This document shows positions 1-64,000 of a stretch of 64,000 bases of DNA, in pieces. Below the pieces are notes generated by a model, which worked only from the letters and a program-made list of their open reading frames with translations, did no database searches and was not told the origin of the DNA. The stretch comes from Tricharina praecox (taxonomy: Eukaryota), in assembly GCF_024521635.1 (NCBI RefSeq), contig NW_026250423.1:434001-498000 (forward strand), given 5' to 3'. Position numbers and translations under genes: made by a program. Every line of letters begins with the position of its first letter. The stretch's first letter is position 1.

Positions 1-341
1 CGTGCGTTCTCGGACTCCCTGAGGAAAGAGTTGATCGCCACGAAGATCCGTGTGATGGTCGTGGACCCAGGACAAGTCGAGACGGAGTTCTCGGTTGTTA
101 GGTTCCGTGGGGACAAGGCGAAAGCCGACGCTGTCTATGCGTAAGCTCCCTCAAGTACATAGGATGACGAATGACGCATGGCTAACGAGTGAATAGCGAC
201 GTGGATCCGCTGACAGCTGAGGACATTGCTGAGGTCGTGGTTTTTGTGGCTGGCAGGAAGGAGAATGTTGTCGTGGCTGATACACTGGTGTTTCCAAGCC
301 ACCAGGCAGGTGCGGGCGTGATGCACAGGAAGTCAGCCTAG
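1..341 (+). CDS. 3' part of a short-chain dehydrogenase/reductase, YdfG/YMR226C-like NADP-dependent 3-hydroxy acid dehydrogenase (5' end outside window)
   Basis: Frame 1 reads [47 protein letters not shown]. Intron 141-196 (GTAAGC...GCTAAC...ATAG) is followed by [37 protein letters not shown]...KSA, with TAG at 339-341. PGxVETEFS..RF and PLTAEDIAE are typical of this SDR subfamily. Confidence 0.88.
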
Positions 342-856
342 AAGGTGGATGACTGTACATAGGTGATCTTTGTCTACATGTGAATTGATTGATACCTTTC
401 CTCTGTAAGGGTCCGAGCGCTGAAGGCTATCCAGTGATGCCACATATATGTATTCGTCTGCATATTGCTCAGCAAGAAAAAAAAAGTCTATATGTTGTTC
501 CAAATCCATACTAGAATGAGTTTATCTTCCAAATCAATCTAGGTCATTCCGATTGGCCACCATTCATTTCTACAGCTCGCCATCCATCCTCGCCATTCAT
601 CCGTAGTTGGCGATTGCTTCTTGTATCACTCCGCCCTTCGCACGTCAACGATTTCAGTTGAATAGTCTAGTGTTTGTTTGTGGTGTCAAACTAGCAGTGC
701 AGCTTTCGATGAGCAGCGGAGATCGAAACGAATAGAGTTATGCAAGCTTTAAGCTTAAATTGGGACAGGTGGAGCTACACTTCCAGGTTTGCTTGGGCAT
801 TTAAGCTCGACTGGTTGGGATAAACCATCCTTCTCCTCCCTACAAGCTACATTCAC

Positions 857-934
857 AGCACATCTTGACATCTTGACACCGGCACTCAACACCTAAGCAC
901 ATCTTGACACCTTGACACCAGCACTCAACACCCA
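857..934. repeat. 39-bp direct tandem duplication (2 copies) just upstream of the orphan gene
   Basis: AGCACATCTTGACA(T/C)CTTGACACC(G/A)GCACTCAACACC(T/C)A occurs at 857 and 896. Confidence 0.85.
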
Positions 935-961
935 AGTCAATCAACAACACCGCAACTCACC

Positions 962-2039
962 ATGTCAAAACCCTTGGATAGATTCGTGGAAATAGAGGTT
1001 TCTACTGCTCCTGCTCCTCGTTCGTCTGACAGGTAAGAGTCCGCCCTGCGTGCCGTCCGCTACCTTTACTGACCAAATTTCCTCCGGTAGCATGATTGAC
1101 ATGGTTCTACAGCCCAACCAGACAATGATTGTGCTCTGCGGGGCGATGCACGAATTCATCGCAGCAGTAACAATAGCCAAGAGAGCTGCTGGCTTGGTGA
1201 CTGTCATTCCCGTCTGCGACTCCCCGAAGATCCTGCTCGTCCTTGCAATCCATCAGTCGAAGCCGAAGATTTGGCGATCAGTCCCAGTCGACTGCAGCCA
1301 GTTCATTACCAGGATCAACATGATGTGGTGGCTGTCCCCGATCAATCGCCGCCTAGCAGAAGTCGCGGATATCAACATGCGTCTGGGCATTAAAGAGGCA
1401 TTCTCGAAAGGGCTTGGGAAGCTGCACTTCGCTGTGGAAGGATTGGAGAAGCTATGTTTGGGAGAGGGGAAGGTGGTTGTGCAAGGGCTGAAGTCTGGGC
1501 TCGAGGGGTTTCACTTGAAAATATCCTCCGCTCATCCTTTTCCTCTTCTTCTTCCTCCTCCTCCTCCTACTACTAATACTTCTTCCTCTCCTCCCACTCT
1601 CGCTCCTCCTGATCTTCCTCCTCCTGATCTTCCTCCTCCTGATCTTCCTCCTCGCCCCACTGCTAAAACTACTTCTCGTTCCCCCCCCGCTCTTCCACCT
1701 CGCCCACCAAACCACGCTTGGGTCCCTTTCGATGACGACGATGACGACGAGGACAGCGAGGACGATGAGGACGACGACGATGACGACTACGAGCTGCTTA
1801 TGAAGGCAAACACCAATTCCCATCCCTTCCGTGGCATTCCAGACGTTCGACGAACCTGCGCCGACAACCGGTTCTGCTGCAAGCACCGATGCATAGTCAC
1901 GACGATCACACCGGAGGGGCAAGTATTCCACTTTCCCTGCTCCGAACCGCTGGTGCCTCCGAAGCTGTCTGGGTACAGACCCGCGCTCTGGCAGAGATAC
2001 CGCCCGAAAGTTCCGTCAAGGCTCGCAATGCAGGTGTGA
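962..2039 (+). CDS. hypothetical protein with Pro-rich repeats, an acidic tract and a Cys/His-rich C-terminus (exons 962-1032, 1091-2039)
   Basis: ATG at 962. Intron 1033-1090 (GTAAGA...CTGAC...GGTAG) splices in frame into the 329-codon ORF 1050-2039. No family recognised. Confidence 0.6.
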
Positions 2040-5000
2040 TTGATGCATCAACCCTCCGTTTTATCGTAACCGCGTACCGAGGCACACCAGTTTGTGGTGG
2101 TGGCTGTGAGTGAGAAATGCATGCGGACAGCCGCGATATGCACCGGCGCGGTTTCCGATCCGGAGGGCGTGAGGATTCGAGAAGCGGATCGCAGTTACCA
2201 GCATCTTGGTGGATGTTAGATGCGAGATCGAGTGGGATGTGATGTGGTATGGTGGGATGGGATGATAGGAATGGAAGTGGAGGCACGAATTGGGGCTATG
2301 CGTATGTGTCGGAGCTTGAAAGAGTATCTCTAGTGCAAGTGTGTTCTTTGTGGATGTGATCATGGAAGAATTCCAACTGCGGCAAGAGTGGAGTGTTGTG
2401 CACCCGGCGAAAGAGATGGCGGAAAGAGAATATCGGAGACGTTTCACATGTGCTACTGTCTACATACAAGAACCGCAGCGCTGTGACTTGGTTCCACGAG
2501 TGAGGTATATCTGAAACTTCTATCATATGCACTCCACATCCAAGATCTCTGTAGATTCCCGTATCAATGCTCTGTCGTTTATTTTTGGTTTCATACCTCC
2601 TTCCGATCCGAACAGTGGCAGTTATCGTGGGAAGTTAGGGAAAGTATGCATGGAAAAATTACTCCAGTTACGACCGACTTCAAAGTTTCCATAGAGCTGG
2701 CTGCTGGTCGTGACTATGACTGTGTGCACTACCGGTACTTATTGGCGTTCCTAGTCCCAGCATCGTACTCCCCGGAGCCTTGGAATTGCCTGAAGATTCA
2801 AGGATTCGGGGATTCGACTTTGCGGTGGCATTAACTTTGACGTTGACGTTGGCGTTGGCGAGGAGCCGGGAGACCAAATCCAATAGGTGGAGTATATGTT
2901 TTTTTGCAGGTGTAGCACCGCAGGTCGTGTTTACATTTTGCCTGTGCAATCGGTTCCAACAAACCTCTGTTGCAACTTGCGCCAAAACACAGAAACATCG
3001 CAGCGGTAGATTACGCACTATATCATACTATACTTCGAGGCTCTCTTGAAGGGACATACCTAGCTTAACGGCGTTCATAAGACCAAACACACTTCAAGCC
3101 CCCTCCCAATCCGACATACGCGGACAAGATGACACCAGGCTCCTCCCCTCCCTCCCACGTTTCCCTCCCCCTTTCCCCCATACATCTCCTGACAGCAATG
3201 ACAAGAGGCTAAATGTTTCTCAGCTACCAACCGATCGATGGGCGGACTGCATACCTCATATATACATACATCTTCATGTGCCAGTCAGTGCCAGTCAGTG
3301 CCAGTCGGTGCCAATGCCAGATTGCCAGAGCCGAATCACACAACCAGATTGCCGACAGATATGGACTAGATAAGCGAGTGTTTCCCACGGAAAGTGCACA
3401 CCAGACCTGGGAAACGTGTCGGTTGTGGACTCACACAGCTTTTTCGTTGCCAGGACTCGTCACTCAATCAATAATCGCCGCATCGAGATTCGCCCCTCGG
3501 CCTTCGGGCCCATCGTTGGAAACTGGAAACGTACAAGTGGGAACTGGCAGCGATATGGCGCGGTTATGTATCAACTAGGGCTGAGGGCTCAGGGTTTGTC
3601 AGCCAGCCAAAAAGCGACCGGGATCGCGAGAAGTGCACATCGTGAGGGACGGGGGGTAAACGGGCAAACCACCCCGCGCTGTTGGAGCGAAAAGGGCGGG
3701 GTGAGGGTAGCTCACGGCACTGGAGATCTGCGAAAAGCTATTCGGAGTCTCATAGAAAACTTTGAAGTGAGCATATGGCCTTCGATATGTCTCAGGGTCC
3801 GACGACTCAACCCTTTCGCCTCACGCTTTACCCGTGGTTCGCCAACTGCGGGCCTGGCCATCCGGCTTTCGGGGGGCCGATCTCCTATGTATGCACACGG
3901 CTCGCGAGGAGAGTCTGCGGATTTCAGCGCATATCCGACGATGCTCGAGACCGTATGTACATATCGGTGGTCCCCCTCGAACGCACGAAGGATCATATGC
4001 AGTCAAAGAACGCGAGCAGGTTGCGGCACAGTAGCGTCCGCGATCAACACCTTACTTTCCTCGGACATCTGAAATCCGAGAAATCATCGAGTGCGCGCGA
4101 CGTTGGATCATAGCCTCATGCATGGGTGGCTGACGGTGGGGTAAAAGTATGCCTCTAAGTAAGAAGCTGGCCTAGCTTCCCCGCCCTTCAGCGATATCAG
4201 CTTCGAGCTTCTATCTGGAGAGTGATCACACGCGCAGGAGAGAAGCTCGATATGTGGGTGTGGGTGTGATAGCCGGAAGACCGGGAGGCCAGGCAGGGCC
4301 TAGGTACTTACCGGACTATACCGTAGTAGCTCCTTGCTCGTGAAATCATGAAGAGTCTCCGAGGGGAGCGGTGGAGGAGGGAGGGAAGAGTTGCAAAGGA
4401 CGGGTTTTCTCACGAGCTGTGATACCTATCAGAGTGGAATGACCCACGACGGAGGTTCCGTCAAGTCAAGCTCGGAGAACGAAGTGACTTGAAGGCGAGT
4501 GGGACCGGTTGGCTGTGTGGTGCAGATCACCCATGAAGAAGCGAGCACCCTTTCCTTTCCGTTTCCGTCCCGTCCATACCCCGTCTACACAACCACTTCT
4601 TACTTACTTCCTCACTCATGTATCCGCGCACGCACATTTGCGTCTGCGGCCGGCCAAGAGATCTAGTACTTTCCCACAACTTTTATTCCCATGCTTGTTA
4701 CACCAGGAAAGTGTCTCTGGGAGAGATAGCCAAATCTTTACCTACCAGCAGTGAATGCACCCCGCATGTGGGGCCAGATAAATCCTTGTTGGGATGAAGG
4801 GCAGATGGACGTAGGGTACAAATATCAGCTCGTATTCGTCCGGGTGTGCTGAGACTGAAGGAAGTCACTATCGTCTTCCATTCTCTTTCCTCTGTTGCGA
4901 CTTAGGTTCATTTAAGTCCTTTCTTAAGACCCCATTTACTTTTGTTTGTACTTCTCTGCAGCTGGTCTTTGCCTGTGCTTCGTTGTTGGTCTTTCTCAAA

Positions 5001-5139
5001 ATAGTTGTGATTGCAGCTGTGTGTGGTGGTGTTTTGACAGTCACCCACTTCCTCCCACTCCCTCCTCTTTCCTCTCTCCTCCCTCCTCCCTCCGTCCATC
5101 GGGTTCAGGACCACCAGCAGAATCAAGAGCACCGTCACG

Positions 5140-7302
5140 ATGGCGAGCTACGGCTCTCTGTCAGTGCCGGCCACTACGAGGAGCACCCATTCAAGCAGCA
5201 TCACGTCTCGAGACGACGAGGCATCATCCGAGAACACGCCCTTGCTATTGTCCTCAAACAGATTCCAATCACCACGGCACACTGACGAGAGTCCAGCCGG
5301 CACCATTGCACACGGAGATGAGCACAGTGAGCTCTTGTCTGTGCTGTCGATAACCGGTGCACCTCCTATCGGAATCGAGGTCGAGGCAATTCCTCCGATT
5401 GCGTGTTCGCCGGATGAGAACGGTGATACGACACTGCCTAGGGATGACACGCTCAGGTATCGTCCTGGTTCCGTGAACGGGGACGGCGAGACGAGCGAGA
5501 TGAGCTTCCACGGCGGCATCAGCAAGGGCCAGTTCTGGGTCATCTTCTGTGGTGAATTTCCTGCGCTACATACATACATACATATGAGTACATAGGAATC
5601 TTGAGTGCTGATGAGATAATGCAGGAATCCTCCTTGCTAACTTCCTCGGGGCTTTCGATGGCACTATCATGGCGTCAACTCACACCTCTGTCACATCGGA
5701 TTTCAAGGCTTCGGAGCTTGCCTCCTGGTTGTCCACATCCTTCCTTCTGACGGCGACAAGTTTCCAGCCGCTGTACGGAAGGTTGAGCGACGTGCTTGGT
5801 CGAAAACCGCCGTTCATATTCTCGTGCCTCGTATTCACCATTTCAACTCTGTGGTGTGCTCGTGCGCAGAACATCTACAGTTTCATCGCGGCGAGAGCAG
5901 TGTGTGGGCTTGGAGCTGGGGGGATGATGACGATGTGAATAGTCTCGTCTATCTGTATGGTCGAATTGCGGAGACTGACATTGGGTGATGCAGGGGCGCA
6001 ATCGTTCTTAGTGATCTTCTGCCGATTGAGATTCGTGGGACATACCAGAGCATCAATAACCTCGCTTGGGGTCTTGGTGGAGTCCTCGGTGCCGCAACTG
6101 GTGGTGCAATCGCCGATGCCTGGGGATGGCGAGCGACATTCGGGCTACAGGTTCCCTTCGGCGTCATTTGCGTGATAGTTCTCTTCGTGACGATGCCATC
6201 GCGGGACAAAGCAGATTCGGCTACAGCCCTGTGGGATCGCTTCAAGGACTTTGACTTCGCGGGCTCATTCTATCTGACGACTGGGCTGATGTTCTTGATC
6301 CTCGGCATGAACCTAGGAGGGAATGTACTGCCGTGGAGCGATTGGAAGATTCTCGCCTCGCTATGCATTGGGCTCGTTCTGGCGAACCTCCTAGTGCGTA
6401 CAGAGGCCAAGGCCATCTCGCCTGTCATGCCATTGAAACTTCTGGCATCTTCGCGGGGACTGATAATATTCAACAACTTCTTCAGCATGGCTATCATCAA
6501 TGCTGTAAGCTGAAGCCCCGTCCTTCCCCCATCGAGTACAATTTTCAGCTGACAAACAAGGTCCTGTTCAACCTCCCCCTTTACTTCCAAGCCGTCCGCC
6601 TCGAGAGTGCTACGCAAGCTGGAAGCCGCCTTCTGATCCCCGCAATAATGAACTCCGCATCCGGGGTCGTGACCGGTCTCATAATCACCCGCATCCAGCG
6701 CTTCGACTTGACCTTCTACATCGGTGGCATTCTGATGGTGGTCGGTTGCTTCCTATACACCATTATACCCCGCGAACTGCCATCGTGGGCATATTTCTTC
6801 TTCCTTGTGCCTTGCCATTTCGGCAGTGGTTTCGTCTTCCCGAGTGCACTCCTAGGAATCCTGGCGATGAGCACGCAGACGGATCAGGCGGTTGTGACGT
6901 CGACGCTGATCATGCTGCGCTCACTCGGTGGAGTGATGGGCGTTGCCATGAGTTCGCTGATCGTCCAGAACTTCTTGCTCGTCTTCTTGAATGAGAATGT
7001 TACGGGTGTTGATAGGGAAGAGGTCATCGAGAGGGCGAGAACAAGCGTGCAGAGCATCTTCCACCTGAAGGGGGAGCAGTTGCGTCAAGGTATTCCCTCC
7101 ATCCAGATCTCCCACATCTCGTGACTAACGGAACACAGTAACCGATTCCTACAACTCCGCGCTACAGTTGTGTTTCGTCTTCATCTTCGCGATGTCCCTA
7201 GTAGCTGGGTTGCTGATCGCCAAGCTGGATCTTCCACGTCTCCCGGGCAAAAAGAGGGCCAATGGTAGAATGGACAAAGTCATGTGCCACGTTGGTGAAT
7301 GA
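5140..7302 (+). CDS. MFS transporter, DHA2/Vba (vacuolar basic amino acid transporter)-like; exons 5140-5551, 5625-5934, 5994-6504, 6561-7089, 7139-7302
   Basis: Motifs FDGTIMAS, WLSTSFLL..TSFQPLYGRLSDVLGRK (MFS motif A), ARAVCGLGAGG, SDLLPIEIRGTYQ, FDFAGS, LPLYFQAV and RSLGGVMGVA. Four GT-AG introns restore the frame. The N-terminal ENTPLL matches an acidic dileucine vacuolar sorting motif. Confidence 0.92.
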
Positions 7303-7703
7303 GGGACGGTCGGGGATATAAAAAAAAGTTCATATTGTCTAGCTGTTGTGTGGGGGTGATTCCGGCGCATGTTTAGGGGGCGAAATGAGAGCTGCAAGCG
7401 GAATCACGAATAAAATAGAGTGGGATTGCGGAGGTTTTCGTGGGTGGAGGTTTTCGTGGGTGGGATACGTGAGATAGACCTAGCGGAGGATGCTCTATGC
7501 CTATTCAAGGTTGTCCCTACACTTATGACGAGTGGAAACCCATGCTGCGGACGTCTGATGTGATTTGCCAATGCGAAGCGCACAGATGAGTCATCCCGAG
7601 AGCTTTCAATGACAGCAGTCACTATAGCCGCCCTCAACCTCCATCAAGTCTAATACCTGAGCTTACCTTATCTACTAACCTAACCTCTTCCCCCCACCTC
7701 GAC

Positions 7704-8801
7704 ATGGCGCTCGACACTATCGCTACGGAGCTGGTATTCATGGTCACCGATCATCTTGAGATCGAATCCTTCGCATCTCTCCTCTTCGCAAACCGTACGC
7801 TCTACCATTGCCTCACCCAGAAGTTCCACCGCCGCGCGATCTCAGACGACGGCGGTGTCTCGGCGCTTCTCCATGCGGCATCCACCAGCAACCTCACCCT
7901 CGCAACCACGCTCCTCTCCGCCGGTGCGATTCCCAATCTCTTTGTGTCCGCACCATGTGATATCCGCGCAATAACCCCGCTGCACATCGCCGCACTCGCC
8001 GGAAACCTCCCACTATGCCGGCTCCTCGTGCAGTACGGCGCAGATCCGCACGTGGCCTTCCACCTAACCAGCCCACTCCGCCGGCACTTGGGCGGGAAGC
8101 TCGACGCAACCCGCGAATACATGGAAAATCTGACGCCGCTCGGCTGTGCCGTGTGCCACGAGCACGCCGCGCTCACCGTCTTCCTGCTGGACGCCATGGA
8201 CGCGCAGGATGCCGGCAACTGGTTCTCGCACGCCTCGGGATTGTTCGAGTTCGCCATGGAACAGGGCTACATCTCGATCCTCTCCGTGTTCATCTCGCGC
8301 GAGGACGTCGACGCCGACGCGTTGACGTGGTTCCTAAGGCCCACAGTCGCGGCTGGGAACCCCCACATCGTCGAGATGATGCTGCGAGCGGGCGCCGACG
8401 TCGAGGGCCGCCCAAACAACTGGCGCCCGCTGCATGTCGCCGCGCATCGCGGGCACGTCGGCGTCATCCGTGTGCTCCTGCGACACGAGGCAGAGGTCGA
8501 CTCGCTCTCCCATGCGAAGCGGGATCAGCCAAAGACTGCGCTCGTCGTCGCGGCGAGGACAGCGGTCATGGGGCTCTCGAGGAGCGGTCTCGCGAAGATT
8601 CCGGACGAGGAGCGCGAGGCGGAAGTGGTAAGGATGCAGCAAGGGGCCAGGGAGGCCGCTATATTACTTGTCGACAATGGAGCCGACGTCGACTTCGCTA
8701 TTCACCTCGTCTATGGCCTCATTGCTACTCAGAGTGAGAAAACGGACGTCACCAGGTTTCTCGAGGATATCAGGACTCAGGAGACTCACCATGTCACGTA
8801 G
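7704..8801 (+). CDS. ankyrin-repeat protein with an N-terminal F-box-like segment
   Basis: Intronless 365-aa ORF with ankyrin motifs (TPLHIAALAGN...LLVQYGADP, TPLGCAV, PLHVAAHRGHVGVIRVLLRHEAEVD). The N-terminus LDTIATELVFMVTDHL resembles the F-box L..LP.EL...I..L pattern. Confidence 0.85.
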   Translation: MALDTIATELVFMVTDHLEIESFASLLFANRTLYHCLTQKFHRRAISDDGGVSALLHAASTSNLTLATTLLSAGAIPNLFVSAPCDIRAITPLHIAALAGNLPLCRLLVQYGADPHVAFHLTSPLRRHLGGKLDATREYMENLTPLGCAVCHEHAALTVFLLDAMDAQDAGNWFSHASGLFEFAMEQGYISILSVFISREDVDADALTWFLRPTVAAGNPHIVEMMLRAGADVEGRPNNWRPLHVAAHRGHVGVIRVLLRHEAEVDSLSHAKRDQPKTALVVAARTAVMGLSRSGLAKIPDEEREAEVVRMQQGAREAAILLVDNGADVDFAIHLVYGLIATQSEKTDVTRFLEDIRTQETHHVT

Positions 8802-9265
8802 ATGATTGATGCACGCGCTCACCATTGCCCAGGTTTAGCATCACCCTCTGGATTTGCTGACCAGTGTCCACAGACGAGCTGAACGACAGAAATGTAATGC
8901 ATATTTGGGACGCTTGCTTACCACGACCATATCTTGGGGACGGCAGTGGCGGCGATATCTGAAGTTATATTTCCGATTTCTATCACATGAAGTTCTGGAA
9001 GATTTTGAAACCGTGTACTTATATCACCACTTATGCCCGTATTTACCTACCTACCTAAATTACTTACTATCGACTTCTTTTTCTGCTTTGCCATCACATC
9101 TTAGCTTAATAAACGTGCACCATCTTCCCAACAACGTGCGTGAATCGTGACTTTCGGTTGAACCAACTCATGAGTGATCACTCTTGCCCGGAACGTCCGT
9201 CTAAATTCCGACCAACCGCGATCTTCCTGCAGCCATGCTGATTATCCTTGGCAGTCAGCCAGGAA

Positions 9266-10037
9266 TCCAGTGCTCTCGATAGTTCAATCCGGACGTTAGT
9301 CCGTCCAGTCCGGACTGCACCAGGCCAGTCCAGTCCATAAAATTAGAGGACGGTTTGCCTTCAGTCCGTCCCAAAGATTTGCCGCCCTGGGCTGCAGTCG
9401 ACTATTAGTACAGTCGACTGACAGACTGCCACTTTCTGAAATTTTTAGGTCGACCTAGTTATGTGGCTAGCGGGCAGCACTCTTTCTTAGAACCTATCAC
9501 ATGAACCTCGCTGGAAAGATCTTGCCAGAATGGCCCTCGAATATTTGAGTATGTATTCCCACCACGAGTGCAGAGCCGGAGCGAGTTTTTAGTGCGGCGA
9601 AAATTAGTCTCTCTCATCGTCGCTGCTGCGGGATGGGTGACGGCCCGGGTGTACTGGTGGTGCTGGAGGCGCTGGAATGTCTCGACTCTCAAAGCTGGCA
9701 ACGAGATGGTCTTGTAGCTTTTACAAAGGGCGATATTAAGCAGAAGGAGACTACCTATCCTCAATGCACTGCACGAGGATGATCTGCAATAGCTGTACAG
9801 CTTGTACTATAGACGTGTACACAAAGTTCATTGCTGATTTCGAACATTTTCTATTCAAAGTGCCAGTCCAGTCTGTCCAGTCGACTGCAGTCCGTCCAGC
9901 GACTCCAGCCCTAACAGTTGCACAGACTGTCCAGTCCAGTCCAGTCAACGCAGACTTCCGGACGGACTGAACCCCTCAGTTCAGTCCGACTTTTGTCGAA
10001 AGACGGACGGACGGACTGGACTATCGAAGGCACTGGA
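9266..10037. mobile_element. non-autonomous TIR element (MITE), hAT-like termini
   Basis: The left end TCCAGTGCTCTCGATAGTTCAATCCG matches the reverse complement of the right end (TCCAGTGCCTTCGATAGTCCAGTCCG) at 22 of 26 nt. Dense subterminal CAGTC/AGTCC/GTCGACT repeats lie at 9290-9430 and 9860-10025. No clear TSD and no transposase. Confidence 0.6.
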
Positions 10038-10266
10038 CGCAAGGCTTGCGGACTCATCCTGCAGCTGGGAAGTATTGTAGAAGGCAAGTTCAGATTTGGG
10101 AATGCAGCTCTCAAGAATACCGTAGTCTTCACAACCCGGCCTGTAAGAGCAAAACAATCTCATTGAGTCATTTTACGTAGCACCCCTTATCTACAAATAC
10201 ACCCCCCTCCGTCCCCCATCCCCTCAGCCCTGGGCCCATCCCCATCCACATCCCCATCCGCCCCAT

Positions 10267-11728
10267 TTACTTCGGATAATCCTTGAGATGAAAACTCTTG
10301 AGCCTAACAAACTGCTCAAAGCCGAACCTACTCAGCGTAACCCCCCTTCCCGAATCCTTCCAGCCCGTCCACGCCAAATCCGGCGAGGGATAATCGCATC
10401 TGTTAACAAACACGGTGCCCGCCTCGATCAAATGCAGCAGCTCCTCGCCCGTGGCCAGGTCGCTAGTCCAGACGCTCGCGGTCAGGCCGAGCGAGGAATC
10501 GTTCATTAGAGCGACTGCCTCCGCGTCCGACGCGACTTTTTGCACCGGGATGAGTGGACCGAAGGTTTCCTCGCGCATGACGCGCATGCTGGGGGTGCAG
10601 TCGGCGAGGAGCTCGGGGCGGACGAAGGTTTGGCCGAGGGCCTGGCCGGCAGAGAAGACGTCTGGTGTGAGGAGGCGCGCGCCGTTGGCGAGGGCGTCGG
10701 CGACGTGCTCGGCGATTGTGGACGCGCTGCGGGCGGACACGACGGGGCCCAGGTGCGTGGCTGCGTCCAGGGGGTCGCCGAGTTTGTAGCCCTCGAGGAC
10801 ATTGACGACCTCGGCAAGGAACTGGTTGTAGATGTCGGCGTGCACGTACACGCGCTCGATCGAGCAGCAGCTTTGACCAGAGTTGAAGACGGCGCCGTCG
10901 ACGATTTCGGCGGCGGCCCAGGCGACGTCGACGTCTGCGCGGATGTAGGCCGGGTCGTTGCCGCCGAGCTCGAGGCCGACGGGGACGATCCGGCTGGATG
11001 CCGCTTGCTGGATTGCGAGTCCGCCCGCCACCGAGCCGGTAAACGCTATTGATGCGATTTCCGGGCGCGCGACGAGTTTGGATAGCGTAGGGAGGTCGCC
11101 GCAGTGCACTGTCTGCAGCACGCCCGAGGGAAGCCCCGCTTCCTCGAAGATCGAAACCATGTGCTCCGCGATCGTTGGAGTCTGCGGCGAGGGCTTGAGC
11201 AGCAGTGTGTTTCCCGCCAGCAACGCGGGGATAAGGGAGTTGACAAGGATCAAGTACGGATACTACCATTCCACTGTCAGTCCGCAATCCCTCTCACCCC
11301 TCACAAGCTCAACGAGAACTCACATTCCACGCAAAAACAACCAGCACAACCCCCAGCGGTTCCTTCCGAATCCACCTCTTAAAGCCCTCCTCCACCTCTC
11401 CGGGGGTATCCTTCAACGCCTCGCCCGACACCTTAAGCAAGTACTCTCCGCGCTTCACCGCAGTGGCGACCTCCTTCGGCGTGTAGGCAATCGGCCGTCC
11501 CATCTGCTCTGTAATCTCCTTTCCGAGCTCATCTGACCTGCTTGCCAGAATCTGTAGGGCCTTCTTGACGATTTGCTGTCGTGCCGCTAGAGGGTGCGTG
11601 TGGCGGAAGGTCGAGAAGGCTTTTTGTGCGGTGGCGAGGATGGGCGGGAAGTCGGATTCGGTGACTCCCGATCGGGTCAGGATGGCAGCGCCGCTGATGG
11701 GCGAGATGGTCGTGATCGTGGTGGTCAT
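10267..11728 (-). CDS. aldehyde dehydrogenase family protein (exons 11728-11324, 11262-10267)
   Basis: ALDH motifs EPLGVVLVVFAWN|YPY, KPSPQTP, FTGSVAGG, LELGGND, FNSGQSCCS (catalytic Cys) and EETFGP. Intron 11263-11323 (GTGAGT...CTGAC...TAG). Confidence 0.95.
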
Positions 11729-12165
11729 TTTTGTGGTGGATCAGGGAGAGATGGGGCGATGAGGGGTTGCTGGTGGGGCGATAGCTTGAGCTTATCTATG
11801 GTCCCTGGATCCCTGACCGGTACCAGGGACAGCTACTCTACTGACTAGTAGAGCTCGTGTCACGTGAAGAATCGCGATTCACGACGGTTGCTGTCGGGCT
11901 TTCTTGATCGCAGCTGTGCCATTTCTTAAGGACCTGCTGTCTAGCATTCGTAAAATGTCCAAGTAGTCAGAGTATCTTCACATTTTTGTGTACCATTGAA
12001 AGTCCCGACAGTGGTGCAAAAAGACCCGTGGATCGGGACTGACCCCGGCTACGTCATACAGCCCAACCTCCAACCTCCCGCCTGCACCACCTCTCATCCT
12101 CTCCCATCATTTCCTCCGCCTCTCACACCACCTCCACAGCCCGATCACCAACCCAACCAACCAAG

Positions 12166-12882
12166 ATGAAGCTCCCCACGCTCCTCACCCTCCCCCTCTT
12201 GGCCCTCTTGGCCCTCGCCGCCACGCCCGCGCCCGTGCCCATAGAGCTGCACCTAATGTCGCAATGTCCCGACGCCGTCTCCTGCCTCCGCTCACTGATC
12301 ACCCCGGCACTCCCCTCCCTGCTCAACATCTCCACGCTCCGACTGACCTTCATCGGCACCGCCGCGTCAGGCGGTGGTATATCGTGTCCCCACGGGCCTT
12401 CAGAATGTCTCGGCGACATGCTGCACCTGTGCGGCGCCGCGCTGTCGACGCCGCCCATGCCCGCGCCCGTCGAGAGGTACTGGGGGTTCACGACGTGTCT
12501 CTTTGACGACTATGGACGAGTAGCAGAGGAGGGGTTTGTCAAGGGGTGCACGGAGAGGGTGAAGGGTGCGGGGTGGGGGTTTGAGGAGCTCAATGCCTGC
12601 GTTAGTGACCTGGGACCAGGGGGCGGGCAGCAGTTGCTGCATGAGAGTGTGCGCCGCACGCAGGAGACGGGGGTGAAAACGAGTTGTACGGTCAGGGTGG
12701 CGGGGAGGACGGTGTGTGTTAGGGATGGCGGCGTGTGGAAACAGTGTGAGGGCGGGAGTAGGCCCGAGGATCTAGTCAGGCAGGTGAGGGAGGCGTATGA
12801 GCGGAACGGGATGGGGAGGAGCGTGAGGGAGCAGGTGCTAAGGGAGGGGGCGGTGGAGGGGAATAGGTGGATGGAGTTGTAA
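12166..12882 (+). CDS. secreted/vacuolar GILT (gamma-interferon-inducible lysosomal thiol reductase) family protein
   Basis: Hydrophobic signal peptide. VPIELHLMSQCPDA active-site region, CPHGPSECLGD (GILT CxHGx2ECx2N-like signature) and GVKTSCTVRV...CVRDGG.W typical of fungal GILT-like proteins. Confidence 0.85.
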   Translation: MKLPTLLTLPLLALLALAATPAPVPIELHLMSQCPDAVSCLRSLITPALPSLLNISTLRLTFIGTAASGGGISCPHGPSECLGDMLHLCGAALSTPPMPAPVERYWGFTTCLFDDYGRVAEEGFVKGCTERVKGAGWGFEELNACVSDLGPGGGQQLLHESVRRTQETGVKTSCTVRVAGRTVCVRDGGVWKQCEGGSRPEDLVRQVREAYERNGMGRSVREQVLREGAVEGNRWMEL

Positions 12883-14625
12883 CTTGTAGGACATGTCGTG
12901 GCCCTGCGAAATGCAGTAGGAGGTTTCATGGGCTTCCTGGGGGTTTTCTCGGTTGATTCTTCATGGGATGTTACGCCTTTTTGTCCTGCAAGATTCAAGT
13001 TGTTTCCCTTCTCTTGTCGGTTCTGAGCTTATTGATCGTTCATATTTTGGCACCACAATGGCACGCGATTAAGGTATGCATATTTTCACATGTATCTCAT
13101 CCTCTCGATTGTATCAACCTAGGTAGACACTTTACTGGCTCAAAATTCTTCACATATGGAATTATTCCTTAGCAAGTACCGCTGACCGGCAATCCAACGC
13201 ATCTATTGCCTGTACAGTAAAGCCGTAGCCTGGCCACCCCCTTCCATTGCAATGCAATCCAACGTCCGCCTTCCGAGCTATCTACGAGAGAGAGAGACAG
13301 ATCTTCCTGCTTTATTTCGCATGCAGCCTATCTAGACTATGGCGCGAGCTATCGACGAGTATCACAACTGTCAACCAGCGGAATCACGAACGAGCCCATC
13401 CCTCCAACCTTGACCTTCAACCTTGACCTTCTGCAGACTGCAGCACATACCTTGTACTCAGATCCGCCGTGCTCTCTTTCGTCTTTCGTCTTTCGTCTTT
13501 CGTCTTAAGTCTTGGACGAATAATGACCTCGTCACCTCGTCATCTCGACCTCGCCTTATCATAGGCCGAACACCAAATACCGGAATGCCAGTGCTGGGCC
13601 ACGACTCACAATCTCTGTAGTCGGGGGAAAAGTTGAAAAAAAGTTGAAAGCGCTGTTGTGGGCCTGTGGGTAGTGGGCACTGCTGGATCATGATTCATGG
13701 GGGATTTGGTTGGATTCTTAGGCGTGTGGCCGCCGCATGTCCGAATACCCATACGCCGTAATTGCAAGGCATTGTGACTTCGTGATTTCGTTGTATGATG
13801 GTATCGGCGGCTTTGGTGCGGGTGCCGTAAATACCTGTAGCCCGTAGGCTGTCCAGTGTCCACTTCGTGAGCACTGATCACTGAGAACCTACATACTTGA
13901 TACTTCTGAGAGTGAGTCTCAGGTCTCTAGTAGCACCATATCCAAAGAACAATGGCATCGATTCGCTGGAAGTGTGACTCGTGAGGACTTGTATCGACGG
14001 GAGATAGGCGCGCCGCACAACCCGACTACAGCTACAACTACAGATTCCCTGAACCAGTCAAGGGGCCTTGGGATGAGTTGCCAACTGCCAAGTTCCAACT
14101 GTTCAATGATACAACGAAAGCCCCCGAACCGTCGGGCCAGTAACCAGTACCGTAGAGTAGGTACCAAGTAATCTCTGAAGTAATCTCTGCGAAAAAGAAG
14201 TAGATACATCACATCGAGCCCAGTACAAATACCCTTCGTCGTCGTCCGTCGTCATCCCCGTCGCCCGATCAAATCCTCGAAAACCAACCAATTGCAGAAA
14301 ACTCATTCGAAGTTTACAAAAAGACCTCTAGGTAAAGCATACAGCAAAAAAAAACAAAAAAAAACAGAACACACAAAAGAACACACCCAACCTAGGAAAG
14401 ATAGGAAGGGAACAGGAACAACACAACAGCAAGCAACCACACCAACCCTTTTTTTACCCATTACCAGAGAAAAGCAACCGGCTCCTAAAGAAAAGAAAAA
14501 AGAGACCCCCAGAACAGAATTAGAATCTAGAAAAAGAAGAGTCCCGTAGTACCCTCCCCCCGTATGAGTCGTGCTGATCTAATCTAAGTGAGCGTGTTAG
14601 TAACGCCGTTGCCGGTGGCGGTCTG

Positions 14626-17600
14626 CTACTGGGCCTTGGCCTTCTTCGGGGTCTTCGCGGTCTTAGCCTTCTTGGCGGACTTCGGGGGCGCATACGAGTC
14701 GACAGTCTTCCTCCTGCGCTTCTTGCCGGCGGTTTCATCCTCCATGAATAGGGCGGGCATCTCGTCGACCGGGGTGGCGACCTCGCTTCCCTGGACGGTA
14801 GTGCCATCCATGGTGAGTTCCGGCGGGGCGGCATCGCGACGTTCCTTCTCTGCTTCCCAGGCCTTGACTTTCTCCTCGCAAAGCGCCTTAGAGTCGATGT
14901 CGTACGTGTGGAGATGGATGCAGTGTTCACACTTAATCCAGAACGCCTGCTCGATGGGGCCGAAGTTGAGAAGATCGAGCTCGGGAAGGCTCTCTCCGAT
15001 CAATTCGGTCTGCTCCCAGTTCAGACAGTCCTCACAGTATCCATTCTCACACCAACGGCAACGGAAGATGAGACCTCCGGCGTTAACTATGAAATTCTGA
15101 TTAGCGATTGTAACTGTATGCGGAAAGGAAGTGGGTAATACCTGTCTTCTGCTGACACTCGACACATTCGTGCTGAGGGCAGTAGAAATGTCCGACCTTA
15201 CTACCCTTAAGCCTAGGCTGAAAGTCTTCGGGAAGACATCCGTCATGATATACCCTGGGGCAGCCAGAACACGTGTGTAGAGTTCCTCCATTAAAGCAAA
15301 TCTGACAGTAGTCCTGGTGCTCGATAGCCTTCCTCTTGCGCTTGGGAGGCTCCGCAAGTCTAGGGTCTTTACCGGCGAACGTGGCAACGGCTTCCCAAGT
15401 GTCGTTACCGATAGTCTCCTTCAAGACGGGGTGACCATCAACCATGACAACACGTTCCATGCCCATGCGCCTGTCAGAACGAGCCCAGTCCTTCGCGATG
15501 TCCTTGTTGGAATCGGTCGATTTCTCGTGTCGTTTTCCTTCGAAAACGCGGGTCTCGACACGCTCCATCTCGGAAAGCCAACGACGCTCTTCTTCAGCCG
15601 TTTCATCGCTGATACCCTCCTTGTTCTCGGTCTCCATCTTCTCTTGATAGTCACGGCACTTCTGGATGGTAGTCTCCCAATCCCATTGCAGCATCTCCGT
15701 GGGGTCGATCTCAGGCCTTGCAATGGCACGAGAACCAGAGCGAACAAGAGCCATCAGCTGGTTGGTCGACAGCGTGGGGAGATTGTCTTCGGTGTCGCCG
15801 TTGAGACCAGCGGATGAAGTCTGCGTGTGAATATCACGCATTGCTTCGGTGACCTTCGCCGAGAGGTACAGCTTCTTCCGGATGCGGCCCATCATCTGCT
15901 CTTCCACCGTACCCTGAGTGATCAGACGGTAGATGGTAACCGGATTCACCTGGCCGATTCTGTGGGCACGGGCCTGCGCTTGAAGATCGGCCTGCGGGTT
16001 CCAGTCGGACTCCAACATGACCACATCAGACGCACTCGCCAGGTTGATACCCAGTCCTCCGGCGCGAGTCGAAATCAACATAACCTTATAATTGGGGTCA
16101 TTATTAAAAAGTCTGATTCCGAGGTTTCGTCTGGCTCTCGGTGTGGTGCCATCTAGTCGACCAAACTTGAACTTGCTGCCATCGCCTCCCTTGAGATGCA
16201 AGAAATCTTCGCAGACGTCGAGCATCTTGGTGAACCCTGAGAAGATCAGAACCTTCTTCCCTTGGTTCATGCAAAGCTCGTCGATGAGCTTATCGAGGAA
16301 GATCATTTTCGACGACGCCAACATGATCGTAGCGGAGTGATCCGCCACGCTCTCGGGTTCTGCATTGGGGAGAAGGTACGGGTGATCGCAGCACTAGAAG
16401 CATGTGAGCATGAAACAGTAAAAAGAACTTCACCCGGGAGGGGCATACCTTGCGTAGCTGCATCAATAGATTCATGAGTTTTCTCCACTTTCCGTCCGAT
16501 GAAGTGCTCTCCGCCACAGCCTGCTCAACGATCTTCTTGGTGTCGCCCCACTGGTCGATCTCAAGCTCTTCCAACTCCTGATCGTTGACGATGTGCTCGC
16601 CCCTGATCCCATCTTCGGTCTTGATAGGATCCTGTTGCACTTTCTCCTTTGAGTTTGCAAAAACACCCTCGAGAAGTCCCTTGTCGAGCCTGGTCAGGAG
16701 TCGCTTGTACCAGAATCTCTGCATGGGTGTCAGAGGCAGGAACATGATCACTTCCGTCTTCGTGGGCAGTCCAAGATTAACTCCGATGCTCTCTTTCATA
16801 CGACGAAGCATGACCAACTCGAGGAGCTTCCGAGCGTTGTCCATGACACTGAGATCATTCTTGCCGAGAGTTAGGTCGAAAGCATCGCTGAACAGTTTCA
16901 TCGTCTGTTCCGTGAAGACATCCGGGTACAACCAGTGAAGCAGTGCCCAAAGCTCGGTGAGGTTATTCTGGAGAGGCGTTCCGGTCAAGATCAAGCGATA
17001 TTCGGCGGCGAGTCCCTGCAGCGCCAATGCGATGTTCGTCTTGTCATTTTTGATCTTGTGTCCTTCATCCAAAGCAACATAACGCCAGACAAACGCACGG
17101 CGAAACCAAGCCTTCTCACGCTCAAAGACCTCGTAGCTGGTTACAACGACATCGTATCCGCGTCCTTCGCCTTCGGAATCGTCTGCACCGAATAGCTCAC
17201 CGGTCTCGGCCACCTTCTTGAGTCTCGCACGCTCTGTAGTAGGTCCGTGAAAGCGCAGGACACGCAAATGAGGAGTCCATTTCTTGCACTCCGCTATCCA
17301 GGAAGAAAGCACCGAGAGTGGGCAAACTACCAAGAACGGACGCTGATGTCCTGCGGGCACCGGCTCGTAGGTGGTAAGGTACGAGAACAGAGACAGTGTC
17401 TGCAGAGTCTTGCCTGTACTTCATGTAAGCGTCCGAATAGTCGGGGCTACGGAGCGGGAGGAAACATACCAAGACCCATCTCATCACCTAAGATGCCAGA
17501 AGCACCGTTCCTGTAGAGCCAGAGCAGGTACGAAAGGCCAGACAACTGATAAGGTTTCATGGTAGCTTTGACACTGCAGATTCCGTTAGATACATCTCAG

Positions 17601-19157
17601 GTGTCATTGGGCAACAGATACATACTGTTTGGGCTGTTTGTCCAAGAGCTCATAAGGAACCACTTCTGGATACTTGATGGTTTCAACGCGTTCTTTCTGG
17701 TCGTCTTCGGCCTTGACATTATCCCGGACCTCGACTTCGAACTTGGCATTGCCATCCTCAAGCTTGACGCCATTCACCGGGGCCTCAGTCTTCACCGAGT
17801 TGGGCTCGCCAGTAACATTTGACTCCGCCTTGACAGGAATCTGAGGGCTGTCCTTCATCGTGACGTCCGGATTCGAGGCAGACTCCAGGAGTCTCTTCTC
17901 AGCCAGTTTGGCGATGTAATTCTTCTCTGGCAGTAAAGGCTCATACAGGTCCCTGTACTTAATGTAGAATTCGTCCCGCTTTCTCTTGGTCTCCTCGAGT
18001 AACATGCGAATCTCCGTCCTAACAGAATATTCGCCCTCGTCATCTCCATCTCCGACCTCATCCGGATAGTTCGGGTCCCCGGCATCGGGCAGAACACACG
18101 AGACTCCGGCACGAACACACCCTCCGCACCGTGGCTTCTTCCTATCACACCTGCGTCTCGCATCACGACACGCTTGGCAAGCCTTTCCAGCTGGCAGACG
18201 CTTCTGTAGGTGCTTCTTCTTCCCGGACTTCCGCTTCTTGGTCGTCCGCTTGCGGTTACTAAGCGCAGTATTGCTATCGACGTAGTCGGCCAAACCCGCC
18301 GGAGCAGCGAGCGAGCCACGGGGCCTCAAGGATCGACCTGACCCTACACCACGCTCAGCTCTCTCCTTCACGGGCTCCTTGTTCTCCTCCTGTTCTTCTC
18401 CCTCCTCCTCATCCTCCTCCTCCTCCTCGTCATCATGGTCCTCATCCTGGTGCTCCGAGTCGCTACCCTTCCCATCCGATGAATCCGACGAAATCTCGTA
18501 GAGTCCTACGCTCTCGCGTCTGGGACGGAGTGAGCGACCTCCCGAAGAAGAAGCTGCTGCTGCTGTGGTGGCATTCCCGGCCGCGGCTTCGGATTGGTGG
18601 GCTGCGCGGGAGGAGGTCGAGGCCTTCGAGGAAGGTGCAGCGGGAGCGGGAGGCGCAGAGGCTTTGACGCGCCCTGAGGTGCGCCGGCTGCTAGGTCCAG
18701 GGGAGCCCCCGGATGACGCGCTGGCGGGTGCCATAGCGTACGCGGGGCGGTTGGGATGTTGACGGATTCGCTTGCGCTGATGCTGGTGCCGGTGCTGGGG
18801 CGCGACGCTGGGCTCGGGCTCGGGCTCGGAGTCGGAGGAGATGTAGATGGGACGGCGACTCGAGGAACGGAAAGGGGCAGGAGCGGGAAGGAAGCTGGGT
18901 TGGACGCGAGAGATGGGGAAAGGGTGGTGGTGGGCTGGGAGGTGACGAGGGGCAGCGACGAAAGGAGGTGGAGGTGGTGGGCGAGGCTGCTCTGACTTTT
19001 GAATGTGCGGCGGTGGGGGCAGGAGGAAAGGGTGAACGGGGTTGCTGTCGCCGTTCGAAGCAGAGGAGGAACGCGACAACGACGAGTTTACGGTTGACGC
19101 TAGCGTGTGGGTGGTGGTAGCGCCATCGGTTTTGGTGGCGGACTTGGGCCTGGACAT
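14626..19157 (-). CDS. SNF2-family (ISWI/CHD-like) chromatin-remodelling ATPase with C-terminal PHD/NSD-type Cys-His fingers and an N-terminal Zn(II)2Cys6 motif; introns 17574-17625, 17414-17469, 16394-16448, 15087-15141; start uncertain (ATGs at 19226, 19157, 18734)
   Basis: Motifs [19 protein letters not shown] (Walker A), [17 protein letters not shown] (Walker B), [61 protein letters not shown] region CQIC...[12 protein letters not shown] followed by CPQHECVEC...CRWC...CEDC. Four canonical introns join the ORF-track pieces. Confidence 0.92.
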
Positions 19158-19538
19158 TTCGGGTTTTCGATGCACGAGGCACGCCGCACTTCTTAGAGAG
19201 ACAGAAAGGATGGGAGTCGGATGCATTTATCTACGTGACGATTTGCTATGTACATCCATTCCACGACCGGACCGCACGCCTTTCACGCCGATGTTTGAGC
19301 GTGCGTTCCGTTCACAGCATTTTGGGCGTTTGCCATTTGCTTGTTCTTTCTGCTTGCCCACTCGACGGCTGGAATAGAATATGCACGTTCCCGCGTCGAA
19401 GAATCGCCACCAAGGATGCGGTCGAAGTATTCGAAGCAGTCTAGAGACCTTCCCCAGAATTCGCTGCACCTGGTGGAGTGCGACATTCGAGCAAACGCCG
19501 CATAGCAGACTCTTCACAAGTGAAGCGAACAACGATCG

Positions 19539-19695
19539 CCCTCCTCCCACTCCTCCGCCTCCTCCCACTCCTCCTCCCACTCCTCCTCTCCCACTCCTCC
19601 GCCTCCTCCCACTCCTCCGTCTCCTCCTGCTACTACTCCTCTTTATGCCCCCCTCTCCTCCTCTCCTCCTCTTCATCATCATCCTCCCCTCCTCT
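19539..19695. repeat. C/T-rich degenerate (CCTCCCACT)n low-complexity tract between the divergent SNF2 and hexokinase genes
   Basis: Repeated CCTCCTCCCACT units visible in the sequence. Confidence 0.7.
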
Positions 19696-20444
19696 TTCGC
19701 GGACCACGTGTAAAGAATGTCGATTGAACTTGCTTTTTCGACGCGGTCCACACACAGCAGAAAGCGGCAGTTGCTGCCGATTCCAGGGGGACGCGTTAAG
19801 CATGCGGCTCGTAGCGATACCAAACGAGTGACCCTACATGACACCATTGCCTATCGTCTGGTGGATCAGTTGACAGCGCTGCCGCCGATAAGTTTATATC
19901 TCACCTACCAGATGACGAAAGATGGCTGCGGAAACGAGCTGCTATCTCTGGCTTCCTGGGGACGAGCGTCAATGCCTGCTCGCTAATCCAGACGTTCGGT
20001 GGACACGCTTGGGCCCTGATGGCCGGATGTGTCCACAGATTCGATTAGCGAGTAAAGTAGGCTTCGCCGGGCCCGAGAGGGCGCACCATCCATTGGGTTC
20101 AACGTTGTGGGGCTGTCTTCTGTGTTCTCCCACTTGTTTGACTGCTCTATCCGTTTGTGATGTGCCATCCGAGACTCGCCGTTTCCCCCGCACCGGCGCC
20201 TCCGTGCGCACGAGAAGCGGTCTCCCCCCCTGTCAGGAACGGACCTGAAATAGCAGCTCTCCATGGACCATGGGCCCTGTGACTTCCAGACCTACCTATT
20301 GGAGTGAGGTAGCACAGATGTCTTTCTCGATCTACTCCACCGCTTTCTCTCTCTATCGCCCTCTCTCTCTTCCCCTCTCTATCTCCATCCCTCCCTCCCT
20401 CCTTTTCTCTCCCCTCCTCTCTCTCTCTCGCTCTCTGTTACGCC

Positions 20445-21911
20445 ATGCGCCTGCCAGATACTTTTCTAGCCGAGCTCCGCGCGCCGCTGTCGCAGCTGCC
20501 CGAGCTCGCGCAGAGTTTCGAGAGTACCTTCAACGACATCGCAGCGCACTCTCGCGCACAGTTTCTGCCTACGCCGATCATCTCTCTGCCGGACGGATCC
20601 GAGACAGGAACCTTCCTCGTTCTCGATCTGGGCGGCTCAAATCTTCGTGTTGCCATTGTCGAGCTGCTCGGCAATTCCGGGGGTGATGGGGATGAACGAT
20701 TGAGAATCTCGCCGCAGGGAAGCTGGCTGATACCCGAGTCGCTCAAGAGCGGAACTGCCGATACGCTGTTTGGCTGGGTTGCGCAGCGGACGGCGGAGAT
20801 TGTGCAGGCGTATGTAGCGACGCTGGCGGGAAAGGAGCGGGAGGAGGTATTCGCAGAGGGGATCCGCGTCGGCGTGGCGTTTTCTTTCCCGATGCAGTGA
20901 GTCCCGGGCTACCGTCTTCCTGCCGAACCCAGCTGACGATGCCGCAGACAGGAATCGCACACCTCCGCCGTAATAATGCGTATGGGCAAAGGCTTCACCG
21001 TCGAGCGAACCAACAATCTAGCCGCGCTCCTGTTGAACGCCTACGACGCTCTTCCCGCTACCACCACCGCCACCACTGCCTCCCCGCCCCTGCGCATGAC
21101 CGCAATCACCAACGACTCCGTCGCCACCCTCCTCTCGACCGCGTACCTCCGCCCACCCAGCGCCGGCACCCACGCCGCCGCCGGAATCATCGCGGGCACG
21201 GGCACAAACGCCACCTGTCTCTGCCCTGTCGAAAAGCTTGCCGCTGATAAGCGCCGCGAAGGCGCACAGGTGATTTTGATGAACACGGAGTGGAGTCTCT
21301 ACGGCACACTGCCGTCGCTGGTGCCGATCCGGACGGCGTGGGATGAGGACCTGGCTGCGCGTAGCGAGAAGCCGGGGTTCCAGCCGTTTGAGGAGATGGT
21401 GGGCGGGAGGTATCTCGGCGAGCTGGTGAGACTGGCGGCGGTGGAGTTATTTGCTGCCGCCGGGGATGTGCCGCTGCCGCAGATATTGACGATGCCCTAT
21501 GCGGTCGATACAAAGCTGTGCTCGAAGGTCGAGGGGGCGGCATCGGTGGACGCCGCGACGGAGGTGCTGCGGACATACTTTGGCTCGGGCTCGGCGGAGT
21601 TCTGGGATGCGCAGCGAACCGCTGCGTTCCGGGAGATTGCGGGAGCGGTCTCGGACCGTGCCGCGGCACTCGTTGCCGCTGCGACCATTGGCGTGCTCGC
21701 CGTCAATGACGAGCTGGCGGGCGGGAATAGGAAGGTCGTCGTAGGGTTCACGGGGACGGTGCTGGAGCTGTACTGGAGGTTCAGAGAGAGGTGTCAACAG
21801 TTTCTGGATGTACTGGCGGGAGTGGGGAAGGTGGAACTCGTCGGCGCCAGGGATGGCGGCGTTATTGGCGCGGCTGTACTGGCTGCTATGGTGGAGGCGG
21901 GGACTACGTGA
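20445..21911 (+). CDS. hexokinase-family protein, atypical XprF/HxkD- or N-acetylglucosamine-kinase-like branch (exons 20445-20896, 20948-21911)
   Basis: LPDGSETGTFLVLDLGGSNLRV (phosphate 1), FSFPM, MGKGF, TNDSVATLLS (catalytic Asp), GIIAGTGTNA, NTEWS, FQPFEEMVGGRYLGELVRL and DGGVIGAA. Intron GTGAGT...GCTGAC...GCAG. Confidence 0.9.
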
Positions 21912-22114
21912 TGGTTGGAACTTGGAAGGTATCCTTACATACGAAGTACTTGAAACGACGTTGGCGGGGAGGAGATAGCGAGGCGTGGTGTTGGTAAACT
22001 ATAGACAGGATGTCGGGATTCTGCAGACCTAGATGGATATTAGAGACTTCAATACCTCAGTTCGCCACGGCAATGGTTAATCGTTCACATGGCGCAATTC
22101 ATATGCTTGGACAG

Positions 22115-22260
22115 CTAGAGCTGCTGGAGCTGCCGGATCGAATAAAAGCTGCCATGTCGATCAAAAGCTTCTGGAACGCATAAAAGCTGCTCGATCAAAT
22201 GAAATCTGCCAGATCGAATACTTAAAAGCTTCCGGAACGAATAAAAGCTTCCATATCTAC
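22115..22260. repeat. degenerate array of (GAA)TAAAAGCT(G/T)C units, probably a subterminal repeat of a DNA-transposon relic
   Basis: AAAAGCT recurs at about 22144, 22163, 22182, 22224 and 22243, with GATCGAAT/GGAACG spacers. The region begins with TAGAGCTG, which resembles a hAT terminus. Confidence 0.4.
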
Positions 22261-24156
22261 CTAATAAGAGCCGCCAGCCTGCTAGCTCGATTATCCTGCT
22301 TCTCGGCTGTCGGGCTGAGCTGTTAAGATTCCTATGCAGCTCCAGATTTTGTATGTATAACAGTAGAAGCGGGAAGTCGGTGGCTCTCGGCTGAGGAGCT
22401 GCACCAAGCATCGGCGGCAAGCTCGTATGCATACTTCATATAGTAGTCCTCGGACACGGTTTTAACTTTTGTGTTCCTCTCAGTCTCAATTATTGCCCTC
22501 TATGAGGCCTGAGAAATGGCGTCGTGCCCTAGATGCGGCGAGCGGGGATAGGCCTGAGGGGGCCGTGGCCGTGGGAAACCCTGCCGCCCACCCCCGGTCC
22601 GCCTCATGGCAGAGCACTCGGTACCTACTTAACTACAGAAAGTTGAATCGACTGGTGCGATAAGCCTGAGCCACTGGCAAAAAAGTGACCACAATGCCAG
22701 GCCCTCCAACATTTGGCCGGTGCAAACAGGAACGCTGGTTAAAACAGTTCAGTTCTGGTTTGTTTCGTTTTCCGTTCCCAGCTCTTGGTATCCCATCTCG
22801 AACATCATCGGGGGGGGAGTGAGACTCACGTTCTGCGGCTTGACGGGCGAGGGCTCAACGGCGGCGGCGGCCTACTACTACTCGGGAGAACTGGTGGGGA
22901 CAACGAAATACGGAATACCCATTGCGAGATAGTGAGTGTGTGTGTGTGTAGGAGGACTGTGACGAGTGTAAACGGTGTTATGAGCGAAAAATTAGTGAGG
23001 ATAGGCTTGAGTCGAGTGGCTGGCGATGATGAAGATGGTACGAGAGATGGAGGAAAGGGAAGGGATAGCGGACGAACCAAGGACTTTATATCTGGTATGT
23101 AATTGGTCACGCTTCCCGTTGAGTCGTTTGGACAGAATTCTATCAGAGATATAGAGCCACTGGAACTTGAACCTTGTGACGGTTCCTTTCGGTGGGTTTG
23201 CTCGAAATCTGCTTCTATTACGGGTATGTCCGAAAGCCAAAGCCAAAGCCAAAAAACGTTTAGATTGCATCAATACTTGCCCCGTACTTGAGCTTCTTTC
23301 CTGATTACCGGTTTTCCGCGCTGCACTGTATCATACCACAGGGGATTGAGATGTGTACTAGTGCATGTCCCCACCAAAGGGTTGAAGTATGTACATACAC
23401 TAGGTAACAATTTTTGTCCTCTGCGAGGAAAGAAGGAAGAGGAAGAGTCCCGTGGTGGATTTCAGGCTTCAGCAGGTGGTGGTGGTCCAGACCGTCCACC
23501 GCCCACCGAAACCGCCCACTCTGGCCATGGGGATATGACTCGACCAACCACACATACTTGCATACACGTGTCTGTGCTACTCCGCTTCTAGGTAGCCGGC
23601 GGGAAAAAGATAAGTTTTCATGAACGATCCAGCGGCGGGGGCGTACTGCTTATGCATACCATCCTCAAACTTCAGCAGTGACATACCCAAGCTTTAAAGT
23701 TTGCCTTTGGTTGTAGGCATTATACGCACGATCTTTTTTTTAAGCATTTTAAGCATTTTAGCATTCGATCTTAGTAGACCATGGCTGTAGTACTTATCAA
23801 TGCATAATCTAATGGGCTCACGCAAACAAGAAATATGGCGAGCATGAGTGATAGGTTATGTATGATAGGACCGTACTACTCGGCCGTCATCACCGGCCAC
23901 CAGGATCTCGCTTCTCCCGGTCCGGTAGCCAACGTACGATACTCGCTTTCTCATGGGACATTCACTCATCGGCCGTGCCTATAGGTAGTACCCCCGATTC
24001 CCCACCCCCGTCCCAAACCGAACCGAGCCGAAATCTCTCCCGCATACCCACCGGCCCCCATCCCGCTACCTTACACCCCTCGCGCCGCCCTTACTGCGCA
24101 GCCGTTGAGCGAAGCAGTACGTGGAAAGCCACGACCATGGTCCATATACCTACCTA

Positions 24157-24410
24157 AAGTACTAGGTAGGTCAAAAGTTTTCGCACAGGGGCCATTTTAC
24201 ACTAAAAATGCCCCTTTTTCATGCAACGTAAATCTAACCTCCACCTGGCCGAAGAAAAATCATCTCTTTCATAGAAGCCTTAAGATCATAAGCTTTTTCA
24301 TCGATAAAAAACTTGACTTTTACCTCGGATTGGTGGTGTACGATGTTGTATTGTGCAAAAGTTGAAAAAGTGGCATCAGATTTTTGTATGGAGCTCCTAT
24401 AGAGAGATGT
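24157..24410. mobile_element. truncated copy of the Tc1/mariner-type MITE (one end only), inverted relative to the copy at 34817-35449
   Basis: TA|AAGTACTAGGTAGGTCAAAAGTTTTCGCACAGGGGCCATTTTACACTAAAAATGCCC... aligns by eye over about 250 nt with the reverse complement of about 35200-35449. Shared blocks include TCTTTCATAGAAGC, CCTCGGA.TGGTGG and GATTTT(T)GTAT. Confidence 0.8.
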
Positions 24411-24419
24411 ACGTCTTAC

Positions 24420-25783
24420 TTATCTAAAACTGCCCAGCCCAGGACCCTGGTTCACCATAGCGAGCCAATGCGGTTGATTTCTGAATTCGACTCTACGAGA
24501 TTCCAGATGGTCTAACAATTCGTCTATCGCGGGGAGGATGTCATGATAGGTGCAGTACTGGTTTTGGATTACTCCTCTGATGATGCTGCCTACCCATGGG
24601 CCATGGGAGTGCGGCGATTGAACCTCTGGATGCTCTCGAGTCTCCAGAGCTTCAACACCTTCCGTCCTTAGGGAATGTCGATGATCAGTGAAAATCATTT
24701 TTCACTCGGAGAACAGCCGTTCAACCCCGGGTCCTCAGCCGACATGGCTAGGATGGGATGGGGCGAATAGCAATCGCCATTCCATTCGGCCCAGGTTAGG
24801 AAACAGTCGTTGCTGACGGGTCCCAACTTCCAGCCACCCGGCCCATTGAATCGCCGCGGGCTGCGTGACTGTTTCGAACATTCCTCTCGAGTCTCGACTG
24901 GCAATGAGCAATAGTTCTTGAGCTCGTCAACCGGCGCCGCGTCCTGCACAGGTATTACCTCAAACCAGCGCTCAAATCCTCCGGCGTCCTCGTTGTGGAC
25001 TAGATTTTCGCCCTGTGGGTTTTGGTCCTTGGGGTGGCTGGCGACTGGCGATGGAGGCGTTCGTAGGTAGTTGGCGACCATGACGGCCCTGCGGAGGGGA
25101 AGGTTAGAGCCTGCTACCAAAACGTGTGTGTGAGGAAGGGTGAGGATCGAGACATACTCCTCGTGTAAGTTTTGTGGGCAGATGATAAGTTCCGGAATAA
25201 AATCGATTGCGCCCACAAGGGGCTCGGATCGAGAGATATATGCCACCGAGGGCTGAAGAAGGTGTTGCTGTGATTGCTGGGATTGTGAACAGTCAAGAAG
25301 AGAAGAGGTGTTTGTTGGCGGCGGGCGTGGGTGATGTGTGCGGAGGTTCGAAAAAGACATCGCGGCCTACTAGTAGGCCGGGCGTGCTGCGGCCGGAGGG
25401 GATGGGGTTGGGGTTGCGAATCATGTGGAAGCACTCGGAGCTTGCAAAAGTTCGAATCGGCTAGGTAGTTTGTTGGGAATGAGAGTGTTGCATGCGAAAT
25501 AAACCGAAGATCTCTCTCTCTGGAAATGAGAGTGTTGCCCGGGCCCTCTTGTATGCGGCACTAGATTGCTATTCTCTATCATTCCGGAACTGAGCCGGAT
25601 GGATCTACAAAAGTCCGAACGGACTGATAATCGAACAAACAAAACAGAAACTTGGAGCGGGTTGAAGGCCGACTGAGTCCGCTCGACATTAGGGGATGGG
25701 GGGATTCGCGACTTGGAATGACGTGGAATCGGTCGGAATCGGTGGTCGATTTTTCAAGCCATCGAATTGCAGTCCGTAACACT
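24420..25783 (-). pseudogene. degraded hAT-superfamily transposase relic with a possible element end near 25783
   Basis: Minus-strand frameshifted fragments DELKNYC..., FPNLGRM, ILAMSAE...VERLFSE*KMIFTDHRHSLRTEGVEALE match the hAT C-terminal dimerisation domain. TYHDILPAIDELLDHLE...AMVNQG matches a mid-domain segment. GGAATCGG/CCGAAC repeats and AGTGTTACGGA (rc) lie at about 25590-25783. Confidence 0.7.
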
Positions 25784-28700
25784 TCCAAGATTTAAGCCGT
25801 CAAGCATCAATCTACCATCAATTTTATTGTCTACCACAAGCCTTTGCCTTCTAGTAAAGAGGGCTCGGAAGATTGCCCTATGCCCCCCCCCACGAGCCCA
25901 GATCTGTACTAGTATCGATAATGAAACGTACACGGTTTTTAGATTTTCTTGCTTTCTGGATTGTCTTTTATGTGATGAGGATTGACGGCTTCAAAACTTG
26001 AGGAGCCATTGACTTAGACCTCTGACGAGCATCCTACATTAGTGCTTAAGTAAATGCAAATGAGTCGCGCCTGCGGCCAGCACATTTCACCTTCCCGCTT
26101 CTTCTCAATTCCGCCACAGGGGTTGATCGAGCAGAAGGTGCTTTTGTTGCAATAGTAAGCAGGACAACTATGCGGTCATTCAATGTGCCATTCCCGTACA
26201 ACAAGATGATATTCAACTAAATTTCTGTCTTCACTGCTCAGTATATCCGTCACAACTCAGCACTCGCCACACCTCCCTTCGGCTGTGTTGGAATTGAGAG
26301 AAGAACTTGACTTGATTGGTGTATTGATGCGAGAAAGATGAGATAGAAGACTGTTTATAAAGGCAAACGGGCTCGTGTAGACGACGAGATGAAGCCGGGC
26401 CTCAGACAGAGGATGCGACGATAACCGTCGCCGTCGCCGGACTGGGCTGGGGGCTTGAAGGCTTGAAGGCTTTCAGCTAGAGTAACGAGGCTGATTCTAA
26501 TGAGAAGCCATAGACAAATTACAATGCTAAGCAGCCACGAAGGAAATGAGGGTAGTATGCACAGGACAGTGGAAAGTAGCAGTGACACCGGAACAGGTAA
26601 TAAGACGCATAATATCAACAGACTGTGCTCAGAATTCTCCCGCCGGCGCATTGCTTCAGCCTTCGGCAGCCTCCGGTACTTGCGCTTCACGCCGTGCAGA
26701 AGGCGGCAGTGTGCAGTGTTCGCCATGGTCTGTTCTGTTCCGGTTGGGGACCGGACAGAGCCGCTCATGGTCTTCCAGTAGAAGCCCCCAAGGCTGAGTG
26801 AGTGGCCCTCACAGACGAAGAAGTACCGAGGACCGGATCCGGATGGGAAGGTACGGTCTGCAATCCGCCGGAAGACTGCACAGTGCGTCTTCGATGTGGG
26901 GTAGTTGTCCCCGCATTTTTCGCACCATTCGTTTCATTGATGATTGGAGCGAACAATTCCACCGGTGAATATCCGGCACGACATTGAATTATGCTACTCT
27001 CCAGCTGTTCCCTTGTCGGGAGTCGAGACAAGCCTCGTCGAAGCATCCCTGGATCCGGGGCCGGACCGGGAACGCAGCACGCTGAAACACGTGCGAGCGG
27101 GAGGCGGCAGGATGAAACGCGGGAGCGCTCAGGTACAGCGGTGGAGTGCAGGCTCAAGGATCGCAGCGGATGCAGGTCGGATAGAAAGGCCATACATACG
27201 CCGCACGCACTCTCGGGACATATATCCCCGGCATGCGAGTCTTCGTTGCGTCCCGAATGACCGATAATCCATATGGGCGTCGGAACATCGGCATCGGTTC
27301 CACGAGACCGTGGCCGTCAGAGTGACTGGTAAAACGTTTGGCCACGGTATGCACGGAGACAGTCCTCATGGCACTTTTTTCGGTTCCATTTATTAATCTA
27401 CGTTAAACGCAGTTGAATCGTGTTCGGCAGTGGCCAGACACGGAAGGCAAGAGACGGCCTGTCGATCGCACGTTGCGTCATCGCCCTCCGGCCGCGCGCG
27501 TGTTGATCGATCTATCTGCGACTTTGGAGGGAATTGGAACGCAGATGATGACACGTTCCCGCACCACCACCATACTCCACGGCCACCTTCGAATCGGTGC
27601 GCGTGGATCGGTTGATGAGGTGGAAACAGGCGCACGCGAGCACCTCGGTGTTGAAGTGCTTTGGAGGACATTCTTCCGTCACATTCGCCTATGTAAATCC
27701 GGACGAGGCCGTATGCAGAGTGCCTCAGTGCTCGCTCCCGGAGGCGGCCATGATGCGTGTCATGCGAGTGATTCAAGCGGGATATGATACTCGTGTGTCT
27801 CGAGTATCTCGCACCTTTCCCCGCACCACCACCCCACAGCATGCAACTATCAGCCCGAGAATCCATGCCACCACGGGGTATGCTGGTATCCATCGCACAG
27901 ATCAGCGGTTTGGCATACGAGTCTACGACGGACTTCGAACCGGTATTCTGAGGAGGATTTTCCATCACCTTGAGGAGCGGAGTGTCGAGAGGCGGACTGT
28001 ATCGGCCGTGGTGCTGCAAGCTGTTGTCTCGATTATGGCATCTCGTACGACCGCGGACGAGTGGATTGGCGGATCACTGCCCGGTACCTAGGTTCCGGCT
28101 TCTCCGCTTGGTTGTGCCGAACCGCAAAGGGGCGTAACTTGGAGGCGGCTGAAGTACCCGACGTGGCGATATGAGTGGTTGAGCCGTGGAGATCCTTAGA
28201 TCTGATCCAGCATAAATCCACGGCGTCCATCCACGTGGTCAGCCCAGGATAGCGCATGCTGCAGGAATCAGATGCCTTGACTCTTTCTGTCGTGAAGTCA
28301 ACACACACCTCGCTATGAATACCGGCGAACCGGATAACGGACCAGAGCTCCAGCCTCAAGGTGTGTACTTGCTTATGTAGAGTACATATGTACTTGATAT
28401 CACTCAGACACATCTCTGGTTTCATGCGAGTGACGATTATATGATTCGCTGCTCGAGAAACGGGCTTGCATGTGAGGCCTGGGGCTGAAAAGCGCTTACG
28501 CGTTCTCTAGTCTAAATTTGGCACTGTTCCATATGCGCTCAGCAGTGAGCACCATCTCGCTGAGCACAAGTCGTTCCGAGTCGTTCCCAGAAACCAGTTT
28601 TTTCTCCGTTGAATACAAGGCTTCGGGAACCGACGGAAGATTCTGTCCACCAATTCTTCCGCCTATTTTCAGCTTCCCCTCGCACATTTGAAAGCCATCC

Positions 28701-29065
28701 CTCCTCCTCCCGCTTTCTATCGAGCTTCGTGGGGGAGCACGTTAAACTATTGCTTGTCTTTCCCTTTGCAGACGTCTTGGCGCACTAGATCCCTGCATCC
28801 CTGCCGCGCTCTCAATCAGTTCTGCCTTCAAACCTTTGGGGGCGAAGTTAGGTCTGGATTTCACACTTGGGTACTCCGTATCAGCAACAGTCAGTCGTTA
28901 TCATCACCCGCGGAGTCTTGTAGACCCCATCCCGCTGCCCCTTCTCCACACGGAATACACACAGAAAGCACTTTCCCATTCTTTCTCGTCCTTTACCTTT
29001 CAGTCTGTATCGCTCGTTCGTGGCACGTCATTCGCTAGAAAGGAGAGAGGGAGAAAGGAGTCTCG

Positions 29066-31285
29066 ATGATGGGTTCCGGAAAACACCACAAGTGTGAGTA
29101 GCTGCCGCCGACTGGATATGTACATGGGATGTTACCGGAGCAGCTGCTAACTAACCCGGTGTGTCTGCAACAGTTGGCGTTGTCCTTGATGCAGGTTCGA
29201 GTGGGACCCGACTATACATTTACCAGTGGAATGATCCGGTACACGCTCGCAAAAAGGCGTCGACCGAGAAGCTGCGCAGTATTCCCAAGATCAAAACGAA
29301 GAAGCAGTGGACGAAGAAGGTCAAACCAGGTTGGTCTCCATCTCTGTCGCGCGCCTAGCGAGGACATCTGCGACGGCAGTAACTGATGATATGGGGGTTT
29401 AGGAATCTCCACGTTCCACGATAAGCCCGGATCCGTCGGCCATGACCACCTCGCGCCGCTTTTCGAACATGCGCTGAAGTCGATACCGCGGGCCGAAGTT
29501 CCGAACACGCCGTTGTTCCTGCTCGCGACGGCGGGAATGCGATTGGTTCCCGAGAACGAGCGGAAGCGGCTGCTGGACGAAATCTGCACGTACGCGCGAC
29601 GGAACACCGAGTTTCTCCTTCCCGACTGTGACTTGCACATCCAGGTGATACCCGGCGAAACCGAGGGATTGTACGGGTGGATCGCGGCAAACTATCTGCT
29701 GGGCGGGTTCGACGACCCGACGGTCCACGACGCGCATGCACACAGCAAACATGGCCACCACACGTATGGATTCTTGGATATGGGTGGCGCGTCGGCGCAG
29801 ATTGCGTTTGCGCCGAATGCGACGGAGTCGATCAAGCATGCCGATGACCTGAAGCTGCTCCGACTGAGGACCTTGGATGGGCAGGATATGGAGCACAGGG
29901 TGTTTGTGACGACTTGGTTGGGGTTCGGCGTGAACGAGGCTAGGAGGCGATATGTCGAGAGGATCGTCGAGGCAAGCGGCGCCCCTGGAGTCAAGGAGCT
30001 CCCGGATCCGTGTCTCCCGAAGGGACTGTTGAGGACTTTGGATGGAAAAGAGATTGAGGATCCGGCTGTGGCGAAGAAGACCGTGCATCTGATCGGAACA
30101 GGCCAGTTCGCAGAATGCGAACGGCAGGCCTACCATCTCCTCGACAAGGACAAGCATTGCGTGAATGCGCCCTGCCTTCTCAACGGCGTACATGTCCCGG
30201 CCATCGACTTCGACGTCAACCACTTTGTTGGTGTATCGGAATACTGGCACACTACGCACGAGATCTTCGAGGACAAGCACTCGACAAAGGCTTACGATTT
30301 CGCGACCTACCAGAAGCGCGTGAAGGAGTTTTGCGAGCGTGATTGGCACAGCATCGACGAGGATGTGAGCAAGCAGAAGTGGGGCAAGAAAGTCGATGTG
30401 GACACTGCGATGCAAGTCTGCTTCAAGGCGTCGTGGATCATCAATGTCCTTCACGACGGAATTGGAGTTCCACGTGTAGGGCTCGAGAGCCTGGGCAAGA
30501 GCTCTCACAACGGGACTAAGGAGGTTATCGAGGCCGTCAAGGAGAAGGGATTTATGGATTCTTTCCAGCCCGTCGACAAGATTGAAGATGTCGAGGTGTC
30601 GTGGACACTAGGACGAATGATTCTCTACGCGTCCTCGCAAGTTCCGCCGGCCAAAGTCGAGGGCAAAGAAGCACTTCCGGTAGGCTTTGGCGACAATATC
30701 TTCACCGCGAACGGCGTCCCCGAAGGATTTCAATATGGAGGGAGCGGGCCGCAAGGTAAGCACGGGAAGCCGTCGTTCCCCAGTGGAAACTACACGGCGC
30801 CAGACTCGCACTGGCATGATTCGTTGTGGCAAGAGGGCGATACCGCTCCCCGCCGGATTCCCGGTCTGGTCCTCTTCCTGGTCATCTTTGGTTTCGCCGC
30901 ATTGCTCCTCATCGGCCGCGAGAGAAGGCGCAGGATACTTCACATCTGCGCTTCCACCGTCAAGAGCAAGAAGCGCAAGATCCTTGGAAGCACCGGAATC
31001 GTTACGTACGAGCGGGTATTGGAGGATGGATACGAGAGTCCGTCGACGTTTGAGCTTGGAAGTTATGACGACGAGGAGGGATGGGGGACTCCGAAGCTCG
31101 AGGCTGGGCGCTACGACGACCCGGGCCTTGGCCCCCCACGGCTTGGACTGCATGTGGCGGGATCAAGCTCGACCGTTGGGCTTGCGACTAGGGTAGAAAG
31201 CAGGGAGCGACTCGCCACGCGGAGCAGGGAAGTGAGTCCATCTCGGAAGGGCCCGCGTGCGCGGAGTCCTCTGCCGCCTCGATAG
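29066..31285 (+). CDS. YND1: Golgi apyrase, GDA1/CD39 NTPDase family (exons 29066-29093, 29174-29329, 29403-31285)
   Basis: Apyrase conserved regions VVLDAGSSGTR, LATAGMRL, GETEGLYGWIAANY, DMGGASAQI and SWTLG. A single C-terminal TM helix (IPGLVLFLVIFGFAALLLI) and cytosolic tail give the Ynd1 topology. Confidence 0.93.
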
Positions 31286-31910
31286 TTTTGGGTGGGCGGA
31301 GAGCGGTGGAATGAGGAACGAGGAGGTCTAGGGCTTTCTCTTACGGAATTAATTGTGTTGTGGTGGGTGTTCTTCTTTACGCTTTCTTTTGTCGGGTACA
31401 TCAACTTTTAGTGCTGGGTTTGTTTGGTCGCTCTTGCTGTCGTCACAAAATGGGGTTCTTGTTTGATTCTTTTTGTGTTTGGGTCCGGTGTTAATTTCCG
31501 TTTTTGTTTTTTGTTTTCTTGGGGCCCGGAGTACAGTGCCTGGGTGTTTTCTTGAGGATTTTGGGGGATGAAAAGCCGAGGGAATGTAGATGTCATTGTG
31601 GCTTATTGTGGCTTGTTGTGTAGTATTGATGGATCTGAAGTCGTGATATGATGTTGCATCGAAATTGACACAGCGAGAATCTTCCGGTGTTGAGTGGAAT
31701 GTTCGTTGGTACCCATGGAATGATGTTCTTCTCGAAGATTCCATGGTGGGGCTGCAGCCTCCGAATGCGCGACCCATGCGCGTCTTCACCCCTCCACGTC
31801 ATAATCTACGTGCCGTCCAACATCCAACACCACACCTCACAACATCGACGCTCCAAAACGGACGCACAATTAACCTTTCCACCGCAATTACACGATCCAT
31901 ACCAGTCGCG

Positions 31911-32557
31911 ATGTTTGGCTGCATTGTCGCAGGGCGGCCCGGTATGTCCTTCCCAGTCTCGCCCGGCTGCCGTGGCCCGCTAACGTCGCCCTGTCCACAG
32001 TACAAACCAACCTCGAGTCGGTCTCGCCGACACAGTTCGTGTTCATCCTGCCCTCGGCCGCGAGCATAAACCACCTCGTGGTGTTCCTGCTGCCGGACAC
32101 AGTGCTGCCGCCGACACACGCGGCGACGGTGCACATCCTCTTCCCGGCGCGCGAGAACTTCATGCTGCTCGGCGCGATTTCGGGCGCAAAGCCCAGTGCG
32201 ATCTTCCGGGTGCGCGGGTTGGCGGGCGAGAACCAGGGTCACTGTTTGGGCGAGGGCGAGGTCACGCTGGGGATTAGTGTCGAGGAGGTCGCGAGCGTCG
32301 AGGCGCAGTTGGCCACCTTGGGAACGGCGGGCTCGCCGCAGACGGCGGAGGGCGCGCTGGTTAAGGCGGGCAAGAGCGTGGGCTCCCTTCTGCTGGCTCA
32401 GAGGATCATTGGTAACGCCTTCAATTACCTCGGCAGCTTCTCGATGCACGTCCAGGGCGAGGAGGTCGTGCCGCTAAAGGCGTTCAGGGAGTGGTGGGTC
32501 AAGTTTGAGAAGAAGGTTGAGTACGATCCTACGTTTTTAGAGCGCGAGGGGGAGTAG
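31911..32557 (+). CDS. OPI10: Opi10/Hikeshi (DUF775) family protein (exons 31911-31941, 32001-32557)
   Basis: MFGCIVAGRP|VQT, INHLVVFLLP, LLGAIS..KPSAIFRV, LGISVE, LAQRIIGNAFNYLGSF, VVPLKAFREWW.KFEKK...DP.FL. Intron GTATGT...GCTAAC...CAG. Confidence 0.92.
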
Positions 32558-32986
32558 TGTTTTATGTAGATGCTCGGCGGCGCATTGGGATTGCGGTTTG
32601 GTTTGACGATTCAGAGGGCGCTTTTGCTATGTACTGCGGAATTGTTCCGACCGAGATCAGACTACGGGGGTTTTTGTGATGCACCATATGCGTGGCGGGC
32701 GGGATCTTCCGCGGCGATCACTCGAACTTAGTGCATTCATGACGACATGTTGACAGCACAGAAGCTGAAATCGCAATTGATGATTCAAACAGAAACTCAA
32801 ATCATGCGACAATAGATTGATGTTCTCTCTCTCACAGAAATGCAATCATCTAGACTGCAGACAGGATTGGGAAGAGTGCGTATATCGCTATAGTCCATAG
32901 ACTGTATATGATTAATGGAGGAAAAGAAACACCAAAGAGAACAAAACAGAAAATTTAATTACACATGACTTGGACAATCAGCATCA

Positions 32987-33891
32987 TCATGGCCTAATAT
33001 CATCGTCCCACTCCGCCAAGAACCTCAAAATCGCCCCAGCAACTATGTCACCATCATGCTCCAACTCCCCCGCCTCCTTAGCCGCCTCCACCTCCTTATC
33101 CCTCGGTAACCCGCCCCGCTCCTGAATCTCTTCAATACTCTCCCTAACCATAACCTCATCGTATCCCAGATGTCCCTGGGTAGTAAAAATCCTCTTGTGG
33201 ACATAGAAACCCTGTACGGGGCAGTCCTTACTGCTCCCCCAAACATTCGGCTTGAGGTCCTTACCGCCGCAGCCGCGCTCGCACGACTCGTCCGACTCGA
33301 GGTCCACGTAATCCTGGTGCATCTGGTGGAGCACCAGCGTCTCCTGCCCGGTGGCGAATAGCTCCCGCCCGAGCGACGACAGCTCAACCTCGGTCGCCGC
33401 CAGCTCCCACGTTGTCGGATGATTCTTCACTGTCGCGCCGAGCACCGCCCGCGCAAGGATCTGGTGCCCGAAGCACACGCCCGTGAACCGTGTATCGGGG
33501 TATTTCCTCCACGCCACTGTGCGCTGCATCAGCCCTGCCCCACCACCTCCCCCTCCTGCTTCTCCCTGGACTAAAACCCACCTTGTATCCACTCGACCAA
33601 TTTCATGATCCACGCATCATCGCCGTGCGCATCATACTTGCTGCCGGTGATAAGCACGCCATCGTACTTCTGCAGGTCTTCTACGGGCGGCAGCTCGCAG
33701 TCGACAACGTAGTGCGGCGTGACGGCGACATCGATGCGCGGGTGCTGCTCGGCGCCGGCGCGCGAGAAGAGCTTTTCGAACGCTGTGGAAACTTTGCCTG
33801 CCGACGCTGGGAGGACGTCGGTTTCCAGGATCAGGATCGAGACGGAGGTGCGTGTGCGGTGCTGCGGTTGCGGTTGCGGTGAGCAGGTCAT
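32987..33891 (-). CDS. class I glutamine amidotransferase-like protein (exons 33891-33582, 33516-32987)
   Basis: ILILETD, DGVLITGSKYDAH.DD.WI.KL, nucleophile elbow GVCFGHQI, WEL, LHQMHQD and TTQGHLGY. Intron 33517-33581 (GTGGGT...GCTGAT...CAG). Confidence 0.88.
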
Positions 33892-34816
33892 TGTGGCGGT
33901 TTGTTGACCGCAACGTGACTGACGGGCTGCTACGGCGGGCTTTATATCCCCGCAGCGCGGACGGCAAGAGAGACATGATGACGGAGTGTGGAGTGTGGAG
34001 TGCGGAATTATGAATGCGGCATGCGGCCTGGCGGTATGGCATGGCCATCGGCGGGCGCTAACTAGTGCCGCCCAGCTAGTGACTCGGCATGACGATGATG
34101 GCATGTCCAGCATGGCATGGCATGGCATGGCATGGCATGGCGGGCTGGTTGGTTGGTCGGGCTCGGCCGGGGATCGCCTGGTTTCTGTGGGGATTCCTGC
34201 GGGATTCCGTGCGTCCGTCCCTGTTTCGCGGGAGTCCCGTCCACGCTTAAGTGCAAATCTCCAGCGTGCGAACACCTTGGCTGACGATGCGGACCGCGGT
34301 AGTTATACTAGTAGCTTAGCATCCGATCGATCATCGGATCGGATCACTGCTGCCATGGTTGGCTAGCGTGCCGAGTTGTGAAGCTGTTCGGGTGGATGGT
34401 GGATGATGGATCTGCTCAGGGACGGGTAGAGATGGTGCTTCACCTGTTTTTTTTTGGTTGCATTTGGTCTCATCGGATCATGGCAGACTGGCAGTTATGC
34501 CCATAACCGGATCCCCTCCACTGTCTCCGACCTTTGGCCGTGGGACTCGATGTCAGTTCTTTAAGTATTGTTCTCCGCCCAGCCCTCCTTCCATCACCCG
34601 CACCAAGGAAATGTGTCAGATTACGGCGTCCGGAGCACAAGAAATATCTCGCCTCATGTCCGCTGTAGAGTGATGGTGAAGTTTTAAGGAGCACTGTTTT
34701 TGAAGGAGTTAAGGACTCGTTCATGCGAACTGCATCCGGAAGAGGAGGTGCCTGGCCTGCTGTCTGGTCTCCCCAGCGGGTCTATCTCCCAATGGCAGAC
34801 ATATCCTGTATATATA

Positions 34817-35449
34817 AAGTACCAGGTCAAAAGTTTTTGTACACCTGCCCAACAGCGCCACCACACCATAGATATATACCTCTCTAACACAACAACCACA
34901 CATTAGAAAGTAGTAATAATTGGCATATATCATGAATACATACTAATAAAGCTTCAACGAGAATTCCAGCTCGCAAAGCTGATTATTTTATGCGAAGTAG
35001 GGCGGCTTGGCAGATTTCACTCAGGTCATTTCCCGCTGTAGATACAGCAACCAGAACGTAGTACAAAAATATGTGGACCATTAGAAGGTCTTCTAAACCA
35101 GGTAGAGAACCTTAATCGAAATCGGCACATAATTCTGAGTTGTTGTGGTTGAATAATGCCGTATGGAAGAGAAGTTGGTGTTGAAACTAGTTATCACGCA
35201 ATAACTTTGTATAAGGGTCCTATACAAAATCCGAAATCACTCTCCAACCCGTGCACAACACCATACAATGCGCCACCAGTCCGAGGCCAAAGTCGTCAGA
35301 ATTCTTATATGTGATGTATCTTGCGATTCTAAAGCTTCTATGAAAGACTCGATTTTTTTCCACCACGTGAAGGGTGTGTTTTGGTTACTTGAAAATGGGC
35401 ATTTTTGGTGTAAAACGGCCCCTGTACAAAAACTTTTGACCTAGTACTT
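34817..35449. mobile_element. Tc1/mariner-type MITE, 633 bp, with TA target-site duplication
   Basis: Left TA|AAGTACCAGGTCAAAAGTTTTTGTACA and right TGTACAAAAACTTTTGACCTAGTACTT|TA form 27-bp TIRs with 1 mismatch. The interior is AT-rich and non-coding. Confidence 0.85.
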
Positions 35450-37374
35450 TAGAAGGGCACCGGCCCGGAGAAGAAGAACCACAAGCAAGCAACAAAACAG
35501 TTCTGTCTTCCTACCAATCTTCCTATTTCAGTACATTTGACAAAATTTATGTGTGTACATGTAAGAAAAAGTCGCCCAAATACCGTAGTCGAACCCTACC
35601 CAGCCCCCTTTCGCTTCCGACATCCTGTCTATAGTAATCCCTCGCCGTTCTCCATCATCTATTTATCATCTGTTTATCATCCATCTTTTTTGTTTTTGTT
35701 GGGTGTTACTAGAATAGAGTGATAACCGGTGATATAGATTCACAAGTACTCACTCGCTCAATCAGCGAGCCTTCTTTGAAATCTACAGTTTCAATTCCCG
35801 CCCTATAAATCCCACACCCCTAGGTACTACAGAGGATTCCTTACCGCTTCAGCACAAGTTCCATAACTGCGGGTTTCACGATGTTTGTACCGAGTATACA
35901 AAACATGTTTGGTCCGCGCCGTTACTGATTTCCCCGTACCTACGCCGAGAGCGCCCGCAGGGCCGCAGCCAGTCGGCGAGCCGCGGACCAGAGGTACCTA
36001 CAGGTACATAGTACATGCCGGTGCAGATAAACCCGGCGTCGCGTTGTTGTCGCGGATACCAGCCTGAAGACCGCAGACCGCGACCGCAGATTGGTGGAGG
36101 AGTCAGGACAGACGCACGCATCCGATTGGCTGCGCCAATCGCAACGACGCAACGACGCAACTTCGAAGCGCGCCACCGGCGGCGGCGGTGGTGGAGTCAC
36201 GGGCAACGAACGAACGAACGAACGAACGAACGGCACGACTAAAAGACAAAGATAGAATACGGTGTACCTAGCAACGCAGGGCAATGCAACGCAGGGGAAG
36301 TTGTAACCGAGGGCGGCCGCCGGCGGGGGAATGCGCCGTCGTGTATGATATCCCCCGAGAGGCGCCAGATGTGCCAGACCTACTATGGGCCCTGGGGGCT
36401 ACCATGGATTCTACATACAAAGCTACATAAAAAGTTACATACAAAGCTACGTACATAGGCATTTACATACATCATACATGGGCATGCAGATGCAGACCAG
36501 TGACTACGGTTATATGTAGGTATTAGAATTTAGGCAATCTATGGGGGATCTATGTGGGATCTGTGAGGATCTAGGTAGAGTATGAAGAAACCTCCGACAT
36601 CGCCGAAAGCCCCCGTCTCACGTCCCCCGCCCTCCCCTGGAATATCTACCGTAGGCTGAGGTAGCCTGGAGGACGAGCGGTCATCCTGCTGCTATGAGAC
36701 TGTGGCGTACAAGGGCTTAGTTAAAGCTCAATGCCAGCCAGCCAGCCATCTCCGTGGTGTGGTTGTGGTTGCTTACGCATCTTCAGAATCTAGGTCACGG
36801 AAAGTTCCATCGCAAGTTCGTGGTATCTCACTCGCAAGGAGGGAGGGGTCACGCCGGAGCCCACGCCTCCGCAGGACCGCAGCAGGGCACTCACTTCGTC
36901 TCGTCTCGCCGGACAATCCCCATCGGCCAGCACCAGCTGACTCTGACTCTGACTTCCTGAGCGAGTGGACATGTGCTCGTGCCTGTGCCTGTGGCTGTGT
37001 GGGGCCGGTGTCGCTTCGAGTTGACGTACCCTCAACTACGTACCTACCTCCGTTTGTATGGTACCTACATACGCTGGGTCGCTGCTCCGCAGCTTCCCAA
37101 ACTCCGCGCGCGCGTTCACAGTATCATGTATGAGTGGAACAGTGCAAGCGTCGGCGGCGAAGCCTGGAAACAGAAGCCACTCAAGCCGTCATGCTGGGAA
37201 TGCTATGTATGTACACACAGCGACATCCCTCCCCCCCGCCCCGCACGGAGAATCCCGCCCGGCGCCGGATCGACCTCCCCCCACCACGGACGTCCACGCG
37301 AAGCGCAATGGTGATGGTGATGGTGACACGGCTTTAGTTGTAGGTATATTAGTAGAGTAGTGGAGTAGTCCGAA

Positions 37375-37505
37375 AGAAAGAAAGAAAGAAAGAAAGATGA
37401 GAGACATCTCTGTTTTCTTTTCTTTTCTTTTCTTTTCTTTTCTTTTCTTTTCTTTTCTTTTCCTTTCCTTCCTTCTTTCTTTCTTCCTTCTTCTTTCTTC
37501 TTCAT
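37375..37505. repeat. (GAAA)n and (TTTTC)n microsatellites
   Basis: Direct read of the sequence. Confidence 0.9.
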
Positions 37506-38009
37506 TCCTGGTCCAAGGCTTAAGCAGCTGCACGTAACTGCTCTACATACAGAACTTAGACTCCACGTGTGAGAGATTAGATATCCACACCATCTACACA
37601 CACACGGGCACACACACACCGCATACACCACAAAAAAAAAGAAGAAAGAAGAAAGAAGAAAGAAGGTTGACGGTCTGGTCTGGTCTCACCGTGGTGGTAG
37701 GGGCTAACTACTGGCGGCGGTGGTGCTGGTGCTGGTGCTGCTGCTGGTTGGTTCAACTTGGTTGGTTGGTTGGTTAGGTGGGGAAGTCGATGTGGGGTAA
37801 TAGGCTGAGACCAATTAGCCTGATTACCCCACTTCACACTTATCTTTGTACCATACCCACCTTTCAGAGACCTTCGCTCTTCACTCTGCATATCTACATA
37901 CTCCACTTTATGGCGTCGGCAGTCAGTGGGCAGTTGGGAGTGGGCAACTCATCACCGTGCGTGCGTGAATGTAGAGTAGAGTATCTCACCCGAACCCACA
38001 TGGCCATGA

Positions 38010-38078
38010 CGATGGATGGATGGATGGATTTATGGATGGATGGATGGATGGATGGATGGATGGATGGATGGATGGATT
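38010..38078. repeat. (GGAT)n microsatellite
   Basis: Direct read of the sequence. Confidence 0.9.
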
Positions 38079-40405
38079 TATGGAAGGATATCATACATAG
38101 AAAAGGGCGCAGCTAACTACTACCGTACCTTGTATCTATGTACTCGCATACTGAACTACACATGGCTTGTTTTTTTTTGCTTTGCTTTGCTTCACTTGTA
38201 GCGTTGATCGGATCGATCGGTTAAGGTACCTAGGAATTATAGGTGCTCTACATGTGATCGAATAGTACGAGCACGAGCGGCGGCGGCGGCGGTGGAAGTA
38301 GCACCTATCGGACCACTCACGTCTGGCTCACGTCTTGCCCACTTCACGTCTCGCTCACGTCTTGCTCACTCGCGCCATCACAGCCCACCAGTGACCAGTG
38401 ACCAGTGACCAGTGGCCACACCAGCGACCAGCGACTAGTGACCGGCGACCATTGGTTGTGGCAAACTTGCCTCCAAAACCCAATAATACTTCCGGCACGA
38501 CCGAGCCAATAAGCAATAATCGCCCGGCCCGAACGCAGCAGCCGAAACCAGCAGCCGAGACCAGTAGCCAATACCAGCAGCCGAAACCAGCAGCCGAACG
38601 CAGCAGCCGAGATCGGCCTCCCCGCCGCGCCCCGCGCCGGCTCGAGCTCGGTACTAGTCCCAGTACTAGGTACGGTACTTTCCAGAGTTTCCCCGTCCGC
38701 CGTCCGCCATTCGCCGTCTGTAAACTCTGTTTCTGGTCTCTCTCCGCTTACCTAGAATCCTAGATTATTGACGTGCGCGCGAAAAATGCAAGTTTGGACA
38801 ACTATATGCAGGGAGGAGGTGGGAGGTAGTGGGAGGTGGAGTGAGGTCGTGGTGGTTAACGAACCGATCGCTGCCGGCCATCTCGCCGGTCATCATATGT
38901 CGCCGCTCCGCTCCGGCGCCGGATCCACACCCCACACCCTCGATGCTTGGGTACATCACTGCATAACTTCATACCTACATGACATGTATGTAGGTACATA
39001 CAAGGTAGGTCCGTCGAGATCCGGAGTCCGGAGCGTAGTGCGGAGTGTAGTGTGGAGGTGGATGGGTGCGCAGGCAGGCAGCTGGGTATCCTGATGGGAC
39101 CGTGAGATTCCGACATCAAATTCTGGCGTGACGTCGGACATCTCGAATCTCAATTTCCCCCATCTCGATCCTCGACTCTCGCGTGTAAGTAGCCTACATA
39201 CATAAATTATACATAGCATACATACCGTACCATTTTATCCTCCCCCCGGGTCTCATCCCTTCCATAGCACGTATGACATATTTACAGTGTAAGTAAACAG
39301 TGCACACACAGAGTATATAACGCATTCCCATGTACGGCGCTGCATTTTCTTGGCATCTTTGCTTGTATCGTTCCCATCCCCGTCCTCGTCCTCGGCCTCA
39401 TGATGTCTCAGCGGTCTCCTGCGTCCAACGACGGTTATCAAGTCAACGAAGGATAGGAGCTTTCCGTAGGCCCGTAGTGAGCAAATGAACCAACAGACCG
39501 TATGTAGAACACCGTGCAAGTCCACTCCACTGTGGTCAAGTCAGACAAACCAATTCACAACCAACACAGCCCACAAACTTCAGTCTTCAAGTTCAAGGAA
39601 CAGACAATTACCAAAGAACACTTCAAAGTCCACACCAACTCTTAGTCCAATGCGTATGTACGTGACCCTAAGTACATGTATGTATATATGCTACCCATAT
39701 CCATCCAATCCAATCCATCCATCCCGATCCACCGTTCCCTCCCCCCCCTCCCTACCATCACCATGGAGTATACCGGCCTCCATTAGAAAATAAAAGTTAC
39801 AATCCGATCCGATCCCATCCCATCCCCATCCCATCCAACCAGTGGAGCCTCCCGCAAGCAATAACCAACCGAACGACCATCCACTGAATCCACGTTTCCG
39901 GCCCCCGGCCCCCGTCCCCACAATAGCCACCAATACAACTTCGAAAATAACACGACAAATATGAGGTATAAAAATAAAAAAATAGAACGGGAAAAAAAAT
40001 AGAACGAGAAAAAAAATAGAACGGGAAAAAAAAGACGAGAAAAAAAAAACACAGAGCAAACACCAGGAAAAACAGATACGGAAAATATCACAAGCCAAAG
40101 CCCGCCCCCAAACCCCCACCCCAAAGTAACAAAAACGCCAAACTGATAACAAAAACAACAGATGAATCCACGGTATATGCAGGTGAATAAGAGCAGAGAC
40201 CGCGGAAGGAAAACTTTCCAGCAACGGAGAGAGAGGTCAAGACGACGCCTTCCAACAAATCGCACTAAGGGTATCTTGTACATAAGAAAGCGAAACTTTT
40301 TTGGTCGTCCTCCAGACTTCTAGGCGCATGGCAAAATACAGGAAGAAACAGACGGCCGTAAGTGAAGACGCGGCGCTTGAGATAGCTGCATGGGTGTGGC
40401 GACCA

Positions 40406-43361
40406 TTACAGAGCCAGACCAGTTCCGTTTCCACACCATCGGTAAAGCTGCAAAACTTCTCGTCGTCGGAGTTTCTGCTCGTCGACGTCTTCGGGTGCTC
40501 CTCGACCGCGCACTTGATTCAGCGCGCTCCTCATTACTTTGCGGAAATTTCGCTGGAAAAATAAATAGATTAGCTGTATGTTCGGAGGAAAGTAGTCCGG
40601 ATTGCAACTTTTACATACCTGGTATTCCGTATTCAGCGTCACGACGCACACTTCATGGGCCCGCACGATGGTCTCGCATGCAGTAACAACCGCATCGCTC
40701 GCCTCCCCTTGCAGCTTATCCGCGATGAGGAGCAGCAAGAAACTGCCCTGCAGCAGATAGATGCCAAAGAAGTACGGCATGAAACTGAGATCGGGGTCGT
40801 ATTTGAGAATGTTGCTGATGGCCTCCGCCGCGGAAACGGCATGCGCCGTCGACGAGATGAACGAGCTGGAAGAGATCCAGAGGTCGGTATCGTCCAGCAT
40901 CGATATCGGGTCCCATTTACCGGAGACGAGGATGTGGAGAACGTGCATTACATGCGTACCGTACGAAATGGCAATCTTCGCTTGGATTTCCATCTCCGTG
41001 AGAGGCGCGTTCGGTCGTCTCTCGCCTTCGTTCGCGCCGTTGTTCTGGTTGGAACGAATGTGAGCCGCCTCAAATTCCTGCAGACTTCTGGCATACGAAT
41101 CCAGTTCCTCCGTGATCATCTGGACCAGAGGCTCCATTCCCTCGTTGTTCCCCTCGGTATTGGCCTGCGAAGCCACCCCAAACTTTGGTCTGTTCCTCGC
41201 GTGATGCAAGTCCACAACCTGACCGAGAATCGCCATCAAGGGGAGGAAGAACTGATACAATCCGCAGCCGGTGATCTCGTATTGCACGCCGGCAGTGCGT
41301 GGTGGGGTTGGTGCGCTGGGTGAAGGCTGAGAGTAGAGGTTCTGCTCACTGGAGCCGAAGAAATCGCCATTCTGCCAAGTGATGTCATCCATCGGGAGGA
41401 ACAATCCCTCCGACTCCACATCCAGGAGTGCAACTGGTCGGTTGTAGCAGAGCGCCAGGTGCCTGTCGATGATGAAGAGTAACCACCAAGTTCTCCGTCT
41501 CTCTTCTCGCTCCTCCGCACTCATACCTGTCGGGCTGGGGTGGGAATGGGAGTGAACGCTACCCGGCCCCGTATCCGCCGGGGAATGGTGCGCGTCCAGC
41601 TCGTCCTCCAAGTGCTCTTCCGGTGATACCTCGCGGTTGAGTTTGAGCTCGCGCGCCATGGTCCACGCGGTGTGCCACCACCTGAGCGACGCCGCCTTGA
41701 ACTCGCTAGCGGAAATGACGATCCCAAGGTGTACGTACGTCAGAACGTCATCCAGACTTCCTGCCGCTCCGATGCCTTCCCGTCCAGTGGGAGAACCAGC
41801 CTGCCCACCGCCGAGACCGCCCAAACCGATACCGACAGAGCTGTGATCCGAGTCCGCCGACGATCGCTGCATGGGCTGTGGTGTCGCGAAACTAACGTGC
41901 ACCAACGGTCGCAAGAGACCGATGCAGAGCTCCAACAGCTTCTGGCAGACCCTTCCGCGAGCGGTCGGCGTAGCCGTCAGGAACGGCGCATCGCACGTCT
42001 GCGCGGCAACCCAGAGCATCGCGCACAACAACGCCGGCGATGTCGGTCGGGGATTAGTCGGGTGGAGGAAAGACCGTGGACGGAAGATGTGAGTCAACAC
42101 GTAGGGCGAAGCCGGTTGGAAGAACGACGTCGAGGGATTTGTAAAGTAGAGATCGAGCAAGTCACAAGCGATGGTCGCCGGGATGACTGTGGCGATGTGC
42201 GGCAGCAAGGGCAGGAGGACAGGATATCTGATGCCCGCGTTGTACGCGTGCTGGGGCGGTGAGGGCATCGACATCCAGGTGGGAGAGCCGGCATCCGACG
42301 ACTGCCCCGCCAGCAGCCCCGAGATCGGAGAAGCTCCATTGCCCGCGAATGTCATCGGGGGAGCTTGGTGATGCGGTGACATCATAAACTCGTTTTGCGC
42401 ATAGCCGTTTGCCACGGGCTGTTCATTCAACGAGTCAGAGAACGTTCCACCGAGCCAGAGAAGAACGCCACTTACTGGCACATTGGATGGCTGTTGGTGG
42501 AATGGGGACATGCGGTCGAAATGCAGTGGCATACCGGAAACGGAATCGTGTCCGAGCTGGAGCGATGGCGAATCAGGAGTCGGCAGGTGGTGGTGGTGGT
42601 GGTGGTGGTGCGGATGGTGCTGCTGCTGTTGCTGTGGGAGGTGGTGATGGTGCATCTGCTGTGACTGGGACATGTCGTGAAGGTCTCCCATAGAGGTTCT
42701 CGTGCTGGTAACGGAGGACGAGTCCTTCCGCAGGGTTCCCGGTCGCGGGGGAGGAGGGAGGTCCGAATCTCGCCGACTACTGGTGCTCAGTCCTCTCAGC
42801 GAATCGGTCGGCGACGCGGACCCGTTCGTGAGCCCATTCGCCGAAGCCGCGGCGGCGGCGGCAGCGGCCTGCAAGTCCTTGCGCGAGGCCTTTCCACGCT
42901 TTTTCCGCTCGCGAGCATATTCACATTTCAGCGCGAAATCTAGACATCAAAAATATAATCTTAGTGACCTGTGCCGCCAACCGCAATTTACAACCCAAAG
43001 CAAGATTTAAATGGTTTTTTGTTTTTTGTTTTTACTGACCGACACAATGCTGACAGGGAAGTTTTCCGTCGCACTTCGTTCTCAACTGATTGCACTGATC
43101 GCAGGCCCGACTGATACGTCTCCGAATGGGGCCGGGAGTAGAGCCGTTCATCTGTCCGCTTCTGTTAATCCTGTCGTCGTCGTCTGGGTGCATTCCGTAT
43201 GGGTGTTGACGAGCCTTCGATTTGTGGCTTGACGGTGGCATGGATTGCTGTTGGTGATGGTGGTGGTGCATTCCCGAGTCCAAATCGCCACCATTGGACG
43301 AAGGTAATGGTTGAAAGTGCGAATTCGAGGCGTACTGGTGCAAAGACTGTGAGAGCATCAT
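40406..43361 (-). CDS. xlnR: xylanolytic transcriptional activator XlnR/Xyr1 (Zn2Cys6 TF); introns 42940-43039, 42419-42475, 40553-40618
   Basis: [116 protein letters not shown] and the C-terminus [19 protein letters not shown]...LYRW...GTGLAL, all diagnostic of XlnR. Confidence 0.96.
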
Positions 43362-43669
43362 CTGGTCGGATGGAAGCCGGGTACGGGATGCCAAAGGCTG
43401 CCGCAGGATTTGGGGGGGGGCGGGTGGGGGGGAGTATCTATATCAAAAGTTGGGACGAAAGGGCGATGGGGCCGGCTTGACGAAGGATGGGCGGGTACGG
43501 GGTTCGCACGGGGGGGAAGGACGGACGGGTGGGCGGGTGGTGAGTGGGGTGAGTGAGCGAGGTGAGCAGGGCGAGAGAGGTGAGAGAGTTGATATGTAGG
43601 TGTGTATGTAAGGTATGTATATATGGGAGGGCGGAGGCGGGATTAAGTCGGATTTGAAAACACGAGTCT

Positions 43670-43796
43670 CTTGAGTGTGAGTGTGTGAGCTTGTAAGTAG
43701 TGTGTGTGAGTGAGTGAGTGTGTAAGTGTGTAAGTGTGTAAGTGTGTGTGAGTCTCTGTCTGTCTCTGTCTGTCTCTGTCTCTCTGTCTCTCTCTC
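43670..43796. repeat. (GT/GTGA)n and (GTCTCT)n microsatellites in the xlnR leader/proximal promoter
   Basis: Direct read of the sequence. Confidence 0.85.
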
Positions 43797-46700
43797 CCAC
43801 TTGTCTTTTTTCACCTAAGCCTTCGAGTGGACAATAATAATGGGGAATCCTAGGCGGGACTTATTAGTGACCTGAAGTACCGGGGACGGTCTTGGGGTCG
43901 GGCGGCGAAATCGCGTTCGACGGTTGCGACTGGGATTGCAAGCCGAGGGTGTGCAGGCGGTAGGTTTGCATGGAGAGGAGTTAGTTAGGGTAGAATGGGG
44001 GGTGGGTGGGTGGGGATATGGGGGGTGGTGGATGGGAGGAGGAGGAGGAGGGATGATGCGATGCACGAGCATGGGCCTAGCTACTTTTCGACTAAATGGG
44101 TTTCCGTCTAGTTTGCCGTCCAGTACCGACTAGCATAGCATGATAGCAAGCGGACTAGCGGGCCAGTATCGGTGGGGGACGTGGAGGGGTCAGTCGTCAG
44201 TCAGTCAGTCGGCCACAAAAGAAAGATCTAGATGACTGCGGCAATCGAGGCGCCCCGCCGTACTGCTGCTGCTGCTGCTGCTTTTGCTACGGCTACTACT
44301 GCTGTAGTGGAGAAATCGAGCGAGGGCAGAAGCGCTGCTGCGGAGGCAGAGGGCCGATTCGTGGTTTGAGGGGAATAATACACCGATACTGGAGGACGGA
44401 AATAGAGCCCAGAGTGGGACTGTGGGACTGTGGGAAACTGGGTGGGAGTGTACGCCCGTATGTACAGTACAGGAACGAGAAGGAATCGAAGAAGGGGTGG
44501 GCGCATCGGTAGAGGCAGGCCGGCAGGCAAGCAGACAGGCAAGCAAGCAAGCAGGCAGTACTGGGATATGAGTAGAAAAGTAGAGTGGTGGGTATGTAAG
44601 TCAGTGTGATGTATGTACGGTATGTCGGTGGGTACTTGGGTAGGTGAGAGTGGGTGTGTGTGGTGTACCGTAGAACAGTACTCTAATGGTTACTCTAGTC
44701 GATCGCGAGCGAATACCACCTACATCCTCACCTACATGGCTGAGCAGAGAAAGCCCCCGCTCAACGGCCAGAGTCCCATCGTAGCCCGAAACTATGACGG
44801 TAATTTGACTCCATGCCAAGTACGAGCCATAGACACTAATTCACTGCCTGACGACTGAGCGAGTGCGAGCCTTTCGTCCCATCGGTCTGGCGATAGAGTA
44901 CCGTACCTAACTGAAGGCGCTCCGTTTTCGCTCGCGATCACCAGTTGCGCCCACCACCACCTCCACCTCCACCATCACCTTAACGGTCGGACAACCCTTG
45001 CTCGGCTAGGGTCGCAGGGATGATCGCTCAGAGTACTCTCTGCAGATTTATATGCTAGCAAGTGGCAAGGTTGTGGGGAGGTGGTGGTGATGGTGATGGT
45101 GATGGTGGTGATGGTGGTGCAGTGCGTAATGTAGGTCTGGAGATGCAGTGTAGGAGGGTGGTGGTGGGTAGGGCGGGGGGGGAGGGATGACGAAGGAGGC
45201 GGGAGTATGAGTGTGCATGGAGCTCCCGAGGGGGGAATGGCCCGTAGCGAGTGAGACCTCCGGACATGCCAGTCAGGCAGGCAGGAATCGCATTGTACGA
45301 TTACGGCGAACTCAGCGGAGGTGGTAGTGCTGTGGTGGAATCTGGCCCGATTTCTCCTCCGCACTGCAGGAACATTGAGGTCACTCCGCAATAGAAGGAC
45401 AATCAGGTCCCTCCGAGTCCGCACTGCCGGAGGGGGGACGTTGAGGTCCCGCCGCATTGGAGGCGGAGGAGTGACATTGAGGTCCGGCGAGCCGAAGAAG
45501 GGGGAAGCTACTTGCCTATTCTACGTCAAGTGCCGCAGCTGGGAAGCGCATGTACTCAAGGTATGTTGCATATCACGCTCCGTGGGCGGGGGGCGGGGGG
45601 CAAGACGTCGAGATGAAAGGACGGGATCAAGGCAAGTCGAGATGATGTGCATCGCAATGTAGGTACATACAACATACCTACGGTACACTGTACCGTACAT
45701 ACATACATGTACATCAATAACCAAAAGAAAGTCGGTATAGTGTCGGGATTCGGGATGATGGGAGCGGCAAAAGCAAAGAAGAAGGAGAAGATCACCCACG
45801 AAATGCTCTGGAGCAAAAGCGAGCATCCCGAAATCATCACCGGAGTCAGTCCGGTCCCTTAGGTACTCTACATACGATCCTGCTCACTCTCGCAGTCACA
45901 TCCCGGTGATTCGTTCGCCATCCTGCTCACAACCACTCTATCTCTCTACTCTCGTCCTCCCGAGCTCCAGGGCCCGGTTCGAGCCTTCCCAGACGAGAGC
46001 AAGATTGAAGACTCTGCAGGGGGAGGAGGTTTGACCACGGAGTCACGGACGTGCGGGAACGAGTGGAGAGTAGATACCGGTATTCACAAGCAAGTAGTTT
46101 TCATGCGTATATAGAAACGCAAAACGCAAAACGCAAGTTGTTCGGGCGAGCGGTACGTACCTAAAGTAGTACGTACTAACTAGTAGAACCAGTAGTACGT
46201 ACTACAGTACCAGTGGAACCGCTCGATGGGAATGGAAGCGAAGAGTTTCAGACGAGTGAAAGGAGAAGCATTTCTGAAGCAGCCATCACAACATACATAG
46301 GGATTCCCGTCACTAGCAACCACCCGCTAGGTCCATCACAGGCATCTTCTCCGTCAACTCAACGGAGGACCACATAGATATAGTACTATACAGTACATAC
46401 ATACCGGTATTCTGATCGATCTAGGGGTGTGCAGTCACCAGTTGGTCCACAATGGTGTGCAGTGTGCACGAGATACATAGTAGATACTGGGTATAGTAGT
46501 CGTAGGTCCCACCACCACCATCATCATCATCATCATCGTTTGCGTAGTCGTCTGCTAACTATGGCCTTCCTTTCAATTTCTTCCAGCCTTCCGCTACATC
46601 ATCAATCTGCACCTTTCTTTTTGGTTCAAGCCGGTGTTTTTCTTTTTCTCTTTACTTTTTGCTAGAGTCCGCGCCGATTATGACCGCACCGAGACAACCT

Positions 46701-48626
46701 CAGTTTGGGTAGATATCTAGTGCACATTCGAGTAAGTCTGTATGATACGAGATGTTGTGCTCGACGTATGTAGATATGTATGTCAGAAGTATGATACTGG
46801 TATGTATAGAACACAGTACTCTACATACGTTCCTACAGTATGGGGCCGGCACTTTCAGGGCCCTAACGAGTGAGCGAGTGGCTGGCTGTACCCCCCCAGA
46901 TTTTGAGGGTGTTCCCCTCCCCCCCTCCCGCCGCACCTTCCCCCAGATCTGAGGCAAATATCACGCCCGATACGGCTGAAAAGCCCAGACATCTCGCTAT
47001 TCGTATCAAGACCACACATCAGCAGCAAGCAGCAACGGTTAGCGCTTAAACGGCTTCCAAGTTCTCCCACCCCACCGCTTCCCCTGTCAGAGATACAGAT
47101 ACCTGCATATGGTGCCTACCTCTATATGACAAGTAAGTACCTACCGACTGATACTTGCCTGTGTGAGTATGTTGGTACATACTCTCCAGCCAGACATCCT
47201 GGCCCCGCTGGGACTTTGGCTTTTGGCGTCAATCGTATCGTATCGAAATGCTTTTTCGAGACCCTTCCCCCCCAAGTGACGGCAATTGGCTACAAAGACG
47301 GAGTACCTACTCCCTACTCTAGTGGTCTATAGTAGTATGTACTCGGGTGTGAGGGAAAGTGATGCACCACCACCACCGCCAAATGGTGCCCAAGGAGGTG
47401 CACCACTTACCCTACACCCCATGTACTTACTTGGGTATTTTCACTACTAGTAGTTAACTACGGTACTCCAGAGTGCCATTACATATCGCTTCGAGCCTAC
47501 GACGCTGTAGTCTGTCTGTCTACCGCGCGCTGTTGATCACGCCGGCCAGCCAACGTAGTTGCGTAGAGTATATTGATGCGCATATAATGGCTGCACGAAT
47601 CTAGAACGACGCGGACGACGGCGACGACGGAGCGCGACTCGCGAGCGCCAGTCGGCCGGTCGAGACATGTTTTACTTGACGACAGCGCGACTCCGGAACT
47701 GGGAGGTAGGTACCTACCCAAAGTACCTATCTCCCATCGAAGCTCCAGGAGAGCTTCGAGATCACCAATCCACTAACTAGCATAACTGCCTTGATGCACA
47801 TCTCGCTTGCCATGTGCGCACCCAGTAGAGTACCGGTAGAGTCGGTACGGTAAGTCCACCGTCCAGAGTGTTCAAACATGATACACACATCAGCTCGAAT
47901 GAGGTCTTGGCCCCCTCCCTCCCCTCCCCGGTTTTTTGCAACCCCCCCTGCCACCGCTTTCTGTCACACACAATCGTAATCGTAATCGGACCACCTGCCA
48001 CCTGCCACCCTCTCATGCTTCTCCTGCTCCTGCTCCTGCTCCCGTGCGCCACAACAGATCGGTTTCGCCACACCAACCGCAACCCCAATTCCCACGACGG
48101 TGACGTATGTATCTACCGGTTCACAGCACTCAAAACTTTTCTGCCCGGATGAACTGCGTGCGCCGATGTCAATCCATGGTCCCCCCCATCTAGCACGTAC
48201 GAACCGATCCCCCTTTCATTTTCATCTAAGATCGGCTCGGGATTTGGGATTGATGTCGCCATCGCCTCTCCTAACTAACGATGCCTTCTCGTGTCTGTGT
48301 CTCCCCCGGTTTGCCCGGTCGACGAGATCATTCGTGATCCATGGATGATGGAGTCATGGACCCAACCCCCCGGCGGTGGAATCTCTGGGACCCAGAATCT
48401 GGGAAAGGATGTTGCTGGTAGCTGGCAGGTATGATATGTACCGGTTACGGCAGTCATCACACACTTGGTGTGTACTTGGTACTTGGTGGAAGCCAAAGCC
48501 AGACAGGAGGTTTCAGAGATGAGCTTCATGATTCACCCAAGACATTTGTATGTACTCTTCTCGTACTTGGGTTTGGTTCAGCTTCCATCCCATACATAAG
48601 CGAAAACGGGCATCTGACGAAAAATA

Positions 48627-48674
48627 TTCTTCTTCTGCTTCTTCTGCTTCTTCTGCTTCTTCTGCTTCTTCTTC
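48627..48674. repeat. (CTTCTTCTG)n 9-bp tandem repeat
   Basis: Direct read of the sequence. Confidence 0.85.
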
Positions 48675-51600
48675 CTAGCCAATCCCGCAACCACCGCAAC
48701 CACCTTCTCCGAAGGTAGGAGGGACCGCCCGGAAATGCAGCCGAAGGGAGGGAAGGGCTGACGAGTTGGAGGCGTCATCTAGGTTTCCCCCTCCCCATCC
48801 TCCCCCCTCCCCACCCCCCCATATTCTCCAGGCCGGCGGAGAGGAGCGAGGACTCTCTCGCTCTCTCTCTCTCTCGACCCGAGTTTGGAGTTGCCCTAGT
48901 TCTTGCCCGGTTCCTGACGCGGACGGCGGCGAGACAGATCTAAGGGAAGATAAGCAAGATGGGGAATAGTTAACATGATATTCTAGGTATTCTGGTACTC
49001 TAATGCTGGACATACATTCGGGTCGGATAGGTATGTAGCAACTTCTGAAAAAAGCAGAGTTCGAGCCCGAAAGACAAAAAAAGCACTTCTGGGCACTTTA
49101 TGTAACGTCCCCACTTTCCACCATCGTTCTTAGGGCTCCCCTACCTGCGGTCCTGCGGTCCCCTCGGTGGGGTCCTACTTGCAGCTAGATGGGGGGGAAG
49201 GAAGGCTTCGGGGCGTTAGCGTGCCAGATGGAAAGATGCGGAAGCCGAAGAACTCGTGAGATGTCTCACAGGGAGGAGCCACTGAAGATCCCGGCCAACG
49301 TACATACAGTAAGCATGTACGGTACCGTTACCGCACGCAACTAACTAAGGAACGCCTCCTTACGCAATGAAACAGAGCCTCATGGAAAGCCACCACGTAG
49401 CCGTTCGGCGTGAAGCTTGTGTGTATCCGATTTAGGATCGGACTTTCGGTATATGGAGAACACCAGCTGGAAGACGGCTCCATGGGTTTCGGCACTTGTG
49501 GGGGAGGTGGATGGGAGGGATCAGAGGGATGGGATGCACATACCCACCGCCCACATACACATACACATGCTCACACCGGTCCCCTCGGGCCTAGGCGGCG
49601 AGAATTTTCACGAGGCCATCCTCCAACCTCCCGGTCCAAACGGCTCGAATGATTTCTCGGAACCAACGCCTCGATGGGTTAAGGACGCTTCCAGCTCCCT
49701 CAATCGCGGACAAGAGTGAGCCCGAAGGACTCACGGCCGGGGTGGGGGGTGATGGTCGAGTGACCCGCTAAATCATGCTTAGCGATGGCCCGTCTATATT
49801 AAGGAGGCCGGATTGTTTTTTGGATTTTTTTTCTTCTCCATGGGATTTTCCGGGATGTCGAACGATCGTGACCGGAAGTCCCCGCATATACTATACTCTA
49901 ACTCTCCTTTTTTGCTCTTGTCTTTCAGATTCCCAGCCCCCGCGCAGAGGCCAGCTTGCTTGGGACTGCGAAACTGACTGGTGTACTCTAGTCGTAGTAG
50001 GTATCTGGGGGAAGAACGGATGTCTCTCCATCATCGCGTAGATGGCTTTGTGGCATCGATGCGAATCGGTGTCAATCGGGGAGGGGAGGGGGGAGGCGTG
50101 CAGATGGTCACGGGGGAGGGAGGGGAGCATACGGCATGATGGGCTGCAATGCGCGAAGTGAACCCTGCCAGGCATCACATCACATCACCCTCCACATTTC
50201 GAGAAGCAAGCCACCATCACCACCACCACCTTATGGTTTTTCCGGACGTCGTGGACACTCAGAGATCTTTACGGCCGCTACCCGTCACAAAGAAACGTGT
50301 CGCATATTCTTACCGCAATTGCCGTCGTCGGTGCGGAGCAAATCCCCCCCCTCTCCCTCCCCTCCCCCCCGCGCCCCCCAGTCGGCACTCTGCAGTGCTG
50401 TACTGTACTCACGGAACATCCAGCATTGCGTGGACATCATTTCCCGCGCTGCACATGGACGTCTCGAGCCTCGCCTGCGAACACCGTACCCGTTTCCATC
50501 GATCTTGGGGATGTGCGCGTGCGGAGACCTTCCCCACGGGCCAAGTCAGGCCTACTAGTATGTACTGTACAGTCGGTTTCGTCAGGAATGGATGGATGGC
50601 TGGATGTCTGGATGGGATGGATGAACATCTGATGCTGGAGCACTTGTGCTCTGCGGCACCAAGTACCAAGCACCAAATAACTACAGCGCTGGGCTGGCTG
50701 GGCTGGACTGGGGCTGCTGGTCTGCGGGGCTGCCCCCGGGACAGCAAGAATCTCCGGCAAGCGACATATACGAACGTCGAAGCGAAGTCTCGTCTACTCT
50801 TTTCGCTCTAGCGGCAGGTTCCTTGTGTCGTCCCCGTCCGCCGTGGATTTCCAATCGACGGCCGACCGATACAAGCGAGCGCCAGAGGGTGCGATCTCCT
50901 AGTTGTTAACTAACGGTGGGTGGTGACTCGCCCACGCGGCCTCCCTTCCCTCCCCTCCCTCCCTCCCTTCCCTCCCTATCAATCCCACGCCAGCAACTGT
51001 TTCACCAGTCTTCCCGAGCCCATCCCAAGGTTTTCTGGCGGTAGAGTCCGGTATGTACCACAGTGCTAAAGTGCTAAAGTAGCTCTTAGGGCCAGAATGC
51101 GTGTGTAGATATATAGTGGACGCGAGGGGGGGAGGGGGTAGGACGAGGGCCGCTACGTCTTTTCGGAGTTTGAGTTTCGCCGTTCGGAGGGAAAGACCGC
51201 GCGCACCTGTGAGCACGATCAACGCCTCCCCCTCCCCCCTCCACAACCCCAATGCCGCTCCGACGATCAGCGTTCCGCCGCCGCGACACGGCGACCTAGA
51301 GTACGGCTGTGCCTCTCTAGTAGCGTAGAATACCGTAGTAGACGCTGGGCCGATACGGTAAGGAACAGGAAAAGAAAGAAAAAAAGAAGAAAAAGAAAAG
51401 AAAAGTGAGGGGTATGATGTATGTACGTCTCCATTCAAGCTTATCTTGTACGACCTCGACCGAGTGGGCGTCCGAAGGTGGGCGAGCGAGCGCGTGCGGT
51501 TCGCAAGTAAGTATCTAGCATGTACCCATCTACTATTGGTAGCGCGATGTATGTAACTGTGTGTGGATGTAGTGTGTACTGGAGTACATACATGATGTAT

Positions 51601-51940
51601 GTAGTGTGTATGTCTGCATGTAGATATGTTCTGTATGGCTGTATGTACCTATGTCTGTATGTATGTAGGCACTATACTTATACTATATATTGCGGTGTCT
51701 CAGAGTACCAGCTTAGGTATCGACAACATCGGTTGGAGACTTGAGTCTTGGAGTCCAGTCCAGTCCAGTCCAGTCCGGCCACTGCAGTACAGTCCACTGC
51801 AGACCGACCGACCAACCGGGGAGCTCATGGGACCGGATTATTGTTTTTGCAAAAAACATCTCAAGTGTGGTGGGTAACTACCGGGCATCGTCAGTGGTCA
51901 CTCGCACCGTACCGCATCGATGGGCGGGCCGCGAGTAGGG

Positions 51941-52038
51941 CGGGCAATATCAAATTCTTCACGAAGGGGGCGGGCAGGACGGGCAATATCAAATTCTTCA
52001 CGAAGGGGGCGGGCAGGACGGGCAATATCAAAATCTTC
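51941..52038. repeat. 39-bp minisatellite, about 2.5 copies
   Basis: CGGGCAATATCAAATTCTTCACGAAGGGGGCGGGCAGGA starts at 51941 and 51980, with a partial copy at 52019. Confidence 0.9.
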
Positions 52039-54675
52039 CGGAGGACCGTGGGTTTTCATCACTCTTTTTGGATATTATTCTAGGACTGACTTTTTTCCAT
52101 TTATATTTATTCGATCCTTCCACACATCCATCCATGATCCATCCATCCATCCATAACCCCCCCCCCCCCCCCCACTCCAACTAACCAACCGCCTACGGCG
52201 CGGAAGTACATAACCCCAGCTCCACAGTTTGGGGGGATGGGGGGATCCGATGGGGATGGGATGGAGGGCGTTTGTGCCTGCCCGCCCACGTCTTTGGGTC
52301 GCTCCTTCATTTTTCCGGAAGGCCAGACAGCCAGACAGACAGTTAGACAGCTAGACAGCTAGACAACCAGACAGCTAGACAACCAGACAGCACTGATGCT
52401 TGATGCTTGATGCTTGGCACGCGACCCCAACCCCGACCCCAACCCCGACCCCGACCCCGGACGGTCCCAACGTGCAACCGCCTGTTTACCTACTCTACAT
52501 GCTCTACAGATTCGGGAGGCCGAGATGAGAACGAGGAGGAGGAGGAGGAGGGATGTGTGATGTGGATGTGAGTAACGGTTACTTTTTTCCCCGCCCCTTG
52601 CTTGCTTGCCGCGAACTACCTGGAAAAAACAGTCCCGATCGTCGAAAGCGTTCTTTCCTTCTTCTTCTTCTTTACCTTTACCGGATAGGCCCTGGACGGG
52701 GGATGCTCACATGCCAGACCAGACGCGAAGACTCCGCTGGACTCACTCACATGGACGAGGGCCCCACAGTCCACTGCCCAGGAGAAAGTAGGTTCCTACC
52801 TGTGGATGTACATACAAGGACAAGATGATTGCAGCTGTATGTGATGTTATTTTATGCTGTGTACGTACCGGCTAACTACATACCTAAGGTAACCTAGCCC
52901 ACACCGCTCGACTCTCGTGTCGAGAGCAGGTAGCACATGCGGAGATGTGGAGCATGGCATGGCATGGGACGGCCTGGGAGAGGGTCTGGTGGGAATCATG
53001 TTGGCTGGCTCACTGGCTGCGATGACTGGATCCGCTTGCTTGCTTACTTGCACCGGCCGGCCGGCCCAGCTGGATCGCAAGTTCGCAACAGCCAGCTTCG
53101 GGACGTCTCGATGGTACATACTCGACTCCCCTGCCCCCCTGCCCCAACCCACGTAGCTGCGGGCTGGCTTCTGGTGGGCAGTAGAAGTGTGGATTCTGGA
53201 ATGCCCCCCTCCCCAGTCTCCAGGCGCCTTCGATGATCGTGCCCCTCCCCCAGCCGTGATCGCCAGGAGATGAGCATAGGTATGCCCTCTGGATTTCCCG
53301 CTGCTACCGCCCACCGCCGAGCGCCGCGCAAACCCGGCCGGTATACGTAAGGGACATCTATCCACAGATGCGACAGCGGATGTTCCGAGCAGAGACTGCC
53401 GGGGGGAGGGGAGGGTAGAGGGGGCCTTGATGAGACATTATGCAGCTGCATCCTAAGATGGAGAACAAGCTCTATTTGACCTCCCTGCATCCATCCATCC
53501 ATCTCTCCATTCGTCTCTCCCTCCCTGGTAGGCAGGTTTGGCCTTTGGCCTTTGGGCGGGTGCGTCTGAGAGGAATGTGGTGGTGGTGTGGGTGCATGTG
53601 GAGTGAGTAGCAAGCAAGCAAGTAGAGAGAGCACCTGTCAAACATCGAACAGTGGGACAAACCCGGGCAGAGTAGGGTATGTATGTCTGTATGTAGGGTA
53701 TTATGACAGCACATGTAGTCAAGTCATATGTATGGTATGGTATGGTACCCATGGCGAAAACCGAATTCCATGCCCGTCCGTTCGCCTGGCTGTCCTGTCG
53801 AGGCCCAGCCACACACACACACACAGACACCCACCCCATCATCCATCGCTCCTCTGCTGATTATTATTATTTTGTCCCCGGCTTCCACCCTTCCTTCAGG
53901 ACAGCTGCGTCGGACCTACTTCCGGTTTGGGGCAGGATTGCTTTTGGGCGAGAGAGCCGAGGGAGGGAGGTCGACAGGAAATAATAATCTGCGTGGATGG
54001 GTGGATGGGTGGAATGGATACCTCCGCGTGTCGATTGCTATGCATGCATGCATGGCCGGTATCGTGGGCCCGCTGGATGGGGGAGGGCATCTGCTTGCTT
54101 CGGAAGTACATCCCGAGTTTCGATTGTGTGTCCACATGTCTCCCATCCTCTCCTCCAGTGGAGCACCGTACTCTATAATATGTATGCTACAGAAGCTTGG
54201 CTGTATCACTGAATGCGTATGGAACGGCGATGGTACACACGGGAGCTAGCACTCGAGGCGTGCCAGAGACGATGATGATGATCCAAACGGAGGATTCACC
54301 GGTACGGAAGGCTATCTGTAACCTACCCACCTACCCACTTACCTACTAGAAACGCGGAGATCGAGCCGCTGGATTGCTCACCAGGCACCGAGCAAGTCTC
54401 TGGAACATGTTGGTATTTCGGCGGAACGGATCAATGGTGCTATCCGTCCCACGACTACCGGAAAGTTGACCCCGGGCCAAGCTATTGCATATTGTCCTTC
54501 CAATCTATCAAAATTATCCCACTGTGAGTCCGTGCCGTCCAGGACCATGACAAGTGATTCCGTAGATACCGTCCATGATAGCGCAGCCTGGCGAGCGAGC
54601 GAGCGGTCAGGGTATCCGCTCCGCAAGTGAGAGGCGGCATAGCCATGGTCCATGGGCTACGAGATTGGCTGCTCG

Positions 54676-54677
<2 letters not shown>

Positions 54678-54714
<37 letters not shown>
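54678..54714. repeat. (CA)n microsatellite
   Basis: Direct read of the sequence. Confidence 0.9.
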
Positions 54715-54716
<2 letters not shown>

Positions 54717-57700
54717 CCATAGTTGACTACAGCTCAGCGAAGGATGCAGGATGGGATGCACGCCGGGATGTGACTCTCAAGATCGAAGATGTGGTACTCT
54801 ACACGTTAGTGCAAGCACTCTCCCCCCTCCCCCTCTTCCTCTCCCATCCATATCCACAGAATCGGCAAACAAACAAGCTGCAAGTTGGACCTGGAGATTG
54901 ATGAATGCACTGCATCACCGAATGGCAGGCAAGCAAGCAAGCAAGCACCCCCGCCCATCCTTCCTGAATCCTTCCTGCCGCTGCGGTTGGCCCACCCTTC
55001 CCCCCTCCCCTTGCTTGTTCCATCGACACGTGCGAGTATGCGCAGCGATCGTTGATGGGCGAGCTACGGTATCAACCGCCCGCCCGCTTTCGAATCAGAT
55101 GCAGGGCGCATAGGAAGGTCTGACCAACATGGGCCATATCGGTATACAGGGTAAGGGCGCTTTCTGGCTCCTCCTCCTCCTCCTTCTCCTCGGACCTCAT
55201 CCTCCTCCTCCCCTTCCTCCTCCTCCTCTGCTTGGTCGTCATCAAGCTGCTCCACGCAACCCCCGTTCTCCAGCCCTCCTCCTCCTCCTCCTCCTCCTCC
55301 TCCTCCTCGTCCTAGCCTTGAGCTCTACAGTGCATCACAAAGTACTGACCTCGACGCACGGGGTTGTCCAACCATACCATGCTACCTGGTGGCGGGAGCC
55401 CAGATAGAGTACATACATAACATACGGTACCTATACTTGGGGGGGTGGTGGGCATCCAGGGTGTTTACGCAAGCTTTGCATGTATGTACTTTGTACTCTA
55501 CTTGTGTATGTACATAGAGGGCAAAAGCACCAAGCTGGGGGGAAACGACCAGCGTCTCGCCTACAAAATTTCGTCTACCGATGTGCCTATCCTGCAAAAA
55601 GGCGTATCCTCCGTCCTCGCATCGCAGCTGTAGCCTGCTGCCTGTGTGGCCGCTGGCCGCTGGCGTAAGCGGGGCCGTTTCATTGGCAGGAAGTTGGAAG
55701 TTGCACCAGGAGGAATAGCAGGAGGAAGGGGTGTATAAAACATATTGGTTACTTACTTCCTACCTACTTGGCTACCGGTATGCTTGCTTGCTTGCTTGCA
55801 CCACCGGAACAATTGCGAGTATGTATGGATGTAGGTACCTTAGGTGAGTACTCTATACAAGCTCTAGAACCACGGAATCCGTCCGGGTTATCCTTTTTCT
55901 CTTAGGTTTCTTTTCTTTTCATGGTTGGTTTTCTTAGTTTTCTTTTCTTTCTTTCTCCTTCTGGCCGCCCTCACTCATGAATCATGATATTGCAGATAAT
56001 TGCACTTTGCCCCACTCACTCCGCCCCGCCCCCGGTGGCCTAAGGGTCACCGACTCACCAACAAACCCGCAAGAAGTATTTTGGACTGTATGTATGTAGT
56101 TGGCGAGACTAGTTACGACTGCGAGAACGAGAATCGGTTGATCATGCCAGCCTTTTCTTTTGTTTTTCTGGTTGTTGTTCTTCCTAGCTCCCCATGGCAT
56201 GGCCAGAAGTAAAAAACAATCAATAATCTCGGCATCCATGGACTATGGAACGTGGCCAGCCAGGGCAGCGGCAATTCAGGTAAGGCTGTAATCGCCGAAA
56301 ATGAAGATGCCATGGTGATGAGGATGGTGGTGATGGTGATGATGGTGATTATGGTGATGCTATCGCTAGACGTGCCGTGCTGTGCACTGGAATGTGCAAA
56401 ATCGTCAGAAAGCTTTCCCATTGCCGTCCTTCCCCCTGGCGAGCTTCACCGCGAAGCACTTGTCCAAAACCAGCGTTTTTTCTTCTCGATTATACCTGAT
56501 ACTCTAAAGTACTTACCGGTGTATACCTACGCCACCTGAGATGAGTAGAGTACGCACTCGACTCGACTCGCCTCGACTCTTCGGCGAAACCACCTGCTGG
56601 ATCGACTCGAAAATCGAAGCACTCGCGAGTCGCGAGTGAGTGGAACTGTGGAAGAATGAGCCCAGCAATCTGATACCCAAGTTTACCCATCTACAATGTA
56701 CATACCTGCCGATATCTCGGAACAAGCAAAAAAAAATAAAGACCCACTCACTCCTCCCCCCCTCCTCCTCTGCTTCTTTCTTCTTCTAATAATCCTCCGC
56801 ATGCACACCACCACTACCACCACCACTACTACCACCACCCCCATCCCCTCGTCCCGTCGTCCTCCACACGTTGACCAGTCCATCGTGACGATTTGGAAGT
56901 GGATATCGATAATCGATGTGCTGCGGATTCTTGTTCCCTCCCTTCCTCACCCACGCAACGCACTACGGTAGGTAGGCCCTAGGGGCTCATGCACGTACCG
57001 ATCCTGATAATCATCCAACCAACAAATATGATACCGCTGTGGTATTGACGTTGACGTTGACGTTGACGGGTACGCTGTTGGACCTTGCTGTTTAGATCTG
57101 CTGTTACTATTGCTACTATTGTTGTTACTACTAGCCACTACTATTGCTATTGCTACCACCACCGCCGTTGCAGTTGCAGTTGCCGCTGCTGTCACCACCA
57201 CCACCACCAGCGCCGAAACCGCCGCCGCCGCACATACCGGCACATACCGGTACATACCGGTACACACCTGTCTGTCTGTTAGTCGACGGCCGGGCCAGGC
57301 CTGGTGTGACCCGGATGCGGAACGACGGACCTTGAATCCCGAGTTGCCTTCCGGTTACGGCTAAGCCGTCGCGAGCGACTGACTCTCGCTCATGGGACGT
57401 TTTGGCTGGCCCCACCCTTCCCCCCATTCCCCCCCTCCCCCTCCCCCCCTCCCCGCAGCTGTCACACCGTTGACGGTGAGACACCTCCCAAGCCCCCAGC
57501 CCCAGACGAGGATGAGGACGAGGACGAGGGCCCTGCTTATGGTAAAATAAAAAACGCATGCTCTGCATAACAAATAAAAAAAGAGAAAGAGAGAAAGAGA
57601 GAGAAAGAGCTCAGAGCACACGCCCCCCGTGCGCCCCATCGGCCGGCAGTGGCTTGAAGGAAGCTTCGTCACTGCGTTGAATCGTGGGCAGCTAGAGTAC

Positions 57701-58536
57701 TTACACCTATTCCGGGCGCACGGCTGGAGACTACCTACCGTACTGTACTCGGCGATAACTACATTCCACACGACGCGCCAATTGCAATCACTAGTGACAA
57801 GTGAGCGGCCGAGTGAGTGCGTCCCCATGATCGCCGCCGCCGCCGCCCGGCGCCCGGCGGTTTCATCGTTTTCCTTTTCTTTTTCCGTTTCCTGAGCACC
57901 TCCGATCCGATGCCACGCCCCAGAAATGCGTGTATCTCATGTCTTCGTGCTTATCAATGCCACTGGGGGGAGGAAGGGAGGGAGGAAGGGAGGGTCAGAG
58001 CTCGAGCCGGAAGGTAGTTGTAACTTACCGGTGGGGGTAGTCGTGATCTGAGCTGTTGTGTTCGAACTTCGCCTCGCACGGCCTGGCCCGTTGCTGGTGC
58101 GACAAAGGCTCAACACTACAATCTTCCCCCCTCCCCCTTCGCGAATATGTACATACCCCCCCCTCCCCCCACAGTGCCGGTGGCGTAACTGGCGTTGGCG
58201 TTGATCTATGGGCAATGGGCGCGGAGCGTTGCGTCTGGTGCAGGTATGCAGGTAAAGAAGTACGTACCGTATGTATGCCTCAAGATATCTACCGATCGTC
58301 GGCAGAGCGCAAGCCGCAAACAGAAGCAGCGCTCACGGGCACCTTCAGCCAACCAACCAGCCAACCAGTCAGCTAACCGGAACGACGAAGCCGTGGGGGG
58401 ATATGTAGTTCTGCTGCGGAGCGGAGCAGACGGCTTCAATGTCCGAAAAACGCAGCCATGAGCCATGAGCCATGAACCATGGTGCCGTTCCTGCATATGG
58501 ATCCCATCCCCCAGCTCCTCGACACACCGTGCGCGC

Positions 58537-58610
58537 TCCCTCCTCCCCTCCCCTCCCCTCCCCTTCCCTCCCCTTCCCTCCCCTTCCCTCCCCTTCCCTT
58601 CCCTACCTTT
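58537..58610. repeat. (CCCCT/CCCTT)n polypyrimidine repeat
   Basis: Direct read of the sequence. Confidence 0.85.
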
Positions 58611-60902
58611 CCCCATCTCTCCCTCTACATATGTTGTCGTTCCGAGCCGGAGAGAAATCGAACCATACTTGCTCATCGTTCGGTCGGTCAGTCTGCTGAG
58701 CGAAATACCTAGTCCCAAGGCCCAAACCCAACCCATCCCAACCCACCCCACCTACTCTACTCTACTCTAGCTAGCGGCATCGTATCCACTGTGCACTGTG
58801 CAGTAGAGTATAGTAGAGTATAGTATAGTAACCTACATATGTCGAGTACATATGTACATGTATCTCAGGAGTAGTTGTGTACAGGTAGGTGTGTACAGGT
58901 ACGTACTGGGCTACCTCCTACCTACTCTACTGTACCGTGCATTAAGTATCCAGGCAAGTATCCAGGTATCCAGGTAAGGTAGACCCCCCCACTGCCCCCA
59001 GGCGTGCCGGGGGGACGCGCGCGCGCGGATATGGATATGGAGAATACCGTCATGTCGAAAAGCCAGGAAAAACATCTAAAAAGGGAAAAGGAAAAAAGAA
59101 AAGCCTGGCAGAAAAACAAAGACCAAAACAACAAAAGAACAAAAAAAAACAAGAATAAAACCGCCGGACCAGGGCTAGTCTACAGTAGTTTATCTAGTCT
59201 AGTCTAGTCTAGTCCAGTCTAGTCTAGTTTTAGGGGAGGGGGGGGGGGAAGGAAGATCCCCCCCCGGCCCTTTCCCCCCCCCACCCCTTCCCCCCAAAAA
59301 ACAAAAAACAAAAAAGCTCCCCGCGCGCGCGCGCGAGCGAGCGAGCTCCGATCTTCTCTTGAGCGAAAGCGACTGCGAGCGGTGAGACATTATAGTACTG
59401 ACTGGTAAGTAGAGTACATACGTTAACTATATACCATAAGCGGAATATTTGCCAACGCTACTGGGTTTAACTACAGTACTATATACGCGTACGTAGTAGA
59501 GTAGGTAGTAGAGTAGAGTACCGGTAACATGTATGAAGGCGAAGGGTGGGTATGTAGGGTGGGTACTTGGTACCGGCTGCTACAGATTGATGTGGATACA
59601 TTGTAGATATTGTGTTGTATTGCTACATAGTTGCCTAGGCCAGAAGCACTGCTGTGCGGTGCGGGACTGCGGTGTTGCGGTGTTGCGGTGGTGCGGTGGT
59701 GGTTGGTGGTTGGTGGCCCGTGGTGTGGGCAGTGGGTACTGGAGTCTGCGGGGATCGGATGGCGAGTGCGAGTCAGTCACTGGGCCGCATCGACGTCACT
59801 CGGTTCTTACGGACAACGCAGGTACACTACCGTATCTACATGTGAATGGGAAAACCTGAAACCCGTTCGTTCCCCTCCCACTCCCCCTCCCGAGTCCTCA
59901 TATGTAATATCGCAGCAATCGGTCTCCGCTGCTACCTCTGTTTCTAACTACATGTTACTCTGGCTCGGTCGGAGTCCGGCCGGACTGCTCCTTTTCCTTT
60001 TCCTTTTCCTCTTCCTCGCATGCGTTCTCGCACCCGCACCCGCACCCGCACCCGCAAAACACGAGCGAGCGAGGCGTTCGCGCCGGTATACCGGTGAGCA
60101 ACTATGCACCTAGGTGTGTACCATACCTATACCAACAATCCCGCCCCGCCCGCCCGCCCCCAGCGGAGTCTCCACGACGGTGAGGCAAGGCAAGGCAAGG
60201 CTGTGGCTTGGGCTGGGGCTTGCTTGCTTTTCGCTTATGTACGGTATGTCTAAGCCCCGCACGCAGGTTGGCAGGCAGGCAAGCAGGAACAATACCCGCT
60301 CTTGCGGGAATCGGGATATGCGGGGTCCCCATACTTACTTACTTACTTACCGTCCTATGTAGGTACATACTGTGCCCATCGCTTCCCATCCCATCCCATC
60401 CCATCCAGCCAACCAGCCAATTGCTTACTCGGCTCGACCATCCATCTCGTCTCCCAAAATTCAAAATTCAAAAAAATTTGCCGCGGGGGGCCTGGGGCGT
60501 TGCTTGAACTTGTTTCTCGTTTACCGGTTTGTCTGTATGTCTATATGTATATGTACGCACCACCACACTGCACACTGAACTGCACTGAACTGCACTGAAC
60601 TGTACTGTACTGTACTGTGCGAATTGAGCCTGAAACACTCGTCCACGCGGCACTCATCCACCATCCACCATCCATCCATCCACCAACTCATCCACCCCCA
60701 AGTTCCAAGTTCCAAATTCCAAATTCCAAGTTCCAACTTTCACAACCGGGAAAATAGTCGAGACGAGACGAGACGAGACGGGGGCTTTTTTTCTCTTTCG
60801 TACCCGCACGTAACTTCTCACCTACATAATTACCTACCTAAATACCTACGCTGGCGCTGCCGAAGCGCATCAATACATTATCCGGAACCCGGCGATGGTA
60901 AG

Positions 60903-60972
60903 CACACACCACACACCACTCACCACTCACCACACACCACTCACCACACACCACTCACCACACACCACACAC
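60903..60972. repeat. (CACACAC/CACTCAC)n heptamer repeat
   Basis: Direct read of the sequence. Confidence 0.8.
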
Positions 60973-63900
60973 GCGTAGCATCGAGGCGAGGGAGGGAGGG
61001 TTTGTATGCTTCGAATGAGGGAACTTCACTAGGAAAGTCGCAACCGCCCCCCACCCACTGCGGAGATCCGGGGGTAATCAGGGGGCGGGAGGGAGGGAGG
61101 GAATGCGGCCTGCTGGTTGACCAGTGGGTGGCGGGAGGGAGCGTCATTAGACGTCACTCGTGGCTCAGTGAGTGATCGCTTGTGTTCGAGAACGATCGTG
61201 CCGCGTTCGGTGGTTCGAACTTCGGGAGGGGTAGCGGTATCTACATAGAATAAAGTACATGGCCAAGCGTAAGGTATGGCTTTGGACTTTCGTAGGGTAC
61301 ATACACCGATCGATCTGGCTTGCGGGCTTGAGCTTGGGCTTGGGCTTGGGCGTACGATATGAGCTCTACGCCACCCGGCTCAAGTCCGTCGGCGTTAATG
61401 ACACAGCCGAATATACACGATCGGCAAGGCGATATGATAGTACCGTACACGCTGCTCGGCTTGCGGCGGGTACATTTTGTACATATAGTATGCACTTTGT
61501 ATGTTCTAAACGAGTAGATTGGAAACACTATTTCCCATTACCTCCTCTGTACCTATCTCTGTTATCCACCACCCTGGCGCGCGGAGAGGACGTCGCCTAT
61601 GTATGTCTGTACAATACTTACATACGAAATCAGCTCCTATATACCACTTTGCCGGGCCTCACCAGGACTGCCCGTGCCTGCCTTCCCTTCCGGGATATGT
61701 TCCTGGATACGGCAGCACAACGCACCGCAGATAGCCATCTCTCGCACTCTCGCACTCTCACTCTCGCGCCCAGGTGACCCAAGGGGAGGAGGAGGGGGGG
61801 GCCCGAACGCGCAAAACCCGGGCGCACGACAGTGGCGCGCACGGGGGGTGGGAACTTGGGAAGCTTCCCACGGGATTCGGGTGAAGTTTGTCCGGACTAG
61901 AGGGGCAACCGCCGCTGCTGCTGGTGCTGCTTCTGCTGTCTGAGCGTGATCGACGGGTCCGCACGCACGCACGCGGGAAACGCTGTCGTTTGGCGGTGAT
62001 CAGGGGCTGGTAGAGTAGTTACACCGTAACGGGGGGTGAGGATTGGGATGGCGGTTGAGCGTGCCAGGGGCTGCTGTGGACCTGCGGCCGCGTGTTCTCG
62101 GAGTGGGCTCATGTTGCCTCATGTCGCCTCACTCGGCGTGGACCGGGGAGGGCCCGAAACTGGCAGGACCGTATGTGACCCACCCCACCCCCTGGTGGAC
62201 TCGGTGCCTTTCAGTCTACGACAACCGTACGTACCGTGCTCTTGCTACTGCGCCACCCAATTTCGGCGTTGGGCGATAGCATTGGCATTGGCATTGTCTT
62301 TCGGCGTTGGGCGATGGGCGATGGCATTGGAATTGGCATTGGCATTCGCCACACCTGCTTGCCTTGTGTTTAGCAGCCGTTCGTGAATGCATGTATCCGA
62401 GCGGGAGATGAGTGGGAGACGTCGATCGAGCCGCGTTATCGAATCACTATTAACCCAGCCGCTTTGGGACACACATAGCTGTTATGTACTGAAGTCCATA
62501 TCATAAATATATGCGACCGCGAGCACACACACACGCAGCCTCCGTAGATTACCATGATCCCCCGCCCCAGCCCACTATGTACTGTTCATCGCTCTGTGTT
62601 GGACCGTTTTCGGCCATGACAGCATTAATGAACCCAACTCTGTGCTATACCTCAGCCTTATACCGTCGGCCCATGATCTCCATGTTTGGTAATGTCCACC
62701 GCGTTGATCTGCTTCGACAGCTGGGGGGAAAGGGAGGGAAGGGGGCTCGCGGCCGTCAATTTGAAATGGAAACGCGATCTCCACGATCACGGGAGGGGGT
62801 GTATGTTCGATGGAGCTGGAGCTGAACGTGAGTACTCGGCTTTTGACTGGTGTGGCCGCAGACCTCTCCGCCACACCTTGGGTCTGCAGCCGCAGCCGGA
62901 CCGGTACGGAGACTTTAATTCACGCTGTGGCTCGTGGCCGGTGGGTTCGCGTTCGTCGCAGGAGCAGTGTCGTGATTCGTGGCGGGCAGCAGGATGGGAA
63001 GGAGAGACCCGCCGAGTACGTACCTCTTCTTCGGTGACGTGACTTGACGTGACTGGAGTGCAGCATGCAGTCCGTCCCGGAAAAACCTGAGATGAAGTCC
63101 TGGGGGAGTTACCAGAGCGGAAGGACGGCGGTCGAATTGCGGAGGCGGCTTACGAGTCTAATCACGAATGATCACCGTCAATCAATCAATCAAGCCATAT
63201 AACAGCACCGAATAGCTGTGTAGGTATATACCTCCGAGATGATCCAATCACATGACCCGAATCACCGATATCACAACCGCGCTGGATAGATTACAATTTA
63301 CGTCGAACGTGATGTAAATCCTCCAGACACGTAAGCGTAGCCCCCACATCTCCACACTTGTGAGTCTCGCGAGGGCTCCAATCACCGCAAAGATCCCATC
63401 TGCCGGTCATCAGCGCTGACGAGATGGACGGTCTGCTTACGTGCCATCCTCACAGCACAGGATCGGACTGGACCGACCATACCTGCAAAATCCCTCGTTT
63501 GGGCCCACCAAGAGCTGCGTACTTGGGGAAATGTACATCTTTGCTCCGCACCGCTCAGCCGTGAGGCGAAATATTGAGTCCATGTACTTCTGGAGAAGAT
63601 TTGTCGCTGAGCGTGTTGACGAGATTGATTGGCGCGGGGTCATATGTACTTGTGTATGTACCTCGTGATGCCCAGTTTTCATTTCCCAAAGTCATCAAGC
63701 TACGATCCAAGTGATACGCAACACGCACTCGGCTTGAATATACATCCATGGCTTCTCCGAGTCCCCACTCGACATCTTCGCCTCGTGATGCTCGCCTCGT
63801 TGGGGCACCCTTAGGCATCCCATCTCTGCCAGCATGAACAGGTGAATATGACCAAAGAATTCACAAAGGAAAGTTCGCACTCGCACTATCCCTCCTAATT

Positions 63901-64000
63901 CCTTGCACGCGATGACCCGCAGGTCTCCACCCTCCATTGGGAACCTGGGGAAGCACCATGTACATATTTTCGCCACAGCCCTACCACGTTACTAGTGAGA

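Follow-up and report, generated by a model that had tools for sequence, protein, structure and literature searches.

A Zn(II)2Cys6 cluster joined to a SNF2 motor and a PHD-like module in cup fungi: a candidate self-targeting chromatin remodeller

One standing question about chromatin remodellers is how they locate their sites; in the cases compared here this is done by separate recruiting factors. A locus on the minus strand of the window, a 64,000-nucleotide stretch of Tricharina praecox DNA, raises the question of whether a remodeller may choose its own DNA targets. An earlier note on this DNA had described a GAL4-type zinc cluster fused to a SNF2 ATPase with PHD fingers. The fusion is real, expressed, conserved and lineage-restricted, and it is built of known parts from which we infer a function.

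The gene has five exons (19157-17626, 17573-17470, 17413-16449, 16393-15142 and 15086-14626; all coordinates of this gene are on the minus strand), which join across GT-AG introns into a 1437-aa frame without stops. Exon 1 (17626..19157) is defined by its frame and by transcript contig X1, which reaches 19202; the ATG at 19157 was taken as the likely start, and in-frame ATGs are also present at 19226 and 18734, both upstream of the cluster. Exon 5 (14626..15086) runs to the stop codon and encodes a basic C-terminal tail. Two contigs from different studies, X1 (14200-19202) and X2 (14218-19032), are unbroken across the cluster and skip all four introns: intron 1 (52 nt, 17574..17625), intron 2 (56 nt, 17414..17469), which divides Walker A, intron 3 (55 nt, 16394..16448) and intron 4 (15141-15087). 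Since the introns are skipped, the contigs are spliced; they are short-read assemblies whose RNA status was guessed, and one may come from the window's own source organism. Run X3 covers the locus only in scraps. The first intron, which had been predicted from the letters, is therefore real, and the exon-1 frames of relatives end at the same motif. The earlier note had also proposed a single polypeptide and had allowed that transcripts might skip the cluster; both contigs include it, and one spliced frame carries the cluster, the motor and the PHD-like module. Cryptic splicing out of the cluster was considered and rejected, as there is no branch-point match upstream and the contigs are continuous. 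The gene is present in one copy in its own genome. In an independent relative, P0363 (1384 aa, from a contig of 4.8 kb, 83% identical in the motor), the matches to Zn_clus, SNF2, Helicase_C and PHD follow the same order as in the window protein.

Further contigs begin no more than 35 bases away from where the SNF2 contig has its 5′ end: record 2 of X1 starts at 19237, and record 5 of X2 spans 19202-19518. Contigs in window positions 19202-19700 are perhaps a tightly divergent transcript, possibly that of a hexokinase gene, or else a longer 5′ UTR. This hexokinase-family gene (20313-21911, plus strand) matches Pfam Hexokinase_1 and _2, and the neighbourhood also holds a GILT-type thiol reductase with a signal-peptide-like start (12043-12882, plus strand, Pfam E 3e-12) and an aldehyde dehydrogenase gene (10267-11740, minus strand).

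From its N-terminus, the protein consists of a disordered region, a basic tract, the cluster, an acidic linker, a conserved helix and a variable spacer, followed by the SNF2 motor, a conserved C-terminal region, a PHD-like finger and a second Cys-rich finger. In the disordered N-terminus a short R-S-L-R-P-R ... Y-x-I-S motif stands twice. After the first copy (18474..18539) come a Tyr and a Ser/Asp-rich acidic tract. The second copy (aa 268-294, 18276..18356, 53% mean identity) forms the upstream flank of the cluster and is conserved also in orthologues that lack the cluster; both copies recur in relatives. The basic stretch that had been noticed ahead of the cluster was located at 18257-18210, and this Lys/Arg tract may act as a nuclear localisation signal or contact the DNA backbone. 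The cluster itself (aa 327-354, 18096..18179) is followed by the acidic, variable linker (18027..18095, 16% mean identity) and by a helix pair conserved in the family (aa 378-418, 17904..18026), which is present with or without the cluster and is ancestral to the remodeller. Exon 1 does splice into the ATPase, as had been claimed, but the cluster is not adjacent to Walker A: it lies 186 aa upstream of it.

The segment 18179-18096 encodes 28 residues with the spacing C-x2-C-x6-C-x6-C-x2-C-x6-C (2-6-6-2-6) and a Pro two residues before Cys4, a pattern unique to this site in the six frames of the window. The canonical spacing reported earlier is borne out by exact translation and by Pfam, where Zn_clus matches at 32.6 bits (cut-off 21, E 8.4e-8); six relatives score 24-33 bits. 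Among solved sequences the closest are Lac9, Gal4, Hap1, Rsc30, Ppr1 and Rsc3 (E 0.001-0.07). In an alignment of 20 cluster rows (19 non-redundant, window protein included) the six Cys and the Pro are invariant, which settles in the affirmative the earlier doubt over whether relatives conserve the cysteines. The residue before Cys3 is basic (R/K/H) in all 20 rows; Gly stands just before Cys1 in 19 rows, and Asp comes after Cys3 in 19. Four residues after Cys2 there is an Arg in 19 rows and a His in one; by our own alignment this position matches the base-contacting Lys18 of Gal4. Mean pairwise identity is 55% across the cluster and 42% at its non-Cys positions, compared with 59% in the helix, 34% in the basic linker and 13% in the spacer. 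Recognition-helix residues differ among Pezizaceae-type, Rhizina and window-type clusters, so one common DNA motif is not assured.

We expect the cluster to fold on two Zn ions. An AlphaFold model (25 sequences, mean pLDDT 60, pTM 0.25) has two short helices, after Cys1 and Cys4, plus a confident helix pair, with low-confidence linkers on either side of the cluster. Gal4-type factors have a dimerisation coiled coil after the linker; the long helix that follows the cluster in the model is also found in cluster-less orthologues, and the spacing from cluster to conserved helix is fairly constant at 19-46 aa. A fold search with the N-terminal model, which barely probed the cluster, returned generic helix matches only (best Z 5.1). 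The Fungal_trans middle homology region has no Pfam match in the exons of this gene, nor in any of three relatives with full-length sequences. No Zn cluster was found in the 23 other SNF2 loci of the same genome that were scanned, where the one regex match is a low-complexity Cys run; elsewhere in this genome there are 11 further weak matches to cluster proteins. Two SNF2-family loci on different contigs (G000:C12:741144-742803 and C68:26517-28176) have identical scores and spacing and represent a recent duplication or an assembly duplicate.

The motor keeps its motifs. Its N-terminal lobe (16376..17551, exons 2-4) contains Walker A, the DEGH box and motif III, its Helicase_C lobe (15950..16300) contains motifs V and VI, all of them are intact, and SNF2_N and Helicase_C are both matched. 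The earlier note had set the motor beside ISWI/CHD-type remodellers, but the ATPase is neither a true ISWI nor a true CHD. The ISWI subfamily is defined with a C-terminal HAND-SANT-SLIDE (PMC8822348, in its available text). This module is absent from the full-length relatives P0363, P0003 and P0107, and the genome's own ISWI (L009) has HAND/SLIDE. Separate genes for CHD1 (L018), Mit1 (L025), LSH (L011), SNF2, INO80 and MOT1 are also present. Pfam finds no chromodomain, and the PHD is C-terminal to the motor as opposed to N-terminal in CHD1 and Mi-2 (Mit1). ISWI membership was thus rejected on the missing HAND-SANT-SLIDE, the separate ISWI gene and a clade of its own, and CHD membership on the missing chromodomain, the C-terminal PHD and the separate CHD1 and Mit1 genes. 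ALC1 (CHD1L) has a C-terminal macro domain, and none occurs among the Pfam matches.

Scores of the ATPase against PDB sequences were highest for ISWI/SNF2H (353 bits), followed by LSH (330), ALC1 (312) and then CHD1. In a FastTree of 41 rows without ALC1, which remained of 60 prepared ones once 8 rows from the family and 11 from distant or partial paralogues had been removed, the family forms its own clade (support 100, stem 0.93) that is sister to LSH (SH 93) and then to ISWI, a placement that carries a long-branch warning. We conclude that the ATPase probably represents an uncharacterised SNF2 subfamily related to ISWI, LSH and ALC1. Pezizomycotina SNF2+PHD proteins automatically named 'ISWI complex ATPase ISW2' are its orthologues (49-72% identity over the C-terminal region), and the label is wrong in the strict sense because the family is a clade of its own and a genuine ISWI gene exists beside it. 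An Atlas search with P0363 returned generic SNF2 clusters. With residues 500-830 of P0001 it returned haptophyte-dominated Helicase_C+PHD clusters (feature score 0.87, TM 0.45), from which the subfamily may be older than fungi, a lead only; the C-terminal part of P0001 also resembles NSD/C5HCH clusters (TM 0.29), again as leads only.

The PHD fingers of the earlier note were examined by ligand pattern and by Pfam score. The PHD-like finger (aa 1226-1274, 15173..15319) has the ligands Cys4-His-Cys2-His, and the Kalaharituber orthologue passes the Pfam cut-off of 24 with 25.6 bits, yet the window PHD stays below it at 18.9 bits. The second Cys-rich finger (aa 1276-1305, 15025..15169) is split by intron 4. 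A C-terminal PHD ligand pattern occurs in 161 of 207 relatives and the second finger in 178 of the 207; within the 161, an acidic residue stands two before Cys1 in 125, Gly-Gly is found in 152 and Pro-Arg in all. Pfam also gives weak PHDvar_NSD matches. This signature presumably resembles that of unmodified-H3K4 readers and of the NSD PHD-C5HCH module, a likeness that we treat as a lead only. The module looks more like a reader of unmodified H3 than of a methyl mark, and reading of the H3 tail is what we would predict for it. Like the note's 'self-targeting', its 'histone-mark reader' is something that we infer from the sequence.

To place the cluster among relatives, we combined two orthologue searches (best 120 of 1312 and best 120 of 1325 matches), which gave 206 different proteins. 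The N-terminal helix was found in 178, of which 129 are informative because their sequence continues for 110 aa or more ahead of the helix. A cluster, or any CxxC, upstream of the helix was present in only 2 of these 129 informative orthologues, from Rhizina undulata and Kalaharituber pfeilii, both Pezizomycetes. Among the matches listed, those with names from Orbiliomycetes, Leotiomycetes, Dothideomycetes, Lecanoromycetes and Geoglossomycetes have no cluster; names from Sordariomycetes or Eurotiomycetes do not occur there, so the absence applies to the classes named before. A class-wide Pezizomycotina architecture was rejected on these counts. The Orbiliomycetes orthologues (P0009, P0010, P0012-P0014 and others) are about 1500 aa long with long Cys-free N-termini and no cluster, and P0130, a Peltula orthologue of 2070 aa that also carries PF01150, is probably two genes merged in one model.

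A profile built from the window, Rhizina and Kalaharituber segments was then compared with 1.84 billion representatives. Among the best 150 of 1045 matches, 16 fall below 1e-30, all with an intact cluster, and almost every one is a frame of exon 1 whose end coincides with the shared intron position. The search favours positives because the profile included the cluster, and flank-only matches were also returned. Two unrelated matches, P0226 and P0229, carry four and three tandem Zn2Cys6 clusters. Both flanks occur in 69 proteins and the cluster in 28 of them, redundant members counted. From flank to flank, proteins with the cluster have 74-116 aa (median 83) and those without it 32-77 aa (median 42), so the cluster is an insert of about 41 aa. 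In a flank-only tree (85 columns, rough support) the 19 non-redundant cluster bearers fall in one Pezizomycetes clade (99/95) together with five others: Trichophaea, an Ascobolus model whose shortness prevents a call, and three contiguous frames that lack the cluster and include an Ascobolus-like one. The clade thus has four cluster-less sequences, including Trichophaea, where the lack is read from a gene model. Because residues just before Cys1 are shared, we favour one gain of the cluster early in Pezizomycetes, followed by losses.

Broken Morchella gene models help to hide the fusion. In M. conica the first Met of the model lies beyond the cluster, in Morchella sextelata a separate short annotated gene ends inside it, and P0220, a Morchella-like genomic frame, joins both halves, with an identity of 86% to the M. 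conica half and 74% to that of M. sextelata. The proteins at this break are P0242, P0002 and P0220. In Terfezia, Tirmania and Ascobolus the models begin too far downstream for a cluster to be visible. The earlier note could not say whether the architecture was already described. No publication on the fusion was found in the literature searched, most subscription journals and supplements being outside its scope, and the available texts of PMC9038196, PMC9113485, PMC8822348 and bioRxiv 2023.10.20.563377 do not mention the family or the fusion; domain tables in genome papers on Pezizomycetes could list the combination, and the precomputed Pfam labels of two public proteins show it.

What, then, does the cluster do? 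The reading that we prefer, and hold to be somewhat probable, is that a monomeric cluster tethers the motor to CGG- or GC-containing DNA, making the protein a self-targeting remodeller and a natural counterpart of the engineered Chd1-Ume6. Zn binding, CGG-type DNA binding and tethered nucleosome remodelling are all predicted steps here. We hypothesize that an early Pezizomycetes ancestor gained the Zn(II)2Cys6 insert in the remodeller's disordered N-terminus. The cluster monomer and the adjacent basic tract would bind CGG/CCG-type GC-rich sites in linker DNA, and the flexible tether of about 190 aa would raise occupancy of the motor on the neighbouring nucleosome, which the motor would slide or restructure; meanwhile the PHD-like module at the C-terminus would check the H3 tail. 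In this way the protein would act as one nuclear chain, a one-chain version of Ume6+Isw2 or Rsc3/Rsc30+RSC. As ISWI's HAND-SANT-SLIDE is absent, the cluster is the only recognisable DNA-binding domain outside the motor. We count in favour of self-targeting the single frame in two spliced contigs, the equal domain order of P0363, the invariant Cys and Pro, the Arg at the base-reading position, the basic residue before Cys3, the identity of non-Cys cluster positions (42%, against 16% in the acidic linker and 13% in the spacer), the two short cluster helices of the model, the intact motor motifs and the positioning of nucleosomes by Chd1-Ume6. Against it we count the missing Gal4-type middle region, the ancestral origin of the helix that follows, the conservation of the basic linker, at 34% not far below that of the non-Cys cluster positions, and the dispensability of the cluster, which is missing in 127 of the 129 informative orthologues (among the matches listed), in Trichophaea and in three frames. 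A lone Zn cluster contacts only about 3 base pairs, and so short a contact does not suffice to single out a locus unless the cluster dimerises or has a partner. This small footprint and the dispensability of the insert are our main doubts.

A rather doubtful but serious alternative is that the cluster is folded and binds DNA as a general affinity module or linker-DNA sensor, with a GC bias at most, comparable to an AT-hook or SANT-SLIDE, and that the PHD module and partners bring the motor to its sites, which is how cluster-less orthologues would work. This would fit a cluster that is monomeric, has no middle region and lies within a basic tract shared with cluster-less orthologues; most of the family, and some close relatives too, have no cluster, and a family without HAND/SLIDE would find a generic DNA tether useful. 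However, Arg at the base-reading position in 19 of 20 rows is more constraint than a generic basic patch needs, and a single Ume6 cluster sufficed for targeting in the engineered fusion (PMC4864466, in its available text). We think it unlikely that the cluster is instead a protein-contact or regulatory module, which pairs with a Zn-cluster factor, binds a partner or gates the ATPase together with the adjacent helix. Zn-cluster subunits of remodellers do exist (Rsc3/Rsc30), the genome offers the other cluster proteins mentioned above, and the distance to the conserved helix varies little, but conservation is centred on the DNA-facing basic residues and the model, as weak evidence (pTM 0.25), has no stable packing of cluster on helix. 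Very improbable, and largely refuted, is an artefact in which a transcription-factor fragment and a SNF2 gene were joined by mis-assembly or read-through, or in which the cluster is a neutral remnant: the Morchella models that stop inside or start after the cluster and the guessed RNA status of assembled short-read contigs would speak for it, but both contigs cover the cluster gap-free with all four introns skipped, P0220 joins the two annotated halves, the cluster sits at one and the same position in 19 divergent relatives, and the sole ATG between the cluster and the motor-region linker (18005) stands where relatives mostly have Lys.

Building on tethering by a monomeric cluster, we tentatively propose, at less than even likelihood, a sequence-targeted single-chain remodeller that reads a CGG motif and whose PHD requires a given H3-tail state, with gain and repeated loss of the cluster switching between self-targeted and partner-targeted modes. 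Since the motor is near LSH/DDM1, its DNA reading may be sensitive to CpG methylation. In morels and related cup fungi an unstudied remodelling motor is joined to a transcription-factor finger and may choose its own DNA targets. The analysis also exposes an apparently unstudied SNF2+PHD subfamily, mislabelled ISW2 in databases, and shows that Morchella gene models break at the cluster.

The known systems closest to this protein, taken from sources available to us in part, set it in context. Chd1 fused to the Ume6 Zn2Cys6 domain positions nucleosomes at Ume6 motifs in vivo in yeast, and its authors call the fusion not naturally occurring (PMC4864466); the one-chain design is otherwise known there from a leukaemia fusion that the same paper cites. 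Both Chd1-Ume6 and the Tricharina protein combine a Zn2Cys6 domain and a SNF2-family motor in one chain with no SANT-SLIDE-type domain. Chd1-Ume6, however, is artificial, with a Chd1 motor and a C-terminal cluster, whereas the Tricharina protein is natural and conserved, with an N-terminal cluster and then a PHD-like module. Yeast Isw2 is targeted in trans (PMC7968928), and Ume6, a Zn-cluster factor, brings this ISWI-type motor to nucleosomes next to the motif (PMC7968928; PMC4864466), as we propose for the fusion; there recruitment passes through Itc1, while the Tricharina motor is not ISWI proper and its link needs no adaptor. Rsc3 and Rsc30, lineage-specific, sequence-reading associates of RSC (PMC13580576), are likewise lineage-restricted Zn-cluster readers attached to a remodeller, but they are separate subunits of a SWI/SNF-class complex, and the Tricharina cluster is covalent to a different ATPase subfamily. 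Bhr1 of Dichomitus squalens also joins a P-loop NTPase and a Zn(II)2Cys6 cluster in one fungal protein, and its authors (2026) knew of no earlier fungal fusion of this kind (PMC13532241, in its available text); Bhr1 is a basidiomycete activator with a septin-like NTPase, whereas the Pezizomycetes protein is a SNF2 translocase that also has a PHD-like module. A further comparison is within the family itself. The Pezizomycotina orthologues named ISW2 share the N-terminal helix, the motor and the PHD-like module, and those examined outside Pezizomycetes have no cluster and a flank gap of about 42 as against 83 aa. Close relatives that lack only the 41-aa insert offer a built-in control for the effect of a covalent sequence reader.
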